Below, one piece after another: positions 1 through 64,000 of a stretch of 64,000 nt of DNA; the first letter of the stretch is position 1; every line of letters starts with the position of its first letter. The translations under genes and the position numbers were made by a program. The notes under the pieces were generated by a model. That model saw only the letters and a program-made list of their open reading frames with translations, did no database searches and had not been told where the DNA came from. This DNA is from an uncultured virus (IMG/VR IMGVR_UViG_3300042288_002474) (Duplodnaviria; Heunggongvirae; Uroviricota; Caudoviricetes). Where the stretch lies: the IMG/VR virus record IMGVR_UViG_3300042288_002474. The stretch is one strand, 5' to 3'.

Positions 1-78
1 GAAACTTTAGACAATACCATTACTGTAAACAGTGAAGAGATTACAGATATAACTTTAACTGACATTAACTATGGCTAA
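1..78 (+). CDS. 3' end of an unidentified CDS running in from the left edge
   Basis: Open frame from base 1 (ETLDNTITVNSEEITDITLTDINYG*) ending at TAA 76-78, followed directly by a terminator hairpin. Confidence 0.45.
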   Translation, partial: ETLDNTITVNSEEITDITLTDINYG

Positions 79-123
79 AAAATATCCCTAACCTTAAATT
101 AAATAAGGTTAGGGATATTTTTA
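78..123. terminator. Bidirectional intrinsic terminator
   Basis: Inverted repeat AAAAATATCCCTAACCTTA...TAAGGTTAGGGATATTTTT between convergent ORFs. Confidence 0.75.
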
Positions 124-134
124 ATTAATTAACT

Positions 135-470
135 TTACCATTTCGCCTCTTCCGCGCTTTGTTTGCGGTTATTTTTCCCCCATTCATCAGGGATGTAGAT
201 TGTATGCTCCGCCAAATACTCTAAATAAAAGAGTATTTCTTGTGCTTTCACACTATTTTCGGGTGTGATTGGGAAGTTATTCGGGATCTTTCTTTCTAGA
301 TTCATCTCATGAAACCTCCTTAATTTTTTAAAGCTAAATGATTTTAATTCCTTAAATCTTTTTAGCTCTAAAACGCGACTGACAGAAAGTTTCTCCCAAT
401 CTTCCCCGTGATTACCGTTAAATAAATCAATCAAAGTTAACGCGATTTCCAAAGCTTTTAAGTCTGTCAT
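135..470 (-). CDS. Hypothetical protein
   Basis: 111-aa ORF with AAGGAAG upstream; last gene of a minus-strand cluster. Confidence 0.65.
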   Translation of the reverse strand: MTDLKALEIALTLIDLFNGNHGEDWEKLSVSRVLELKRFKELKSFSFKKLRRFHEMNLERKIPNNFPITPENSVKAQEILFYLEYLAEHTIYIPDEWGKNNRKQSAEEAKW

Positions 471-553
471 CTTCCTTGAGTCCTTTACTTTTTAACTTTT
501 TTCTAAGCCAGTTTAAAGTCATGCTTAGGACTAGGGTTTTAATTAACTTTGGG

Positions 554-844
554 CTAAGGTTTTGCCGATTGCGATCGCTTGACTTTTTGCGATCTATATT
601 CTCTACCCTCTTCTGTCCATTGTTCCCAACAGACTCTACAGTAGCCCTGGTTTTTAGCAGTATTAATGCTTTTGTTGCAAGCTAAACACCGGGGTTTTAA
701 ATTAGTCCTGGGGACGTAAAAACTCCTGGTTTTAGCCGCATTAAAGGCGAGACCCTCTTCTGTCTTCAGCCAACACCTGCTACAGTGTGGGGATTTACTA
801 CTATCCGATCTTAACTTTTTTCCGCAGGTTATACAGTTATTCAC
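554..844 (-). CDS. Small protein with two tandem Cys4 zinc-finger-like repeats
   Basis: CITC..CSRCW and CLAC..CRVCW. Confidence 0.65.
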   Translation of the reverse strand: MNNCITCGKKLRSDSSKSPHCSRCWLKTEEGLAFNAAKTRSFYVPRTNLKPRCLACNKSINTAKNQGYCRVCWEQWTEEGREYRSQKVKRSQSAKP

Positions 845-910
845 GGGTGTTTTTTATTTTTTAACTAAGCTGGTTTAATGTCATAGCTTAGGACATGATT
901 CTTAATAGTT

Positions 911-2833
911 TTAGGACGAGGCTTTTAATTCCTTAAAAGCCACACTTTCTTTAAAATCTTCCCATGATTCTTCCCATGATTCACAACCTACGGCAGAATC
1001 AATAAATTCTAGCCATTTTAAACTCGCTTCATGGGCGTTATCTTTTTTTATCCCTTCACTTTCGCATAGGCTTAGGAAGGTCTCTTCACTCATTACTCCC
1101 CTTATATAACTTTTAAGATTTTCTTTAGCTTTATTGTCACCAGTTCTAAAGTATCCCCTAACGTCGTCTAATCTGCGACCCTTAAAAACTTTTTCAAGAG
1201 ACTTATCTCTTAAGATAAGTCTCTCCTCCGGCGTGAGTTTTTTAATCAAAACTTCCGCAAAAGTCTTGATTAGTTTTGGTTCTATTCCATTTTCTATGTA
1301 CTTCCTAAGACTATTCAGAGCCATAACCTCAAATTGGGTTAAACCCCGCGCAGTAAAATCCATCTTAACTAAAAGTTTTATAGCCGCTTGGCTTTCTTTA
1401 GTCAGCATATTTTTATTTTCCTCCTTTTCCTCTTCTGTTGCGATCGCGTTATTATCAGTAGGTAAGGGTAGGTTGCTAAACTCACCATTTAGCAACCTAC
1501 CCTCCTTAATTACCTCAACGACATCTATCAATTTGGTAAACTTCCCTCTTCTGTCGGAAAGGGAACTTACGCTAAAATTACAATACTCATTGGTGAGTTC
1601 TGTCAGTTCATAACCCGCATTTTCTGCATATTTCTGTACCTCCTTGAAGGTCAATTCTTTTTTCTCAACTAAGTCCTTAACTTTTGCCATAAGCTTTATG
1701 GCAAAAGTTGAAGCACCCTCTCGGGTTTTAAACCTAATGGTAGGTTGTGTTTTATCCTCATTAAGAGGTTCTCTTAATAATTGCGAGTCCGCGCCCATTA
1801 GCTGCCATCCAAAGATAGGATCATGGATTAGTTTAACCTCGTGGTGTACAGCGGGGTTAACCGCTACCATTTTGGTTAATATTTTAACCTTTGTAACCTT
1901 ACCTACTGTTGCGATCGCGTTATTGTCGGGACTAGGTAAATCACTATCCTCAAGAGTTATTTCTTTTTTCTCAACTAATTCCTCTGTTATAAAAAGTTGT
2001 AAGGTTTTTAAACTAGGGAATGTTTTAATAACGTTATTTTTTATTAGCCTGAACATTCCCCCAAGCGGTTCTATCTCATAACCCGCATTTTCTGCATATT
2101 CCCGCACTTCCTTAAAGGTCAAGGACTTAGTTAAGGGCAAAACTAAATCCTTTGCGTTATTAGCGATCGCATTAGTAGGTAAATCACTATCCTCAAGAGT
2201 TATTTTTTTTTTGCCCTCAACCACCAATTCCTTAACCCGTGCTTTATCTTCCTTACTAATGGTATTTAAAACCAGTAGTGCGCCCTCGTAAACGCCTCTA
2301 ATATCTCTAGAGTCATGGGGATAGCTTACCCATGCCGTTAGTTTACTGTATGCAATCCGCTCTAAATTGCTCCAATTACACCTTACGGGATCTAATTTGA
2401 CAATCGCCTGAATAGCGGTTTTGTTGTCATCTGTTAAGGTAAATTCAACCTCTTCCTTAACTTCCGTAACTTTACCTACTAATGCGATCGCATTAGTTAA
2501 AGGTAAATCACTATCCTCAACAGTTTCCTTAACTTCCTCCTCCTTAACATTAACCTCCTCCTTAACATTAACCTCTTCCTTAACTTCCTCCTCCTTTACA
2601 TACTTCACATACTCGTCAACGGACGAGTATTTACTAAATCCATCGATCAAAACGAACTCGTCGTTATTTTCATTAACTCTTATCTTAACCTTACCCTCTT
2701 GATAGCAGTTGTTTAAGTCACTAGTCCAAAACTCTTTGTAGGTTATAAAGCACTTTGTCCGCGACGTAACGAGGATGACGATCCCTCTACGCTCATTTTT
2801 GTAATAGTTGCCGGTTACGAATGTATTAGCCAT
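911..2833 (-). CDS. Modular repeat-containing protein of unknown function
   Basis: 640 aa; EEV(N)VK repeats, four EDSDLP/NLP..NAIA linkers, duplicated LTFKEVxxYAENAGYE; AGAGGT SD. Confidence 0.8.
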   Translation of the reverse strand: MANTFVTGNYYKNERRGIVILVTSRTKCFITYKEFWTSDLNNCYQEGKVKIRVNENNDEFVLIDGFSKYSSVDEYVKYVKEEEVKEEVNVKEEVNVKEEEVKETVEDSDLPLTNAIALVGKVTEVKEEVEFTLTDDNKTAIQAIVKLDPVRCNWSNLERIAYSKLTAWVSYPHDSRDIRGVYEGALLVLNTISKEDKARVKELVVEGKKKITLEDSDLPTNAIANNAKDLVLPLTKSLTFKEVREYAENAGYEIEPLGGMFRLIKNNVIKTFPSLKTLQLFITEELVEKKEITLEDSDLPSPDNNAIATVGKVTKVKILTKMVAVNPAVHHEVKLIHDPIFGWQLMGADSQLLREPLNEDKTQPTIRFKTREGASTFAIKLMAKVKDLVEKKELTFKEVQKYAENAGYELTELTNEYCNFSVSSLSDRRGKFTKLIDVVEVIKEGRLLNGEFSNLPLPTDNNAIATEEEKEENKNMLTKESQAAIKLLVKMDFTARGLTQFEVMALNSLRKYIENGIEPKLIKTFAEVLIKKLTPEERLILRDKSLEKVFKGRRLDDVRGYFRTGDNKAKENLKSYIRGVMSEETFLSLCESEGIKKDNAHEASLKWLEFIDSAVGCESWEESWEDFKESVAFKELKASS

Positions 2834-2981
2834 TTTCCTTTACCTCTTCCTTTACTTTTTTACTTTTTGTTAACTCTTAATCCTAAGCTTAACTACTTCT
2901 TAGGATTAAGAATGCGATCGCTTAGGCATTAAACCTAAGTCGGGAGTCATAACTCACTCGACCGCAATAACTTATTTAAAG

Positions 2982-3218
2982 TTATAAACTAGCCCAGTAT
3001 TTGACTGTTTTTAAGTAGTTGCACAGCTTCTCAATTCTTACCCAGCAATTGATCCGGGATGGAACTAAAACTGCTGTTTGAAATAAAACCTCTTCTGGTA
3101 ACTTGTTTTTGATATATTGCCTAACTAATTGTGGCGTTATATCTTTGTCGTTTTCCTGATTAAAATCAGGGAATACTTCTTTAACTAGTTCTTTAATTTC
3201 TGCTATTTTATTTTTCAT
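2982..3218 (-). CDS. Hypothetical protein
   Basis: 78-aa ORF with AGAGGTAAGGAAA leader similar to that of neighbouring genes. Confidence 0.7.
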   Translation of the reverse strand: MKNKIAEIKELVKEVFPDFNQENDKDITPQLVRQYIKNKLPEEVLFQTAVLVPSRINCWVRIEKLCNYLKTVKYWASL

Positions 3219-3451
3219 TTTCCTTACCTCTTTTTTAACTTTCTTAACTTTCTTTATAATAGCGCACTCTTAAAAATAACGCTACAGTATTTTAAAATTA
3301 ATTTTATGTATAAGCTAGGACTAAGTAATTTAACTCTTAAATATTTCCTTAGCGATCGCTAATTTAATCCTTAAATATTTTAAATTTAGTGCCGGGACTT
3401 TAATTAATTTATTTAAGGGGGGGTCGCGGGTCAAGAATAATGTATGAATTA

Positions 3452-3493
3452 AAAAAATAAACCTCTTAAAACTTAATTTAAGAGGTTTATTTT
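3452..3493. terminator. Intrinsic terminator hairpin
   Basis: AAAATAAACCTCTTAAA / TTTAAGAGGTTTATTTT inverted repeat downstream of ORF 3511-3780. Confidence 0.7.
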
Positions 3494-3510
3494 AAGAGTA
3501 TTTTAAGGTA

Positions 3511-3780
3511 TTATCTTAACAAGATATCCGACCCTAATATCTCTTCAGCAAAGGGATCGTTTATCCCCAAATCGTGGCCGTAATCGTATCCTTGAAAAAG
3601 ACCTTCGCCATAATGTTCTTGATGGTGTTCCCGAAGGTTATAGTTTGCATAGTCTTCCTCCTTCTTTTTTCTATACTCTATATCACAGTGGTTTAGGTAA
3701 GGTCTGGAGATAGGGATCTCTTTTTCGTTGTCAGTTACTAGTACGAAATTGTCTCCAGATATGGTCTGTACGGTCTTCAT
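3511..3780 (-). CDS. Hypothetical protein
   Basis: 89-aa ORF with its own promoter (3826-3854) and terminator. Confidence 0.7.
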   Translation of the reverse strand: MKTVQTISGDNFVLVTDNEKEIPISRPYLNHCDIEYRKKKEEDYANYNLREHHQEHYGEGLFQGYDYGHDLGINDPFAEEILGSDILLR

Positions 3781-3825
3781 TTTCCTATGTCCTCTTTTCT
3801 TTACTTTTTAACTTTCAATATAACT

Positions 3826-3854
3826 AATATAACTTACTCTCTACCGTCGTGCAA
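3826..3854 (-). promoter_or_regulatory. Sigma70-like promoter carrying the phage ACGGTA motif
   Basis: TTGCAC-17 nt (GACGGTAG...)-TATATT. Confidence 0.6.
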
Positions 3855-3970
3855 CAGTATTTTAAATTAATTTTATGTTATATTTTATACATGAGTTAAA
3901 AATATTCTGCGATCGCTAATTTAATTTAGCGTCGAAACTTGTCTGCACTATGCACTAATTTAATTTAAGG

Positions 3971-3998
3971 CTTATCTCTTATCTCTTATCTCTTATCT
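3971..3998. repeat. Heptamer tandem repeat (CTTATCT)x4
   Basis: Read directly from sequence; abuts a HIP1 site at 4000. Confidence 0.9.
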
Positions 3999-4250
3999 TG
4001 CGATCGCTAGATTAATCCTTAAATTAAATTTAGTGCCGGGACTTTAATTAATTTATTTAAGGGGGGGTCGAGATTAAGGCGGGGGTAAGGCGAGAGTGGG
4101 CGGGTACTCTAGACACACTTCATCTACGAAAAAAATCCAAAAAAAATATCCCAGACTATTCTTCATCTGGGATAATACTTTGTGTCGCCTATGCAATTTT
4201 TAAATCTATAATTTAACTTATATATAAATTATAGCACAGTCTTAAAGGAA

Positions 4251-5765
4251 ATGGGAAGCAAAAGAAAAGATTTTTTAAGTGGCGCACCAACAACTTTATT
4301 AAAGTCCAAGGTTAACGAAAAAGCTAAGAATAATGCGGTAACTTTTACCCTTCCAGATCCACAGCCTGGAAAGCAAACAAGCTTTGTAAATACGCGCGCT
4401 GATGTGTGCATATATGGAGGAGCCGGCGGAGGCGGGAAGTCGTGGGCATTGTTAAGGAAGTCTTTAATTAATATTGATAACCCTAATTATGGTGCGGTAA
4501 TCTTCCGCCGGACTTCGCCTGAAATAACAACAGAGGGTGGTTTATGGGATGAGTCTAAGAAATTATTTGGCTTAGTCCCTGGTGCAATTCCAAGAGAGGG
4601 TAAATTAGATTGGAAATTTCCCAGCGGCGCAGCTATTAGCTTTGGTCACGCTCAACATGAAAAAGACGTAGAGAATAAATTCCCCGGAGCGCAAATAGCC
4701 TATATTGGCTTTGATGAGTTAAATAAATTTACCGAAAAACAATTTTGGTTCTTATTTTCAAGAAATAGAAGTACGTGCGGAGTTAAGCCAAGGATTGATG
4801 CAACCTGTAACCCTGACGCAGATTCGTGGGTAGCTAAATTAATTGATTGGTATATTAACCCTACGACGGGATACCCTATCGAAGAAAGGTCAGGCGTTTT
4901 AAGATACTTTTACCGCTTAAATAACGTTATTCACTGGGGAGATTCCGCAGAAGAATTAATGCTTAAATTCCCGGACTTAGCTAAAATTGCGCCGCCAAAA
5001 TCCTTAACTTTTATTAGTGCAACCTTAGACGACAATAAGATTCTCTTAAGCCAAAACCCTGATTACAAAGCTAATTTACTTTCATTACTTAATGTTGACA
5101 TGGAGCGGTTACTTAAAGGTAATTGGAAGATTAAATGGTCGGCAGGATTAGTCTTTAACCGTTCGTGGTTTGAGATAATAGATCAAGAACAGTTAAGCAG
5201 CATGGATTTAACTTCTGCCCAATTTTTAAGGTTTTGGGATTTGGCCAGTACAGCTAAAGAAGTTGCCTCTTCATCCTCATGCTTTAGTGCATCCCAGAAA
5301 TGGATGAAAGTTAAAAATAAATTTACGGGAGAGTATGAATATTACATCTTAGATGTTTACTGGGAACAGTTAGGAGCAGAAGAGGGCGATAACCAAATCG
5401 TAACGATGGCCGTGGCGGATGGTAAAAAAGTTAAGCAACGGTGGGAGTTAGAGGGCGGTTCAGCGTCAAGGAGACATGAACAAAGCTTAATTAGGACAAT
5501 CAAAAAAGCTTTGCCTGAGTGTAATTGTAAGGGAGTCCAACCTCTTGGCGATAAATTAACCCGGGCTAAACCCTGGGCTATGGATGCTAGGAGCGGGAAG
5601 ATAAAAATACTAAGAGCTTGGTGGAATGATGACTTTTTATCTTACGTGGATGCTTTTGACGGCAGTAGAAAAACCCCGCCCACAAATGATGTTGTAGACG
5701 GGGGAAGTGGCGCACATTCTTGTTTATCCCAGAATTTAGTATTTGGGGGAAGTTTAGGGAGTTAA
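4251..5765 (+). CDS. terL: Terminase large subunit
   Basis: Walker A YGGAGGGGKS, Walker B IGFDE, motif III ATCNP, nuclease FWDLA and NDVVD. Confidence 0.92.
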   Translation: MGSKRKDFLSGAPTTLLKSKVNEKAKNNAVTFTLPDPQPGKQTSFVNTRADVCIYGGAGGGGKSWALLRKSLINIDNPNYGAVIFRRTSPEITTEGGLWDESKKLFGLVPGAIPREGKLDWKFPSGAAISFGHAQHEKDVENKFPGAQIAYIGFDELNKFTEKQFWFLFSRNRSTCGVKPRIDATCNPDADSWVAKLIDWYINPTTGYPIEERSGVLRYFYRLNNVIHWGDSAEELMLKFPDLAKIAPPKSLTFISATLDDNKILLSQNPDYKANLLSLLNVDMERLLKGNWKIKWSAGLVFNRSWFEIIDQEQLSSMDLTSAQFLRFWDLASTAKEVASSSSCFSASQKWMKVKNKFTGEYEYYILDVYWEQLGAEEGDNQIVTMAVADGKKVKQRWELEGGSASRRHEQSLIRTIKKALPECNCKGVQPLGDKLTRAKPWAMDARSGKIKILRAWWNDDFLSYVDAFDGSRKTPPTNDVVDGGSGAHSCLSQNLVFGGSLGS

Positions 5766-6191
5766 TAATTCCTCAACATCACTAACTAAAATAGCCCCAT
5801 ACCCCGCTAACTCAGCAGGGGTTATCAATATTTGCGCTTGGTAATTGGGATCTAATTGAGTTCTTTGAAGTAAGGCTATGATGGCATCAAAACTTGGTTG
5901 GCTTAGTTTGCCACCACGTTTTAAAGTGGTCAGATTTCCAATAATCCAATCAGGTCTATTCTGATTAATTGCGTCTAATATCCTTAAATAGAGTGGACTT
6001 TCAGCTAGTGCCAAAACTTCCGCATCTGTGACTACTGCTGAAACTTCTTCTAAAGTTGTCTCTACAGATACTTGACCTATTGGCACTGGATTATCTACTA
6101 ATACTTTATCGTTGAGGTATGAAGTTAATTCCCTGGGAGATAGTTCAGGGAATTGTTCAATTTGAGAAAGCAGCCATTGTTGTTTTGTCAT
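5754..6191 (-). CDS. Hypothetical protein
   Basis: 145-aa ORF, last of a three-gene minus-strand unit. Confidence 0.7.
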   Translation of the reverse strand: MTKQQWLLSQIEQFPELSPRELTSYLNDKVLVDNPVPIGQVSVETTLEEVSAVVTDAEVLALAESPLYLRILDAINQNRPDWIIGNLTTLKRGGKLSQPSFDAIIALLQRTQLDPNYQAQILITPAELAGYGAILVSDVEELLTP

Positions 6192-6219
6192 AATAGTTGC
6201 AAAATCTTTATGATTTTCC

Positions 6220-6738
6220 TTATGCTGTTTGTTTATAAGGTTTAGGTGTTGCTCCTGTGTTTAGTTGATTTCCCCAAACTAAAATGTCTGCGGTTTCATC
6301 GTTGCCAACTATCTGGTCAAAGAGCAAAATCTGAACGTCCGGGACTAATGTAGCTGCCTTTGTAACGCTAAATCTTTGCCAATCTTGGGTTACTACACAG
6401 TTGACTCCCACATCGTCAATCCTAATACCAACATTAGCCACACCCGCACTGTTATTTTTCATATAAACTGAATAAGTGTAGGTATTAGAGGGGTGCACAC
6501 TAGGTTGCCTTACCCTACTAAATGTGCCGCCAGTTTTATTAAGCTGAACCCTATCAGCAGTCATTGTCCCGTCTGGGGCAGATGCAAAGTTAGCTGTGAT
6601 AACAGGATTACTTGCCCCCCCATTGTCCAGCGTCCAAGGAGACTGGTTGACCTCTTCACTCCTAACTAATAAATTCTCAAGTAAAAGATCTGTAGTGTTC
6701 AATTTACCTAACACCACCATTCTAGTAGAAGTTCTCAT
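6220..6738 (-). CDS. Putative virion fibre/spike protein with a carbohydrate-binding-like beta domain
   Basis: NLLVRSEE..W, TYTYSVY, WQRFSVT, WGNQL..GATPKPY pattern typical of phage head/tail fibre domains. Confidence 0.6.
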   Translation of the reverse strand: MRTSTRMVVLGKLNTTDLLLENLLVRSEEVNQSPWTLDNGGASNPVITANFASAPDGTMTADRVQLNKTGGTFSRVRQPSVHPSNTYTYSVYMKNNSAGVANVGIRIDDVGVNCVVTQDWQRFSVTKAATLVPDVQILLFDQIVGNDETADILVWGNQLNTGATPKPYKQTA

Positions 6739-7451
6739 GGTGCAAAACTCCTAGCGCGTATAGTCCCTGTTTCTGAGTTAGCAGCCGGGGCAATTGCACC
6801 GTTAGTAACCAGATATCCCCACAAACTTGAACTTGCTAATATAAACAATTGATTTAAGTCTCTAACAACGCCAACAACTCTATTACCCCCTTTAGCTAAA
6901 CTCATAGGTACATTGAAACCTACAGGGTCTAGAACAGGGTCAGAACCAATTGTCCAGATACTATTATCTGCAATATTTGTAGGTGCTGTAGGGTATAAGT
7001 GTACCGCAAAAGAAGTCATACCTGCTGGCACGGCAGATAGATTAAGAGATATTTCAAAATAGGAAAGAAAAATCCCTTTACCTGCTTCGCCTATATTTTG
7101 AAGTTGGAACAGACCGCCATAAACATCAAAATTCGGTGCAGAAGCAGTATAAGTTGTGGTGTTAGCAGCGCGAGTAATTGTGACTGAGGATTCATAAGCT
7201 GACTTTGGAGGGATGCGATCGCCTATCAGTTTCCAAATCGCAGACAACCAACCTAAGTTACCCACACCACCGGTAGGTATAGTAGCATCTGTTATTTTAG
7301 TGCCAAAGTTAACCGTGGTAGAGCCTCCGCCACCGCTACTAGGATTTAAGAGTGCTGCTACTTCGGCATTAGCCACAGCTTGCGTTAATTCAGATTGCCC
7401 ATATTCGCCATTTTCATATCTAGGCAGGTCGCCTTTATTTATCGTAGGCAT
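6735..7451 (-). CDS. Putative virion structural protein
   Basis: Gly/Ala/Thr-rich, SVTITRAANTTTY motif; ATGA overlap with the next gene. Confidence 0.5.
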   Translation of the reverse strand: MPTINKGDLPRYENGEYGQSELTQAVANAEVAALLNPSSGGGGSTTVNFGTKITDATIPTGGVGNLGWLSAIWKLIGDRIPPKSAYESSVTITRAANTTTYTASAPNFDVYGGLFQLQNIGEAGKGIFLSYFEISLNLSAVPAGMTSFAVHLYPTAPTNIADNSIWTIGSDPVLDPVGFNVPMSLAKGGNRVVGVVRDLNQLFILASSSLWGYLVTNGAIAPAANSETGTIRARSFAP

Positions 7452-7552
7452 ACTTAAAAGCGTGTGTTAAAATATACTATATTTACATTTTACGATGCTT
7501 TTAAGTTTTATGCAAAAAAAATTATGGAGTTAAATAATTGCAGTAATTAATT

Positions 7553-7852
7553 TAAAAACTTCTTGCATTAATCCCGTATTTGGAGAGGGTTTTGAAACCT
7601 ACATCAAAATCTTTTACCCTCTCCCAAAAATCCGCACTTCTATCTTCTTCGTGGCAGTTCACATAGACCCCACCCTAATGTACATCCTAAGTCGGTGATA
7701 TGCTCTACGTCTCCATCTTTATTTAGCTTTAAGTAAACATCTATAATTGCACCATCCGGTAAAGTAAATGGTGTTTTTAACTTTATGTACCCATAGCCAT
7801 TTTCTTTAACAGTAAATAAATTGTTAAATTCTTCCTCTAGCTTAAAAATTAA
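7553..7852 (-). pseudogene. DUF1828-like gene remnant (no start codon, frameshift at GGGG near 7668-7671)
   Basis: Manual translation gives KTPFTLPDGAIIDVY...ITDLGCTLGW, continuing in a shifted frame as VYVNCHEEDRSADFWERV. Confidence 0.4.
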
Positions 7853-8151
7853 CGCTTTTTTACCTTAACTTTAATTACCTCATCTGCTACAGATGTGTAT
7901 TCTGACCTAATTACTAGTTCATGATTTTCATGCAAAAGCATAAATTCATAAATATCTACAGGAAGTGATTTAGACCTAAAACTTTCGCGCACATCACCAA
8001 TATCAAACAACCCTAAATCTAATACTTTAGTTAGGGCGTTTTTATTTTCCTCCCACTTACTCAAGAAATTTTTAATACTTTCTTGAGCGTGATTAACTTC
8101 TTCTGTTTCTAAATTACAGGTTTTGCAAGCGAGTCTAAATTCATGAGACAT
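7849..8151 (-). CDS. Hypothetical protein, possibly zinc-binding
   Basis: CKTC near the N-terminus, HENH near the C-terminus. Confidence 0.65.
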   Translation of the reverse strand: MSHEFRLACKTCNLETEEVNHAQESIKNFLSKWEENKNALTKVLDLGLFDIGDVRESFRSKSLPVDIYEFMLLHENHELVIRSEYTSVADEVIKVKVKKR

Positions 8152-8175
8152 TTTAAATTACCTTTACTTTAACCT

Positions 8176-8469
8176 TTAACTTTCTAGAAAACTTAAATTG
8201 CCTGACTTCCAGTCTTCAGGATCGATAGACTTAATTTGTTTATACAACTCTTCAAGCTGTGCGACGCTATAAAGCTTGTCTACCCCTGCATTCACGCCCT
8301 GGATTTTGTTATTTTGGAGGAATTTAATAAGCTTATATGTGTTCAGACCTTCCCACCCGTAATTGGGGTTTCGCTCCACTAATTCTGGGAAGTTAGCCTC
8401 TGTAAAGAAATACTCATACATTTCCTCAAACTTAATATGGGTTCTGCATTTCGGTAAATTAATTAACAT
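8176..8469 (-). CDS. Hypothetical protein
   Basis: 97-aa ORF in a tight operon, AGGAGG SD. Confidence 0.65.
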   Translation of the reverse strand: MLINLPKCRTHIKFEEMYEYFFTEANFPELVERNPNYGWEGLNTYKLIKFLQNNKIQGVNAGVDKLYSVAQLEELYKQIKSIDPEDWKSGNLSFLES

Positions 8470-8472
8470 TTT

Positions 8473-8895
8473 TTATCCTCCTAAACTAATTAAATAAAAC
8501 TTAAAAAACTCTCTCCAAGAACTAACTCTCTCGCCAACGGGAAGAAAATCTTTACCTTGTTTTGTCCACAGTAAAAATTTATAGACTACTTTTTTGAGCT
8601 TTAAGTTACACCTATCTAAAAAAACAATAAATGCGTAAAATAACCAAAGTAATGGATAAACATCTGTCCTTACGCATAAATCACTATCCCAAAAACCCGG
8701 CACACGATAATAAGAAAAATCCATAGCCAGTGGCTTAAATTTAACGCCATCACTTACACAAACGGAATCAAATATTGAAGGTTTTGGCAAAATAAATATT
8801 TGCGGGCTGTCCTTAGTTATTTCGTAACGATGTTCTATATAAATCCCAGGATTTACTTCAGGAGTTATTTTCCCCACAAATTTTAGTATTAGCAT
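8473..8895 (-). CDS. Hypothetical protein, possibly with one membrane helix
   Basis: 140 aa; hydrophobic YPLLWLFYAFIVFL. Confidence 0.6.
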   Translation of the reverse strand: MLILKFVGKITPEVNPGIYIEHRYEITKDSPQIFILPKPSIFDSVCVSDGVKFKPLAMDFSYYRVPGFWDSDLCVRTDVYPLLWLFYAFIVFLDRCNLKLKKVVYKFLLWTKQGKDFLPVGERVSSWREFFKFYLISLGG

Positions 8896-9007
8896 TTTAC
8901 TTTCTCACTTACGACTATTTTTAAATTAGGATATTGACTTACGACTTCTAGCCTATCATCTAAGCTAATTACTAAATTCTCATCTTCCTCATCTTTCCCT
9001 AGTATTT

Positions 9008-9238
9008 TTAGTTATTAGCATAACTTTTAAAAACTCCTTGTAAAACTTCCCAACCGTCTCCCGTTATATTAGTAATCTCCAATTTATCTTTAACATCAAC
9101 TAAAGAAAATTCCTTAATTAATTGGCTAAAAAATATCCTAAAGAAACTAAAATGAAAAACTCTAACTCCCACGAAACTTAATTCTACAATTTCCCCAGGG
9201 TGATCATAAAAAATGCCCGTCGCCGTGACATATAGCAT
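9008..9238 (-). CDS. Hypothetical protein
   Basis: 76-aa ORF downstream of promoter 9297-9325. Confidence 0.55.
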   Translation of the reverse strand: MLYVTATGIFYDHPGEIVELSFVGVRVFHFSFFRIFFSQLIKEFSLVDVKDKLEITNITGDGWEVLQGVFKSYANN

Positions 9239-9296
9239 ACTCGCCAGTTATCCCAAAGATTTTAAGTTGCATTTTTTTTAACTTTAACTTAATCCT

Positions 9297-9325
9297 ACTA
9301 TATACTTTTTATATACCGCCGTCAA
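9297..9325 (-). promoter_or_regulatory. Conserved phage promoter
   Basis: TTGACG-GCGGTATA..(17 nt)-TATAGT. Confidence 0.7.
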
Positions 9326-10338
9326 TCCCCAAAAGTATTAAAAGTATTTTTTATCTCCTCGCAAATTACTTTAATAAGTAATGGTGGTACAGAATTGCCA
9401 ATTACATGAACATCCAAGGCGTTTTTGCCAGAAAATTCATAACTTGGCGGAAAAGTCTGCAATCTAGCCAAACACGCCACGTTTAAGCCTTTTACAACGC
9501 CATTTATGCTTACATCTATTAACTTTTCCCTATTCGCACCCTTTCCATCGCTTCCTAAAGATGCTTTTAAAGTCCAAATTGGTGAATCTTCCTCACGGAT
9601 TTTATTCACCCCACTCCTTACGCCAACTCTTTCTACGACTACCTTGGCATTACTAAAGCCTTTATTCCTTAAACTTAGAGAGTTAAGTTGTTTTCTGGTT
9701 AAACTAACTTCTTTTAAATTAGGGATTAAATCTTCAATTGCTGAGTACCATCCTACCCATTCACCATTATTTTTACTATGCGTAGAACTAATCCTTACGG
9801 CAGGGAAATTTCTATAGTTAAAAATAGTAATTAATCTTTGGCGAGTTTGTGGCACGCCATAGTCAGCACAGTTAACTATCTCCTCAAAACTTATTTCATA
9901 GCCTAATTCCTTAAGGTAATTTTTAAATTTAATATAAACCTCGCTTTTAGCATAAGCCCTAACGTTTTCTAAAATTACATATTCAGGTCTAAATAAAGCA
10001 TAAAACTTCCTTGTCTTCCAAATGACTTTTGCACTTTCGGAATTAGGATTTTTATTTAGTTTTAATTGGGAATACTCCTGACATGGTGGCGAAGTTTGGA
10101 TTACTAAAATCTCATTATTCTTTTCCCTTGCCTCTTTTAATGGAATATGTTTTATAACACTTAGGATACTTACCTCTCCTATATCTTGGCAAATTACTTT
10201 ACCTAAATTCTTCTCATATAATTCCGCCACTTTCTTATCCCACTCAATCCCCAGCAAAGGTATAAACCCAGCTTGGATTGCTCCCAAAGTTGAGCCGCCA
10301 CCGCCGCTAAAATGCGAAAACCATAAAAACTTTTTCAT
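9322..10338 (-). CDS. DNA cytosine-C5 methyltransferase
   Basis: Motif I FSGGGG, IV SPPCQ, VI ENV, VIII QTRQR, IX RLQTFP, X GNSV. Confidence 0.93.
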   Translation of the reverse strand: MKKFLWFSHFSGGGGSTLGAIQAGFIPLLGIEWDKKVAELYEKNLGKVICQDIGEVSILSVIKHIPLKEAREKNNEILVIQTSPPCQEYSQLKLNKNPNSESAKVIWKTRKFYALFRPEYVILENVRAYAKSEVYIKFKNYLKELGYEISFEEIVNCADYGVPQTRQRLITIFNYRNFPAVRISSTHSKNNGEWVGWYSAIEDLIPNLKEVSLTRKQLNSLSLRNKGFSNAKVVVERVGVRSGVNKIREEDSPIWTLKASLGSDGKGANREKLIDVSINGVVKGLNVACLARLQTFPPSYEFSGKNALDVHVIGNSVPPLLIKVICEEIKNTFNTFGD

Positions 10339-10562
10339 TATTTCAAAACCCTACTTTCTATTTCTTTGCTAATCTCCAAAACTTTCCAGCGGCACTGATT
10401 TAGGTATTTAAAGGATTTATAATAATTTTTATAATCCTTACTTTTCTCCTGCGCCACAGATTGTTTTTCCAATATTTCTACGCTTTCTTTTATGTTATAA
10501 AGCATCTGCCACAATACCTCTATATGAAGTATTTTTATTGTGTTTAAAAATGGGTCATACAT
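10338..10562 (-). CDS. Hypothetical protein
   Basis: 74 aa, overlapping both neighbouring genes. Confidence 0.55.
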   Translation of the reverse strand: MYDPFLNTIKILHIEVLWQMLYNIKESVEILEKQSVAQEKSKDYKNYYKSFKYLNQCRWKVLEISKEIESRVLK

Positions 10563-11475
10563 TACTAATAATTAACTCCTTAACTTTACCTCTTTCCGCG
10601 CCTTTACTATTTATCGTACCATTTCTCCAAACTTCATTAATTTTAAATTCATCCCCATTGTACAAATCTAAAATAAAACTATTGTGAGAATTGCAAAGTA
10701 AAAACTTTATTTTATTTTCATTGTATTCCCTACATACGTCTCTTAATTTAACTTGCTCATCTTCCCCAAACGGGCTTTTGTTATAACCATTAAAAGTCCC
10801 ATGATAAGGTGGATCTAAAAATACAAAATCGCCAGGTTGAGGCAAATGACTAATATTAAAGAAAGATGTATTAACTACCGCTACATTATTACTGTTTAAG
10901 GCTAAGTTTGCCTCACTTAATAATATTGGCTGGTAAATCTTTTGTGTTAAATCCCCCATTGGGACATTAAACTCGCCATTTTTATTAACGCGATACATTC
11001 CTGATCTACAAGCCTTATTTAAGTAAATAAACTTTGCGGCATTATAAACATCTAACGTAAAAGTTTTGTTCCTTACTTCTTCAAAAAAAACCTTATCGTG
11101 AGATTCTGCAAATTCCTTTAAAAGAACTTGTTTTAATTTACTTAAATTATCCTTAACTTCTTTATAAGTATTCACTAAATCCGAGTTTAAATCACTTAAC
11201 AAAGCCCTCTGTATTAACCCCGCATTTTGGAGATGGAAAAACATTGCGCCGCCACCTAAAAATGGCTCAAAATAAGTATTAAATTCGGCGGGGATTAATC
11301 CTAATTCTTCGTATTGAGGAATTAATCTAGTTTTGCCTCCTACCCACTTAAGGAATGGTTTAAAATTTTTATCTTTAACTATTTCTGTTAAACAATTAAA
11401 GTCATGTTCGTATTTTAATTTTGCATTATTGGGAAGGACGGTTATAGCTTGAGGGTTGTTGTATGCGATCTTCAT
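10555..11475 (-). CDS. dam: Dam-family DNA adenine methyltransferase
   Basis: KWVGGK, EPFLGGG, YRVNKNGEFNVP, DPPY. Confidence 0.9.
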   Translation of the reverse strand: MKIAYNNPQAITVLPNNAKLKYEHDFNCLTEIVKDKNFKPFLKWVGGKTRLIPQYEELGLIPAEFNTYFEPFLGGGAMFFHLQNAGLIQRALLSDLNSDLVNTYKEVKDNLSKLKQVLLKEFAESHDKVFFEEVRNKTFTLDVYNAAKFIYLNKACRSGMYRVNKNGEFNVPMGDLTQKIYQPILLSEANLALNSNNVAVVNTSFFNISHLPQPGDFVFLDPPYHGTFNGYNKSPFGEDEQVKLRDVCREYNENKIKFLLCNSHNSFILDLYNGDEFKINEVWRNGTINSKGAERGKVKELIISNV

Positions 11476-11855
11476 AGATTTAAAATCTTTTGAGACAATT
11501 CATTCATTTCGCTAACCAACTCTTGATATTTTTTAAAGTCTGTAGAATTATTAATTTGCGAAAACTCTTGTTTGAATTTTTGAGTTAATTTATCCAACTT
11601 GATAATTAGCTTTTGCTTCTCCCATTGCTCCTCAGAATAAGCCTTACCGGAACATATATTATTTACTAAATCCAGTACACCATCAGATTTAAAAGTAAAC
11701 TTATACTCCCAATTTGTATCTTCATTATTAGCATAGATAAACTTAGTGCCTACTTTAGTAACTATTAATTTAATATCTATTGATTTTTTATCAATAGGTT
11801 TATTTGAAGGCATCCAGTAAATGTCGCCAATGTTTATTTTTTTTAATCCTTCCAT
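11472..11855 (-). CDS. Hypothetical protein
   Basis: 127 aa, GAGGT SD, first gene after promoter 11892-11920. Confidence 0.7.
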   Translation of the reverse strand: MEGLKKINIGDIYWMPSNKPIDKKSIDIKLIVTKVGTKFIYANNEDTNWEYKFTFKSDGVLDLVNNICSGKAYSEEQWEKQKLIIKLDKLTQKFKQEFSQINNSTDFKKYQELVSEMNELSQKILNL

Positions 11856-11891
11856 AGTTACCTCTCTTTATACATTTAAAAGTATAATTAT

Positions 11892-11920
11892 ATAATACAT
11901 GGTTTATATACCGTCGTCAA
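11892..11920 (-). promoter_or_regulatory. Conserved phage promoter
   Basis: TTGACG-ACGGTATA..(17 nt)-TATTAT. Confidence 0.7.
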
Positions 11921-11947
11921 GTCCCAAAAGTAAAAAAAATAAAAATT

Positions 11948-13249
11948 ATGCCTAGTATTAATTTTTTCCAAAGAGTAAAAAACATTTTCACGCAAATCCT
12001 TGCAAGGATAAGAAAACCCAGAGGATTTACAGGATCTTCTGAGTCTTTACGCTTAGGTCTAGCTTCTAAGAGGAATTTAAGCTTAGGATTACCGGAAATT
12101 CCCGTTAGAACAATTATGGGGGATGGCTATTTAACTCACCAATTGATAGAGATGTCAATATGGAATCCAGAGGTACGACACTCTAGTAGTATTTTAGCTA
12201 GGGATGTTTTTATTAGAGAAAATGGCGAAGTTCGTAGTTGGAAAGTTAACCCTAAGATGGATGACGTAGAAGTAGATAAAAATTTAATTAGTGTAAGTAA
12301 AGAAATGGCATCAAGGCAATTTGGAAAAGATTTAGTTCTAGGAGGTAATGCCTTAGAGCCAGGCGTAAGGAGGATGCTGAGGTTTGGCGATAGTTTTGCA
12401 GAATTAGGATTAAACTTCGACAGTAAAAATAAGAAAGATTACTTTATAGAAAAAATCCAATACCTCCCAACTTTCTCTATGTTTGTGGATGTAAATAGTG
12501 AAGGGGAACTAAAAGGAACTTATTCACAAAGGAAAATGATTAGCGAAAGTCCTGACGATAGGGTATTTCCTGATTGGAAAATATTGCATTTTAAATATGA
12601 AGAATTAGGAGCTTCAGGAAGGTATGGCGACTCCTTATTTTTACAGTCAGTTGAAGCTTACGAATACTTAAAAGAACACCGTCCAGATGTCGCCCAAGCT
12701 GTCCGAGCCGCCGCAATTTCTCCTTGGCTTCATCTCATGCCCGAAGGCGCGGATGAAGAATACAAAGAAGCTTATATGCTTGAGCATAAATCGCAATTAG
12801 CACAAGGCTTAATTTCCAACCTTTACTTGTTAAATAAAGCTGACGTAAGAAAAGCTTATAGTAATGGTAATGAAAGTCTTAAGGGCGTTTTTGATTATTG
12901 GATGAAGCTTAGGGAAGAGTTAGTGCCGCCTGGCGTACCGCTATGGTTTTTCCCAGGGTTGGGAATGGAATCAAACTCAGGTAAGGATATAGCTAACCAA
13001 CCCGCATTGATGTACTCAAGAAATATCCAAGCTTTGCGAGGGTTGGTCGGAACTCAGGTTAAGTGGTGCATTAGCCTAGAGTATTGCATGAAATTCGGGT
13101 ATGAATCGTACTATGAAAATGTCATTAAAAGGGGTGGCTTTGAATTAGATTGGGGAATTTGGGCAGTTAACGGACAAGAGTTTTTAATGAAAGCTCAAAA
13201 CCAATCAACCCAAAATCAACAGTTAAGTGCGGGCGCAGGGAAGGAATAA
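11948..13249 (+). CDS. Probable portal protein
   Basis: 433 aa; FGDSFAE, ILHFKY, RYGDSL patterns as in portals; plus strand between terL and capsid. Confidence 0.6.
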   Translation: MPSINFFQRVKNIFTQILARIRKPRGFTGSSESLRLGLASKRNLSLGLPEIPVRTIMGDGYLTHQLIEMSIWNPEVRHSSSILARDVFIRENGEVRSWKVNPKMDDVEVDKNLISVSKEMASRQFGKDLVLGGNALEPGVRRMLRFGDSFAELGLNFDSKNKKDYFIEKIQYLPTFSMFVDVNSEGELKGTYSQRKMISESPDDRVFPDWKILHFKYEELGASGRYGDSLFLQSVEAYEYLKEHRPDVAQAVRAAAISPWLHLMPEGADEEYKEAYMLEHKSQLAQGLISNLYLLNKADVRKAYSNGNESLKGVFDYWMKLREELVPPGVPLWFFPGLGMESNSGKDIANQPALMYSRNIQALRGLVGTQVKWCISLEYCMKFGYESYYENVIKRGGFELDWGIWAVNGQEFLMKAQNQSTQNQQLSAGAGKE

Positions 13250-13259
13250 TTAATAAAAA

Positions 13260-13293
13260 AATCCCTTAACTTCTGGTGCTGAGTTAAGGGATT
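13260..13293. terminator. Bidirectional terminator
   Basis: AATCCCTTAACT/AGTTAAGGGATT hairpin between convergent genes. Confidence 0.65.
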
Positions 13294-13343
13294 ACCATAG
13301 TAAATAGTGAGGAGTGACTCAAACTAAGAACCACGATAATATT

Positions 13344-13580
13344 TTAGCATAAATAATCGGGGTTTACGTTAAATTTTCCGTCCGATAAATCTTTTCCGCA
13401 ATTTGGACATTCAGCATAACTCCCGCTAAAACCGTAATTGCCAAGAGATCTGTTTAATTGTAAAGTTTTTATTACTGTCGGAACTTCAGTTTTTAAACTT
13501 CCATAAATTTCTGCTGGCGTAGGATTGGAATCCCCAACCCATCCGCAACTAGGGCATTTTATGTATTTTATTTCTGGCAT
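13344..13580 (-). CDS. Zinc-ribbon protein
   Basis: CPSC...CPNC. Confidence 0.65.
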   Translation of the reverse strand: MPEIKYIKCPSCGWVGDSNPTPAEIYGSLKTEVPTVIKTLQLNRSLGNYGFSGSYAECPNCGKDLSDGKFNVNPDYLC

Positions 13581-13760
13581 ACTTTTTAATTACCTGACTA
13601 TTTTAAAATTTCTACCGCGATAATTTTTTTATTACTTGTCCAAGTTTGCAACATTCTTTGTTCGGAACATTCCCTATCTAAAGATTTGATTCTTCGCCAA
13701 CCGTCAATATCTTTAAAGTAGCTACCAACAATAGTGCCTATTTTTTTAACTGGCATGGCT

Positions 13761-13970
13761 TTAAACCTCTAAAGCTGCGTAATAATCGTCCCAAGTTTCG
13801 TCAATCACTTCATCAACAGTTTTTCCTCTTGCTAATTGGGAAAATCTATACTGTGTCCAAAATTCAAAATCTTCATCGTCTACATATAGCGGTCTACCAT
13901 GAAAGGTCATCGCAAGCAGTCTCTTTTTTAGTAACTTGCTTTGCCATGCGACACTAAAATTAATTTGCAT
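13761..13970 (-). CDS. Hypothetical protein
   Basis: 69-aa ORF in operon. Confidence 0.55.
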   Translation of the reverse strand: MQINFSVAWQSKLLKKRLLAMTFHGRPLYVDDEDFEFWTQYRFSQLARGKTVDEVIDETWDDYYAALEV

Positions 13971-14283
13971 CGCTGTTTAATCCTTTTAAATCATCTTCAT
14001 CAAAATAGAATGTTTTGCAAAACTCTTCTCTAGTTAAAGCCTTAAATTCGTTGTTAAAATAACTCCTGGCTACTTTCCAAATAGCAGACTCGAAAGTAAT
14101 CTCTCCATTGCAATCTATCTGGGGTCGGTTTATAGTTTTTTGAAGGATTACACTTTTCTTACTAATTTTTATTATGGAAAAATGCGATCCACTTGTTAAA
14201 TGCCTTACACCGTAAGAGAAATTAATTTCCGCTGATTTTAACTTTCCGTAATCTTTACCGCCAATCATTAATCTAACCTCCAT
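13960..14283 (-). CDS. Hypothetical protein
   Basis: 107-aa ORF in operon. Confidence 0.6.
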   Translation of the reverse strand: MEVRLMIGGKDYGKLKSAEINFSYGVRHLTSGSHFSIIKISKKSVILQKTINRPQIDCNGEITFESAIWKVARSYFNNEFKALTREEFCKTFYFDEDDLKGLNSDAN

Positions 14284-14704
14284 TTTTATGTTCCTCTCTA
14301 ATTTTCATTAAAATTTTTCCCAAGTGATTTTCGCCAACGCCGTCGTAAGTTTTACCCCAAATTCTGTCACCCCAATTATTCCATTCTATAATTTCCTCAC
14401 TTCCCGTAGCCATTAATTTATAGTACCAACTTGTACCCTCCATGAATTTAAACCTTAAGATATCTTCCATTACAAGGAATTTAATTTCATCCCAATTGTA
14501 ATCCTTCCTAAGCTTTACCTTTCTACCCATTTTTTTAGCTTCAGAAGGACTTACTTCAGATATTAACTTCCTTGTAGTTAAATCCTCCCTCTCGGTCTTC
14601 ATAGCTTGAAAGAAATTTTCGGCAGTCCAGTATTTAATATCTTGGTAAATAAAGGGCGTGTCCATTGGCTCAAAATTACTAAACCAGTTTTTTGTCCAAG
14701 CCAT
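14273..14704 (-). CDS. NADAR (YbiA-like) family protein
   Basis: FSNF, TAENFFQAMK, AKKMGR, W..IK..VM, KF, DRIWG, GENHLGKILMKIR. Confidence 0.9.
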   Translation of the reverse strand: MAWTKNWFSNFEPMDTPFIYQDIKYWTAENFFQAMKTEREDLTTRKLISEVSPSEAKKMGRKVKLRKDYNWDEIKFLVMEDILRFKFMEGTSWYYKLMATGSEEIIEWNNWGDRIWGKTYDGVGENHLGKILMKIREEHKNGG

Positions 14705-14707
14705 AAA

Positions 14708-15046
14708 TTACGAACCTAAAGATTTTTTAAAACCATCGTTTATTAATTGTTGATATTCTTTAAACTTTTCTGGATCTGTAACTACAAGCTCGTAACCGAG
14801 TCTTATAATGTCCTCTGGCTCGTAACATACCCTGCCGCATATCGTAACAGGCTTGTAAGGAATAGGTTTTAATAAATCCGCGTACAAATCTTGTTTTGTA
14901 AGCATAAAAAAACCAGCTTTTATTTCATTCGCCAGTCCAGATGCAATTATTTCTGCAAACCAATAATTGGGATATCCGCCGCAAGCAGATTTTACTTGAT
15001 CGCATTTGTTATTCCAATCTTCTTCGCTAGACGCGGACTTCATCAA
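14708..15046 (-). CDS. Hypothetical protein (true start may be further upstream)
   Basis: 112-aa ORF downstream of promoter 15107-15136. Confidence 0.6.
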   Translation of the reverse strand: MMKSASSEEDWNNKCDQVKSACGGYPNYWFAEIIASGLANEIKAGFFMLTKQDLYADLLKPIPYKPVTICGRVCYEPEDIIRLGYELVVTDPEKFKEYQQLINDGFKKSLGS

Positions 15047-15199
15047 TTCAATTACTTCTGTTTTAGTCGTCTTTATATTCCTCTCTTACTCTTTAACTTC
15101 ATTCTGGTTATACCACACCTTTCTATCGTCGGTCAATAGGTAAATTAAAAAATATAAATTTAGGATATACTGATATAAATAATTACTTACTTTATAGAT

Positions 15200-15724
15200 A
15201 TGCCTAAGCGTCAAAAACAAATAGATTTAACTTCCCAATCTGCGGAATTTATAAACCTCACCATAAGCCCCGGTGACACTTTTACATTCACACTCCAAAA
15301 TATCCAACAGTTTTACGGATCGTTGGGAATTATTTTTATAGGCGACACACAGCAAAGACTGGGCTTATTCCCCAGTGGCTATTACTTATTTAAAATCCCC
15401 GCGGCTGGCAGCAAATTAGATTTAGTAATTAGCGCGGGGCAAACTATGGCCATGAGTGGACAAATCCCAATTGCCTATTCGGGAGAGATTCAGCTTATTA
15501 CGCCATTGAGCCAAATTGATTCATTTAACTTTTCCGCCAATATTACGCCGGCGGATAAAATTCAAGTTATTACCGCATCATCAGTTGCCCAACATACTTA
15601 TAGATTTTTAGGAGTATTAAGTGCTGCGCCAACTACAAGTTTGGCTCAATATCAGATTTATTTTAACTCAACCTTGACTAAATTTTTTGTTTACGACGGC
15701 GAGGGTTGGGTAGAAATAGTCTAA
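15200..15724 (+). CDS. Putative virion protein
   Basis: Beta-rich; C-terminal AAPT..YFNSTLTKFFVYDG..W motif typical of fibre/decoration proteins. Confidence 0.5.
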   Translation: MPKRQKQIDLTSQSAEFINLTISPGDTFTFTLQNIQQFYGSLGIIFIGDTQQRLGLFPSGYYLFKIPAAGSKLDLVISAGQTMAMSGQIPIAYSGEIQLITPLSQIDSFNFSANITPADKIQVITASSVAQHTYRFLGVLSAAPTTSLAQYQIYFNSTLTKFFVYDGEGWVEIV

Positions 15725-15889
15725 AAAACGTCAAGTAAAAATGGAGTTTTTAGGGAAACGTCATACAAATCGCGTCATTCATTTTCTTCTCTAATAACGA
15801 TTTCTCCTGACGTGGGCTTAAAGTTAAAAATCCTCCAAAGGCTTATACAAAAGCACTTTGGAGGATTTATTGTAATTTACCTGACGGGT

Positions 15890-18800
15890 TTATTTGCCCT
15901 CTTCCTTAAATAAGCACTTATCCGAGTCGCATCCGGCCGGGCCAACTTGAGAATCTTCCACTTCCGCTGCGCTTAACCTTATTTGCAAAAGTTCATCAAA
16001 ACTACTATTTTTACGGCGAGCTAAAACCTCTCCCCATAAATCTTCATATTTTTCCTTAGAAATTGGCTCAAATGGCAGACGAGGGAAAGTTTCGCCACCG
16101 TCAAATCTTGCCAAAAGTGCCGCAGAACTATATCCGCCACAATTTTGGATGTTCTGGTAAAGGAGTTGTGCATATTCCCCAATTTCCTCTTGACGTATTT
16201 CCAAAGTTGCTGAAGTATTGTGAGTTGCGTAGTAATTTTGTACTTGTAGGTAAAAGTCAAATTGGGCTTTTGCGCTAAATTTGCTTATATCTACATCTTC
16301 CCCGATGTTATCCGCCCAGCTAGTTTTTGTGGGAATTTCTACCAACCATTCCGTAACTCTTGGGTCAAATGGATCGTTTAATAAATTACCCTCAGCATCT
16401 TTACAAGATTGGGAAGGAATAATACTGTAGCCATAGTCCATACAAGCTAAAGCTACTGCATCGTCTCTGCCAAAAGTAATCCGACGGATAAATCTAGCAG
16501 CTTTTGGAGGATGCCAACCAGGAGACGCGCCAGTTAAGAGACTCTTAGTCCCGCTTGGTTGCACCGTAGTACATCTATTGGGGCGTTTAAGCGAATGTGC
16601 ATGACAGTATTCCCAAACTGCTTTATGGGCTTCATCTTTAAAAAGCGTCAGGTAAAATTCTTCCAAGGCTTTAAAAAGTAGTCCGTTGCAAACGCCGGGG
16701 TGTTTTATAGCAAATTTCCCTTGGCTTTTATTCCAATCGTTAATAATTTCAACTACCTCATCTGGGAATGTTTCTATCCAATTTTCTAAATCCTTTGATG
16801 TGATAAAGTCTCTGTCTGAGTATTCCTCCCTGCCGCCTTCCCACCAGCGCAACCAACTTTCCCCAAATAAATTAACGAAAAAGTCAAATAAGCCAGTAAA
16901 GCTAACGCCAACAATAGGGTCTAACTCCCTAGATTTTTGATATCTCTCGTCAGGGAATTTGTCATTTAATAGTACGGCTGCAATTAAACCCGCAGCCCTA
17001 AATGAGTCTCTTAAACTATTTAAGTCTTTTCCATCTAGCGTGTTTAGGTGTACTTCAGCGAGATCGCAGAAAAAATTGTTACCCACAATTTCTCCGCAAT
17101 TATGCGCGACAAAGCCCTCTACTACACCCCAGTGCGTTATTGGTTCAGAAAAATCATAAACTTTTACAATCCCTTGTTTTTCTACTACCGATATTGAGGG
17201 AGAGGTTGCCAAGAGAGTTTTGGCAAATTTATCAATCTTGTACGAATGAATAAAGTTGATTTGGTTGAAGAATGAAAGTCTCCCTTTGTATTGCTGAATA
17301 TTTACGTCGTAACTTTCTCTACATTGGTAAATACCGTTAGGAAACGATACGGTTGACGGTCGGTTGATGGTAATATAAGCTTCTATGCCAAAGTCTGCTT
17401 TTAAAGAATCAACAACCTGTTCGCCCATTTCTCTACAGGTCGTCTTTAAGGTCACTCTGCCGTTTTTTAGAACACTGCCGTTAGCTGAATAAAGTCCAGA
17501 CAAGAACGATGCTTTTATGTCTAAGTCCCAGCCTTTATAAGTGGATGGGAGTGCGCGAAATGGAAGGGTGTAAAGAGAAAAGTCGTATTTGTCAATTAAC
17601 TCATTCAGTCCGTTAACATAAATACGCCTTTCGCCATGTTTCTTGCATTTCAAACCTTCCGTTTCTTGGAAAAATTCTAGGATTTCTTGATCCTTTTTAC
17701 CTATGTTGACAGCAACACCTAGTTGCCCTTTTTTGTCGCCTTTCAAATCAGATAAATCAGATAATTGACCATCACCTTGGACAAATCCTAAACAAACGAA
17801 TATTTTATTCTTATGCTCTGGCACTTTTAAGAATGGCATTAATCTGTCACCCGGTCTTAATTCAGATGCGTCAACTCTTTTGCCATCAATATTTAAAAAA
17901 GAGTGATCTGGAGTGCAGTGAATACTTCCATAAGCCCCCATTCCTACCCTTACGGTTTCCTTTTCACCTGAACACCATATATGAGATAGAGAAACATTGC
18001 CCTCTGCGTTAATTATCTCTACATCTTGACCGTCCAACGACTCGAATGCTCTGTAACCATCTTTAGTTAATATTTTCATATCCCCACGAAAACAAGGGTT
18101 GGTAGCGTACCTAGACATCCTTTCTTCCGCTTCAGTAATACTCAACAGCCCTAACTTAGCTAAAAAATTTAATGCTTCATTTAAGGACTTATTGTATAAG
18201 TCTAAAAACTTATTTTTTAAATCCTTATTAGAGAGTAAATCCACGTTAGCTCTAGCTACCGCTTCGCCAGCCCATTGAATTGCACCTTCACCGCTGTGGA
18301 ATTGTTTTTGCACACTTTTTTTGACCTCTTCTAAAGTTGGGCGACGGTGATAAACTAACGTATGATTAGCCATTCTTAAGCAATCTTTGTCAGGATCTAT
18401 TTTCCAGTTACCCTCATTGTCTTGTTGCCACAAGTTATCTTTAGCTGTTGCAAACTCTATATCTTCTGGCGAACCCTGTCTCATGCCCGCCGACCTTCTT
18501 ATATTTCCGGCTACAATTGTAACACTAGCCTCATCAATTAACTTGCATAACTCTAAAGCGGTAAGTTGGCGACCTATAGCCCCGTTTAAAATCTTAGCTA
18601 ATTTTCCATACATCCCAGCTAAAGCTATGGGATTAGCTGTTCCGCCAAAGCCTTTAAGTTTTTCCCCACTACTTCTTACCGCACCTAAGCAAACGAAAAC
18701 TTTAACGTTTTTCGCTAAATCTTCCCTTGAAGACAACTCTAGAAGTGTAAGGTAAGAGTCTACCCAACCCTTACGGCTATCTCCAACAAAAATGTTAACT

Positions 18801-19273
18801 TGTCCGCGCGCGCCGCTAACGATAGTGTCATCGTGCCTGTTTTCTTTTTTTACAGTGCCAGGTAAATTAACAATCTCTACGCTTAAATTATTCCTTATAA
18901 TAGGAAGATTTTTAATATATTTATCTTCCAACACTGCGCCAGTCCCGCATCCCTGCATAGCCAAATTCATCATTAAGCTTAATGCTTCCCAGTCTGTAAT
19001 GTTTGTGGATGAGCAATTATAAGCACCGTAAACGTTTTCTGGCTTTTTTAACCAGTCTGTTCCGCCACACCACAGCCACCTTCCACTACTTAATACTTTA
19101 AATTCTTCCTGCGATCGCCTAATTAAGTCACCCTCAGCCTTAGTTAATTTTCCCAGAGAAATTAATGCCGTAATTGTCCGGTCACAAACATCTTGCCATG
19201 TCTCTTTTTTACTTCTTGAATAAGTGCGGTAAAACACAGGTTTTGCGGACGGAGCATAAACTTCGTTAAACAT
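15890..19273 (-). CDS. nrdJ: Class II (adenosylcobalamin-dependent) ribonucleotide reductase containing an intein
   Basis: FYRTYSR, YNCSS, GNIRRSA, NP/CGEI active site, TTVQPSGT, C-terminal CDSDKC. Confidence 0.95.
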   Translation of the reverse strand: MFNEVYAPSAKPVFYRTYSRSKKETWQDVCDRTITALISLGKLTKAEGDLIRRSQEEFKVLSSGRWLWCGGTDWLKKPENVYGAYNCSSTNITDWEALSLMMNLAMQGCGTGAVLEDKYIKNLPIIRNNLSVEIVNLPGTVKKENRHDDTIVSGARGQVNIFVGDSRKGWVDSYLTLLELSSREDLAKNVKVFVCLGAVRSSGEKLKGFGGTANPIALAGMYGKLAKILNGAIGRQLTALELCKLIDEASVTIVAGNIRRSAGMRQGSPEDIEFATAKDNLWQQDNEGNWKIDPDKDCLRMANHTLVYHRRPTLEEVKKSVQKQFHSGEGAIQWAGEAVARANVDLLSNKDLKNKFLDLYNKSLNEALNFLAKLGLLSITEAEERMSRYATNPCFRGDMKILTKDGYRAFESLDGQDVEIINAEGNVSLSHIWCSGEKETVRVGMGAYGSIHCTPDHSFLNIDGKRVDASELRPGDRLMPFLKVPEHKNKIFVCLGFVQGDGQLSDLSDLKGDKKGQLGVAVNIGKKDQEILEFFQETEGLKCKKHGERRIYVNGLNELIDKYDFSLYTLPFRALPSTYKGWDLDIKASFLSGLYSANGSVLKNGRVTLKTTCREMGEQVVDSLKADFGIEAYITINRPSTVSFPNGIYQCRESYDVNIQQYKGRLSFFNQINFIHSYKIDKFAKTLLATSPSISVVEKQGIVKVYDFSEPITHWGVVEGFVAHNCGEIVGNNFFCDLAEVHLNTLDGKDLNSLRDSFRAAGLIAAVLLNDKFPDERYQKSRELDPIVGVSFTGLFDFFVNLFGESWLRWWEGGREEYSDRDFITSKDLENWIETFPDEVVEIINDWNKSQGKFAIKHPGVCNGLLFKALEEFYLTLFKDEAHKAVWEYCHAHSLKRPNRCTTVQPSGTKSLLTGASPGWHPPKAARFIRRITFGRDDAVALACMDYGYSIIPSQSCKDAEGNLLNDPFDPRVTEWLVEIPTKTSWADNIGEDVDISKFSAKAQFDFYLQVQNYYATHNTSATLEIRQEEIGEYAQLLYQNIQNCGGYSSAALLARFDGGETFPRLPFEPISKEKYEDLWGEVLARRKNSSFDELLQIRLSAAEVEDSQVGPAGCDSDKCLFKEEGK
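17099..18094 (-). mobile_element. Intein (332 aa) with LAGLIDADG homing endonuclease in nrdJ
   Basis: Starts CFRGD, block B TPDH, LGFVQGDG and FLSGLYSANG motifs, ends VAHN followed by Cys+1. Confidence 0.92.
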
Positions 19274-19368
19274 TTTCTTAGAGGAGTAAAGATTTATACT
19301 TGTTTATAGCACATTCCCATAAAGAATGTTATAATAAGCACTAATCAGTTTTTTTAACCTTAAAAAAA

Positions 19369-21783
19369 GTGTCAGAGAAAAATGCAAGGTTAGAACTTAA
19401 GGATGGTGAAATTGCCGTAGGTCAAGCTACGCGATATTTTAATTTGGAAATTCTTCCCAACTTCTCAAAATCTTTAAATTTAAATAAGGATATGGAGGAA
19501 GAGGAGAGTGGGGAAGAAGTAGTAGGAAACTTAACCGCAAGTTTTGTTTTTTCTTCCGAATATCCAATCCTTAGATATGATTATTACTGGGAAGATGAGA
19601 GATATTACGAAGTTCTTTCCCATGAGCCAGGCTGTTGCAATACTCAAAGGGTTACAGAAGGTGTCTGCCCAATTCTTTGGAATCATAATTGGGATTTGCA
19701 ACGCGGCATAGTAATGGGGGTAAATTTCTCCCAAGGTAAGGCTATTTGCGATGTCCAGTACGACGACAACGCAGAGGGTAGAGACTTATATAACTTAGTC
19801 CAAAAGGGTACTCGTAAAGGTGTTTCGTTCATGTACCAAGTACAGGATGAATACACCGAACTTCCCAAGAAAGAAGCCGCCGCTCTTATTGAAAAATACG
19901 GACTCGCAGACAGGGGTTATTACCCAGTCAGGATAAGTAAAAATTGGGAAATATTTGAGATATCCCATGCAAGCGTACCTGCCGATCCGACGGTAGGAGT
20001 AGGCAAAAGCCTACAGCGCAATGGAAAAGATGAGCCTAAAATTATTCAAATTAAAGGTAAAAATATGCCTCCACTAACACCTTTAGAAGAAGTTAAATCT
20101 TCAACTCCCGACCCCGTTCCTGCGCTAGAGGAAAGGGAGATTGTAGCCGTAGCAGAGTTGAAGTCTCAAGGCTTAGATTTAGAAGCCGTTAGAAAATTAA
20201 TTCTTGAAACAGTAACTCCAGTTCGGGAAATGAATTTAGTTCTAGAACAAGAAAAATCTCAAGCCTTAGCAGAAAATTCAAGCTTAAAACAAGAATTAGA
20301 CCAAGAACGCGCCGAGAGATTAAAAGCCCAGCAATTAGCTGATACCCTTAAAGATATTTCGCAGTTAATTGGCCGCCCCGGATCTGAAGTCGTCCCCGCC
20401 GTTAAAAATACCCCAAAGTTTGCCATGCAAGGTTTAGCTAAAGAATTTATTGACTTATTTAACAGTTCCAAAGCCGAACCTACAGAAGTTCGCCACGATG
20501 GAATGGTTGCAGTCCAACGGAATCATAATGTTTTAGCTAGATTCATGCACGATCACTTCCGTGAAGAGCAAGCCACTAAGGGTTTGCGTAATTGGAAACA
20601 CTCTCCTTTGGTTAAAGAATTAGAAAATTACTTTAAATCTTCTGAGGGTGGCGGATTTCTTTCTGGTCGTGCGGCCGGGCCAACTATCGGATCGAGCGGC
20701 AGCATTGGCGCAATTTTCTTGGATGTTCTCTCAGCTTTAATGAGAGAAACTCACAACTCCAATAATATTTGGTGGCAGTTTGCTTCCACTATATATGACT
20801 CAACATCTGCGCCCAATAAATCCATCCTGATTCCTCGCGCTAATAATTTAGCCGATCCTACAGATGTTAACGACTTCCTGATCAGCACAACCGACACCTA
20901 TACCAGCATTAATTATTCTCGTGGTACTTCTACGGATTCTCAAGGCTTGGAAATTACCACAGTCCCATTAACTATTGCTCAATGGGGTCTAGGTTTGAGC
21001 ACAGGAGTAGGCAACCGCCCTGTATTTATTCCAGAATTTACTGAAGCTACGTCATTAATTGACTTAATGGCAGTGTTGGATAAAGTATTAATGCAGCACT
21101 ACTTCAAATTTGAAGATTTGATGGTGCGTAAGGAATACTTTAAGACAACTAAAGTTTATTACAACGATAAGGGTGAAGTAACGTCCGTTCCGGCTAACGT
21201 TGCCGCAACAGATGACGGTACTTTAACTGAAGACTTCCTGTCTTCTGTTTATTCCCAGCTTTACGCCGACCAATGGCCAACTTTGCCTAATAACAGTTAC
21301 ATTTTGACAGTTCCCCCTAAATCCTTAGACAATCTAAAGAAATCTTTAGGCAAGCTTTACTCTCCTGTAACTGAAGAACAACGCCAGAATATTTCTAACG
21401 TTCTCCGTGCGGCTTCTGGAATTGAAATCGGACAAAGCTCAGGTTACGTCGGTCAATATTGCGGCTTTGAAATTTTCTCAGGCAATACATGGGGTGTTGG
21501 TGCGCCAGGTGGATCTGATCCAACCGTAAACACAACTACTTTTGGCGCGGGCGCAACCGTTACTGAAGACTGTTTCGTATTTAGCTACGGTGCGGTCGGT
21601 CGCGGTATTGCATTACCAATGGAAGTTCGCGCTTCTGGTACAACTCCATTTAACATGGGAGAATCTTTTATCTGGATTAGCCGTGAACAAACTGGCGTTA
21701 TTGACTTGGATGCAGCTTTAGCTTCCCCAGCAGGACAACAAACCCGTTGCGCTAAATTAAGAGTTGCGCGTAGGGCTGTTTAA
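19369..21783 (+). CDS. Prohead protease-scaffold-major capsid fusion (HK97 type)
   Basis: N-terminal LWNHN, GVSFMY, EISHASVPAD protease motifs; coiled-coil linker; C-terminal capsid-sized domain. Confidence 0.85.
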   Translation: MSEKNARLELKDGEIAVGQATRYFNLEILPNFSKSLNLNKDMEEEESGEEVVGNLTASFVFSSEYPILRYDYYWEDERYYEVLSHEPGCCNTQRVTEGVCPILWNHNWDLQRGIVMGVNFSQGKAICDVQYDDNAEGRDLYNLVQKGTRKGVSFMYQVQDEYTELPKKEAAALIEKYGLADRGYYPVRISKNWEIFEISHASVPADPTVGVGKSLQRNGKDEPKIIQIKGKNMPPLTPLEEVKSSTPDPVPALEEREIVAVAELKSQGLDLEAVRKLILETVTPVREMNLVLEQEKSQALAENSSLKQELDQERAERLKAQQLADTLKDISQLIGRPGSEVVPAVKNTPKFAMQGLAKEFIDLFNSSKAEPTEVRHDGMVAVQRNHNVLARFMHDHFREEQATKGLRNWKHSPLVKELENYFKSSEGGGFLSGRAAGPTIGSSGSIGAIFLDVLSALMRETHNSNNIWWQFASTIYDSTSAPNKSILIPRANNLADPTDVNDFLISTTDTYTSINYSRGTSTDSQGLEITTVPLTIAQWGLGLSTGVGNRPVFIPEFTEATSLIDLMAVLDKVLMQHYFKFEDLMVRKEYFKTTKVYYNDKGEVTSVPANVAATDDGTLTEDFLSSVYSQLYADQWPTLPNNSYILTVPPKSLDNLKKSLGKLYSPVTEEQRQNISNVLRAASGIEIGQSSGYVGQYCGFEIFSGNTWGVGAPGGSDPTVNTTTFGAGATVTEDCFVFSYGAVGRGIALPMEVRASGTTPFNMGESFIWISREQTGVIDLDAALASPAGQQTRCAKLRVARRAV

Positions 21784-21788
21784 GTTTT

Positions 21789-21814
21789 TTACCCTTAACT
21801 TAAGTTAAGGGTAA
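21789..21814. terminator. Perfect palindrome / terminator after the capsid gene
   Basis: TTACCCTTAACTTAAGTTAAGGGTAA followed by CTTTT. Confidence 0.65.
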
Positions 21815-21846
21815 CTTTTAAGATTAAATTTAAGGAATTAATAAAA

Positions 21847-22092
21847 GTGCCAGAAGAAAACGAAAATATTCCGGTTGAGGAAACTAAAAAACCTCTAACC
21901 AAAACTAAAACGCCAGCGGTAGAAGCAAAAGTAATAAAAAAAGCAATGGGCGTTTATTCTACAGAATACTTCAAAAGAAACAAAATTCCCTACTGCCAAA
22001 ATTGTGGGGCGCAATACCAAACTAACCAGACAGGCGAACCTGTTTGTGCAGAAAATTTTTCCAAAGATAATTGCCCAAGGCTAGGAAATTAA
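21847..22092 (+). CDS. Small Cys-containing protein in the head module
   Basis: CQNC..C..C; AAGGA SD. Confidence 0.6.
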   Translation: MPEENENIPVEETKKPLTKTKTPAVEAKVIKKAMGVYSTEYFKRNKIPYCQNCGAQYQTNQTGEPVCAENFSKDNCPRLGN

Positions 22093-22097
22093 TTAAG

Positions 22098-22733
22098 ATG
22101 ATTTTAACCGTACAGGAATTGAGAAATTTTTCGCCATCGCTGTCCGTCCTTGGTAATCTAGAATTAGAAGGACTTATTTTGCGATCTCAATCTCTGTGCG
22201 AATCATCCTTGGGCGCAAATCGGGAATTGGTAATTAAGGATTATGTATTAGAAAGGGTTTTAGGTTTAAATAAAATAGCCTTAGTTTATGCACCCGTAAC
22301 AGCAATTAATTTAGTAGAAGTTAGGTATAATAATTTATTTGTTAGTTTTGGTGATATCCCAGTTAGCCAAAATTGGGAAGTTTTACCATCAGAAAATTAC
22401 TTTTTAATTGGAGATTGTTTAGAACTTAATAATTTTAACTATATAAATGCCAATATTATTAGAGGTATACGAAGGAGTCGTAGCAATAACGTAACTCAAG
22501 AAATAAGAATTACTTACAGCGCAGGTTTAAATTTTTCCGCAACTTCCCAATCCCAAGAGATATTAAAAATTAAATCTGTAATTGCAGCTATCGCAGAAGT
22601 TCTATATAGAGAGCAGAAGATAATTAAAGAAGAGAGTTCGCAGGGAGCGAAAATAGTCTACCAAGATTTTAATGATTTAAAACCATTTGCTAATCTTTTG
22701 CCGTTATTTTATAAATATAGACCTCGGACTTAA
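22098..22733 (+). CDS. Putative head-tail connector protein
   Basis: Position after capsid; IRITYSAG motif; probable ATG start at 22098. Confidence 0.55.
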   Translation: MILTVQELRNFSPSLSVLGNLELEGLILRSQSLCESSLGANRELVIKDYVLERVLGLNKIALVYAPVTAINLVEVRYNNLFVSFGDIPVSQNWEVLPSENYFLIGDCLELNNFNYINANIIRGIRRSRSNNVTQEIRITYSAGLNFSATSQSQEILKIKSVIAAIAEVLYREQKIIKEESSQGAKIVYQDFNDLKPFANLLPLFYKYRPRT

Positions 22734-22734
22734 G

Positions 22735-23139
22735 ATGTTAAATAACCCTAATTTAAAAATTAACTTACTCGCAGGTAATGGGAGCTTTACAGAAGATGAT
22801 TACGGCAACCCCATTGAGGAGAAAACTAATGTAGAAGTTTTTGCTAGGGTGGCGCAATCCAAAAACCCTATTCATTATCAAATGCCAGGTATCCAAATTA
22901 CTGATATTTTTCTTAATGGTAATATTTTAACTTTAAACAATAATAATATTTGGATGCCTTCAACTCTTCCTCTAGTTTTTGACTTAGAGATTGAGGCTAA
23001 CGCTGTCTTGGATTTAGGCGATAGAGAATATGTAGGTAAGTTTAAATTCTTACCCATAGTACAGCCTATTTTTTCGTCTTTAACTATGAGGTTTGGAGAG
23101 GTTATTTTTGGATATTTAAACCTTTCCCTGAGAAATTAA
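22735..23139 (+). CDS. Putative head closure protein
   Basis: DDYGNP motif and synteny; ATG at 22735. Confidence 0.5.
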   Translation: MLNNPNLKINLLAGNGSFTEDDYGNPIEEKTNVEVFARVAQSKNPIHYQMPGIQITDIFLNGNILTLNNNNIWMPSTLPLVFDLEIEANAVLDLGDREYVGKFKFLPIVQPIFSSLTMRFGEVIFGYLNLSLRN

Positions 23140-23166
23140 ATGTAATTTTTTATACCTTGTGATATA

Positions 23167-23583
23167 ATGGTAAAAACAAACGATTGGGAAAAACTTGTAA
23201 ATTTACCCAAATCTCAGGTAGCGACTTTTAAGTGGGACGTTGATTATGCAGCTAAACTGCATGAGGGATGGACTCTTAAGAGTGGTGAATCCGCACCAAC
23301 AAGGCCTTGGGTTTGGGTAACTGCCGATAGCTTTAATTTTAAGGAAGAATTTTCAAGAACAATTCTTAACTCTAGTAAAAGTAAGAGATTAGGGGATGCG
23401 ATTAAAAACTCTTTTTTTGAACTTAGTAGTAATTTCGGCAACGAGATGCAAGATTCCATAAAAAGTCCCATTTGGAACTGGCCACGATACACCCTTCGTA
23501 AAAGTGGTGACTTGGTGGGAAGTCCACGAGATATCGTAGATTTAGGCGGCTTAATTAACTCTTACTCCCTTACCGTTAGATAA
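23167..23583 (+). CDS. Putative tail completion/neck protein
   Basis: YAAKLHEG, RPW, PRDIVDLGGL..S motifs; synteny. Confidence 0.55.
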   Translation: MVKTNDWEKLVNLPKSQVATFKWDVDYAAKLHEGWTLKSGESAPTRPWVWVTADSFNFKEEFSRTILNSSKSKRLGDAIKNSFFELSSNFGNEMQDSIKSPIWNWPRYTLRKSGDLVGSPRDIVDLGGLINSYSLTVR

Positions 23584-23585
23584 AA

Positions 23586-23960
23586 ATGACCTCAAAAGAA
23601 CTAAGGACGGAACTTTTAAATTTGCTCACAGGACTTGTGGGGACATATAAAGGCGGAGTTCCTATTCCTAGTATTTGGGTATCCGGTAGCGGAGTAAATC
23701 CGCCATCTAGTAGTAACGGATTAGAGATTTTGATTAACCACATCCCATCTGGCGATCCTCGCTCATCTTCTGCTGGGATGAAATATCACCCTAGACTTTG
23801 GGAAATCACCCTTAAAAATTGGGCAGCAACGCCTAATTTAAGTTTAGCGGTAGAGAGGATTAGGAGGGCTTATGTAACTTCAAGATTTACGAATACCCCG
23901 GCAGATGAAAAGGTGATTGAACAGGCAAGAATTTATATTGCCGACAGGGTGATGATTTAA
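23586..23960 (+). CDS. Putative tail terminator protein
   Basis: Size and position directly before the major tail gene. Confidence 0.45.
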   Translation: MTSKELRTELLNLLTGLVGTYKGGVPIPSIWVSGSGVNPPSSSNGLEILINHIPSGDPRSSSAGMKYHPRLWEITLKNWAATPNLSLAVERIRRAYVTSRFTNTPADEKVIEQARIYIADRVMI

Positions 23961-23983
23961 TTTTTTTAAAGGAAAAAATAACT

Positions 23984-24697
23984 ATGCCTTTAGCTTACAA
24001 CACTACATCTTTAGAGGGTTTTAGTGCAGGAATCTTACTATTGCCCAAAGGCACAAGAACTGTAGTCGCAAGAACTCTTACGTCTACAGTAGCCGTCGCT
24101 GTTGGCGCGACCGTAATTACTTGTACTGCTTCTGTAGCGACAGACTTAAAAGCAGGTATGGCACTATCCTTCTTCAAGGATGGGGATAAAGCGCGAACTT
24201 ATGTCCTCATTTCGGAAGATGTGACCGTAGCGACTACAGCGACTGACATTCCCATCTTTAGTTCAAAATACGCGATCGCTACCGCAAGTACAGCAAGGAT
24301 TGTTGATGATTTGCTCCCCATGTACGGGATTCAAGAGTTCCCCTTGGCCGCTCAAACAACCACAGTGGACACAACCAATACTTTAAGTGGCACTGGAACT
24401 GAGAAAAAGGCCATCCGTAGCGATAGAACCATCCAATTCTCTGGCGTAGAAAACCATTACGATTCCCCAGTTGGCGGAGATCCTGCGCTACAGCTTATTA
24501 AGCAAACCCAAAGAAATGGCGGCTATTTTGGACGCGAATTGTATTTCTACGCTGTCTATCCAGACGGCGAAATTATTGAAGCGGCTATTTTAATTACGGA
24601 CTACAGCCAGCCCGGTAGTTACAACGAAGTTAAAAAGTATTCCTTTACCGCTCACTTGCAAGGGACTTCCTTTACTTGGGTCGACCCTTACTCATAA
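23984..24697 (+). CDS. Major tail tube protein
   Basis: Thr/Ala-rich; YPDGE..A.LITDYS, KYSFT..LQG pattern; upstream of chaperone and tape measure. Confidence 0.7.
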   Translation: MPLAYNTTSLEGFSAGILLLPKGTRTVVARTLTSTVAVAVGATVITCTASVATDLKAGMALSFFKDGDKARTYVLISEDVTVATTATDIPIFSSKYAIATASTARIVDDLLPMYGIQEFPLAAQTTTVDTTNTLSGTGTEKKAIRSDRTIQFSGVENHYDSPVGGDPALQLIKQTQRNGGYFGRELYFYAVYPDGEIIEAAILITDYSQPGSYNEVKKYSFTAHLQGTSFTWVDPYS

Positions 24698-24715
24698 TCA
24701 GGATACTAATTTTAA

Positions 24716-24946
24716 ATGAAAGTCCTTGCAGATATATCTAAAAACATTGTTGCGTTATTTAACTGCCGACTTAATTCTAGCGAGACAAAAATTTTATGTG
24801 GCGCGGCGTTTTTTAGGGGCGGATTATCTGGAGAACTTTCATTATTCTCAGAAACGGGGGAAGAATTTAAGATAAAAATTCCCCCAGAAGTTAAAGACAA
24901 CAACACAACCATAATTAACACAAACCTGGAGATAGAATTGTGCTAA
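24716..24946 (+). CDS. Hypothetical tail-module protein
   Basis: 76 aa, overlaps the next gene start. Confidence 0.55.
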   Translation: MKVLADISKNIVALFNCRLNSSETKILCGAAFFRGGLSGELSLFSETGEEFKIKIPPEVKDNNTTIINTNLEIELC

Positions 24947-25866
24947 AAGTAAAACCTTCCAATTCCAAGAAAAAAAAGGCAGAAATCGTCGCTGTCGGTA
25001 CAGAAAATCACGGCTATTTGTATTTGCAAAGATTGGGCTATGTAAAAGCCGGTGAGTCGTTACAAGTTAAAAAATATTCGGCTACTAAAAAACAAGTTAC
25101 TGGCGTAATTAATGCCGTAATTAAAGGTATTGCTAAGGATAAAGATATAAGCAGGGAAGAAGCTTCGGAATACATTTTTGGTAAGGAAGTTGACGGGACT
25201 AGAGTTTTTCCCAGTGATCAAGATACAGTATTAAGTGAGTACGAAGAAGAATTAAGCGAATTAAACAAGAATGAAGTTCCAACTTTAGAAATTTGGAATT
25301 TTGTCGCCAAAACCATCATGGGAGGTTTTTACGTCGAAGGTAATCCCGAACCCGTATTTGTTCCAGGACGACTCGCTTATCATGTAGAACTACTAGAAAG
25401 TGTCTTAATAAATAGTGAAAAAATTAAGATCGAAGAGTTAGGATACCCTCTTCCTGATGGGACAAATATTAAATTCGGTGATGTAATTCTGGTAGTTAAA
25501 GGAAATCACGATTCTGAAGTCCAGGACGTAGTGATTGAGAAATCTCCCGGAAAAATTAAAGACGGAGAACTTGGATTCTTGTACGATAATTTTGACCGCC
25601 AGTATGTCCTAGGTTGCGAGAATTTAAGCTTTGCTGACATTGCAGGACTTCCCCAAGAATTAATCCAAGCCGTCTTTGAGTTTTACCAATCCGAAAGCCT
25701 CAATATTATAGAAGATCCTGAAGGTGAAAAAAAAGCTCTAACTCCGCTGGAGGAAGTGAAGAAGATGAATACGGAAGTGGAAGCGGAGACGACATTGACT
25801 GGTACACCATCTACCTCCAGATCCAAAAGCACGGAATCCAAGACAGTAGATTTAGTAGCTGGGTAA
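24940..25866 (+). CDS. Tail assembly chaperone (gpG-like)
   Basis: Between major tail and tape measure genes; A8 slippery run at 25727-25734. Confidence 0.7.
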   Translation: MLKVKPSNSKKKKAEIVAVGTENHGYLYLQRLGYVKAGESLQVKKYSATKKQVTGVINAVIKGIAKDKDISREEASEYIFGKEVDGTRVFPSDQDTVLSEYEEELSELNKNEVPTLEIWNFVAKTIMGGFYVEGNPEPVFVPGRLAYHVELLESVLINSEKIKIEELGYPLPDGTNIKFGDVILVVKGNHDSEVQDVVIEKSPGKIKDGELGFLYDNFDRQYVLGCENLSFADIAGLPQELIQAVFEFYQSESLNIIEDPEGEKKALTPLEEVKKMNTEVEAETTLTGTPSTSRSKSTESKTVDLVAG

Positions 25867-26162
25867 ATTTCCTCCAACTTCCGCCTTTTGTAATTTTAGA
25901 CACCCTATCAAGACTGGAAAAAATTGATAGGGTCAAGTCTAACGAAAAAAGCTTTACTACTGCAAGGTTGGCGGAAGTGGTTTATGGGTTCTTGGGCGGT
26001 AAAAATATTTCGTGGACTGATTTTTTACCGTTCAAGAATGAAGTTAAAACCGACAAGGCGGGCATTAGTGAAGAAACAAAATCTTGTATTAAGTTTGCCT
26101 TTGAGAATAGTTTAGTTAGTCCTCAAGTTCTAGCCTCAATCAGTTTATTATTAGAAGAGTAA
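25734..26162 (+). CDS. -1 frameshift extension of the tail chaperone (gpGT-like)
   Basis: The -1 frame opens after TGA 25725-27 and runs SSNSAGGSEEDEY...LLLEE* to 26162, including ORF 25968-26162. Confidence 0.75.
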   Translation, partial: SSNSAGGSEEDEYGSGSGDDIDWYTIYLQIQKHGIQDSRFSSWVNFLQLPPFVILDTLSRLEKIDRVKSNEKSFTTARLAEVVYGFLGGKNISWTDFLPFKNEVKTDKAGISEETKSCIKFAFENSLVSPQVLASISLLLEE

Positions 26163-26167
26163 ATTAT

Positions 26168-29100
26168 ATGGAATTACCACAATTAGTTGTTGAGTTAGTT
26201 GGTGATTACTCCAAGCTAATGGAAGATATAAAAAAGGCTAGGGTCGAGGCTATTAAACAAGCTCAATTTCTAGAGAAAGATCTTAATTTAACCATAGGCG
26301 TTAATGATGACTCGCTAAAAAACCTTAATAAACATTTTGACTTAAAGGTAACTCACTTTAAGCAAACTCAAACTTATTTTAAAAACAATCCTTTAAAAGT
26401 TTTTGTTGATGACAGGGAATTAACTAACTTAAATAAGGAATTAGCGTCGCTAACCAAAGGTAGTAACGGCAGAGCTAGAGTGAGAGTAGATGTAGAAGTA
26501 AATAAAGAAAAAGCCAATTTAGTAATTAATAATAATAACAATTCTAGAGAAATAGTCGGACAATTAAAATCAGTAGAAAAAGCCGTAATGGATTCGGCTA
26601 AATTAAGTTTAGGTCGGTCTTTAGGAACAGGACTTACTGAGGAGTTTGGTAGAACGATTGGTAAAAATTTAATGTCTGGGTTTAAGAAAAACTTAGGATT
26701 AGATGTCGCTGGAGCTACTCAGTCTTTTACCCGCGCAGTGTCGAAACCTTTATCTAAGGTTACGCCAGAAAGTATTCAAAAATTTGAAGACGATATTGTT
26801 AGCGCACTGGAAGATGCGTTCGTATTTAAAAATCAAACTCAGGCGCAAGAGAAATTTAAAGCAGCGTTTCAGCCTATAGTTGACGAAATTCAAGAAATTG
26901 CATATACCGCAGCAGGACAAGTTCTTAAAGTTGGCGCACAACCCTTAAGAATTAGAAAAAGAGTATTACTCGCTCAATCCGCGCAAGATGCTGCAAAAAT
27001 GTCAGAAAATGTAAATGTCGCTGACAACGAAGATATAAAAAAAGCTAAATCAATTTCTTTAATTACTGGAGGTATTGACTTCCAGAAGGGTGGGCGAAAT
27101 ACTTTTTTTGCAGAGAACTTAGTCAAAAGGATTTTGCCGGGGTCTTATTCTGTTCCCGTTACTAACCCTTATTCAAATGATAAAAATAATTTAGGGCAGA
27201 TTTATCAGTTTAGGGCAGATCTAAGTGGTGGCACGGTGGTTGGCGCGGACGGAGTTGAAAGACCTGCATCTGAGCCTATGCCGTTTGATATGCTTTTACA
27301 TACTAACTTGGAGAAAGGATATAACCCGGATTCGGTAAAGATGGCCGCTGAAGCTATGGCTTACCGAAAAAAATATCCAGACAAACCCATTCAGTTAGCG
27401 GGGACAAGTGGTGGGTCTTACATAGTCGAGGAAGCGATCGCAATCCTAGAAAGGGCAGGAATAACGAACGTAAAGGGATTGGGATTGACAGCACCAGTAA
27501 ATAATTTAATGACTACGGCTAGTCAGAAAAATTACCAATCCTTAGTTGGAGAGTTCGATCCTTTAAACGTTGTTATGTTTGGCGGTAAAAATGTAGCGGA
27601 CAAAGAACATCCAGTGTATAAGGCAACTCTCAAGGTGATGTCTTATGGTATGCCGGGACTTATGGAGGAGTCCCCATTAATGTCTCTTATACCAGGAGCG
27701 GGGAAGGGTCACGCATTACTTCCCTTCCTAACCAAGCCTATGGTAAATGAACAAATACAGTCGTTTTTGGGAGACGCGATAGATCCCGTAAGTCCGTCTT
27801 TATCTAAAGGGATAAAGAGTGAGCCTAATTTACATTTTTTTAAATCTCAATTAGATGAGAAAGACAGTTTAGTTAGAACTCTTAAAGCTGTATTGGGTGA
27901 CGGCTCAACCTTAAGGCAAATTGAAAAAGCAGGATTTAACGGCGCGGAGGGTTATACTTTTGCAGTTCCTCAAAAACCAGAATGGAGAAGAGAATATGAC
28001 TTTTCTTCCATGATGGGAAATTTACCAAACGCGAGACAAATAGGTAAAGACATTAAACCAGAGTTTGATGAGTATACTGCTTTTTTAGAAGAAATGAGAG
28101 CAGGTATTGTTGAATTTTTAGATTCTGGAGCAAAGACTAAACAATCTCTAGCTAAAACATTAGAAAAAGCTGTTAAGTTTTATCCCGAATTAAAAACTTT
28201 ACAAACTAGAGTATTGGAAACTTTAGGAGAACAAGCTAGATTAACTGACTTAAATAAAAATCCCAAAAAAGACACTAGAACCGCTAGAGAAAAATACACT
28301 GACAACCAAAGACTTGCTAGAATAAATGCACAGTTTCCCCAAGGGCAAGAATATTTAAAAGATTTTAAGACTAGGGAGAAAGATGCAGATTTAAGCCCTG
28401 AAGCAAGGGTTGGACTAGAATCAGCTAGAAATATTGCAGCGCAATTTAACAAAAGTTTTGCAACTTTACAAACTTTAACTAAGTCTGGTAATTTAGATGA
28501 AGCCGCAAATATGGCGGCGACCATTAAGCAGATGGGAGTTAAAGCAAGAGAAGAGATTAAATTAATCACTAAAACTTTAGGTGAGAATAATAACGTTGGC
28601 TCGACAAGGTTGGGCAGTCAATTAGGACAAACTTTAAGTCAAATATCTAGCGTCCAAAATAAAACAGATAAAATAGTTAACGTTAATAAACTAAACTTAC
28701 CTAGCGTTGGGGAAAATGTAGGTGCGGGCATGACCGAAGGTTTGGATAGTTCCTTAAAAGATTTACGAGCATCTTCTGAAAAATTAGCAAATACAGTAAT
28801 AGATACCGTTGAGGAAAAATTAGAAATTAAATCTCCCTCAAGGTGGGGTATTAGAATTGGTAAATACGTAGGCGAAGGATTTACTAAGGGACTTGGGTTT
28901 TTAGAAGATTCTAGTATTATTGGCATATTTATAGAGCTAATGAACGATATTAAATCTGCTGTAGAAGATGGAGATATAACTTCTACTGCGGAAAACTTTA
29001 AAAATAAATTAAGCCGAGGCTTTAGTAAAGGATTAGGAAGTATCCCAGGATTTAAGGAAGCTAAGGAAAGATTTAAGGGTTATTTAGATTTCCTTAAGGA

Positions 29101-32100
29101 AATCGCCAATCCTAACGTATCGGCAGCATTAGGCGAGGGGTTAGCTAACGGTATTGTTGCAGCTAAGGAATTATTTGTAGATTTCCTTAAGATGCCAGAA
29201 AAAATTAAGGAAGGGTTCATCCAGGCTAAGGTGGCTTTTGATAGTTTTGTAGAGGGAATGAGTAAAGTCCAGAAATTTGGCGAGATGATGGACTTTGTTA
29301 AATCTTCTATAGGTAATGTTGTTAAAGTCCTAGCTTTGTTGGCCGTAGGGAAAATTATCTTAGATTTAGCTCCCGCAAGCATAGAAGTCGCCGCTAACTT
29401 TGAGAATTTAGAGAGACGGATTAAGTTCACTTCTGGAAGCATTTCAGAGGGTGCTAAAAATATTGCATTTTTAAGATCGGAAGCAAAAAGACTCAACGTT
29501 GACTTAAGCCAAACTTTAGAAAGTGGCAGTAAATTCTTCCAGGCAACTAAGGATACTCCCATAGAAGGCTATCAATCTCGCCAGATCGTTAGCGCAGTCA
29601 CTCAAGCTTCGGCTGTCTATGGTTTAGATTTAGACAAGCAGCAAAGGACTTTTACCGCGCTTGAGCAAATGTCTGGAAAAACGGTTGTATCTCAAGAGGA
29701 ATTAAGACAACAACTCGCTGAAGCAATCCCCAACGCTTCGCAAATCGCCGCAAATGCTTACGGAACAACCACCCAGTCCATGAACCAACTCTTAGCAACG
29801 GGCAGGGTTTTAGCTGAGGACTTTTTGCCAAAATTTGCTCAACAATTAAAAGCGCAAACTTCATCAGGCGTAGGAGATGCCGTTAATTCTTCAGTGGCGA
29901 TAACTAATAAATTCAATAATTCCTTAACTGAGCTACAGGAAAGTATTGGTAAAACTTTACTGCCTTTCAGAAACTTTTCTTTAAGTGTTTTTGCGTCTGG
30001 TATAGATTTAGTAACTAAGAATTTCCAACTCTTAAAAAGTGTCTTACTGATTACCTTAATTAAATTAGGAAGTCCTGTTTGGTTAATGTTTGCGACGTAT
30101 TTAAAAGGAATTTTATTCTCTGCGGGAGGGGCTAAGGGTGCATTGCTGGGAATGAGTCAAAGTATTGCAACTTTAGCCGCTCAGATGTTTGTTTTATCAA
30201 TGGCGATGAAAGCTATTGATGAAACAATGATGAATTTCAAGGATAGCAGCGGCGCAATTGGCGAACAGACTAGAAACGTTACTCAGTCTATTAATGAACA
30301 AAGAAAATTATTAAATCCATCCTCTAAAGTTAGCCGTGATAACTTTTCAGCATTTAGAGAAGGATTTACGCTTAACCCATTTGATAACGATACAAAAAAA
30401 CTAATAAAACAAATGGAGGATAGTGCCAAACAAACAACTATTGGGCAACAAAACACTTTCGATATTTTGAAAGATAGTAACTCTCCTGCTATACAAGATG
30501 CTATCCAAGAAATTCAAGCCATTGATAAATCTTTGGATGATATTAAAATGAAGCGTCGGGCTGTTGTTGCTAACAATCCTGGCGACATTCAACAATTAAG
30601 AGAACTGCAAGAACAAGAAAAAGAATTAAGTCAAAGAAGAGAAAAGCCCTTAGAATTGTTTGGCGGAACTAAAGCTAATTTAGACAAACAAGTAGAAACT
30701 TTAAAAACTTATTTGGAGTATTGGGAAGAACTAAAGAAAAATCCCAAACTTTATCAAAGTGAAATTGAACAAATTAATAAAATAATTAAGGTAACTGAAC
30801 AAGATTTAGCCACAGTTATTCAAGAACAAGACAAGATGACTAAGGCTATTAAAAATTCCTTAACAGAAATGCAAAAATTTGCAATTGAAATAAGGAACTT
30901 AGAAGCTAAGTTTAACGATCTAAGACAATATAGAGATACGGCATTAAGTTTAGAGAAAACTAATTTATTTAATCTTGGCAGCAGTGGGGACGTTTTACCA
31001 GGGCAACTGGAATATACGAACAACTTAAAAACTCAAGCCACTCTGACTGGTAAAATTGCCGATAATTTAAAACAAATCCAAGAGATGTCCGCTCAATTGG
31101 AAGTTAATGATTTAGATGGAGTCTTAAACGCCCTTAATTTAAATAAAAGAAGCGGTATAGACACCTTAAAGGCTGCACAAGAAAGAAGTATTGATGGAAG
31201 TAAAGAAAAAGAGATTTTAAGTGGCTTTATAAAAGTTAAGGAAATGCAAATCCAAACTGTTGATATGCAACAACAAATTGCAGAGCAGAAATATAACTTA
31301 ATCCAAAGCCTCTACCAACAAACAAAGCAAGTCACCGACTATTATCGCGCAGCCGTTCGAGAATCTCAAGCTGTGGGTATTGAATTTGAGAAAGCACAAA
31401 AGACCTTTGAAAACTCTAAAGTACAGAATAAACTTAGAGAGGCTTTAATTGGTGCTGGGGACAATATCTACACTCAGTTTATTGAGGGGATTATTAATGT
31501 AATTTCCCAAACAACCGAAATAGAGAAACAACGACTAGAAGCAAGAAAACAGAGGATTGACTACCAGAATAACGTCCAAGATATTCAGCTACAAGCTATA
31601 GAACTACAACGGAGTTTACCAGGAAAAATTATCTCGATAGATTCTAGTATTGCCGATAACTTTAATCTCAGTCTTGAAAACGTAAACAGGACGGTTGATG
31701 AAATTAATAAGAATATAAATAACTTATCTAACAGTGTTGTAGACGCAACTAAAAAAGCTGAAGATAGTATTAAAGACTTAAGTAAAACTAGCAACTCATG
31801 GATAGAAGGTCTTGGTACTAAGTTTGCAGATTTAGTTAAGTCTTTTGAGAACGGCTTTGATCGCGTGGGGACTGCGATCACTGATATGGGAATAAAAACC
31901 TCCAACTGGTTAGCTTCCCTGGCTACCGGACAAGGCTTGTTACAAAATTTAGCGGGTGGTGTTCAATCGGCGGTTAGCACGGTGTTTGGGGAAAAAGCTG
32001 GGCAACAGTTAGAGCAGGGTGCTAAAGAGTTTGTTAGTAATCCGATTGGAGCTTTAAAGCAATTTTATGGAGTAGATAATAATTCAACGCCTAGTACGCG

Positions 32101-35100
32101 GTTAAAAGCAAAAGGGAAGGTTGGTTTTGTTGAAAATAGTAGTTCGTCAATAGACTCTGCGAGGGGTCACATTGGTGATGATATCTTCGCGCCAATAGGT
32201 TCTAAGATTTTTAGCCCTCTCGCTGGTACTGTGGTGCAAAGTCGAGTAGGCGGAACTAAGAATACAGACGATGCAAACCCATTAGTTCCTGGGTATCAAC
32301 CCCAACAGCTTGTGATCATCAAGCTAGATATGCCTATAGAATTTGAAGGCAAGAAAATCACTCACTTAAACATGAGACATCTGCTAGACAGAAATGTACA
32401 GGTGGGACAAAAGGTTAAGACGGGTGATCTACTAGGTACTGTGGGTGAGGCAGGCGGAAGAGGTACGCAATTCGGGACTCGAAACCCTGGTACTGCGAGG
32501 GATGCCGACGCTGCACACCTACATATTGAATACGCCCCTAGCGAGAACAATCAACGTAACTCATTGCCAGACTCGCAAGCAAGTAGGCTGACCGCTAAGT
32601 TATCAAAAGAATATTCAGGTGGCGTGCAAAACACTGTTAATACGCCCAAGACATCAAGAAATCGTCAACCCGTTCCAAAAGTTCCGCTTGTTCCAGGGCT
32701 AGATCCACGTATAGATACCAAGTTCCTGCAAAGCGTGGCTAAAATAGCTCAAAGCGTAGGAGCAAACCCTGAAGACCTACTTAAAACGATGCTGTATGAA
32801 ACAGGTGGTACACTTTCGCCATCTGCTAGGAACAAACGCACAAACGCAACAGGTTTAATTCAGTTCATGCCCGCTACGGCTAGAGGACTGGGTACAAACA
32901 TAGACGCTCTGTCTCAAATGAGTCCACAAGAGCAATTAGTCTTTGTTCAGAAATACTTAAAACAGAACAGTAGAGGGCAAAAGCTAGACTCCTTCCGAAA
33001 AGTTTTATCTACCGTTTTTGCGGGAAATCCTAACGCATCATTAGGAGTAGGGGATGGTGATATTACGCTAGGTAATTACCTCCCCAAAGCAGAAAATCGG
33101 TACGGCAATACAGCGCGACAATTGGTGCAGATTGTTATGCAAGGCGGAAGTATTCAACCCAACCAAATGCAGCAAGCGGTAACACAAGCTAGTAGACTTA
33201 AATTAAACACCGCTGCCCAACAATATCAAACTAATCAAATTAACAGCAATCTAAATCCTGAACAAATCAAAGAAAATGAGCTAAAACAAAGGCTAGAGGC
33301 TTACAGGCTTATTATGTCCTCTCAAAAAGGCGCGATAGGAGACATCAGTAGTACGAAAGATTCTACTCTAGGGACTAGAATAACGGTGTTAAAAGGTTTA
33401 TCTCCTAACATGAGTAATGCGGATATGTTTAGTCTCCAATTTAATGAATTACGCCGCAAATTAGAGAAAGATGTTGAGTCGTTGAAGCAAATTATTAGAG
33501 AAACGGATGGAGCGATCGCGCAAAAACCGGACTTACAAGCCGCATTTAATCTGGCAATGAAGAGATTTCCTAATGATCCGAGATTAGCCGCAGCCGCAAT
33601 CCAGACAAACGATCTAAGTTTTAAAGCTACAGCTTTTAAAAATGCAGAAGCTAAAAATAGCTTGAAATTTTTAAAATCCAATATTGATAGCATCCTCAAA
33701 GCGTCAATGAAAGATTTTGACAAAAAAGAGTTTTTCAGATTAAGCGAGCAGGATATATCGCAACAATCAAAAGTTATTGAACAACTACAACAACAGTTAC
33801 AGTTAGTTCAAAAACTTGAGGAAATTGACCCGCTAAATCCGTTGGTTTTAAAAATTCCATCACTTCAAAGAAATATTAGCTTACTAGAATTAACCCGTGA
33901 CCAATACCAACAATTACTAGATCTCCAAAGACGTTATTATGATGGCGGAGGTAAGGGCGGTAACATGAGTGAAGCAGCTTTTCAGAAAGAATTTAAAGCC
34001 ATTCTCAATGTTAATTCTGTTAAAAGAGAGGGCGTTGATCTTAACTTTAATTATGCCGATACAGTTAAGCGAATTAAGCAAGCTAACGACGAATTAACTA
34101 AATCGCAAACTATCCAAGCCTCGCAAATGAAATCATTGCAACTAGACAATGAACGGTTTGCGATTGACAATAAGGATGGGATGGTTAGTTTAGTCAGCTT
34201 AACCAATGAATTAACAATAAAAACTAACGAGCTAACTAATGCTTACAAGAAACAATTATTGGAAATTCAAGGTAACACCTTACTTAGTCCACAAGAAAAA
34301 TTAATAGAACGACTAAAAGCTTTCCGTAATTACGGAAAAGAAAAATCTAACCTTGACGCAGAAAATTCTTACCAAACTAAGCTCGCGCCGATTACAAATA
34401 GAGGCATTGAACTCGGCAGGATGGAAAAATTAAATTCATCCGGTAGTGCAATTTCTTCCGAGATAATAAGAGGTCGGGGTTTGTTCGGAGTTAGAGACAA
34501 GGAATTGCAAAAAGCACAGCTTTTATCACAAATTAAGATGGATTTTGAGAAGGAAAAAAACGAAATAGCTAAACTAGGATTATCAAGTAATTATTCAGCA
34601 GAAGAAATATCTGTACTTAGTGAAAATTTACTTAAGCTAAACGAGTTAAAACTAGACAATGTTGCGAAAGAATTTAATATGTTCACCGAGGCTATTAGCG
34701 GAATTAAAGGAGATTTTGACAATATCCTAAAGGGATTTTTCATGAACGACTCTGTTAATAAAAACGCTGGCGATTTACAGGATATTAATAAATCCCTAGA
34801 TGAGATTGCTAAGAAACGCCGCGACATTATAATGAATACGTCCGGTAATATTCAGGAAGTAAGAAACGCATACCAAAATTCAGGCAATAACAAACAACTA
34901 AAAGAATTAGATAGAGCGCAGAGAGACTTAGAAAAGAAAAAGACGGAGTTGAGTAAAAGAAGTATAGTCGATGCTTTTAGCGAGATTGCAAAAAGTATTT
35001 TAAGCAATTTAGCTGCTGTTGCAAGTAAGGAACTGTCTAACCAACTATTTGGTAAATTAACTGAAATTATTTTTGGCAATAAAGCTAAAGACGTGGGCGC

Positions 35101-35800
35101 GATCGCTTTAAATAACGCGGGAGCTAATCTAAGTATGTCCGCTACAATGCTACAACAAGCGGCTTTAGCCTTGCAAAATATTATGGGCGCAGGTAGCAAA
35201 GATGGCGGAGTGCTAGATAGTATTTTTGGAGCGTTTGGAGAGAGTAGTTTTGGAATACTCGAAGGCAGTAGCGCAATCCCATTTAGTTCTAGCGGAGCAT
35301 TTGACTTTAGCGATGGTTTTAGCTTAGGTGGTTTAGACGGCGGATTAGACTTTGTAGACTTTGGTTCTAGCGGAGCATTTGACTTTGGTTCAGCTACGCT
35401 CTCTAGTTTTGCTAAAGGCGGAATGGTTGGGGATTTATTAAACAAGGAAAGGGCGATAAGTGGGTTTAACCCACGCTTAATTATCGCTAACGAAGGTGAA
35501 CGGGTTTTAACTCCAAAAGAAACTAAGTTATGGAATCAACTAAACAGTAGTAATAAATTGGAGAGTTTTAGTAGCGGCGGTATGATAGGTGAAGGTTTAG
35601 GGAATATTAATAACGTAGGAAGAAGTGGAGATACGATTAACATTACGCCTAACGTGAACATTAATAATAGCGAGGGTGGCAACGGCAACATTAACAAAGC
35701 CTTGTTTGAAAAAGCTTTAGAAGCAAAAATCCAAGAGACAATCAAGCAAGAGCGTCGTCCTGGAGGTAGCTTAAACAGAGGTGGTTTATATGATAGGTAA
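26168..35800 (+). CDS. Tape measure protein with alpha/beta-hydrolase-like, M23 peptidase and lytic transglycosylase domains
   Basis: 3210 aa, coiled-coil rich; IKSPSR and ALEQMSGK..EELRQQLAE tape-measure motifs; GTSGG, HIGDD/HLH, YETGG..GLIQF. Confidence 0.9.
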   Translation: MELPQLVVELVGDYSKLMEDIKKARVEAIKQAQFLEKDLNLTIGVNDDSLKNLNKHFDLKVTHFKQTQTYFKNNPLKVFVDDRELTNLNKELASLTKGSNGRARVRVDVEVNKEKANLVINNNNNSREIVGQLKSVEKAVMDSAKLSLGRSLGTGLTEEFGRTIGKNLMSGFKKNLGLDVAGATQSFTRAVSKPLSKVTPESIQKFEDDIVSALEDAFVFKNQTQAQEKFKAAFQPIVDEIQEIAYTAAGQVLKVGAQPLRIRKRVLLAQSAQDAAKMSENVNVADNEDIKKAKSISLITGGIDFQKGGRNTFFAENLVKRILPGSYSVPVTNPYSNDKNNLGQIYQFRADLSGGTVVGADGVERPASEPMPFDMLLHTNLEKGYNPDSVKMAAEAMAYRKKYPDKPIQLAGTSGGSYIVEEAIAILERAGITNVKGLGLTAPVNNLMTTASQKNYQSLVGEFDPLNVVMFGGKNVADKEHPVYKATLKVMSYGMPGLMEESPLMSLIPGAGKGHALLPFLTKPMVNEQIQSFLGDAIDPVSPSLSKGIKSEPNLHFFKSQLDEKDSLVRTLKAVLGDGSTLRQIEKAGFNGAEGYTFAVPQKPEWRREYDFSSMMGNLPNARQIGKDIKPEFDEYTAFLEEMRAGIVEFLDSGAKTKQSLAKTLEKAVKFYPELKTLQTRVLETLGEQARLTDLNKNPKKDTRTAREKYTDNQRLARINAQFPQGQEYLKDFKTREKDADLSPEARVGLESARNIAAQFNKSFATLQTLTKSGNLDEAANMAATIKQMGVKAREEIKLITKTLGENNNVGSTRLGSQLGQTLSQISSVQNKTDKIVNVNKLNLPSVGENVGAGMTEGLDSSLKDLRASSEKLANTVIDTVEEKLEIKSPSRWGIRIGKYVGEGFTKGLGFLEDSSIIGIFIELMNDIKSAVEDGDITSTAENFKNKLSRGFSKGLGSIPGFKEAKERFKGYLDFLKEIANPNVSAALGEGLANGIVAAKELFVDFLKMPEKIKEGFIQAKVAFDSFVEGMSKVQKFGEMMDFVKSSIGNVVKVLALLAVGKIILDLAPASIEVAANFENLERRIKFTSGSISEGAKNIAFLRSEAKRLNVDLSQTLESGSKFFQATKDTPIEGYQSRQIVSAVTQASAVYGLDLDKQQRTFTALEQMSGKTVVSQEELRQQLAEAIPNASQIAANAYGTTTQSMNQLLATGRVLAEDFLPKFAQQLKAQTSSGVGDAVNSSVAITNKFNNSLTELQESIGKTLLPFRNFSLSVFASGIDLVTKNFQLLKSVLLITLIKLGSPVWLMFATYLKGILFSAGGAKGALLGMSQSIATLAAQMFVLSMAMKAIDETMMNFKDSSGAIGEQTRNVTQSINEQRKLLNPSSKVSRDNFSAFREGFTLNPFDNDTKKLIKQMEDSAKQTTIGQQNTFDILKDSNSPAIQDAIQEIQAIDKSLDDIKMKRRAVVANNPGDIQQLRELQEQEKELSQRREKPLELFGGTKANLDKQVETLKTYLEYWEELKKNPKLYQSEIEQINKIIKVTEQDLATVIQEQDKMTKAIKNSLTEMQKFAIEIRNLEAKFNDLRQYRDTALSLEKTNLFNLGSSGDVLPGQLEYTNNLKTQATLTGKIADNLKQIQEMSAQLEVNDLDGVLNALNLNKRSGIDTLKAAQERSIDGSKEKEILSGFIKVKEMQIQTVDMQQQIAEQKYNLIQSLYQQTKQVTDYYRAAVRESQAVGIEFEKAQKTFENSKVQNKLREALIGAGDNIYTQFIEGIINVISQTTEIEKQRLEARKQRIDYQNNVQDIQLQAIELQRSLPGKIISIDSSIADNFNLSLENVNRTVDEINKNINNLSNSVVDATKKAEDSIKDLSKTSNSWIEGLGTKFADLVKSFENGFDRVGTAITDMGIKTSNWLASLATGQGLLQNLAGGVQSAVSTVFGEKAGQQLEQGAKEFVSNPIGALKQFYGVDNNSTPSTRLKAKGKVGFVENSSSSIDSARGHIGDDIFAPIGSKIFSPLAGTVVQSRVGGTKNTDDANPLVPGYQPQQLVIIKLDMPIEFEGKKITHLNMRHLLDRNVQVGQKVKTGDLLGTVGEAGGRGTQFGTRNPGTARDADAAHLHIEYAPSENNQRNSLPDSQASRLTAKLSKEYSGGVQNTVNTPKTSRNRQPVPKVPLVPGLDPRIDTKFLQSVAKIAQSVGANPEDLLKTMLYETGGTLSPSARNKRTNATGLIQFMPATARGLGTNIDALSQMSPQEQLVFVQKYLKQNSRGQKLDSFRKVLSTVFAGNPNASLGVGDGDITLGNYLPKAENRYGNTARQLVQIVMQGGSIQPNQMQQAVTQASRLKLNTAAQQYQTNQINSNLNPEQIKENELKQRLEAYRLIMSSQKGAIGDISSTKDSTLGTRITVLKGLSPNMSNADMFSLQFNELRRKLEKDVESLKQIIRETDGAIAQKPDLQAAFNLAMKRFPNDPRLAAAAIQTNDLSFKATAFKNAEAKNSLKFLKSNIDSILKASMKDFDKKEFFRLSEQDISQQSKVIEQLQQQLQLVQKLEEIDPLNPLVLKIPSLQRNISLLELTRDQYQQLLDLQRRYYDGGGKGGNMSEAAFQKEFKAILNVNSVKREGVDLNFNYADTVKRIKQANDELTKSQTIQASQMKSLQLDNERFAIDNKDGMVSLVSLTNELTIKTNELTNAYKKQLLEIQGNTLLSPQEKLIERLKAFRNYGKEKSNLDAENSYQTKLAPITNRGIELGRMEKLNSSGSAISSEIIRGRGLFGVRDKELQKAQLLSQIKMDFEKEKNEIAKLGLSSNYSAEEISVLSENLLKLNELKLDNVAKEFNMFTEAISGIKGDFDNILKGFFMNDSVNKNAGDLQDINKSLDEIAKKRRDIIMNTSGNIQEVRNAYQNSGNNKQLKELDRAQRDLEKKKTELSKRSIVDAFSEIAKSILSNLAAVASKELSNQLFGKLTEIIFGNKAKDVGAIALNNAGANLSMSATMLQQAALALQNIMGAGSKDGGVLDSIFGAFGESSFGILEGSSAIPFSSSGAFDFSDGFSLGGLDGGLDFVDFGSSGAFDFGSATLSSFAKGGMVGDLLNKERAISGFNPRLIIANEGERVLTPKETKLWNQLNSSNKLESFSSGGMIGEGLGNINNVGRSGDTINITPNVNINNSEGGNGNINKALFEKALEAKIQETIKQERRPGGSLNRGGLYDR

Positions 35801-35801
35801 T

Positions 35802-35954
35802 TTATCTTTCATTAACCTCAATCTTGATTACTCTCGTAGGAGGATTGAGGTTAATATCCCCATCTACAACACCTTTAATGAAAAATACCAAGCTCATTAG
35901 AATTATTAATCCTACGCACCCCTTAATTTCCTCATTCCTCTTCTTAATGTCCAT
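35802..35954 (-). CDS. Possible 50-aa single-helix membrane peptide
   Basis: Manual translation MDIKKRNEEIKGCVGLIILMSLVFFIKG...; AAGGT SD. Confidence 0.35.
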   Translation of the reverse strand: MDIKKRNEEIKGCVGLIILMSLVFFIKGVVDGDINLNPPTRVIKIEVNER

Positions 35955-35978
35955 AACCTTACCTATTTTTTAAATTTT

Positions 35979-36320
35979 ATGCCAGTATACCCCACAGCAC
36001 CACAAAGTTTTGTTTTAACTTGGGAGAATCCCCTATCCCTAAAGCAAAGTCCCGCCACAAACGCAGATAGGCGTAAGGGCGGGACTGAATTAAGGGGGAC
36101 TAATTTTCAACTAAACTTAGTTAGGGAAATGCAAGAAGCTAAAGTAATGGCAGTAACAAGGGATGATTATGAAGAAATTGAAGAGTTTTTAACTTCCAGA
36201 AATGGTGCGCCATTTAACTTTAACTCCCAATTATGGAGTTGCTTAGAGTGGAATTGGATATTTAAGGGTAATGACGTTTTTGAGCTTAATTTAAGCTTAA
36301 AACAGGAGTTTCGTCCTTAA
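35979..36320 (+). CDS. Minor tail protein (lambda gpM-like)
   Basis: EEFL..RNGAPF.F, W.C..W, L.QEF; follows the tape measure gene. Confidence 0.6.
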   Translation: MPVYPTAPQSFVLTWENPLSLKQSPATNADRRKGGTELRGTNFQLNLVREMQEAKVMAVTRDDYEEIEEFLTSRNGAPFNFNSQLWSCLEWNWIFKGNDVFELNLSLKQEFRP

Positions 36321-36526
36321 TTTTCCTCTTTATTTACAATTCTTTCCCATTGTTCTAAACAACTCTTAGCAGCATCGCCAACGAATGTATGTGACTTCCC
36401 ATTAGTTTGCGTAAGAACCACCTCCTCTTTTATGTTGTGTAAACTACAAATGGTGTAATAATTAAATCTATGAACATTACCGTTCTTTTCTGTGACAATA
36501 ATCCAAGGCTCTTTTTTGGCTTTCAT
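36317..36526 (-). CDS. Hypothetical protein
   Basis: 69-aa ORF downstream of the promoter motif at 36559-36587. Confidence 0.55.
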   Translation of the reverse strand: MKAKKEPWIIVTEKNGNVHRFNYYTICSLHNIKEEVVLTQTNGKSHTFVGDAAKSCLEQWERIVNKEEN

Positions 36527-36536
36527 TTTAAAAAAA

Positions 36537-36589
36537 ACTTGACGACGATATAAAAGAATTTTTACACACTTCCTATATCGTCGTCAAGT
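36537..36589. promoter_or_regulatory. 16-bp perfect inverted repeat formed by two copies of the promoter motif
   Basis: ACTTGACGACGATATA (36537-52) / TATATCGTCGTCAAGT (36574-89). Confidence 0.7.
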
Positions 36590-36617
36590 AGTAAGTTAAA
36601 AGTTAAAAAACAAGGGT

Positions 36618-36797
36618 TTAGGGCGTGAATACTCTGAGATAAATCCCGTAAATAGCAAAGATTGGGTAAAAGGCGATGAGTGCAAGTAGGTAGAAGAATG
36701 ATTTTATCGGGGTTGAGATTAAATTAGAAAAATCATTCAAGGCTGCATGGAAAGTAAAACCTAATCCAAAAATAAGGTAAGCGTAAAAGTAAAGCAT
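36618..36797 (-). CDS. Small hydrophobic two-helix protein (59 aa)
   Basis: Manual translation MLYFYAYLIFGLGF...FFYLLALIAFYPIFAIYGIYL; AGGAGGAG SD. Confidence 0.5.
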   Translation of the reverse strand: MLYFYAYLIFGLGFTFHAALNDFSNLISTPIKSFFYLLALIAFYPIFAIYGIYLRVFTP

Positions 36798-36803
36798 AAG
36801 GTT

Positions 36804-37199
36804 CTATTCTCCTCCTAAGAAAAAGTTTAATCCGTCTTTGTCTAAAACAGTTTTAAGTTTCTGGGAATATTTCTTTAAAAAATTCCTCACTTCTTCATAT
36901 TTTACAACAATTTCCCTACCCTTCCCTAAAGGTTTACCTTTTATTTTTCCTGTCCTATGCCAAGAAGATGTTGTGCTACGGCTTACTCCTAATAATTTTC
37001 CTATCCTGGAAAGAGATAGATTATCAAACTCTCTTGCGTAAGATATTTTTAAAACCTTAAACCTTGATCTAACGGCTTCTGGAGTTCTATTAAATCCCTG
37101 TTTTTTTAATATTAGAGATATGTCTTCAGGGCTGTGGAATCCTACATATTCCTCTAATATTTCATCTTCCTTTTTACTCCATCTCACCCAACTAGCCAT
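36804..37199 (-). CDS. Putative DNA-binding regulator (Myb/SANT-like plus HTH)
   Basis: RWSKKEDEIL..RTPEAV and LSRIGKLLGVSRSTTSSW. Confidence 0.65.
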   Translation of the reverse strand: MASWVRWSKKEDEILEEYVGFHSPEDISLILKKQGFNRTPEAVRSRFKVLKISYAREFDNLSLSRIGKLLGVSRSTTSSWHRTGKIKGKPLGKGREIVVKYEEVRNFLKKYSQKLKTVLDKDGLNFFLGGE

Positions 37200-37719
37200 A
37201 ATTTAACCCACCTTCCATAAAGATAGAAGCAGCTTTTTTGGCTATATTTTCAGAAAGTTGAACTTGCTTAATTGTAACTAAACCTTCGTTAACAAAAGAA
37301 TCTCTAACTAAAGCTTTTTCTCCACTATTAAAAGAAGTTTCATAAAATACTTCTTTAATTCCTGCGGAGATAATTAGCTTCAAACAAGATAAACAGGGTT
37401 CTAATGTTACGTATATACTTGATCCATCTGTAGATATACCATACTTTGAGGCTTGAGCGATCGCATTTGCTTCTGCGTGTACAGCCCTTGATGGTAGTAT
37501 TTTACTGGCATCACAGCTATTTAAACCTGGATAACAGTATCCTTGGGTTATACAATGAACCGAGCCTGACGGTGAACCATTATAACCTGTGGCGATAACT
37601 TGCTTATTTTTAACAATTACAGCACCAACTGGAAAAGCAAGACAAGTTGAGCGAGTTGCGGCTAATTTAGCCAACATAAGGAAATATTCATCCCATGTTG
37701 GTCTTTGGTAAGTAATCAT
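37192..37719 (-). CDS. dCMP deaminase
   Basis: RPTWDEYF, TGYNG, HAEANA, PCLSC. Confidence 0.93.
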   Translation of the reverse strand: MITYQRPTWDEYFLMLAKLAATRSTCLAFPVGAVIVKNKQVIATGYNGSPSGSVHCITQGYCYPGLNSCDASKILPSRAVHAEANAIAQASKYGISTDGSSIYVTLEPCLSCLKLIISAGIKEVFYETSFNSGEKALVRDSFVNEGLVTIKQVQLSENIAKKAASIFMEGGLNYG

Positions 37720-37722
37720 TAT

Positions 37723-39195
37723 TCACCTATCCTGGATGTATTCAATACCGTTTGTTAAACACTCACTGGCTTTTTGTAATTCCATACCTAAATATCCTGC
37801 ATGATCTGGACACACCGAAGGGGATGCAGCACAAATTTCTTTAATCATTTTCAAAGGATTTTTCCCAGAATAGCAACCGACAATTTCACCACTTCCAGGG
37901 GTTGTATGGGTAACAACTATCTTATCATCTGCTATTTCTATTAAAAAATTACCCGCAGGATCATAATAATCTAATTTTTTACAAATTGCAGAATATTGTT
38001 CTTTAATTAGCTGTTCCGCATTACTCCAAGTATCATCATAAATATGAGCAGACTGACTCAAGGTTATTAAGGGAGCAAGTCTTAAATCATATTGAGAACG
38101 TTGACAAATCTCATTTCTAATATGTTTTTGTAAAGCCCTCAATCCCATAGCATTAGCTGGCCAAGCTGCAAACATATCGTTACTTCTCAAAACAGCAGTT
38201 AATGATAATTCATTATCAACTACTCTTAACCAAATATGATTTAAACACGGACTACCACCTTTTTCATGATCTTTAACATCCCATAAAGTCATGACCGCAC
38301 TAGCAGCATCAATTTCTCCAATTAATTTTTCAATCACCTGTTCAATTTGATCTCTTCCAAACCAAGAACGCAACCTTTGTCCATAGGTGTATTTTACCCC
38401 CTCTTGATTAATTGCATCATCTAATATTTGCGAAATATATTCTTCTAAAAAACTCCTATCTATTGGTAAATAATTAGGTTCGGGAAAATAAAAATCATCA
38501 GGTTCGTCGGTGACAACTGCCATTAAATCTATCAATTCTTGCCATTTTCCATCATAACCAGTTGGTCTAATTGTCCCCGTTGTTTTAATTCTGTGGATGA
38601 TTTTTACCCAGGTTTCAGCAATGGTTTTCCCCTCAATTCTATGTCCATATCGTGTTCCTGGAAAAACTGTTGGTTCAATTGTCGTCATGGGAAATTCTAC
38701 AGGTGTTCCCCAGGGTGCAACTATTTCTTTATTTCCATAATATTGGATTTTTTCAACAGCATCAGAAATTGATATTGCGTCTTGAATTTCTACAGAAAGC
38801 CGTAATTTCTCTAAAGCATTGATATCAATATCAATATCAATATAACCCGGAATTAAAGAACGAATTACCCAAGATTTTCGCCCAGTATCACTAATACTTG
38901 CTTCTACACCATAACGGAAAAAATCACCTAAACATTGACAAGCACCCGCGTTTTTATCTTCTTTAGTAGCGTTGAGAATAACTAAATACCGAACATGAGG
39001 ATTAAGTAACAAATTACGAATTAATAAGTTTATACCTCTAGTTGGTGAGTATAATTGTCCAATGACAGCGTATTCATTATCTTTTAAGTGCTTGCGTAGG
39101 GTTTCTTTTACTGCCCATCCCGTAATTACCGCAGTTTGTCCACTTCCGTAAATTAACTGATTGGGTTTGTGCTGTGCTGTGTACGTTTTTAGCAT
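37723..39195 (-). CDS. Thymidylate synthase with N-terminal MtrA-like and C-terminal DUF4346-like domains
   Basis: YTYGQRL, SPCL, RSNDM..WPAN, SAHIY; N-terminal GQLYS..GINLLIRNLLLNPHVRYL; C-terminal DPAGNFLI..HAGYLGMELQKA. Confidence 0.85.
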   Translation of the reverse strand: MLKTYTAQHKPNQLIYGSGQTAVITGWAVKETLRKHLKDNEYAVIGQLYSPTRGINLLIRNLLLNPHVRYLVILNATKEDKNAGACQCLGDFFRYGVEASISDTGRKSWVIRSLIPGYIDIDIDINALEKLRLSVEIQDAISISDAVEKIQYYGNKEIVAPWGTPVEFPMTTIEPTVFPGTRYGHRIEGKTIAETWVKIIHRIKTTGTIRPTGYDGKWQELIDLMAVVTDEPDDFYFPEPNYLPIDRSFLEEYISQILDDAINQEGVKYTYGQRLRSWFGRDQIEQVIEKLIGEIDAASAVMTLWDVKDHEKGGSPCLNHIWLRVVDNELSLTAVLRSNDMFAAWPANAMGLRALQKHIRNEICQRSQYDLRLAPLITLSQSAHIYDDTWSNAEQLIKEQYSAICKKLDYYDPAGNFLIEIADDKIVVTHTTPGSGEIVGCYSGKNPLKMIKEICAASPSVCPDHAGYLGMELQKASECLTNGIEYIQDR

Positions 39196-39241
39196 TTATT
39201 TAACCTAATTATTTCTTGAGCTAATTCGTGGGCATAGTTTG

Positions 39242-39499
39242 CTATTTATTTTCCACTCCCTTAAAAAATGCAGCAAAAACATTAAAAAATATAGCCACCA
39301 CTAAATCTGCCGCAAGCTTAAAGAAAACATCCCTAATATAAATCTCGCCACCTTCTACTTTTTCTAAAAACTCAACTTCTGTCATGTTATAAAGTTTTGC
39401 AGTAACAGGAACGAAATTTTTGTAATGTTCCACTAAATAACTTGTGTGTTCCTTGGTTAGTTTAGCTCTATTAAAAACCCAAATATCTAGATTTAACAT
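39242..39499 (-). CDS. Hypothetical protein
   Basis: 85 aa, overlaps the recJ stop. Confidence 0.55.
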   Translation of the reverse strand: MLNLDIWVFNRAKLTKEHTSYLVEHYKNFVPVTAKLYNMTEVEFLEKVEGGEIYIRDVFFKLAADLVVAIFFNVFAAFFKGVENK

Positions 39500-41214
39500 G
39501 ACTTAAAACTCTCCAAATTTAATTCTATTGTAATTTTACCATTCCATAAATTTTCTTTCAACTTATAGGCTATGTCAACCTCGGAAGGAAGTGGTAAATA
39601 TTTCTGAAAATCCCAACCAATAGCCTTAACACTAATCCCCGCCTGTTCAAAAGTAAATTTTACAGCACCGGGAAAATTAAGCTTATCTTGTTTTAAGACT
39701 TTAACCTTAGTGGTGTAAAAAATTGGCTCAGGATTTTTCATCCCAAACGGCTGCAAAACTTGGACTTCTTGGAAAGTGCTTAGGGAAATTTGAGTAAAGT
39801 CTAAATGGTGATCTACGAAGACTAATTTTGTACCTAACTCTTCAGATTTACTTACTAAGTTGGCGTATTTAATTAATCTTTCATGGAAGTTATTATTAAC
39901 ATCCCACCAAAGACTAAAACCACCCGCAGCTTTGTGACCGCCAAAAGTAGCTAAATATTCAGAACAATAATTTAATGCTGCGAAAACATCAAAAAACATT
40001 CCGCCTCTACACGATCCTGAGATTTTATATTCTTCAGAAACGCTTCCGACAAAAGCAGGATAACCATATTTTTCTACAACTTTGTTGGCAATCAATCCGA
40101 CGATCCCTTTATGGATTCCCTTTTCAAAGTAGTAAATAACTTTTTCCCTTTCAAACTTTTCCGGATCAGCTTCTAGCTGTAAATTTATATGATCAAAAAC
40201 AAATCTCTCCCAAGTTTTAACCAATCCTTGTCTTTCTTCATTTAAAGCTTCTATTTCGTGAGCTAATTCCATAGCCTCAACAACATTAGTTGAGGAAAGA
40301 AGGTTAATAACTTGTTGCGGTTCGCCAATCCGACCTACGCTATTAATTCTTGGAGCTAATTTAAATCCTATATCATCTGGCTTTAGTCCATCCTTACCGC
40401 CCAACTCCATCCCTGCGACCGCCATCAAAGCTTGGATGCCTAAATTTTGGGAATTAGGGATAAGTTTTAACCCACGCTTAACCCATCGGCGGTTTACTCC
40501 AGTTAAGGCAACCATATCAGCGATCGTTCCCAGCGTTAAAAGCTCTAGGCACTCTCCCATTAACTTTTCATGAAGACTAAACCTCTCCAAAACAGACATG
40601 GCCAGGATAAATGCCATCCCCACTCCCGAAACCTGCGACCACTCATTGTCCTGTGGCACAAATTTAGGGTTAAGGATGGCATCAGCTATAGGCAGTTCGC
40701 CAGTTAAACTGGGTTCGTGGTGGTCGGTAATGATTACTATTAATCCTAATTCCTTAGCCCGTTTAATAGGCTCTATTGCACTTGTACCATTGTCTACCGT
40801 AATAAGGATTTTATAGCCCTCATTATAAAATTCCTCGACTATTCTGTTATTTAATCCATAACCCTCGCCTGTTCTGGAAGGGATAGCATAAGTCGCGGTG
40901 GCATTAAGTTCCTTAAAAGTCCTAAGTAATAGGGCAGTAGAGGTCATGCCGTCTACGTCGTAGTCACCGCTTATGCCAATTTTGTAACCGGACATAATAC
41001 CAAATTGGCATAATGTGGCCGCTTTTTCCAAGTCTGTAAAAACTTCTTGAGGGTCACAGAGTTGCATTAACTCAGGATCTATAAAATCATCCCTTAAATT
41101 ACGCTTTTGGATTAATTGGTCTAAAACATCAAGGCAAGGATGGTAAAAACGAGATTGTGTATTAGGTCGGGGTGGCGTGTTTTTAATTGACCACTTATGT
41201 TTAGGTTGGGGCAT
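39493..41214 (-). CDS. recJ: Single-stranded DNA exonuclease RecJ
   Basis: GDYDVDG, EGYGL, TVDNG, TDHH, GTIADM, PRINSVGR, GGHKAAGG, PFGMKNPEP. Confidence 0.95.
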   Translation of the reverse strand: MPQPKHKWSIKNTPPRPNTQSRFYHPCLDVLDQLIQKRNLRDDFIDPELMQLCDPQEVFTDLEKAATLCQFGIMSGYKIGISGDYDVDGMTSTALLLRTFKELNATATYAIPSRTGEGYGLNNRIVEEFYNEGYKILITVDNGTSAIEPIKRAKELGLIVIITDHHEPSLTGELPIADAILNPKFVPQDNEWSQVSGVGMAFILAMSVLERFSLHEKLMGECLELLTLGTIADMVALTGVNRRWVKRGLKLIPNSQNLGIQALMAVAGMELGGKDGLKPDDIGFKLAPRINSVGRIGEPQQVINLLSSTNVVEAMELAHEIEALNEERQGLVKTWERFVFDHINLQLEADPEKFEREKVIYYFEKGIHKGIVGLIANKVVEKYGYPAFVGSVSEEYKISGSCRGGMFFDVFAALNYCSEYLATFGGHKAAGGFSLWWDVNNNFHERLIKYANLVSKSEELGTKLVFVDHHLDFTQISLSTFQEVQVLQPFGMKNPEPIFYTTKVKVLKQDKLNFPGAVKFTFEQAGISVKAIGWDFQKYLPLPSEVDIAYKLKENLWNGKITIELNLESFKSC

Positions 41215-41398
41215 GGATTTTATTTTTTAAGTAAGTTTTTGCACAAAGTTAAAATTGGGGTTTTATTTTGGGGGCGCGAGTATTCTTCCCAAACCACTTC
41301 CCAAGCTTCCTTATAGGAAACGCCGTAAGTAATGGCAATAAGCCAAAAGTAAAAAATCTTTAGCATTAGCATAAATCATAGGGTAGGATTTATTAACT

Positions 41399-41427
41399 AT
41401 TATACATTAGTTATCTACCGTCGTCAA
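41399..41427 (-). promoter_or_regulatory. Conserved phage promoter
   Basis: TTGACG-ACGGTAGA..(17 nt)-TATAAT. Confidence 0.8.
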
Positions 41428-41435
41428 GTCCTTAT

Positions 41436-41482
41436 TTTAAAATACCAATCTAAACTTTATTTTTTAGATTGGTATTTTAAAA
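41436..41482. terminator. Intrinsic terminator hairpin
   Basis: TTTTAAAATACCAATCTAAA / TTTAGATTGGTATTTTAAAA after the methyltransferase stop. Confidence 0.7.
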
Positions 41483-41485
41483 TTG

Positions 41486-43864
41486 TTAATTATTTAAACG
41501 CTGGTTAATAATCTCAATATATTCCTGTTCTCTTTCAATTAATGTGTAGTTAAATCCTAAGTTTTTAGCAGCAACTCCAGTTGTACCACTACCGCCAAAC
41601 GGATCTAAAACCATGCCATTTGGAGGAGTTATAAGTTTTATAAAATATTCCATCAGTGCTGTACTTTTAACCGTCGGGTGTGTATTTTCTACCGTGCCGT
41701 CACAGGTTCTATCTTTGGTTGATGCTTTAGCTTGGTAGTAAACGCTATTTACCGTTTCAGGGTCAAATGGTAGTTGCTTGAAATATCTTGCGGCTGTTCC
41801 TGCGTCCCCTAACCCGCCGGAATTTTGTGCTAATGATTGGTTTTTAAAATCTCCATAACAAGAACCTTGTAATCCTGTTTTAGTCTTTCCTCCCGTACTA
41901 ACACTAATCCCGCTCTGTTCACCAATAACTGACACCGGACAATCTGGGATATGGTTATCACCGTCACAACCAGCACTACAGGAAAGGACTAGGTTGGCAG
42001 GGTAGCGACTTTGCGATGACCGGATATTTCCTAGTTCGTATCTTTGATAATCAACACCGTTATTGTATTTACCAGAAAATTTACTAGGGACTGTTCCGTT
42101 TTTGCGACTCCATCCCTCAGTCCCAATCCTACACGCTTCAATATTCAACCCGCCAACGCCGTGTTTTAAAATATTCCTAGCAATACTACTCTCACTAATT
42201 GGTTTTTGAATTAACCACCAACCCTCAATGGCTGGTTTTAGTGCCGGGGTTTTCCAACCGTCCCATTGTTTTGCTTCGGGTGTATTAGGTTTTGTAACAT
42301 TTACAAATTCTTTAGCTTCCCAGCTATCATCATTCATCAAGCCTAACGCTTTTTTCCCATGCTTAACGCTCCCTATAATTTCCCTTTCAGCACCATAGAA
42401 CGCATCTATACCTTTGCTAATATCCTGTCCCTTGGGGAAGCCGCTATTACCTGTTACAAATATTTTACCATTGCGTCTTGCTATGAAGGCTGTGTCAGGT
42501 ACAGATACACACCAAACAACGCCTTCATAATGAAAGGGTGTTACGGTTGCCAAAGTGGTTTTACATCCAGATTGCCGTGTTCGTATAGCTTGTGATGACT
42601 GTTGTTCTGAAATAGCATTAAATTCTCTATCCTGTTGTCTGTAGGATCGTGGTTGATGTGATGCACAGATTCCGTTCTTAAAAGACATCTTCCCAATTGT
42701 TGAGCCATTATCAAACGATGCTCCATTACATAACCATCTTTCCTTGCCATTGCAAGATAATCCTTGGGGCATCTGACATAACGAACATTCTTGTAATTCC
42801 CTTTCTTTTTGAATATCGTTACACCGCCCTTCCATGCCGGATTGTTCTCGCCACCCATGCTGACTGCATAAGATTCCAGACTCTTTTCCGTCCAACCCGC
42901 ACGACCCAGTTTTGCAATGTTCTTGAGATGTTCCAGTGTTTTGGGATTCTTCTTTTTGTCCTTGCTTGCACACATTCGAGAACAAAACTTCTGAATTGAC
43001 TGATTTGTTTTGGGATAGAACTCCATCTGGCACTCTTGACATACACAGGTCGGTACTCTCTTCCCTGTCTTGGCTTTGGCTATTAGACTCTTTGCACAAG
43101 TCTCTGAGCAGGTTATATTTCTCATAGCCTGAAAAGCATTGTGTGTCTGAAATGGTGTGTTGCAACAGAGGCACTGTTTCCAAAAAGGGAACTGATACTT
43201 GCTGTTCAAGTGTAGTGGCTTCTCTAAATACAAACGCTCCGTTTTGTTCAATAATGCAACGATGTCCGATGGAGACAATTTGCTCTGTAGAATCTGATTC
43301 AATTCGGTATGCGGTATCCGAGTAGTCGAAACGGTAGGTTTGCGTAACACTTTGGTAAGAAAATGAATTATTTTCTATATTATAGCCTATTACTGTATCT
43401 CCTATCTCACATTGTTGGTAGTGTACCCACCCCTTATCTTTTACAAATATTTCCGTATCTTCAGATAGACACCCATTGCAATGATGCACAATATCAATCA
43501 ACCTAAACCCTGCCAACTCTAAAGCCATGCCAGTCCAGTGCGATGTTCTTGGGATACTCCAAACTAAACCACACGCTCCTGGTTTCATAACCCTTAAACT
43601 TTCTGCCATAACCTCAGACATCCAATTAATCCATTGGAGCATCCCGCCTTTATGATCATCCCAATTCTTACCCATGAAGCTAATTCCGCACGGTGGATCT
43701 GTTATTAAACTATCAAAATAATTATCAGGCAAAGTTTTTAAAACCTCCAAACAATCGCCTTGGATAATTTTATTCTTGCCAAGACCCCTTACCCTATCCA
43801 ATTCTCTTTTTAACTGGAGAATTTCTAACTCTAATTCTTCCTCTAGCTTTGTAATGTATGCCAT
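41486..43864 (-). CDS. Beta-class N4/N6 DNA methyltransferase containing an intein
   Basis: GDCLEVL, TDPPC, G|SGFPK, LKPA.E, HPTVK, VLDPFGGSGTT. Confidence 0.9.
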   Translation of the reverse strand: MAYITKLEEELELEILQLKRELDRVRGLGKNKIIQGDCLEVLKTLPDNYFDSLITDPPCGISFMGKNWDDHKGGMLQWINWMSEVMAESLRVMKPGACGLVWSIPRTSHWTGMALELAGFRLIDIVHHCNGCLSEDTEIFVKDKGWVHYQQCEIGDTVIGYNIENNSFSYQSVTQTYRFDYSDTAYRIESDSTEQIVSIGHRCIIEQNGAFVFREATTLEQQVSVPFLETVPLLQHTISDTQCFSGYEKYNLLRDLCKESNSQSQDREESTDLCMSRVPDGVLSQNKSVNSEVLFSNVCKQGQKEESQNTGTSQEHCKTGSCGLDGKESGILCSQHGWREQSGMEGRCNDIQKERELQECSLCQMPQGLSCNGKERWLCNGASFDNGSTIGKMSFKNGICASHQPRSYRQQDREFNAISEQQSSQAIRTRQSGCKTTLATVTPFHYEGVVWCVSVPDTAFIARRNGKIFVTGNSGFPKGQDISKGIDAFYGAEREIIGSVKHGKKALGLMNDDSWEAKEFVNVTKPNTPEAKQWDGWKTPALKPAIEGWWLIQKPISESSIARNILKHGVGGLNIEACRIGTEGWSRKNGTVPSKFSGKYNNGVDYQRYELGNIRSSQSRYPANLVLSCSAGCDGDNHIPDCPVSVIGEQSGISVSTGGKTKTGLQGSCYGDFKNQSLAQNSGGLGDAGTAARYFKQLPFDPETVNSVYYQAKASTKDRTCDGTVENTHPTVKSTALMEYFIKLITPPNGMVLDPFGGSGTTGVAAKNLGFNYTLIEREQEYIEIINQRLNN
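42446..43471 (-). mobile_element. Intein (342 aa) in the methyltransferase
   Basis: Starts CLSEDTE, block B SIGHR, block F VWCVSVP, ends FVTGN followed by Ser+1. Confidence 0.88.
42541..43350 (-). CDS. HNH endonuclease nested in the +1 frame of the intein (start uncertain)
   Basis: CLCC..CSETC and CQEC..CSRMC zinc motifs, GENNPAWKGG, YVMEHRL..VHHINHDPTDNRIENL. Confidence 0.85.
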   Translation of the reverse strand: MLRKPTVSTTRIPHTELNQILQSKLSPSDIVALLNKTERLYLEKPLHLNSKYQFPFWKQCLCCNTPFQTHNAFQAMRNITCSETCAKSLIAKAKTGKRVPTCVCQECQMEFYPKTNQSIQKFCSRMCASKDKKKNPKTLEHLKNIAKLGRAGWTEKSLESYAVSMGGENNPAWKGGVTIFKKKGNYKNVRYVRCPKDYLAMARKDGYVMEHRLIMAQQLGRCLLRTESVHHINHDPTDNRIENLMLFQNNSHHKLYEHGNLDVKPLWQP

Positions 43865-43890
43865 AACTTAATTTAAATATCTACACTTAA

Positions 43891-43920
43891 ATTTTACCAT
43901 ACTCTATCTACCGTTGTCAA
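43891..43920 (-). promoter_or_regulatory. Conserved phage promoter
   Basis: TTGACA-ACGGTAGA..(18 nt)-TAAAAT, extended TGn. Confidence 0.7.
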
Positions 43921-44207
43921 GTAATTAAAAATTTTACGCTGGCGGGCAAGCGTCATTAATGGTGTCAAGGTTTTTTTCTTATAATAGGGATTTTGCCTGA
44001 CGCTTCATAAAACTTTACAAACTAAAACCTAATTTCTAAGACAATTTGCCCGCCGGCGTTTTTAAAACAGGAAAACTCAAAACCCTTATTGCGCGGGCGT
44101 TTGGGCTTATTCTCCCTAAATTTATATAATCATGACTTTTGCCCCGGCTGAATTAAAGTTAAGCCGGAGTTGAGTTTAAATAACATTTATTTTTAAGTTA
44201 AGGAGGA

Positions 44208-47200
44208 TTAAGCTGCGTCGTATTCGTATTTTTCGCACCAAGCTAAATAATCTGCCACCTCTGACGCTGTGGATAATTTTAAAAGTGCTAATTCTTCATC
44301 TGTGGGTGGGTCAACTCTCTTACCATTCTCCAGACAAATCTTAGTTACTTTCTTTTCCAATGAATTTTTCTTATCCAAAGTTAGCCATCTATTTAAAATT
44401 TCCCCACCATAATTTTGGTATTTATCCAGGATTTCATAGAAGATGTGGCGTTTACCAAAGGCATCCTTGCGACCACTTCTTTTTACTGCATTTAGCTTGT
44501 AGCCAAATAACTTGTAAATCTTCCTGACTATCTCTACAGGACTTTCCATCGCTCCTATATTTAACCCAGTCAAGGCTTTTAACTCAACTAGGTTAGTCTC
44601 TTTTAAGTCACTAATCCATGCCCGTAATCCTTCATCGTTATTGTGGATAATTTTCTTCTCAAACAAAAACTCTATCCCCATGCTTTTTAATTTCTTAATC
44701 TTGGGACTAATCACGTCGTGGTTTAAGTCGGGCTTAAAGCTGCGCCCAAAGGTTAAAGCTTTATCTAAAACCCTAAAATCTCTATCCGCTAAAAACTCAT
44801 TACCCTGGTTAAACCAATAGCGTAAGCGTAAATCGTTATACATCCCATCTTTATCTAATTGAATTAATTCTTCGCTTAACCTCGTAGTATTGTACCTTGC
44901 AATAATGTTTAATTTTTCAGTTTGGTATTTATCTATTTTCCGCTCATCCTTAAGTTTCTTGACCCCTTCCCGATTTACTATTGCAATTTCTTCACCATTA
45001 AAATTTAATTTTTCGATTTTATCTTCAGCAACACTAATGTCCGCATTGAATTTTAATCCCGTGTCTTGGGAATTAAGCTCTTCCTTATTTTGCTTAACTT
45101 CATCCTTAAGTTCTTTTTTGCGATCGCCGTCTAAATCGTCCGGCTCAACTATTTCATATCCTTCATTTTTTAGCGCAGTCATAACGAAATCCCTGTATCC
45201 CTTGTTACCAGCATTACTCCTTAATGCTAGTTCACAATAGGTATCAAGGGCTGTGCAACTTCCGCCCATGTGCTTTTCTGACTCTTCATCATAGATAAAG
45301 TTACCAGAAGATTTTAACTGCTGGATAACTTCACCATACTTAAACTCTTCATGAGCCTTAATTAATTTTATGGAAGTTGATCCGCCGCTAATTTCCTGCA
45401 ATCCCCTAGTTGCAGCAAAAACGTGGCGTGGAACATCTTCTCTGACCCTTCCAAGTTGCTGAACAGCTTGTTTTGGCGTAATCATTCCCGAAAACCGACC
45501 AAAAACGGCTTTAAAATGTCCGCGAACATCAATACTGATTCCCGTCCCAACAGAAGGTGACGTTATAACAATGTCCCAATTTACTATTTCCTCATTTAGC
45601 CTATCCATAATCCCAAAAGCGGGGTGGTTAGGGTCTTGAGATGTATCACTATCAATTACTAAAACTCTTAAGTGAGGGAAGCGTTCTTTTAAAATTTTCC
45701 CTAAAGCTTGTGTTCCATAAGTGGCGCAAACGTTTTGCCCATCAGTACAAACATACGCCCCACCCTCTTTTTGAATGTGTAAAAGTAAGTTTTCAAACCA
45801 AGCTACGGGCTGTGTGTGCTTATAGTAGTAGCACAGTCTTTCACCGTCGCCTAAGAGATAAAATTCATCCGCCGTAACAATGAATGGTTCAATGTCTTGA
45901 CCACTGGCTTCTTGGATAATGCCACGTAAAAATCTTAGGGAGATATCTGTAAGGTGAGCATCTGCAACGACTATTCTTTGCCCTGAGTTAAGGCAATTTT
46001 TTAATAACTCGCCTAAATTTCTTATGACTAAGTCGCGGTTATTTTTAACAGAAGTTTTACTAAATATTAAGTGTTGGACGACCTGCTCAACTTCATCAAT
46101 AATTACGCAAGGACGTTGCCACTCATAGGGATGGAAGCGTAGTTTAGAAGCGGCATGGAGAGAGTCAATACACAAGCCTAACCCACCATTCAGGGCTTGG
46201 GTGCGGTCGTCTTCGTTCTTAATTTCAGAGAGGTAATGCACGCCTAATTTTTCAGCTAAGGCTTGACCTAACTGGACGCGGTGAGTAATAAGCAGTGGTG
46301 CGCCGCCCAGTTTTAGAGTATCTCCAACTAAATTTTTAAAGGAGTGTGTTTTACCACTTCCCATTGGAGCTTTTAATCCAATGAACTGCTCATTTTTAGG
46401 TATTTTTCTAAATAAATCTTCAGGTAAATAGTGTCTCCCCATTAACTCTGAGTAAGTTAAATCTTCTTTTGTTAAATGAAGGGATTTTTCTGGATCTAAG
46501 GATTTGGTTAGTAATTCTGTACTAATACTCTTCCATTCCATTAAGGTTGGGGCGTTATAAAATAACTTATCAAATTCCCCAACCCCTTCTTTAACGATAA
46601 AATCATCTACTCCGGTTTTTTCACCCCACAGCTTAGGCGCAGGTAACTCTATTACGCGGATGGTATTTTTCCCGTTGGCTTTTTTGATTAAATCGCCAGT
46701 CCGAGTTATGGCCACTTCTATATTGTGCTTAACGTGGGGTTTAGACTCCCCATCAAAACAGAAGTACCATTCACGGTAGTTGACCATGAATGCGTGAAAA
46801 TCTTTATGTAGTTTTCTTAGTTCCCAAATCCGAGTTTCGTGGTTACGGTATCCGCCGTAAATCCCAGCTACCGAAATGGCCGCATAACCATGCGATAAGA
46901 GCTTAAGAGCTTTTTTTGCACCCTCACAAATAATTATTGGCATATTTGTTTTGGCCACAAATTTCCAGAACTCTCTAACCACTTTATAATCTAAATTCTT
47001 AGCTATATTTAATTTGTCTTTGTCCGAGAACTTTTTAACGTAAGCTCTAAAACTCTGCTCTGATGGTGACAAGAGCATTAGCCTTGCTGCTTCACCAATT
47101 GGGGACTCATATTTAATTATTTTTTTCTTAGGGCTTAAGGCTTCGCCTAATTTTGGATTGATCAGTTCTAAATCAAACCAGATATGCTCATGGTCTTTTT

Positions 47201-47714
47201 TATCTTTTTCTGTATATTGTCTGGGAGTATCTGGCTTAAATTGCCCCCACTCAATTTCCGCACAATTAAATGTAGAACCGTTAAAAGTAACTTCTGCGCC
47301 GCTCACCCACCATCCGCCTAAGTCTAAGTTCCAATATTTATCGGCAACGTTCTTCCTTAAAGTTCCGTTGGCGTTAACGTTTTTGCCGTCGCCGTAAGTG
47401 TTTAAATAACTGTGAGCGTCGTTAAGTTCACCAGGTAAAGTTACGAGGGAGAAAATTTTATTAGCTTTAAGGACTTCTGGATGAATCCCTGATCCTTCCA
47501 CTAATTCCTTAAGGTGCGGTAATTCTAATTTTTTTAACGATTTAATTACTTTATCCGTAATTTTAGTATTAAAATCACTTGACAACGACGGTAGAGAGGT
47601 ATTATCATTATCCTTAACGGCTGTTAATTCCGCGTCGTTATTTAAACAATTAATATTTTTAGAAAATTCTACCGTTGCAGCGGTAGAATTTTTTTTGCTA
47701 AATTTACCTCTCAT
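44208..47714 (-). CDS. DUF3854 primase-helicase (cyanobacterial plasmid-type replication protein)
   Basis: QFKPDTPR, KYESP, EGAKKA, GVDD (TOPRIM-like); APMGSGKT, IIDEVEQ, SPSVGTGISID, QQLGRVR helicase motifs. Confidence 0.85.
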   Translation of the reverse strand: MRGKFSKKNSTAATVEFSKNINCLNNDAELTAVKDNDNTSLPSLSSDFNTKITDKVIKSLKKLELPHLKELVEGSGIHPEVLKANKIFSLVTLPGELNDAHSYLNTYGDGKNVNANGTLRKNVADKYWNLDLGGWWVSGAEVTFNGSTFNCAEIEWGQFKPDTPRQYTEKDKKDHEHIWFDLELINPKLGEALSPKKKIIKYESPIGEAARLMLLSPSEQSFRAYVKKFSDKDKLNIAKNLDYKVVREFWKFVAKTNMPIIICEGAKKALKLLSHGYAAISVAGIYGGYRNHETRIWELRKLHKDFHAFMVNYREWYFCFDGESKPHVKHNIEVAITRTGDLIKKANGKNTIRVIELPAPKLWGEKTGVDDFIVKEGVGEFDKLFYNAPTLMEWKSISTELLTKSLDPEKSLHLTKEDLTYSELMGRHYLPEDLFRKIPKNEQFIGLKAPMGSGKTHSFKNLVGDTLKLGGAPLLITHRVQLGQALAEKLGVHYLSEIKNEDDRTQALNGGLGLCIDSLHAASKLRFHPYEWQRPCVIIDEVEQVVQHLIFSKTSVKNNRDLVIRNLGELLKNCLNSGQRIVVADAHLTDISLRFLRGIIQEASGQDIEPFIVTADEFYLLGDGERLCYYYKHTQPVAWFENLLLHIQKEGGAYVCTDGQNVCATYGTQALGKILKERFPHLRVLVIDSDTSQDPNHPAFGIMDRLNEEIVNWDIVITSPSVGTGISIDVRGHFKAVFGRFSGMITPKQAVQQLGRVREDVPRHVFAATRGLQEISGGSTSIKLIKAHEEFKYGEVIQQLKSSGNFIYDEESEKHMGGSCTALDTYCELALRSNAGNKGYRDFVMTALKNEGYEIVEPDDLDGDRKKELKDEVKQNKEELNSQDTGLKFNADISVAEDKIEKLNFNGEEIAIVNREGVKKLKDERKIDKYQTEKLNIIARYNTTRLSEELIQLDKDGMYNDLRLRYWFNQGNEFLADRDFRVLDKALTFGRSFKPDLNHDVISPKIKKLKSMGIEFLFEKKIIHNNDEGLRAWISDLKETNLVELKALTGLNIGAMESPVEIVRKIYKLFGYKLNAVKRSGRKDAFGKRHIFYEILDKYQNYGGEILNRWLTLDKKNSLEKKVTKICLENGKRVDPPTDEELALLKLSTASEVADYLAWCEKYEYDAA

Positions 47715-47805
47715 GATTCCAGTCCTCTGATTTTAGATGTGTGTGTACCGAGTAGCGGTTTAGACTTATGCTGATTCTACTCCATTTTTTTATAAAAGGG
47801 TAGAC

Positions 47806-47834
47806 TTGCACTTTAATTTTTTTTGTGCTATGGT
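47806..47834 (+). promoter_or_regulatory. Promoter antisense to the rep leader
   Basis: TTGCAC-17 nt-TATGGT with extended TGn. Confidence 0.6.
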
Positions 47835-47840
47835 TTGAGA

Positions 47841-47920
47841 ATAAGCATTTTCCCTAATCGGACTTTACTTTTTACTTAACTGCCAACAAAGCCCGTCGCC
47901 TGAGTCGCTGCGGGCTTTTT
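47841..47920 (+). ncRNA. Candidate ~80-nt antisense (countertranscript) RNA
   Basis: Lies between promoter 47806-47834 and terminator AAAGCCCG..CGGGCTTTTT; no ORF of note. Confidence 0.45.
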
Positions 47921-47990
47921 GGTGTCCAGTTTTACCTACCTGATGCTCTATCCATAGTTTTAAAAAAATTATTCTTTCTTTACATAACAT

Positions 47991-48019
47991 ATATTACCAT
48001 CACTCTATACCGTCGTCAA
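47991..48019 (-). promoter_or_regulatory. Conserved phage promoter for rep
   Basis: TTGACG-ACGGTATA..(17 nt)-TAATAT. Confidence 0.75.
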
Positions 48020-48037
48020 GGGGTGTGGTAATTTTAT

Positions 48038-48089
48038 AAGACCTCGCGGTAAGCGTAAAACTCAGCGGCTTTAGCCCTGAGAGTGTCAA
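48038..48089 (+). mobile_element. IS200/IS605-family end remnant (solo hairpin)
   Basis: GCGGTAAGCGTAAAA + CTCAG(C)GGC-TTTA-GCCCTGAG hairpin + AGTGTCAA. Confidence 0.45.
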
Positions 48090-48109
48090 AATTATTTTCC
48101 ATAAGGTAC

Positions 48110-48138
48110 TTGACGACGGTATAGAAGTTGTGTATAGT
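48110..48138 (+). promoter_or_regulatory. Conserved phage promoter, divergent from rep
   Basis: TTGACG-ACGGTATA..(17 nt)-TATAGT. Confidence 0.8.
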
Positions 48139-48165
48139 TAGAGAAAGTAAGTTAAACATAAGAAA

Positions 48166-48495
48166 ATGGCTAAAAAAGCATTAGGAATTGAAATTAAAGA
48201 GTTCTTGAAAGATGGATTCCCAGAAGGGTTTATCCATGATTTTGATGAATCTGGTGACTCGGACTTAGAACTTGAGGAAGTTTTAATAGACGAGGAAGTT
48301 TACGATTTGTCAGATAGTATGTTTGGCTGGTTGGTCTTGGAGGATGATGATTTGGTTAAAAAAACTTTTTCCCAAGCTTTTTCTGCTTGGAAAAGAAAAA
48401 CGGCTGTAAGCTATTTGCTTGTTGAAGTTCCCAAAAATAAGCTAGATGAAGCGAAAACGAAAATTATCGAATTAGGATACAAGATTAAGGGGTAA
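48166..48495 (+). CDS. Acidic hypothetical protein
   Basis: 109 aa; partially similar to the next gene. Confidence 0.7.
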   Translation: MAKKALGIEIKEFLKDGFPEGFIHDFDESGDSDLELEEVLIDEEVYDLSDSMFGWLVLEDDDLVKKTFSQAFSAWKRKTAVSYLLVEVPKNKLDEAKTKIIELGYKIKG

Positions 48496-48496
48496 A

Positions 48497-48814
48497 ATGG
48501 CTAAAACAGAAAGACATTTCTTAGGTCAAGAAATTAAAGTGTTCTTACGTTCGGAATTAGTTAAAAGTTATCCTCATCACTTTTTTCCTGATGAAGACAG
48601 AATAGTTTTTGAGAAATTAACTTTTGTTGGCGTTTACGACTTGTGGGATAGGAGTTTTGGCTACTTTACTCATGAAGCCGTTAATGAAATTCGTGCATTT
48701 GTGATTAGTGAAGAATTAGTACATCTGTCCCAAGAAAAGCTTAATAAAATCCTAGAAATTATTAAGGATGGGGAAGGAGAAGGATTAAATAACTTTAGTT
48801 TAGGAGACAAATAA
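48497..48814 (+). CDS. Hypothetical protein, probable paralog of 48166-48495
   Basis: Shares MAK..LG.EIK.FL and VYDL.D..FG. Confidence 0.7.
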   Translation: MAKTERHFLGQEIKVFLRSELVKSYPHHFFPDEDRIVFEKLTFVGVYDLWDRSFGYFTHEAVNEIRAFVISEELVHLSQEKLNKILEIIKDGEGEGLNNFSLGDK

Positions 48815-48903
48815 AAGTGGCAGAAAAGTTAAAGTTAAAAGTTGGTGACAAGCAGACCTGAGCCGAAAGGTAAAACATTAGGACACGATACTTATTAGGT
48901 AAT

Positions 48904-50607
48904 ATGCTCCCACACATCCAAAGAAGACCACATCAAATTAAAGCACTGGAGGTAGCTAGGGACATTTTAAACAGAGGCAAAATTCCCTGCCTAACTATCC
49001 CCACTGGCGGAGGTAAAACTTTAGTTGGGGTTGATATTGCAGAAAAAGCAATTACATTTAATCCCAACTCAAAAGTCCTAATAATCTCAAATTTATCTCC
49101 GTTAATGTCACAGTGGGATGAATCAGTTTATGGATTTTTAGGTGCGGAAGCTAGCGCCTTTACTGATTTTCTTTGGGGTAAGAAAAATAGGTCAGAAAGT
49201 TATTTAGAGAGTAAAAAAATCATCATTGCGATGGCTCAAACCATTGAGTCAAGAAAATGGATACCCTCTAATGTTTCAGTTGTAATTTGGGATGAGGCTC
49301 ATTTAAGTTGGTTTCGCCAAATCTGTAAAGAGGTAATTTTTAATTTAGCCCCAAACGCCAACCACATACTTTTAACAGCCACTCCCCATAGATTAGACGG
49401 TCAAGAGTTTGGCAGAAATGTAGAGATTAACCAAGTTATTTCGTTAAGAGAATTAATTTCGCAAAGCTATTTAGTTCCCTTCCGAGCTAAAAGAATTGGT
49501 GATTTTAAAGTCTCCGCTAAGGTAAATAAAAACGATGGGAGCGACTACACTACAGCAGAAATTGAACAAGTTTTCGAGAAGTGTAGTCCAGAAAAAGTAT
49601 ATGAGGAGTGGCTTAAGAACGGTTGTAGGGAAATGCCCACCATTGGAGTTGCACCATCAAAAGCGCAGTGCAAAAAATACTCCGATTACTTTATTTCCCA
49701 AGGAGTCCCTTCTATAGTTGTTGCTGATGAAACACCAGAGGGTAACGCTAGTAAAGAAGAGGAGGAAATTAAAGAATTTTATTTAAGTGGAACTTTACCA
49801 AAAACTCGGCGCGGGGCTTGCGCTTTGTTTCGCCAAGGTAGAATTATGCTTTGGTCGGTAAGGGTTTTGACGATTGGTTTTGACGAGCCTTGCGCTCAAG
49901 CAATGCTCTTTTTAAGTGCTACGAAATCCCCAGGACAATTAACCCAATGCGTTGGGCGTGTCTTGAGGTTATTTAAGGGTAATGAATTTTTACCTCCCAA
50001 AACTTCCTCTTTAATCCTGGATTTTACTGGTTCTATGGTTCTGCTAGGAAGGCCAGATGAAATTGAGGATTGGAACGACGTTAAAATAAATGAGGGTAAA
50101 GAATGTCCCACTTGTTCATACATTTGCGGAAAGTCCCAACATAAATGCCCCGACTGCGGCTACGAATTTCCCAAAGCTAAACCTAAACCTAAAGAAGAAA
50201 ATAGTTTGGAATTAGTAGGTTTGGACTTAAAAGATGACGTAGAAGACGATAGGGAGATGGAAGAGATTCCTTTCTTGGACAGGAATGCGCCACCGCAAGA
50301 ATTTTATCAACTAATCCTAAAAAGACTGTATGCGTCAAGCACAAATCCAGACAAAGGTTACTACGAATTTCGCACGGTTAAAAAGTTTGACCCTCATCCT
50401 AGTTGGGTTACTCACGCTGTTTTTGGTACAGATCCTAGTTTTAATGACGTTACTCACTATTTTGCATATTTAAGAAAAATCCAAAGCTTTTCTAGTAAAT
50501 CAGAGAAATGGGTTTGGCAAAAAATGGAAGGGGAATTTGGAGAAGCTTTAACTCCAATTTGGCGATCGCATCTCACGAATAATCTGAAAGTAGTTTTAGC
50601 AGGGTAA
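48904..50607 (+). CDS. SF2 DEAH-box helicase with zinc ribbon
   Basis: PTGGGKT, DEAH, TATP, GFD.P, QCVGRVLR, CPTC..CPDC. Confidence 0.92.
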   Translation: MLPHIQRRPHQIKALEVARDILNRGKIPCLTIPTGGGKTLVGVDIAEKAITFNPNSKVLIISNLSPLMSQWDESVYGFLGAEASAFTDFLWGKKNRSESYLESKKIIIAMAQTIESRKWIPSNVSVVIWDEAHLSWFRQICKEVIFNLAPNANHILLTATPHRLDGQEFGRNVEINQVISLRELISQSYLVPFRAKRIGDFKVSAKVNKNDGSDYTTAEIEQVFEKCSPEKVYEEWLKNGCREMPTIGVAPSKAQCKKYSDYFISQGVPSIVVADETPEGNASKEEEEIKEFYLSGTLPKTRRGACALFRQGRIMLWSVRVLTIGFDEPCAQAMLFLSATKSPGQLTQCVGRVLRLFKGNEFLPPKTSSLILDFTGSMVLLGRPDEIEDWNDVKINEGKECPTCSYICGKSQHKCPDCGYEFPKAKPKPKEENSLELVGLDLKDDVEDDREMEEIPFLDRNAPPQEFYQLILKRLYASSTNPDKGYYEFRTVKKFDPHPSWVTHAVFGTDPSFNDVTHYFAYLRKIQSFSSKSEKWVWQKMEGEFGEALTPIWRSHLTNNLKVVLAG

Positions 50608-50614
50608 GGGAAAT

Positions 50615-50905
50615 ATGCAAGTGCAAGAAAAAGTTAAAGTTAGTAGTGATTGGAAAATCCCTAAAAAAGAATTGCCAAGAGAGGGTGAAATGTGTTTAGT
50701 AATGACTTCCGGTAGTGAATTGCCTATTTATTGCACATTCATGAATGGATTATTTTACGTCGTCACCACTAAGTTTACTAAAAAAAACTTTCACTTAAAG
50801 TTGGATGAGTTAACAGAAAGAGTGAATGTCTTAGGTTGGCGTAGTGATTTCGGGACTTTACTTTTAAAAAAACATACAAGGTTAAAAAAATGTCAAAATA
50901 CATAA
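50615..50905 (+). CDS. Hypothetical protein
   Basis: 96 aa in operon. Confidence 0.55.
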   Translation: MQVQEKVKVSSDWKIPKKELPREGEMCLVMTSGSELPIYCTFMNGLFYVVTTKFTKKNFHLKLDELTERVNVLGWRSDFGTLLLKKHTRLKKCQNT

Positions 50906-51186
50906 TTAAGGGACATATCGTAAAAGTCATTAACACCTTCTCCTTAGAGGATATTCCGACTAAATTAATTTATATTAATGATGAGAAAGTCGGGTTTTAT
51001 CAGTCGCGCTGGTATAGTAAAGAAAAGAAATTAAGCATTAGCACCCCTAATGTTGAGCTAAGAAAATTAGGGGTACAGAATTGGGACGGTGATTTGGATG
51101 ATATAGAATTTAGTGATGATAAGGATTTGTTATCGTTTATCTTTGGCGGATTAAAAATTAGTAGCGTAGTAGCTGTAGAGGAATAA
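50890..51186 (+). CDS. Hypothetical protein
   Basis: 98 aa followed by a terminator. Confidence 0.6.
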   Translation: MSKYIIKGHIVKVINTFSLEDIPTKLIYINDEKVGFYQSRWYSKEKKLSISTPNVELRKLGVQNWDGDLDDIEFSDDKDLLSFIFGGLKISSVVAVEE

Positions 51187-51230
51187 TTTAAAACCCCTTC
51201 TAAAGTTTTATTTTTAGAAGGGGTTTTAAA
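51187..51230. terminator. Bidirectional terminator
   Basis: TTTAAAACCCCTTCTAAA / TTTAGAAGGGGTTTTAAA. Confidence 0.75.
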
Positions 51231-51238
51231 GTTTTTGC

Positions 51239-51319
51239 CTACGAGTACGGGAGTCGAACCCGCTTGCACCGCATTTGTTATCCTCTCTGTGCGGAAAATC
51301 TTCATTCCGCCAACTCGCA
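51239..51319 (-). ncRNA. tRNA-like element with atypical anticodon region
   Basis: 7-bp acceptor stem TGCGAGT/ACTCGTA, A-box-like TGGCGGAATG, T-arm GCGGG-TTCGACT-CCCGT; no canonical 7-nt anticodon loop; no encoded CCA. Confidence 0.55.
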
Positions 51320-51578
51320 GGTTTATATTGTTACATTAATTAACTTCAGGAGGAAGGTACAAGTCGTCTCCAGGCAACCGCCTTTCTGTAATTTCTTCCC
51401 TGTCGTTACTTAATATTAATGGGTATATTAATGGGTTATTTTTGCCCTTGCGCGATCTTATCCTTGGGACGGTCATTGTGAATATTTGTAGTTTGTTTTG
51501 CATTTTCCTAATCTTCTTTAACTTGTGGGATATTTTATATTATACTATACTATAGATATACCCAAATAAAAAGTTAAA

Positions 51579-52397
51579 ATGCCATTAATTAATCAAAATC
51601 CCAATTACGTCCCCAATGTTCCTAATATTGGGATAGAGGAATTAAATAGGGTAAAATCTTATGCCTTAGAAGGTAGGGAAAATAACGAAGAAGCTTGTGG
51701 AATTATCCTTAAAAATAATAAGGAAGTTTTAAATTTAAGGAACGCTCACCCTGTCCCAGAGGATAGCTTTAGAATTACCTTAACTGACTTTAAAAAAGAA
51801 GATATTTTATTATTTTGGCACTCGCACTTTAAGGACTCTCATCAAGGAAGTTTTACGTCCCAAGATTTAGCCTTAGCTAATTATTTAAACATACCATCTT
51901 TGCTTTACCACGCCCATGAAGATTTTAATAACTGGGATTATTACGAACCTTCAAACCCCAATCCTTATCCATTAAATAAAATTAATTATAGTCCCGATGA
52001 AATAGAATTTTACTTAGGATGGCGTTTTGATTGGGGGCGGACAGATTGCTTTGCATTAGTCCGTAGATATTTCTTAGGTGCTTTAAATATAGAAATTGGG
52101 GAATGGAAACGCCCAGAAGAACCGCCCAGTAACGGTAATCTTAATTGGTCATTTGAGGATTATTGGGATTTCTCCCAAAGTTTTAATAAATTACCATTAC
52201 ATTCTTCCCAATTTAAGCTAAATGATATTTTTGGCATTGCCTTAAGAGGTGGCGGAAAAGCTAATCACTTAGCTGTATTAATTAACCCAGAATTAAACTT
52301 AATCCTTCACAGTCCTGGTGTGCGCCAAAAAAGCAGGTTGGATGTTTTTGACGATAATTGGCGAAAATTAGTGGTTAATCACGGGAGGCTAAAATAA
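51579..52397 (+). CDS. Tail tip assembly protein (lambda gpK-like, JAB/MPN plus NlpC/P60)
   Basis: EACG, WHSH..S.QD, DCFALVRRY, NHLAV, ILH. Confidence 0.85.
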   Translation: MPLINQNPNYVPNVPNIGIEELNRVKSYALEGRENNEEACGIILKNNKEVLNLRNAHPVPEDSFRITLTDFKKEDILLFWHSHFKDSHQGSFTSQDLALANYLNIPSLLYHAHEDFNNWDYYEPSNPNPYPLNKINYSPDEIEFYLGWRFDWGRTDCFALVRRYFLGALNIEIGEWKRPEEPPSNGNLNWSFEDYWDFSQSFNKLPLHSSQFKLNDIFGIALRGGGKANHLAVLINPELNLILHSPGVRQKSRLDVFDDNWRKLVVNHGRLK

Positions 52398-52984
52398 TGT
52401 TAACTAAAATAATCCTTAAGGGAAATTTAGGGGAAAAGTTTGGGGAAGAGTTTAATGCAAGCGTAGAAAATCCTAAAGAGGTAATTGATTTTTTATCCTC
52501 GCAATTCCCCGACTTTAAAAACTTTGTACTTTCCCAAAGGGAATCTCAATATAAGATAACTTGCGTTGGCGAAAATTGGGAAAAAGAATTAACGCCGCAT
52601 GACCCCAATCTCCAACTCTTCCCTATTTCTGGCAAAACAATAATCATAGAAGAGGTTTTCGAGGGTAGCGGGGATGGGTTTATGCGATTTCTTTCACCCA
52701 TATTATTAATTAGTGTGGGGATTATAACTAGTAATACGGCTCTAATTGTTGGCGGAATTGTCCAAGGACTCCAAAGTATTTTATTTGGATACCCACCTAA
52801 ACCAACGGAAGACAAGCGTAGTGTAAATTTCCAGGGAGGCAGCGCTAGAACTCAAGAGGGAACGCCTATCCCGATAGCTATTGGCAGTCAGGTAAAAATT
52901 AAGGATGTGATGATATTGACTTACGATATAGTGTCGGAATATACTAATGTCGGTGGCGGCGGTAGTGGCGGAAAGGGTAAATAA
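52397..52984 (+). CDS. Tail assembly protein (lambda gpI-like)
   Basis: I.LKGNLGEKFG, hydrophobic segment, QEGTPIPI..G. Confidence 0.85.
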   Translation: MLTKIILKGNLGEKFGEEFNASVENPKEVIDFLSSQFPDFKNFVLSQRESQYKITCVGENWEKELTPHDPNLQLFPISGKTIIIEEVFEGSGDGFMRFLSPILLISVGIITSNTALIVGGIVQGLQSILFGYPPKPTEDKRSVNFQGGSARTQEGTPIPIAIGSQVKIKDVMILTYDIVSEYTNVGGGGSGGKGK

Positions 52985-52986
52985 TT

Positions 52987-55221
52987 ATGGGATTTGGTAG
53001 GAAAGAGAGGGAAAATGCGCCCGTTAGTGGCACAACTAAAGATTATATTAGAGGCATTGCCGGACTTTGCGAGGGAGTGATTGAGGGTTTACCCAATGGA
53101 AGTAAGGATATTTCCCTAAACGGGACTCCCTTACAAAACAGTGACGACAGCTTTAATTTCCTGAATTTTTCTTGGGATTTAAGAGTTGGGACTAAAGATC
53201 AAACAGCTTTTCCGAATGGCTTAAACGAAACTTCAATAGACAACACTATAAATGTTGAAGTAACCAATTCTTTAAGCGCAACCCGCACCGTATTTAATGC
53301 AGATGTTACAGCTTTAAGGATTAGGCTGGCTATTCAATTAGATAATAAAGGGCAGGAAGATAGCATAACTTTTAGGATTTTAGTTAAGGAAGGTAGCGGT
53401 GGTTCTTTTATTGAGAAAGCCGTCCCTACTATTAGTGGGAGATTTCCTACATTTACTACTTTCCAATACTTCTACCAAGTAGATGAAACTTTAGACGAGT
53501 ATTCCGTAAGAGTAGAAAAAATCTCTGATGATTCTGTAACAACAGATTTAGTAAGATCCTTACAATGGTTAACTTTTACTGAAGTTGTTCAGAAACAAAT
53601 TGCTTATATCGGCACAGCCTTAATTGCCTACAATTTTAATAGTGAGTTGTTCACATCCGATCCAGAAGTTTCGTTATTTTTAGCTGGCAGTATTTTTTCT
53701 ATTCCCACTAATTCCACTATTAATACTTTAAGGACAGATAGAGGATTAACTTTTAGCGGTGGTTGGGATGGAAACTTTTTTACTCCAACTTTGGCGACGA
53801 CTGACCCAGCTTGGGCGGTTTATGCTTTATTTACTAGGAGTAGGCAGGACGGCGGTTTAGGTTATTCCACTACTCAAGTTAATAAGTGGGATTTATACCA
53901 ATGCTCCGTTTATAATAATGTATTAATAAGCAATGGTTTTGGTGGTACAGAAAGGCGTTACAGTTTTAACGGCTTAATAACTCAGCAGCAAGTAACAATT
54001 GAAACAATTAGGGGAATTTGTGCGACTTTTGCAACAAAACCTTATTGGGACGGAACTCAGTGGCGTTTTTGGCAACAGCGACCTACGACTGTGTTGCCAA
54101 GAATTTTGTGTAACGCTGACGTAAGAGACGGGAAATTTTCTCCATCACAAGGTGAGTACCAAGCGATAACCACAGCTTGCAAAGTTTGGTACACCGATCC
54201 AACTAATGATTATGAACAAAGTCCTGAACCAGTGGAAGTAGCTGAGGCAATAACTAAATATGGATATCATCAGGAAGAATTTACAGCTTTAGGAATTATT
54301 ACTCGCGGCGCGGCTATTAGAGCGGGGCGCAGAATTATTTACAATTCGCTACCTAAATATAATAAGCAAATTACTTTTGAGTGTAGACCTCATGCAATAT
54401 TTTTTAAACCTGGAGAGGTGGTACAAATCGCCGATAGTGCTAGAGGTAGGCAAAGAAAAGCTGGGCTTATTTCATCTGCCACTTCTACGGCTATTACTTT
54501 AGATGCTCCAACGTCTGTTAGTGGAAGTGATGCGGTAATTGTTTTAACTTTAACCGACGAATCTAATAATATCTATACCTTAGAAAGAGATATCTCAAAT
54601 GCAGCAGGAACGCATACGATAATTAATGTTTCGCAGTCCCTTTCGGTATTGCCATTGCCACACTCAACGTGGCAAATAGTAGACGGATCGGTAACTTTGC
54701 ATCGTTACCAAATTTTAGATATTAGTCCATCCGACAATCCATTATTTTTTAGCATTACTGCTAAACTTTATGATCCGGATTTAGAAAGTAAAATAGAGTC
54801 TGGAATAAGTATTACGGAATGGCCTGCCATTAACAGACCTCCTGCCGTTATGACTCCTCCCAATAACCTTGTCGTAAATATTTTAAGTGATGAAGTAGGG
54901 ATAGAGTCTTATTGGGAACAACCTACAAGAATAGGCGGAGGGTTAGAAAGTTATACAAAATCTTATATTGCAGAATATAAGATTGGGCTAAACGGAAGTT
55001 GGGGAAACAGAATTAGTACCGTAAATTTATATGCTTCTTGGAATTTTCCCACAATTTTAACTACCACTTATTACGTTAGGGTCGCTGCTATTTCAACGCA
55101 AGGTAAAACTTCCCGATGGGTCGTACAATCCAAAGCTTATGCACAGATAAGTTGGACTGGATTAAGTGAGGATTCCTGGCTTACTGTGGGAGAAGATGAA
55201 TGGTTCGGAATGGGTGTATAA
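52987..55221 (+). CDS. Central tail tip / host specificity protein (lambda gpJ-like)
   Basis: EG.IEGL, LNGTPL, TTDPAW, RYSFNG, PGEVVQIAD, C-terminal FN3-like region. Confidence 0.88.
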   Translation: MGFGRKERENAPVSGTTKDYIRGIAGLCEGVIEGLPNGSKDISLNGTPLQNSDDSFNFLNFSWDLRVGTKDQTAFPNGLNETSIDNTINVEVTNSLSATRTVFNADVTALRIRLAIQLDNKGQEDSITFRILVKEGSGGSFIEKAVPTISGRFPTFTTFQYFYQVDETLDEYSVRVEKISDDSVTTDLVRSLQWLTFTEVVQKQIAYIGTALIAYNFNSELFTSDPEVSLFLAGSIFSIPTNSTINTLRTDRGLTFSGGWDGNFFTPTLATTDPAWAVYALFTRSRQDGGLGYSTTQVNKWDLYQCSVYNNVLISNGFGGTERRYSFNGLITQQQVTIETIRGICATFATKPYWDGTQWRFWQQRPTTVLPRILCNADVRDGKFSPSQGEYQAITTACKVWYTDPTNDYEQSPEPVEVAEAITKYGYHQEEFTALGIITRGAAIRAGRRIIYNSLPKYNKQITFECRPHAIFFKPGEVVQIADSARGRQRKAGLISSATSTAITLDAPTSVSGSDAVIVLTLTDESNNIYTLERDISNAAGTHTIINVSQSLSVLPLPHSTWQIVDGSVTLHRYQILDISPSDNPLFFSITAKLYDPDLESKIESGISITEWPAINRPPAVMTPPNNLVVNILSDEVGIESYWEQPTRIGGGLESYTKSYIAEYKIGLNGSWGNRISTVNLYASWNFPTILTTTYYVRVAAISTQGKTSRWVVQSKAYAQISWTGLSEDSWLTVGEDEWFGMGV

Positions 55222-55256
55222 TACAATACTAAACAATACTAAGGAGGTAATTAAAT

Positions 55257-55889
55257 ATGCCCACTTTAACGGGATATAAAAGGGATACTTTAGCGGATTT
55301 ATTAGCGATTCCCGCCGATAAAAGAGCAAACGGATTAAATATAAAAGTCCTAAGTCTTAGGAGTTGGTTTCAGTTTGAATCTTCAGCAACGACTGGAGGA
55401 TTCGCTCCTGACGACAACCCCAGTACGGGGCGGTGGTTTCCTGATCAAAACGCAACAGGAGTTTTAACCACTTTATTAACGGGATTTTCTGTAGGAAGCG
55501 CGATAGCAATAGCCGCAACCGACACTATTTTGCAAGCCTTTGGAAAGATCCAGTCCTTGCTTAATTCTAAGACGGATAAGTTATTGGTAATTAATTCCCA
55601 AACCGCATCTTATACCCTAATTTTAAGTGACGCAGACAAGTTAGTAGAAATGAATGTCTCCGCAAGCAATAACTTAACAATTCCGCCCAATGTAGATGCG
55701 GCTTTCCCTATTGGGACACAAATTTTAATTGCCCAATATGGATCGGGACAAACAACTTTGGTAGGAGGAGTTGGCGTGAATTTAAGAAGCGATGGTAATA
55801 AGTTGAAAATCTCCACACAATACTCAGGTGTAACTTTAGTTAAAAGAGGTGTTAATGAGTGGTATGTGTTCGGGAGTTTGGCGGCATGA
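55257..55889 (+). CDS. Tail fibre-like protein
   Basis: ATDTILQAFGKIQ and INSQTASYTL..SD..FPIGT..W...G motifs. Confidence 0.7.
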   Translation: MPTLTGYKRDTLADLLAIPADKRANGLNIKVLSLRSWFQFESSATTGGFAPDDNPSTGRWFPDQNATGVLTTLLTGFSVGSAIAIAATDTILQAFGKIQSLLNSKTDKLLVINSQTASYTLILSDADKLVEMNVSASNNLTIPPNVDAAFPIGTQILIAQYGSGQTTLVGGVGVNLRSDGNKLKISTQYSGVTLVKRGVNEWYVFGSLAA

Positions 55890-56677
55890 TATTAAGTAAT
55901 AATGGAATTATTCAGTCGGGTAAAAGCTTAGGTGGCGGGGGTGGTGGTGGTGCAGATCCTTTTGCCGCAAACGTAGTTCTATTTCTTAAAGGCAATGGCA
56001 CTAATAATACGAATATTGTTGATAATTCTAGTTTTAATCATTCAATCATGAACCAAAACGGAGTAATCAACACAATTAACCCTAAAAAGTATGGTCTTGG
56101 TAGTTTGTTTTTTTCGGGTGCTAACCACCTCGCCCTAGGTTCTGATTTTGTGTCTAATTTTGTGTCTAATTTTGAACCCTTTGCAGGGAGCAAAAAAACT
56201 ATAGATTCTTTGATCAAAATAGACGAACCAGCGACATATTGGGTATCAGGCATAATCGGGAATTATAGAGCTGTATCGGCTAATGGTCGCTGGCGAATGG
56301 GTTATACTACTTCATCTTCATTAATAAATCCAAATCCCACGATATCCCTACACTTCACTTGGACTACAAGCCAAGGTACTGAGACTGAAGTAGTTTTTAC
56401 TCAACCTTATGTAAATGATTTCAATCATTTAGCCGCTTGCATAGATTCTACAATACCTCAAGCAACTATTATCTATCTTTGCATTAATGGAGTAGTTCAA
56501 GCCTTTAACAATAATAACTTTGCAAGTCAAACAACTTTATTCAATGCCCATACTATTGGCGGAGGCATGGATTACACAACTGCCATAAAAGCTCATGTAA
56601 ATGTTTTGAGGCTTACAAAAAACGTCAGGTACACAGCCAACTTTAATGTTGAAACTGACACTTACTTGAATGTTTAG
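55886..56677 (+). CDS. LamG/concanavalin-like domain protein (putative receptor binding)
   Basis: ATGA overlap start at 55886; poly-Gly linker; DP..ANVVL, KYG.GSL.F, LRLTK.VRYTANF. Confidence 0.7.
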   Translation: MILSNNGIIQSGKSLGGGGGGGADPFAANVVLFLKGNGTNNTNIVDNSSFNHSIMNQNGVINTINPKKYGLGSLFFSGANHLALGSDFVSNFVSNFEPFAGSKKTIDSLIKIDEPATYWVSGIIGNYRAVSANGRWRMGYTTSSSLINPNPTISLHFTWTTSQGTETEVVFTQPYVNDFNHLAACIDSTIPQATIIYLCINGVVQAFNNNNFASQTTLFNAHTIGGGMDYTTAIKAHVNVLRLTKNVRYTANFNVETDTYLNV

Positions 56678-56747
56678 TTATGAAATTCAACAACTACTAT
56701 CTGATTTATTCAAAAAACCATAGCTCGGTTCGCGCAGGTATACAAAT

Positions 56748-57518
56748 ATGGCAATTTTAGAATTACCTCCCGTTAAATGGGAATTAACTAAGGTTAAAAA
56801 AATAGAAAGTAACGGAGACGGGTTAGGCGATGGATATACCTTAACCGGAAGTGTCCCCTTCTCAGGCAGAGATACTTTTAACATTACGATACCGGGATTA
56901 ACCACTGTAAAATTTAATGAGATTTGGGCGATAATTAAGGATTTTGCGGGCTACAAAACCTTTGGATGGCGAGAATTTTCTTGGCAAGATTACAAAACTT
57001 ATGTTTTTGATGGTGAGCCGCAAGTTATTCCTCAAGGTTTGGATTGTTGGGAATTAAGGCTAATTTTAAAGGAAACGAGTCCGAGTCCGTCGGAGTTTAT
57101 CGGAGTTATTCGTATGACTTGCGATAACGAATTCACTCTTTTCCTAAATGGTGTGGAAGTAGGAAGTTGGGATAATTGGCCAGTTGCCAATGTTTTTTCT
57201 GTGGATTTTTTGTATGAGAATCAGATAGCTGTTGCTTGCCGTGATTTTGGGGTTATTTCTGGACTGTTGGGCGATATATCGGTTAACGGAAGTAGAATTA
57301 ATACCGACTCTAGTTGGAAATATTCTCTTACAGAGCAAACTGGATGGAAAGAATTAGGTTTTAATGAAAGTTCGTGGACTAATGCCACGGAAGTATCGAA
57401 TTACCAAGGGGGAAGGTGGCCTACTATAGCTAACATGGATGGGACAACAGCTAAGTGGATATGGTCTTCAAGTGAATCAGACGACCTCGTTTATTTCAGA
57501 AAAAAATTAATATTTTAG
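56748..57518 (+). CDS. Minor tail protein (gpM-like N-terminus plus carbohydrate-binding-like domain)
   Basis: LGDGY and F.W in the N-terminal half; CDNEF.LFLNG, N.IAV, TDSSWK, AKWIW, VYFRK in the C-terminal half. Confidence 0.65.
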   Translation: MAILELPPVKWELTKVKKIESNGDGLGDGYTLTGSVPFSGRDTFNITIPGLTTVKFNEIWAIIKDFAGYKTFGWREFSWQDYKTYVFDGEPQVIPQGLDCWELRLILKETSPSPSEFIGVIRMTCDNEFTLFLNGVEVGSWDNWPVANVFSVDFLYENQIAVACRDFGVISGLLGDISVNGSRINTDSSWKYSLTEQTGWKELGFNESSWTNATEVSNYQGGRWPTIANMDGTTAKWIWSSSESDDLVYFRKKLIF

Positions 57519-57532
57519 GGTTTAAATAATTT

Positions 57533-58171
57533 ATGACTAATTTAGCAAAAGAATTACAATCTTTGGATGTAGAAAGTCCTATAGACTTAATTACAGTTAC
57601 AGCAAACTCCCAGATTTTAAGATTTTGTAATTTATCTACGGTTAACTTCCAAAGCTTGACTTATCTAGCTAGACCTTGCGAAATATCTTGGCTGGGGCAA
57701 TCAGGAGAGGGTACAGAATTAAGTAGTAAATTAAGTGTGTCGGATATTGATGGAGTAGTTGGAATATTAATTGACAATTACGAAGAAGATGTAATTGGTG
57801 CATCCGTTAATGTAAAAAGAACTTTAAAAATGTTTTTGGATGGGGAAAGTTCAGAAGATCCTACACAGTTTGTAGAGTTTAGCTTAAGAATAAACAGTTG
57901 GACTGGGCAATATGGCATAGGGTTTGAATTTAATTTAATCCCACTAGCTTCACTAGAGAGAAGAAAAATTCCTGGAAGAACTTACTTAAGGCGTTGTGGC
58001 TGGGAGTTTAGGGACTCTAACTGTGCAGCCACAACCGCGCTAAACTTTGATATCTTTGGCAATGCTACAACTTTAGTCAATAGCGTTTGCGGTAAAGATT
58101 TAGATAGTTGCGGAAGATACCAAAACTTATTAAGGTATGGTGGTTTTCCAGGTATTGTTAGGAATAATTAA
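57533..58171 (+). CDS. Minor tail protein L (lambda gpL-like)
   Basis: RT..MFLD, IPGR..C.W.FR..C, CGK.LDSC, YGGFPG. Confidence 0.85.
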   Translation: MTNLAKELQSLDVESPIDLITVTANSQILRFCNLSTVNFQSLTYLARPCEISWLGQSGEGTELSSKLSVSDIDGVVGILIDNYEEDVIGASVNVKRTLKMFLDGESSEDPTQFVEFSLRINSWTGQYGIGFEFNLIPLASLERRKIPGRTYLRRCGWEFRDSNCAATTALNFDIFGNATTLVNSVCGKDLDSCGRYQNLLRYGGFPGIVRNN

Positions 58172-58177
58172 ATTTAT

Positions 58178-58990
58178 TTACTTAATTAATTCCTTAATTT
58201 CACTAGGAATAATAAATTGTGAGATTCCCCAATATTTAACAACTGCATTTACTACTATAGTAGCTGTAATGTTAATCATAATAATTATTATGATTATTGT
58301 TTTTTTACCTCCTGGGATGTTGTTAAAAAACCGAGCTAATGATGCTAGTTTTTGGATTTCGTCTCTATTTTCTGTGAATTTCTCCCACCCCTCATCGTCA
58401 TTACTTTGGCGCACTTCTAATTTATTTAGTCTAGCCATGAGGCTATCCTGGTCTATAAAAATATCCCTTTCTAATTGGGAATATTTAGCCAAGGCTTGCT
58501 TTGATAAAATTTCTACTTCTACCACGCTAGTGTTTTGGGGTTTTTCCCCACTTACGCTAGGATTTAGTGCGAGGATTAAAGCCTTAAGATCATTCCTCTC
58601 GTTACTTAAAGCTAATGCAGAAGGGAGGTAATTTAATATATTGAAAAGCCTTTCTTCGTTAGCAATAACTTCCGTTATGTCTGTCGCTACGTTTAAGATT
58701 CCCCACTCAAATTTTTTACTTACCACCATTAAAACTTGGGTTTTCGGACACCTTTCTTGCCTATAAATCCATTTATCCTCAGTTCCGACGGGTGTGTTAA
58801 TCAAAACCTTCATCCTTTGCGGTAGACCCTCGCATCCAACTTCGCAATCAATTGATTGTCCGTTAAGAGTTTTTTCCGAGGCAAATTTTTTTAATCCTGG
58901 GCTAACGGCAATATATCTTAAATCCAAGCTTATTGCAGAGACATATCCAGGCATCAATTCTATGATCTCCAAAAACTTAAAGTCATCCAT
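58178..58990 (-). CDS. Membrane-anchored protein with possible PAS-like N-terminus
   Basis: IIELMPGYV...ATDITE, coiled coil, C-terminal poly-Ile helix. Confidence 0.55.
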   Translation of the reverse strand: MDDFKFLEIIELMPGYVSAISLDLRYIAVSPGLKKFASEKTLNGQSIDCEVGCEGLPQRMKVLINTPVGTEDKWIYRQERCPKTQVLMVVSKKFEWGILNVATDITEVIANEERLFNILNYLPSALALSNERNDLKALILALNPSVSGEKPQNTSVVEVEILSKQALAKYSQLERDIFIDQDSLMARLNKLEVRQSNDDEGWEKFTENRDEIQKLASLARFFNNIPGGKKTIIIIIIMINITATIVVNAVVKYWGISQFIIPSEIKELIK

Positions 58991-59380
58991 TAGAGTAAAT
59001 GTAAATGAGTATAATTCTTTACATTATAGCAAAGTATTTTTACTTACTTAATTTACGTAATACAGCGCGCCGCAATGGTAGATTAAAAAACGTCAAGAGA
59101 AATCCTTATTAAAAGAAAAATCCTTTGACACCATTCACCTGACTCTGCGTTTTAAGATTTTTTTGCGATCGCGTATCTGTTATGATGGGATGGCGCAGAG
59201 AAGAAGTCTTAGTTAATAGCATATTTCCTTAATTTATTTGGAATAATAATATTTTTTGGCGCGGGTCTAGGTTTAGTTATTTTTCTCTTCATCCTACTTC
59301 TGCCACCATTATCAAATTTTAAATCTGTGGGACAATATAAATTTACTCCCATAAATTAAAAAAATATGGGAGCGGTAATT

Positions 59381-59566
59381 TTACCCTATTATAAAACTTT
59401 GTATTGGCGCAACCTCTGAAGAGGTTTTGTGTTCTGGAATCAATTTCCGCTCGATCTTGAAACCTTCTAATTCAAGAGTCGTGCAAATTCTTTCCATTAC
59501 TTGTCGCCTGTCCATCCCAACAGGCGACTGTATCCACAGAATCTCATCGCAGGGCATTCCGATCAC
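59381..59566 (-). CDS. Hypothetical protein or fragment
   Basis: 61-aa ORF. Confidence 0.4.
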   Translation of the reverse strand: MIGMPCDEILWIQSPVGMDRRQVMERICTTLELEGFKIERKLIPEHKTSSEVAPIQSFIIG

Positions 59567-59715
59567 CCCGAAAGCTTTTTCTCTAAGATCTTTCTGTACG
59601 ATATTTTTAATTCTGCACTAGTAGAGAACTCCATCCAAAACATATTGGTATCTTCTGAAGCCCAGACTAAAACATCGTAACTTGGTTTTATCCCAGAAAA
59701 ATCAAACATTTTTTA

Positions 59716-60000
59716 CTATCCCTTGTTTTTAATTACACGAAACTCGCCGCTGATGTGATTGTATTCAAGTTCTTCATCGTTTTCTAACGGATGTATTTCC
59801 TTAATTAATTCCGTTATTGTGTCCCAAGCTTTATCTTTTTCTTTTAATAGTTCAACGTGGGCGGAAACTGCGGCTTTAATTAAATCTTCTAACCCTATAT
59901 TGCCTAGCATTAAAGAACTCTCAAAAACTCTTTTAGCACAGTCCTGATCCTTGCTAAAAATAAAAACTTTTTCGCCATTTGGTTTAATTTTAATTTCCAT
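59716..60000 (-). CDS. Hypothetical protein
   Basis: 94 aa, AAGGA SD. Confidence 0.65.
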   Translation of the reverse strand: MEIKIKPNGEKVFIFSKDQDCAKRVFESSLMLGNIGLEDLIKAAVSAHVELLKEKDKAWDTITELIKEIHPLENDEELEYNHISGEFRVIKNKG

Positions 60001-60179
60001 TTTATTTTCCTTTGTTCTAGTTTTATTTGCTCAATCTCTTTTTCCGCGTCCAATATCTCTTCTAATTTACTTTTTAATAAGGAAGAAGCGGCATTGGTAG
60101 CTGTGTCAAACAACTCTTGACTTGTGGCTTTGTAGGCATCTACACTAACCCAATCATTGTAGACAAATGGGTACTCCAT
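59910..60179 (-). CDS. Hypothetical protein, possibly the 3' part of a frameshifted gene
   Basis: Overlaps neighbours by about 40 and 90 nt. Confidence 0.4.
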   Translation of the reverse strand: MEYPFVYNDWVSVDAYKATSQELFDTATNAASSLLKSKLEEILDAEKEIEQIKLEQRKIKWKLKLNQMAKKFLFLARIRTVLKEFLRVL

Positions 60180-60391
60180 GTTTCTAATTTGTACCCAAAA
60201 ACGAGACTGTGTTCCGTTATTGTGGTAATGGACGCTGACGCAAACGAGTTTCCCCTGTATGAAATATCTTCCAGTTTGCGAATAGCCATTGACGAAAGGA
60301 ATGATTGGTGATCACTCCACTCCCATCCGCTATCTATCAACGCCGGACAGCGATCTTGATAAAACTCTAATTCCGACTGAGATGGTTGCAT
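60140..60391 (-). CDS. Hypothetical protein (likely start MQPSQ)
   Basis: ATG just after the stop of the RuvC-like gene. Confidence 0.5.
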   Translation of the reverse strand: MQPSQSELEFYQDRCPALIDSGWEWSDHQSFLSSMAIRKLEDISYRGNSFASASITTITEHSLVFGYKLETWSTHLSTMIGLV

Positions 60392-60395
60392 TTTT

Positions 60396-60923
60396 TTATT
60401 TTCCTTTATTACTATTCCAACATAAATAAGCCAAAAGTGCCGACTCTTCCTCATCTGCTGTAGCAGAAGGATTAAATTTAAAGTAAGGAAAAAGCTTATT
60501 AGCTTTTCCCTTACTTAACTTTTTAAGAGCCTTATCTTTATCCTTACCGTTAAAAGTCCCTAAATTTTTTACAGATACGCCCATTAAATCTTTCCACTCA
60601 GTTGGCGGAGTTGAGTTAATTTCTCCAACTCCCAACACTTCTAATATTAAGACTAATCCTATGGCATTAGCACCAAAGTTAAATGCGCTATTTCTGCCCT
60701 GGTTATAAGAGTTAACCCTCTCAATAAGGGCGGTCACTTCCGAGAAATCTTTAATTAATCCCCGAAGTTCTTCAGCAATAGTTCTAGCGTTAATTATTTT
60801 AAATCCCCACAAAACCCTAATATGATTCTTGAAAGAAATAACCTTAATTAATACTCCCTCGGAATTAATTATAGAAATTGCGCCGCTTTGTCCTGGGTCA
60901 ATTCCTAGGAAATACTTGTACAT
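60396..60923 (-). CDS. RuvC-like Holliday junction resolvase
   Basis: LGIDPG..GAI, IERV, SAFNFG, P.EWK, ESALLA. Confidence 0.85.
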   Translation of the reverse strand: MYKYFLGIDPGQSGAISIINSEGVLIKVISFKNHIRVLWGFKIINARTIAEELRGLIKDFSEVTALIERVNSYNQGRNSAFNFGANAIGLVLILEVLGVGEINSTPPTEWKDLMGVSVKNLGTFNGKDKDKALKKLSKGKANKLFPYFKFNPSATADEEESALLAYLCWNSNKGK

Positions 60924-61240
60924 TTTTTCTTTCTCCCGCGTTTCCTTACTTCTTTTTGTATTGCGCTTTGTACCGTTTGGCGTTTTCTTAGTGTCGTAAT
61001 TTGGCTAAGGTCTTGTATTAGTGAAGATTGTGCGCTCAAGTTAAATGCCTTGTCTCTTAATTCCAAAGGAACTAAGTAATGGGGTACGACACAATCTTCA
61101 AAGTCATCCTTTTTGCTAAGTCCTAGTTTTTTTGCAAAATCATGCAATTCTTCCAGCGTGTAAGCTACCATCTGGCAGACTTCTCTATCCTTTTCTCCCA
61201 ATCTTATTAATTTGTACGGAAGATTTAAAAACACTGTCAT
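60905..61240 (-). CDS. DUF4031-like protein
   Basis: C.MVA.TLEELH.FAKKLGL..PHY..R.KA. Confidence 0.7.
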   Translation of the reverse strand: MTVFLNLPYKLIRLGEKDREVCQMVAYTLEELHDFAKKLGLSKKDDFEDCVVPHYLVPLELRDKAFNLSAQSSLIQDLSQITTLRKRQTVQSAIQKEVRKRGRKKKCTSIS

Positions 61241-61268
61241 TTTTTACCCTATCCTTATTTAAGAAACC

Positions 61269-61302
61269 CCCTAACTTAATTTATTTTTAAATTAAGTTAG
61301 GG
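61269..61302. terminator. Terminator-like hairpin
   Basis: CCCTAACTTAATTT / AAATTAAGTTAGGG. Confidence 0.6.
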
Positions 61303-61308
61303 CGTGAA

Positions 61309-61938
61309 TTATGCAGAAATTCTTATGGCGTACCGTTCAACTTCATCGTTGAAGCCTTGTCCCTGCATATCTTCAAAAAACTCGCAGATAATACGTTTTA
61401 TGATGGGATTATTTACGGGATAGACTCCTCCATCAAAAGCGTTTAACCCTAATCCTAAGCCTATTGCGCCAAGCCTTCCTTGGTTGGGAGATAAGCCCAG
61501 TGTTTTTAATTTCCCCACTACATAAGCATTTAAACTACTTCTGCTTATTTGTCCGGGATACCCCATCCTTATAGCTAAACTAGAAGCGTCTAATTTTTCT
61601 TTGCTAGGTCTGCCAAACGTTCCATTAAATAATGTAAAGTTGAAATAACTCTGGACTATGGACTGAGTTAATTTTTCTTCAGATGGATATCTGGCATCTT
61701 CCTTTTGAATGGGAAATAAATCTTTAGAAAGTGGGACAAATCCCCACTTTTTAAAGGTTTCAAATACGTAAGTATTTAAAGCATTCTCGTTAGTAGTTTG
61801 GGAAGTGTTTAGCCCCAATTCGTCGGCCATTACTATTGGACGCGACAGGTTGATCCCGTTGGACTTGATTGGTTTTGTGGTCATAATCGCTAAGTTAATT
61901 TCTTTCCTCATCCTACTTGACAACGGTAGGGATGTCAA
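61309..61938 (-). CDS. Hypothetical protein (start probably the ATG near 61911 or 61884)
   Basis: 209-aa ORF divergent from dnaE; internal LN.YV...K..G repeat. Confidence 0.65.
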   Translation of the reverse strand: MTSLPLSSRMRKEINLAIMTTKPIKSNGINLSRPIVMADELGLNTSQTTNENALNTYVFETFKKWGFVPLSKDLFPIQKEDARYPSEEKLTQSIVQSYFNFTLFNGTFGRPSKEKLDASSLAIRMGYPGQISRSSLNAYVVGKLKTLGLSPNQGRLGAIGLGLGLNAFDGGVYPVNNPIIKRIICEFFEDMQGQGFNDEVERYAIRISA

Positions 61939-62018
61939 GTAGTTTTTGTAAATAAAAATAGTTGCCTAACGACGGTAGAGTGTGCTAGGGTAAATTTACA
62001 CAAAACATTTTTAAAAAT

Positions 62019-64000
62019 ATGCAGCAGTACATATCTCTTCATAACCACACCCGCAGAGGCTCAAACTTTGATGGTGACATAGACGTTAAGAGATTAGTTG
62101 AGTTTAGTAAGGTACAGGGCTTACCCGCAGCTTGCATTACCGATCATGGGAGTATGTCTGCGGCTTTTGAGCTATTTAAGGAGTGCCGAAAAGAGGGGAT
62201 TAAGCACCTGATAGGCTGCGAGTTATACGTAATGGAAGAGGGTGGGGAAAAAACCGCCAACGGAAAAGACTATTACCACTTAACCGCTATTGCAATTAAC
62301 CTAGAGGGTTACAAAAACTTATGCCGTTTAAGCACGATAGCCAGTTTAGAGCAAGTACGCGGGAAGGCTAAAAAGCCTTGTGTTACTAACGCCCAAATTT
62401 TCTCCCATAATGCTGGGTTGGTAATATTAAGCGGATGTATTAGTTCCGAACTGAACCAAAGCCTTAGCGCGGGAGATGAGCTTAGGGCTAAGAAGTGGAT
62501 CATTAAATACCGCGCCGTCTTTAAGGACAGGCTTTATCTAGAATTGCACTGCCACTACGGCATAAGGAAAAGTTGGCCAAGTCATACTCAAAAAATTGTC
62601 GAGTTAGGTAAAAAATTAAATGTTGCGAGAATCATTACCAATGACGCGCACTTTTTAGGTAAGGAAGATTGGTTTAGTCAAACACTCGCGTTAAGTATAG
62701 GCATGAAGGGTAATGCCACTTTAGGATCGGAAAGGCTTAATAACTTCGAGTACACCGGTGAAGAGTATGTAAAAACGAGGGAAGAAATTTTCCAACACTT
62801 CTATGACAATTCTGGGTTATCGTCAGAGGAGATTAACGTAGCCCTAGATAATACCCTAAAAATCGCGGATAAGTTTGAGGATTACAGCTTATTTAACGTT
62901 GTTAAGCCAATTAAATTTTCTCCCAATGCCGAGGCAATATTTAAGCAAAAGTGCGCTGACGGGATGTTTAACCGTTACCCTCCCGAAGCTTTAAGTCCTG
63001 GGTTATGGGAACGACTGGACTATGAAATGAGAGTAATCTCAGAAATGGGTTTTGCAGACTATTTTTTAATCGTGGAAGATTTTTGTAGTTTTGTGAGGGG
63101 AATTGGCCATAAAGTTGGGAAAGGCCGGGGTTCTGCGGCTGGGTCAATCGTGGCTTACTGTTTAAAAATTACTGATATTGACCCAATCAAACACGGGCTA
63201 ATGTTCGAGCGATTCCTCAATCCTGGGCGAAAAGCAATGCCCGACATTGATACAGATATGAACGGCGAAGGGAAGGATGCCGTAGTGGAACATTTAAGGG
63301 AAAGATGGGGTCGGTACAATGTTGCAGCCGTCGGTACAGTCACTAAAAGTGCGGCTGGCAGTGCCTTAGCAGATTCCTTCAGGACACACAACTTAAGTTG
63401 GCGTAAGGCTACGGAAATATCCAAGAGGTATTTCAAAACTATTAGGGGCGTTCCTCCAAAAATTAGTAAATTATTAGTGGATGAGGGTGGGGAATTTTAT
63501 AAATTTTTCCACTCCGATGAATTATCAGAAGAGGAAAGAATAGCCATAACTCATGCAGCACAATTTATAGAGGGACGGGAAAGACAAAGCGGAGTTCATG
63601 CGGGCGGAATTTGTATTTCGGAAGAATTACAGGATTACGTTCCCCTAGTCTGGGACGGCGGCGAGGAAAAAATTACCACCGTTTACGATAAAGACGAACT
63701 TGAGGAAATGGGCGTTATTAAATTTGACGTTCTAGGACTTACAGGTTTATCCCAAGAATTAGAAATAGAGGCATTACTTAAAGAAAGTAATTGTACAATT
63801 CCTGTAATTAATGAGTTAGGGAATTATCCCGAAGTTTACGCCATGTTAAAACAGGGGGATACTTTTGGCGTATTCCAGATGGAGGGTAAAGTTCCTTCAA
63901 ATTTATTGCGAGAAATAGGGGCAAATAACTTTGAAGACTTATCGGCGGTAAACGCTCTAAATCGTCCAGGATGTTTAGACAGTGGCAGCGATAGGGTTTA
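62019..64000 (+). CDS. dnaE: DNA polymerase III alpha subunit, truncated by the window edge
   Basis: Manual translation: MQQYISLHNHT, TDHG, HLT, GY.NL, TNDAH (PHP domain); GRGSAAGS, FERFLNPGR..MPDIDTD, GVHAGG, KFDVLGL. Confidence 0.95.
   Translation, partial: MQQYISLHNHTRRGSNFDGDIDVKRLVEFSKVQGLPAACITDHGSMSAAFELFKECRKEGIKHLIGCELYVMEEGGEKTANGKDYYHLTAIAINLEGYKNLCRLSTIASLEQVRGKAKKPCVTNAQIFSHNAGLVILSGCISSELNQSLSAGDELRAKKWIIKYRAVFKDRLYLELHCHYGIRKSWPSHTQKIVELGKKLNVARIITNDAHFLGKEDWFSQTLALSIGMKGNATLGSERLNNFEYTGEEYVKTREEIFQHFYDNSGLSSEEINVALDNTLKIADKFEDYSLFNVVKPIKFSPNAEAIFKQKCADGMFNRYPPEALSPGLWERLDYEMRVISEMGFADYFLIVEDFCSFVRGIGHKVGKGRGSAAGSIVAYCLKITDIDPIKHGLMFERFLNPGRKAMPDIDTDMNGEGKDAVVEHLRERWGRYNVAAVGTVTKSAAGSALADSFRTHNLSWRKATEISKRYFKTIRGVPPKISKLLVDEGGEFYKFFHSDELSEEERIAITHAAQFIEGRERQSGVHAGGICISEELQDYVPLVWDGGEEKITTVYDKDELEEMGVIKFDVLGLTGLSQELEIEALLKESNCTIPVINELGNYPEVYAMLKQGDTFGVFQMEGKVPSNLLREIGANNFEDLSAVNALNRPGCLDSGSDRV

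Follow-up and report, generated by a model that had tools for sequence, protein, structure and literature searches.

An intein with a nested +1-frame HNH endonuclease gene in a phage DNA methyltransferase and its occurrence in many phages

Out-of-frame endonucleases and the methyltransferase locus

The textbook intein is a splicing domain fused in frame to a homing endonuclease. A few cases in which the endonuclease is out of frame have been published, and their authors suspect, in the accessible parts of that literature, that annotation has missed many more. Such endonuclease ORFs are reported in the available text on cyanobacterial dnaX inteins (bioRxiv 10.64898/2026.09.14.751524, where Gorbalenya 1998 is credited for the dnaX case) and on actinophage inteins (bioRxiv 10.1101/2025.01.02.630785), and for the nested secondary ORFs their authors propose, in the same partial text, that a free-standing endonuclease gene invaded an intein. 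A hidden out-of-frame HNH, the ShiLan domain, has been described in the homologous mycobacteriophage DNA methylase gp65 (Arsenault, Gosselin, Gogarten, Genes 2025, PMC11855218); according to the sections of that article used here, it is free of splicing domains and is proposed to be retained in the protein. The same sections mention an intein of ShiLan gp65, and actinophage methylase inteins are surveyed in the available part of bioRxiv 10.1101/2025.01.02.630785. Finally, the fractured genes, as described in the excerpted text of Dassa et al. 2009 (PMC2677866), have split inteins with a free-standing endonuclease gene between the halves. The sequence-only reading of the present locus had regarded its arrangement as uncharacterised, a view which is outdated, as out-of-frame intein endonucleases are in print for the dnaX and the actinophage inteins.

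The locus described here comes from a lake phage. The window, that is the whole stretch of 64,000 nucleotides that was analysed, contains a methyltransferase gene with an intein and a nested HNH ORF, all of them on the minus strand, with the following features:

41486 to 43864, minus strand: 792-aa ORF of the N6/N4 DNA methyltransferase precursor, running without a stop through the intein (ORF call, Pfam, BLASTP)
43472 to 43864, minus strand: N-extein, aa 1-131, ending in ...IVHHCNG (sequence; over the N-extein the family varies most at host codon position 3)
42446 to 43471, minus strand: intein, 342 aa, with Cys1, S-I-G-H in block B and C-terminal ...FVTGN, followed by Ser+1
43142 to 43471, minus strand: predicted N-terminal splicing domain, intein residues 1-110 (AlphaFold and Foldseek)
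42541 to 43350, minus strand: nested HNH ORF in the +1 frame, 269 aa, from GTG 43350-43348 to TAA 42543-42541
43183 to 43329, minus strand: dual-coding stretch, HNH codons 8-56 over the intein residues around block B (resampling test)
43180 to 43189, minus strand: CCC-TTT-TT-GG, read VPFLE in the host frame and FPFWK in the HNH frame, the point where selection switches frame
42572 to 43141, minus strand: central host-frame stretch, intein residues 111-300, equal to the -1 reading of the HNH gene
42592 to 42720, minus strand: HNH catalytic core, HNH residues 211-253 (Pfam HNH_3)
42446 to 42571, minus strand: predicted C-terminal splicing domain, intein residues 301-342, whose first ~10 codons are shared with the end of the HNH ORF
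41486 to 42445, minus strand: C-extein, starting with SGFPKGQDIS

The limits of the intein (42446-43471) were set by the translated host ORF, which reads HCNG/CLSEDTEIF ... SIGHRC ... FVTGN/SGFPKG (the slashes marking the splice junctions). The long ORF matches Pfam N6_N4_Mtase at 1.9e-27. The nested ORF is displaced from it by one base, since (43864-43350) mod 3 = 1, and matches Pfam HNH_3 at 2.7e-9 (36.9 bits against a curated cut-off of 24.8), so that the ORFs, the Pfam matches and the splice motifs together bear out the initial description of an intein with an out-of-frame +1 HNH and an open host frame.

The nested ORF encodes N-terminal helices, two zinc ribbons (CxxC pairs), an NPAWKGG stretch and the HNH motif, with the conserved His/Asn/His of the profile; the residues H231, N239, N243, N250 and H253 are the same in all 75 sequences. 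Its homologues make up 823 protein clusters (147-471 aa, about 50% identity over 96% of the query), matches are found in 360 viral stretches, and 13 aligned homologues all begin near MTTxIP and finish near PIWQx. In the AlphaFold model the mean pLDDT is 90, and I-HmuI ranks first in a VIA structure search with it (Z 5.7, rmsd 4.1, 74 aligned residues). A whole-model Foldseek search of the PDB gave no match at E<=0.001 and a profile search of the PDB sequences none at E<=0.01; the multi-domain, beads-on-a-string form of the predicted structure is the likely reason for the missing whole-model PDB matches. Among proteins of 472-2000 aa no form with the HNH fused in frame was found, which by the search's own rating is weak evidence.

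The two-frame layout in related phages and selection on both frames

The two-frame layout is real and it is common to many phages. Of 100 loci that the HNH matched by tblastn (the locus-layout table omits L019-L022), 95 have a host frame free of stops across the HNH, and 82 carry the two splice-junction motifs at one and the same methyltransferase site together with a +1 HNH; 75 of these are unique at the nucleotide level. The 82 loci originate from unrelated samples and their HNH identities are 40-57%. Among GenBank phages one record of the family was found, that of an uncultured phage, and so far no member is cultured. The genome record nearest to the window, a fragment estimated to be 65% complete, has no match to the HNH or the methyltransferase; given its incompleteness, this does not bear on their presence or absence. 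The insertion site lies between ...YG or ...NG and SGFPK, and among the 80 closest C-extein relatives 72 have an uninterrupted ...G/SGFPK site and 3 have the element. The intein-free site is present among the nearest C-extein relatives too, at 76% identity, and the closest intein-free alleles read HHCQG/SGFPKGQDIG.

The openness of the host frame is not what the HNH codons would give by chance. When the HNH codons of the window were shuffled synonymously, none of 1000 shuffles was free of host-frame stops, with a mean of 16.2 stops expected, and the third frame contained 12 stops against the 12.6 expected from the same shuffling. The result is the same in the family: none of the 68 loci tested contains a host-frame stop, where the shuffles predict 9.6 on average; stop-free shuffles amounted to at most 0.031 of the shuffles in any locus, and the third frame was again as expected. 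This test covered 68 of the 75 unique inteins, since in the other seven (L085, L087, L091, L098, L099, L101 and L102, apparently short forms) the pattern of the first-zinc-ribbon anchor had no match.

The variability of codon positions in the 75 sequences shows which frame is selected at the amino acid level. In the N-extein and the N-terminal splicing domain the most variable position is host position 3; from PFWK to the HNH stop it is HNH position 3, and past this stop it is host position 3 again, while in the central stretch host position 3, which is HNH position 2, is the least variable of all. Purifying selection thus changes frame at VPFLE (host) and YPFWK (HNH) and returns at the HNH stop. 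These data show that the central ~200 host-frame codons are kept only stop-free, with no conservation as protein, and that the HNH frame is under amino acid selection there.

A different situation is found upstream, in the overlap with block B. Over 50 codons the identity in the +1 frame is 0.561, against 0.247 after resampling of host-synonymous codons, and no +1-frame stop occurs where 1.43 per sequence are expected; the controls were flat (0.30 against 0.28 and 0.26 against 0.24). The resampling was carried out on the 39 sequences which have the register of the window in the overlap (IP at -45). It rules out, together with its controls, that the N-terminus of the HNH is a mere by-product of intein conservation, and it indicates that about 50 codons over block B are constrained in both frames. 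The proposal that both frames are under selection was therefore borne out in a divided form: in the middle the host frame is only kept stop-free and the HNH frame is selected for its amino acids, and at block B the two are constrained together. The collection of homologous inteins agrees, with the host frame open in all 68 tested and the HNH frame showing purifying selection in the overlap by codon-position variability in the 75 sequences.

Splicing, production of the nuclease and alternative readings

We consider it quite probable that the element as a whole is a composite mobile element, an intein with a same-strand +1 HNH gene in the slot that is normal for an in-frame endonuclease, splicing, internal initiation and homing being included jointly in this judgement. 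Ribosomes on the methyltransferase mRNA would read straight through, and the central ~190 residues of the intein would be a disordered, wrong-frame read-through of the nuclease gene, which selection keeps stop-free. The two HINT half-domains would splice the methyltransferase together. The nuclease would be made separately by internal initiation within the region coding for the N-terminal splicing domain, and as a consequence it would carry ~50 N-terminal residues co-encoded with block B; it would end at its own stop as the C-terminal splicing domain begins. Judged from its family membership and the patchy distribution, its presumed role would be to cut intein-free methyltransferase alleles and so to drive homing.

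The consensus start column of the HNH has ATG in 35 of the 75 sequences and GTG in 7; in the remaining 33 there is neither, so the start must be elsewhere in these. A Shine-Dalgarno core precedes 19 of the 35 ATGs, against a background of 11.4% (p 8e-10), and the HNH frame is open for at least 50 codons upstream of the frame-change point (W) in 71 of 75. Internal initiation is favoured over frameshifting because of this conserved ATG with its Shine-Dalgarno core, the open upstream HNH frame and the lack of conservation of the slippery site; these family features also make it most likely that the nuclease is, as had been suggested, separately expressed.

The alternative which survives best, although we regard it as unlikely, concerns the copy in the window: the family would be functional, and here the HNH would be unexpressed or decaying, with the host frame alone selected in this lineage because the intein would persist only for the reason that splicing must continue. 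At the consensus start column (HNH codon 8, 43329-43327) the window has TCG in place of the family ATG, and the candidates upstream are a GTG at -56 (43350) and several TTGs; the start would have to be this GTG or a TTG, and the copy may accordingly be weakly expressed or decaying. GTG 43350, which the sequence-only reading had named as a possible start, is off the family start position, is without a Shine-Dalgarno core and is GCG in a near-identical strain. In addition, three of the five substitutions seen inside the HNH ORF in near-identical strains are synonymous in the host frame and damaging to the HNH (GTG to GCG, Y41C and W267 to stop), and two relatives at about 85% identity, P0004 and P0007, read as if scrambled in both frames by a one-base indel. 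On the other hand, the HNH of the window retains an uninterrupted frame of 269 codons and every column that is invariant in the 75 relatives, those of the HNH motif and the zinc ribbons among them. Little can be read from a weak-looking start in this phage, as a Shine-Dalgarno core stands before only 9 of its 27 long ORFs, and five substitutions, of which none is HNH-synonymous, are too few for a test; they give a hint, from this small sample, that the constraint on the nuclease may be relaxed in the lineage of the window.

It is very improbable that, in place of internal initiation, programmed +1 frameshifting at CCC-UUU-UUG-G produces a fusion of N-extein, N-intein and HNH which ends at the HNH stop. 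The window has CCC-TTT-TT-GG at 43189-43180, where a tRNA-Phe placed on UUU can pair anew with the overlapping UUU, W-K-Q-C being next, this W-K-Q-C is the exact point at which selection switches frame, and the motif CCCTTTTTGGAA[A/G] is present in 13 of 60 family members. However, slippage at CCC-TTT-T, one of the routes suggested earlier, is not a feature of the family: a T-run stands at the frame-change point in only 21 of 60 loci (60 of the 75 inteins were counted, the others being without a match to the first-zinc-ribbon anchor), and most of the others have CCCGTTCTGG or CCCATTCTGG. Moreover, frameshifting needs neither the open HNH frame upstream, nor the conservation of that stretch as protein beyond the demand of the intein, nor the ATG with Shine-Dalgarno core which heads it in many members.

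As regards splicing, an alignment of 75 inteins shows no variation at Cys1 (host aa 132), H70 and N342. The block B motif of inteins is (T/S)xxH with a conserved His, and the window has S-I-G-H there and most relatives SRNH. Ser+1 follows directly after the terminal Asn (...FVTGN/SGFPK), and the C-terminal ...GAFVARRNGKxFxTGN/SGFPK is conserved among the loci. In the AlphaFold model of the host frame, intein residues 1-110 are beta-rich with mean pLDDT of 84-98 per 10-residue block and residues 301-342 have pLDDT of 84-97 with strands at 304-341; the middle, at pLDDT 41-60, is predicted to be disordered and has no secondary structure past residue 127. The joined N and C halves take up a HINT fold in the model, and Foldseek returned 15 matches at E<=1e-3, all of them inteins, Hedgehog domains or bacterial intein-like domains. 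The claim of intact splicing blocks is well founded on these invariant residues and this model. With a nucleophile as first residue, the block B His, Asn/Ser+1, a continuous host frame and intein-free alleles, the element is predicted to be an intein of class 1 type that splices.

There is little probability that the methyltransferase instead keeps the insertion unspliced, as a loop that it tolerates, which is what has been proposed for the ShiLan domain. The usual penultimate residue of inteins is His and here it is Gly; the Pfam Intein_splicing match is weak (0.0035, 17.6 bits, under the curated cut-off of 35.8); and ten related loci with the same HNH in the same methylase family have an open host frame without the intein motifs. 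Against a tolerated loop stand the invariant residues (Cys1, the His of block B and the final Asn, with Ser+1 after it), flanks that form a confidently modelled HINT domain, purifying selection on the splicing halves at the amino acid level, and the homology of these halves to those of the ShiLan gp65 intein at the same site.

A group I or group II intron with an endonuclease ORF was considered and rejected: an Rfam search of 42200-43900 gave no match at E<=1, the contigs from RNA libraries show no joints, and the host frame is open. These RNA-library contigs may come from contaminating DNA, and we do not take them as proof of transcription.

Contigs from four other public runs (2 DNA and 2 RNA libraries) cover 42300-43700 with substitutions only, free of indels and joints, and the two-frame layout stands after this check for indels. 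An assembly or sequencing artefact, in which two compensating indels would surround an ordinary in-frame HNH intein, can practically be dismissed, for although the frame switches adjoin short homopolymer runs (TTTTT at 43186-43182), it is opposed by these contigs, by the recurrence of the layout in the 82 divergent loci, by a stop-free host frame that did not arise in any of the 1000 shuffles and by the failure to find an in-frame form among the longer proteins.

Significance of the family and comparison with known systems

The composite element described above represents a large natural family, 75 distinct copies and hundreds more, in which the nuclease is a separate overlapping gene in every intein-borne copy. 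It provides clean statistical evidence that a long reading frame can stay open solely as a read-through linker, and a 150-nt case of true dual coding over a catalytic intein block. Such inteins are liable to be misread as decaying or as mini-inteins. They may also supply natural HINT domains that tolerate a disordered insert of ~200 residues, and a set of HNH enzymes which probably target a conserved methyltransferase sequence.

Tentatively, and with slightly more doubt than trust, we suggest that a single HNH lineage has specialised on one phage N6/N4 methyltransferase family, always out of frame, as a stable and widespread strategy. This lineage would occur in four states: free-standing; as a naked +1 insertion just downstream of an empty intein site; as the ShiLan domain, in the +2 frame and at a third site; and nested in the +1 frame within an intein; and the HNH would need only an open host frame. 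If this is true, the series would document in natural sequences how an endonuclease gene captures an existing intein or replaces its nuclease, and the nested form would have co-evolved with the intein to the point where ~150 nt encode both block B and a structured N-terminal nuclease domain. Out-of-frame nesting would then uncouple the dosage of the nuclease from the output of the host protein and would not be a transient accident.

The closest comparison is with ShiLan. Its gp65 belongs to the same host gene family as the methyltransferase of the window (BLASTP HSPs with E 6e-30 and 2e-16), and the HNH of the ShiLan domain is homologous to that of the window (33% identity, E 4e-16); the tblastn matches of the window HNH include ShiLan, Mantra, Starcevich and others. 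Each of the two nucleases is encoded on the strand of its host gene but in another frame, and each host gene retains an open frame. However, the HNH of the ShiLan domain is shorter (195 aa), is in the +2 frame and is located at another site, after ALKPSYEPVCVAVKP, whereas that of the window is a +1 ORF enclosed by a complete intein at YG/SGFPK; in spite of the homologous HNH, the element is not a ShiLan domain because it has complete splicing halves. ShiLan gp65 has an intein at the same site with homologous splicing halves (WLYG/CLTADTE ... TDQVLTPNHRV ... GAFVARRNGKVFITGN/SGFPKS), but with a large in-frame middle domain, LAGLIDADG-like as judged by eye, where the window has the out-of-frame HNH. 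The puzzling ShiLan domain is in this way tied to a genuine intein of the same gene, with relevance to the origin of intein-endonuclease composites.

The locus has the features of an intein with an out-of-frame endonuclease, namely a nuclease ORF that lies between the splicing halves in a frame other than that of the host, a host frame without stops, and purifying selection on the nuclease frame. As far as the available text describes it, the dnaX case is likewise a genuine intein whose in-frame middle is disordered; its endonuclease ORF lies on the same strand in a different frame, selection depends on the frame, and the internal start is preceded by a putative Shine-Dalgarno sequence. It differs by its LAGLIDADG nuclease, its +2 frame and its host gene, dnaX of cellular genomes; an overlap under dual constraint with a splicing block is found in the window family, and none is reported in the available parts of the dnaX paper. 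In the accessible account of the actinophage inteins a secondary endonuclease ORF is likewise nested in the intein, with other nuclease families and frames, and in the window ~50 codons of the ORF overlap block B. The fractured genes, in their excerpted description, share with the window an endonuclease that is a separate gene between intein halves, but there host gene and intein are split into two ORFs, whereas here one continuous host frame runs through both exteins and the intein.

The two-frame layout and its genome setting

The sequence-only reading, that a methyltransferase intein carries an HNH gene in the +1 frame of the same strand, was confirmed. Contigs from four other public runs (two DNA and two RNA libraries, sampled in different years from lakes or fresh water) cross 42300-43700 with substitutions only, and contain neither indels nor joints. 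The features concerned are the following (junctions are marked by a slash).

41486..43864, minus strand: N6/N4 DNA methyltransferase, stop-free ORF of 792 aa (ORF call; Pfam 1.9e-27)
42446-43471, minus strand: intein, by splice-junction reading of the 792-aa protein
42541..43350, minus strand: nested HNH ORF, GTG to TAA, 269 aa, +1 frame, with CxxC pairs, NPAWKGG and the HNH motif
15890-19273, minus strand: 1127-aa class II (B12-dependent) ribonucleotide reductase, interrupted by a LAGLIDADG intein of the ordinary in-frame type
Window neighbourhood: large terminase, prohead protease, tail proteins
Window neighbourhood: tape measure protein, 3210 aa
Window neighbourhood: RecJ, primase-helicase-like protein, thymidylate synthase, Pol III alpha subunit

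The 792-aa protein reads ...IVHHCNG/CLSEDTEIFV...IVSIGHRC...VPFLETV on its N-junction side, continues with about 200 Ser/Gln/Cys-rich host-frame residues, and reads ...TLATVTPFHYEGVVWCVSVPDTAFIARRNGKIFVTGN/SGFPKGQ... on its C-junction side; since these junctions delimit 42446-43471, the coordinates first proposed for the intein were reproduced exactly. The Intein_splicing match of this ORF is weak, and the HNH_3 match of the nested ORF exceeds the Pfam cut-off. In 1000 synonymous-codon shufflings of the HNH gene 16.2 host-frame stops were predicted and no shuffle was stop-free, whereas the window has none; in the third frame 12 stops occur where 12.6 would be expected.

The Pfam and ORF survey revealed a tailed-phage gene set around the intein. 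As the ribonucleotide reductase intein is in frame (LAGLIDADG_3 at residues 586-639, Intein_splicing at 412-725), one canonical and one non-canonical intein occur in one phage. Two more DNA methyltransferases, of the C5 cytosine and the D12-class N6-adenine type, are encoded at 9322-10338 and 10555-11475 (both minus strand).

Conservation of the arrangement and selection on the two frames

A large protein collection contained 823 homologues of the HNH ORF (147-471 aa), typically about 50% identical across 96% of its length; the 13 homologues that were aligned all begin near MTTxIP and terminate near PIWQx. No longer in-frame HNH form was found in the protein search, which is weak evidence by the tool's own rating. 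DNA was fetched for 22 genome loci and for 80 viral loci, the best 80 of 360 stretches encoding a relative. The frame -1 to the HNH was stop-free in 95 of 100 loci with a tblastn match, the remaining non-HNH frame having 2-34 stops. Both splice-junction motifs (...W-x-Y-G/CLSEDTEI ... F-x-TGN/SGFPKS) were present in 82 loci, 75 of them unique at the nucleotide level, at one shared site of homologous methyltransferases. All 68 loci tested lacked host-frame stops, compared with a mean of 9.6 expected from synonymous shuffling. The following loci differ.

L010 (Curtobacterium pusillum plasmid pCPAA3) and L086: free-standing HNH genes, with 8 and 18 stops in the adjoining frames and no methyltransferase frame crossing them
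L019 and L020: weak HNH-only matches
L011 and L093: interrupted by contig ends
L053: N-junction missed by the search pattern
L004: intein-bearing, C-terminal splicing half replaced; neither this half nor the SGFPK extein is encoded past the HNH stop; probably a broken or rearranged copy

A short nested HNH, seemingly without the first zinc ribbon, was seen in L005, L006, L008, L077, L081, L085, L087, L091, L098, L101 and L102, in inteins of 269-291 aa; the anchor pattern failed on seven of the short-form loci. Among GenBank phages the full arrangement occurs in a single uncultured record, LR756508.1. Two relatives about 85% identical to the window element change frame near KKKNPK: P0007 starts at the methyltransferase N-terminus, crosses the host-frame linker and passes into the HNH frame, and P0004 begins as HNH and departs from that frame at the corresponding point. 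The pattern suggests a single-base indel in an A-rich tract that breaks both genes in that relative, or else an assembly error.

That both frames are selected and yield two products was right in essence. In the 75 inteins the host third position is most variable over the N-extein and N-terminal splicing domain, and the pattern flips at VPxLE (host) / YPFWK (HNH); between YPFWK and the HNH stop, variability peaks at the third position of the HNH codons (0.5-0.68) and is lowest at that of the host codons, and past the stop the host-frame pattern returns. Because of this variability, amino-acid selection in the central approximately 190 codons acts on the HNH only, the host frame being merely kept open. 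The AlphaFold model of the host-frame intein agrees with this: residues 1-110 and 301-342 have pLDDT 84-98, residues 120-300 only 41-60, with secondary structure absent from this middle part beyond residue 127. The structured parts gave 15 matches at E<=1e-3, to inteins of solved structure and to Hedgehog or bacterial intein-like domains. The HNH-frame model (mean pLDDT 90) has as its top structural match the HNH homing endonuclease I-HmuI, with a modest Z of 5.7.

About 50 codons of the HNH ORF overlap the N-terminal splicing domain, across block B. When host-synonymous codons were resampled from the extein usage of each locus (n=39), a mean pairwise +1-frame identity of 0.247 and 1.43 stops per sequence were predicted, versus 0.561 observed and no stop in 39/39 sequences; two control regions with a comparable level of host conservation gave 0.30 against 0.28 and 0.26 against 0.24 (observed against resampled). 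In the HNH model this stretch forms two confident helices (residues 14-41, pLDDT ~97). Therefore, 43183-43329 of the window codes simultaneously for two selected proteins.

Expression of the nuclease

The column 49 codons upstream of the invariant Trp holds ATG in 35 of the 75 members and GTG in 7. The +1 frame is open for at least 50 codons upstream of the Trp in 71/75, in several members opening just upstream of the consensus-column ATG, and 19 of these 35 ATGs are preceded by a Shine-Dalgarno core (background 11.4%, p 8e-10). These features together point to internal initiation. The alternative of +1 slippage at CCC-TTT-T, also suggested at first, was wrong: this heptamer sits exactly at the frame switch in the window, but the T-run is found in only 21/60 members, and a frameshift would make the open and conserved upstream +1 frame unneeded.

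The proposed internal start is thus favoured by the family, whereas the window copy itself is atypical, its start column being TCG. Upstream, initiation could use only GTG 43350 or one of several TTGs, all lacking a Shine-Dalgarno core, which is seldom used in this phage (9/27 long ORFs). In near-identical strains from other runs, host-synonymous substitutions change W267 to a stop (42551, X15), Y41 to C (43229, X17) and the GTG start to GCG (43349, X16), and two further changes alter both frames; the HNH copy of the window may be under relaxed constraint, five changes being too few to conclude. Splicing, translation start and DNA cleavage of the window element are predictions.

Mobility and relation to known out-of-frame nucleases

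Among the 80 closest viral C-extein relatives, 72 have an uninterrupted ...G/SGFPK site, three (including the window's own record) have the intein with the +1 HNH, and in five the site is unreadable; the nearest relatives, at 76% identity, read HHCQG/SGFPKGQDIG. Such patchiness is consistent with a homing element, for which we infer cleavage and homing.

The arrangement had been thought uncharacterised, and as to its kind this was mistaken. An out-of-frame LAGLIDADG in a cyanobacterial dnaX intein has been described (bioRxiv 10.64898/2026.09.14.751524, which attributes the idea to Gorbalenya 1998), as has the ShiLan domain, a hidden out-of-frame HNH in the mycobacteriophage methylase gp65, without a splicing domain (PMC11855218); out-of-frame endonuclease ORFs are also described for actinophage inteins (bioRxiv 10.1101/2025.01.02.630785). 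In the accessible portions of these three works an out-of-frame HNH nested in a bona fide intein is unreported, while their supplements may list cases. The element is a variant within this known kind: its nuclease belongs to the HNH class, its family is very large, and the coding over block B is genuinely dual.

In ten loci (L012-L018, L057, L097, L100) the intein site is empty (Y-A/G/S-SGFPKS), and about 10-15 residues downstream lies a shorter HNH from this lineage, in the +1 frame and lacking intein motifs (in L012 at host aa 110-280). Their host frame has no stops against 4-12 expected, and its flanks around the insert carry CxC and CxxC motifs. These insertions resemble the ShiLan domain, but differ in site and frame. 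The window HNH is homologous to the hidden HNH of ShiLan (33% identity, E 4e-16), and its methyltransferase to gp65 (L103, 705-3587), whose hidden HNH, read in the +2 frame, occupies a second site following ALKPSYEPVCVAVKP. The gp65 intein occupies the same site as that of the window and has homologous splicing halves, but its large middle domain, LAGLIDADG-like by eye, is in frame, whereas the HNH of the window is not. Within one methyltransferase family, a single HNH lineage is thus seen as a free-standing gene, as a naked insertion (two frames, two sites) and nested in an intein. By these homologies, the window directly connects the published works, tying the ShiLan domain to a bona fide intein in a homologous methylase.
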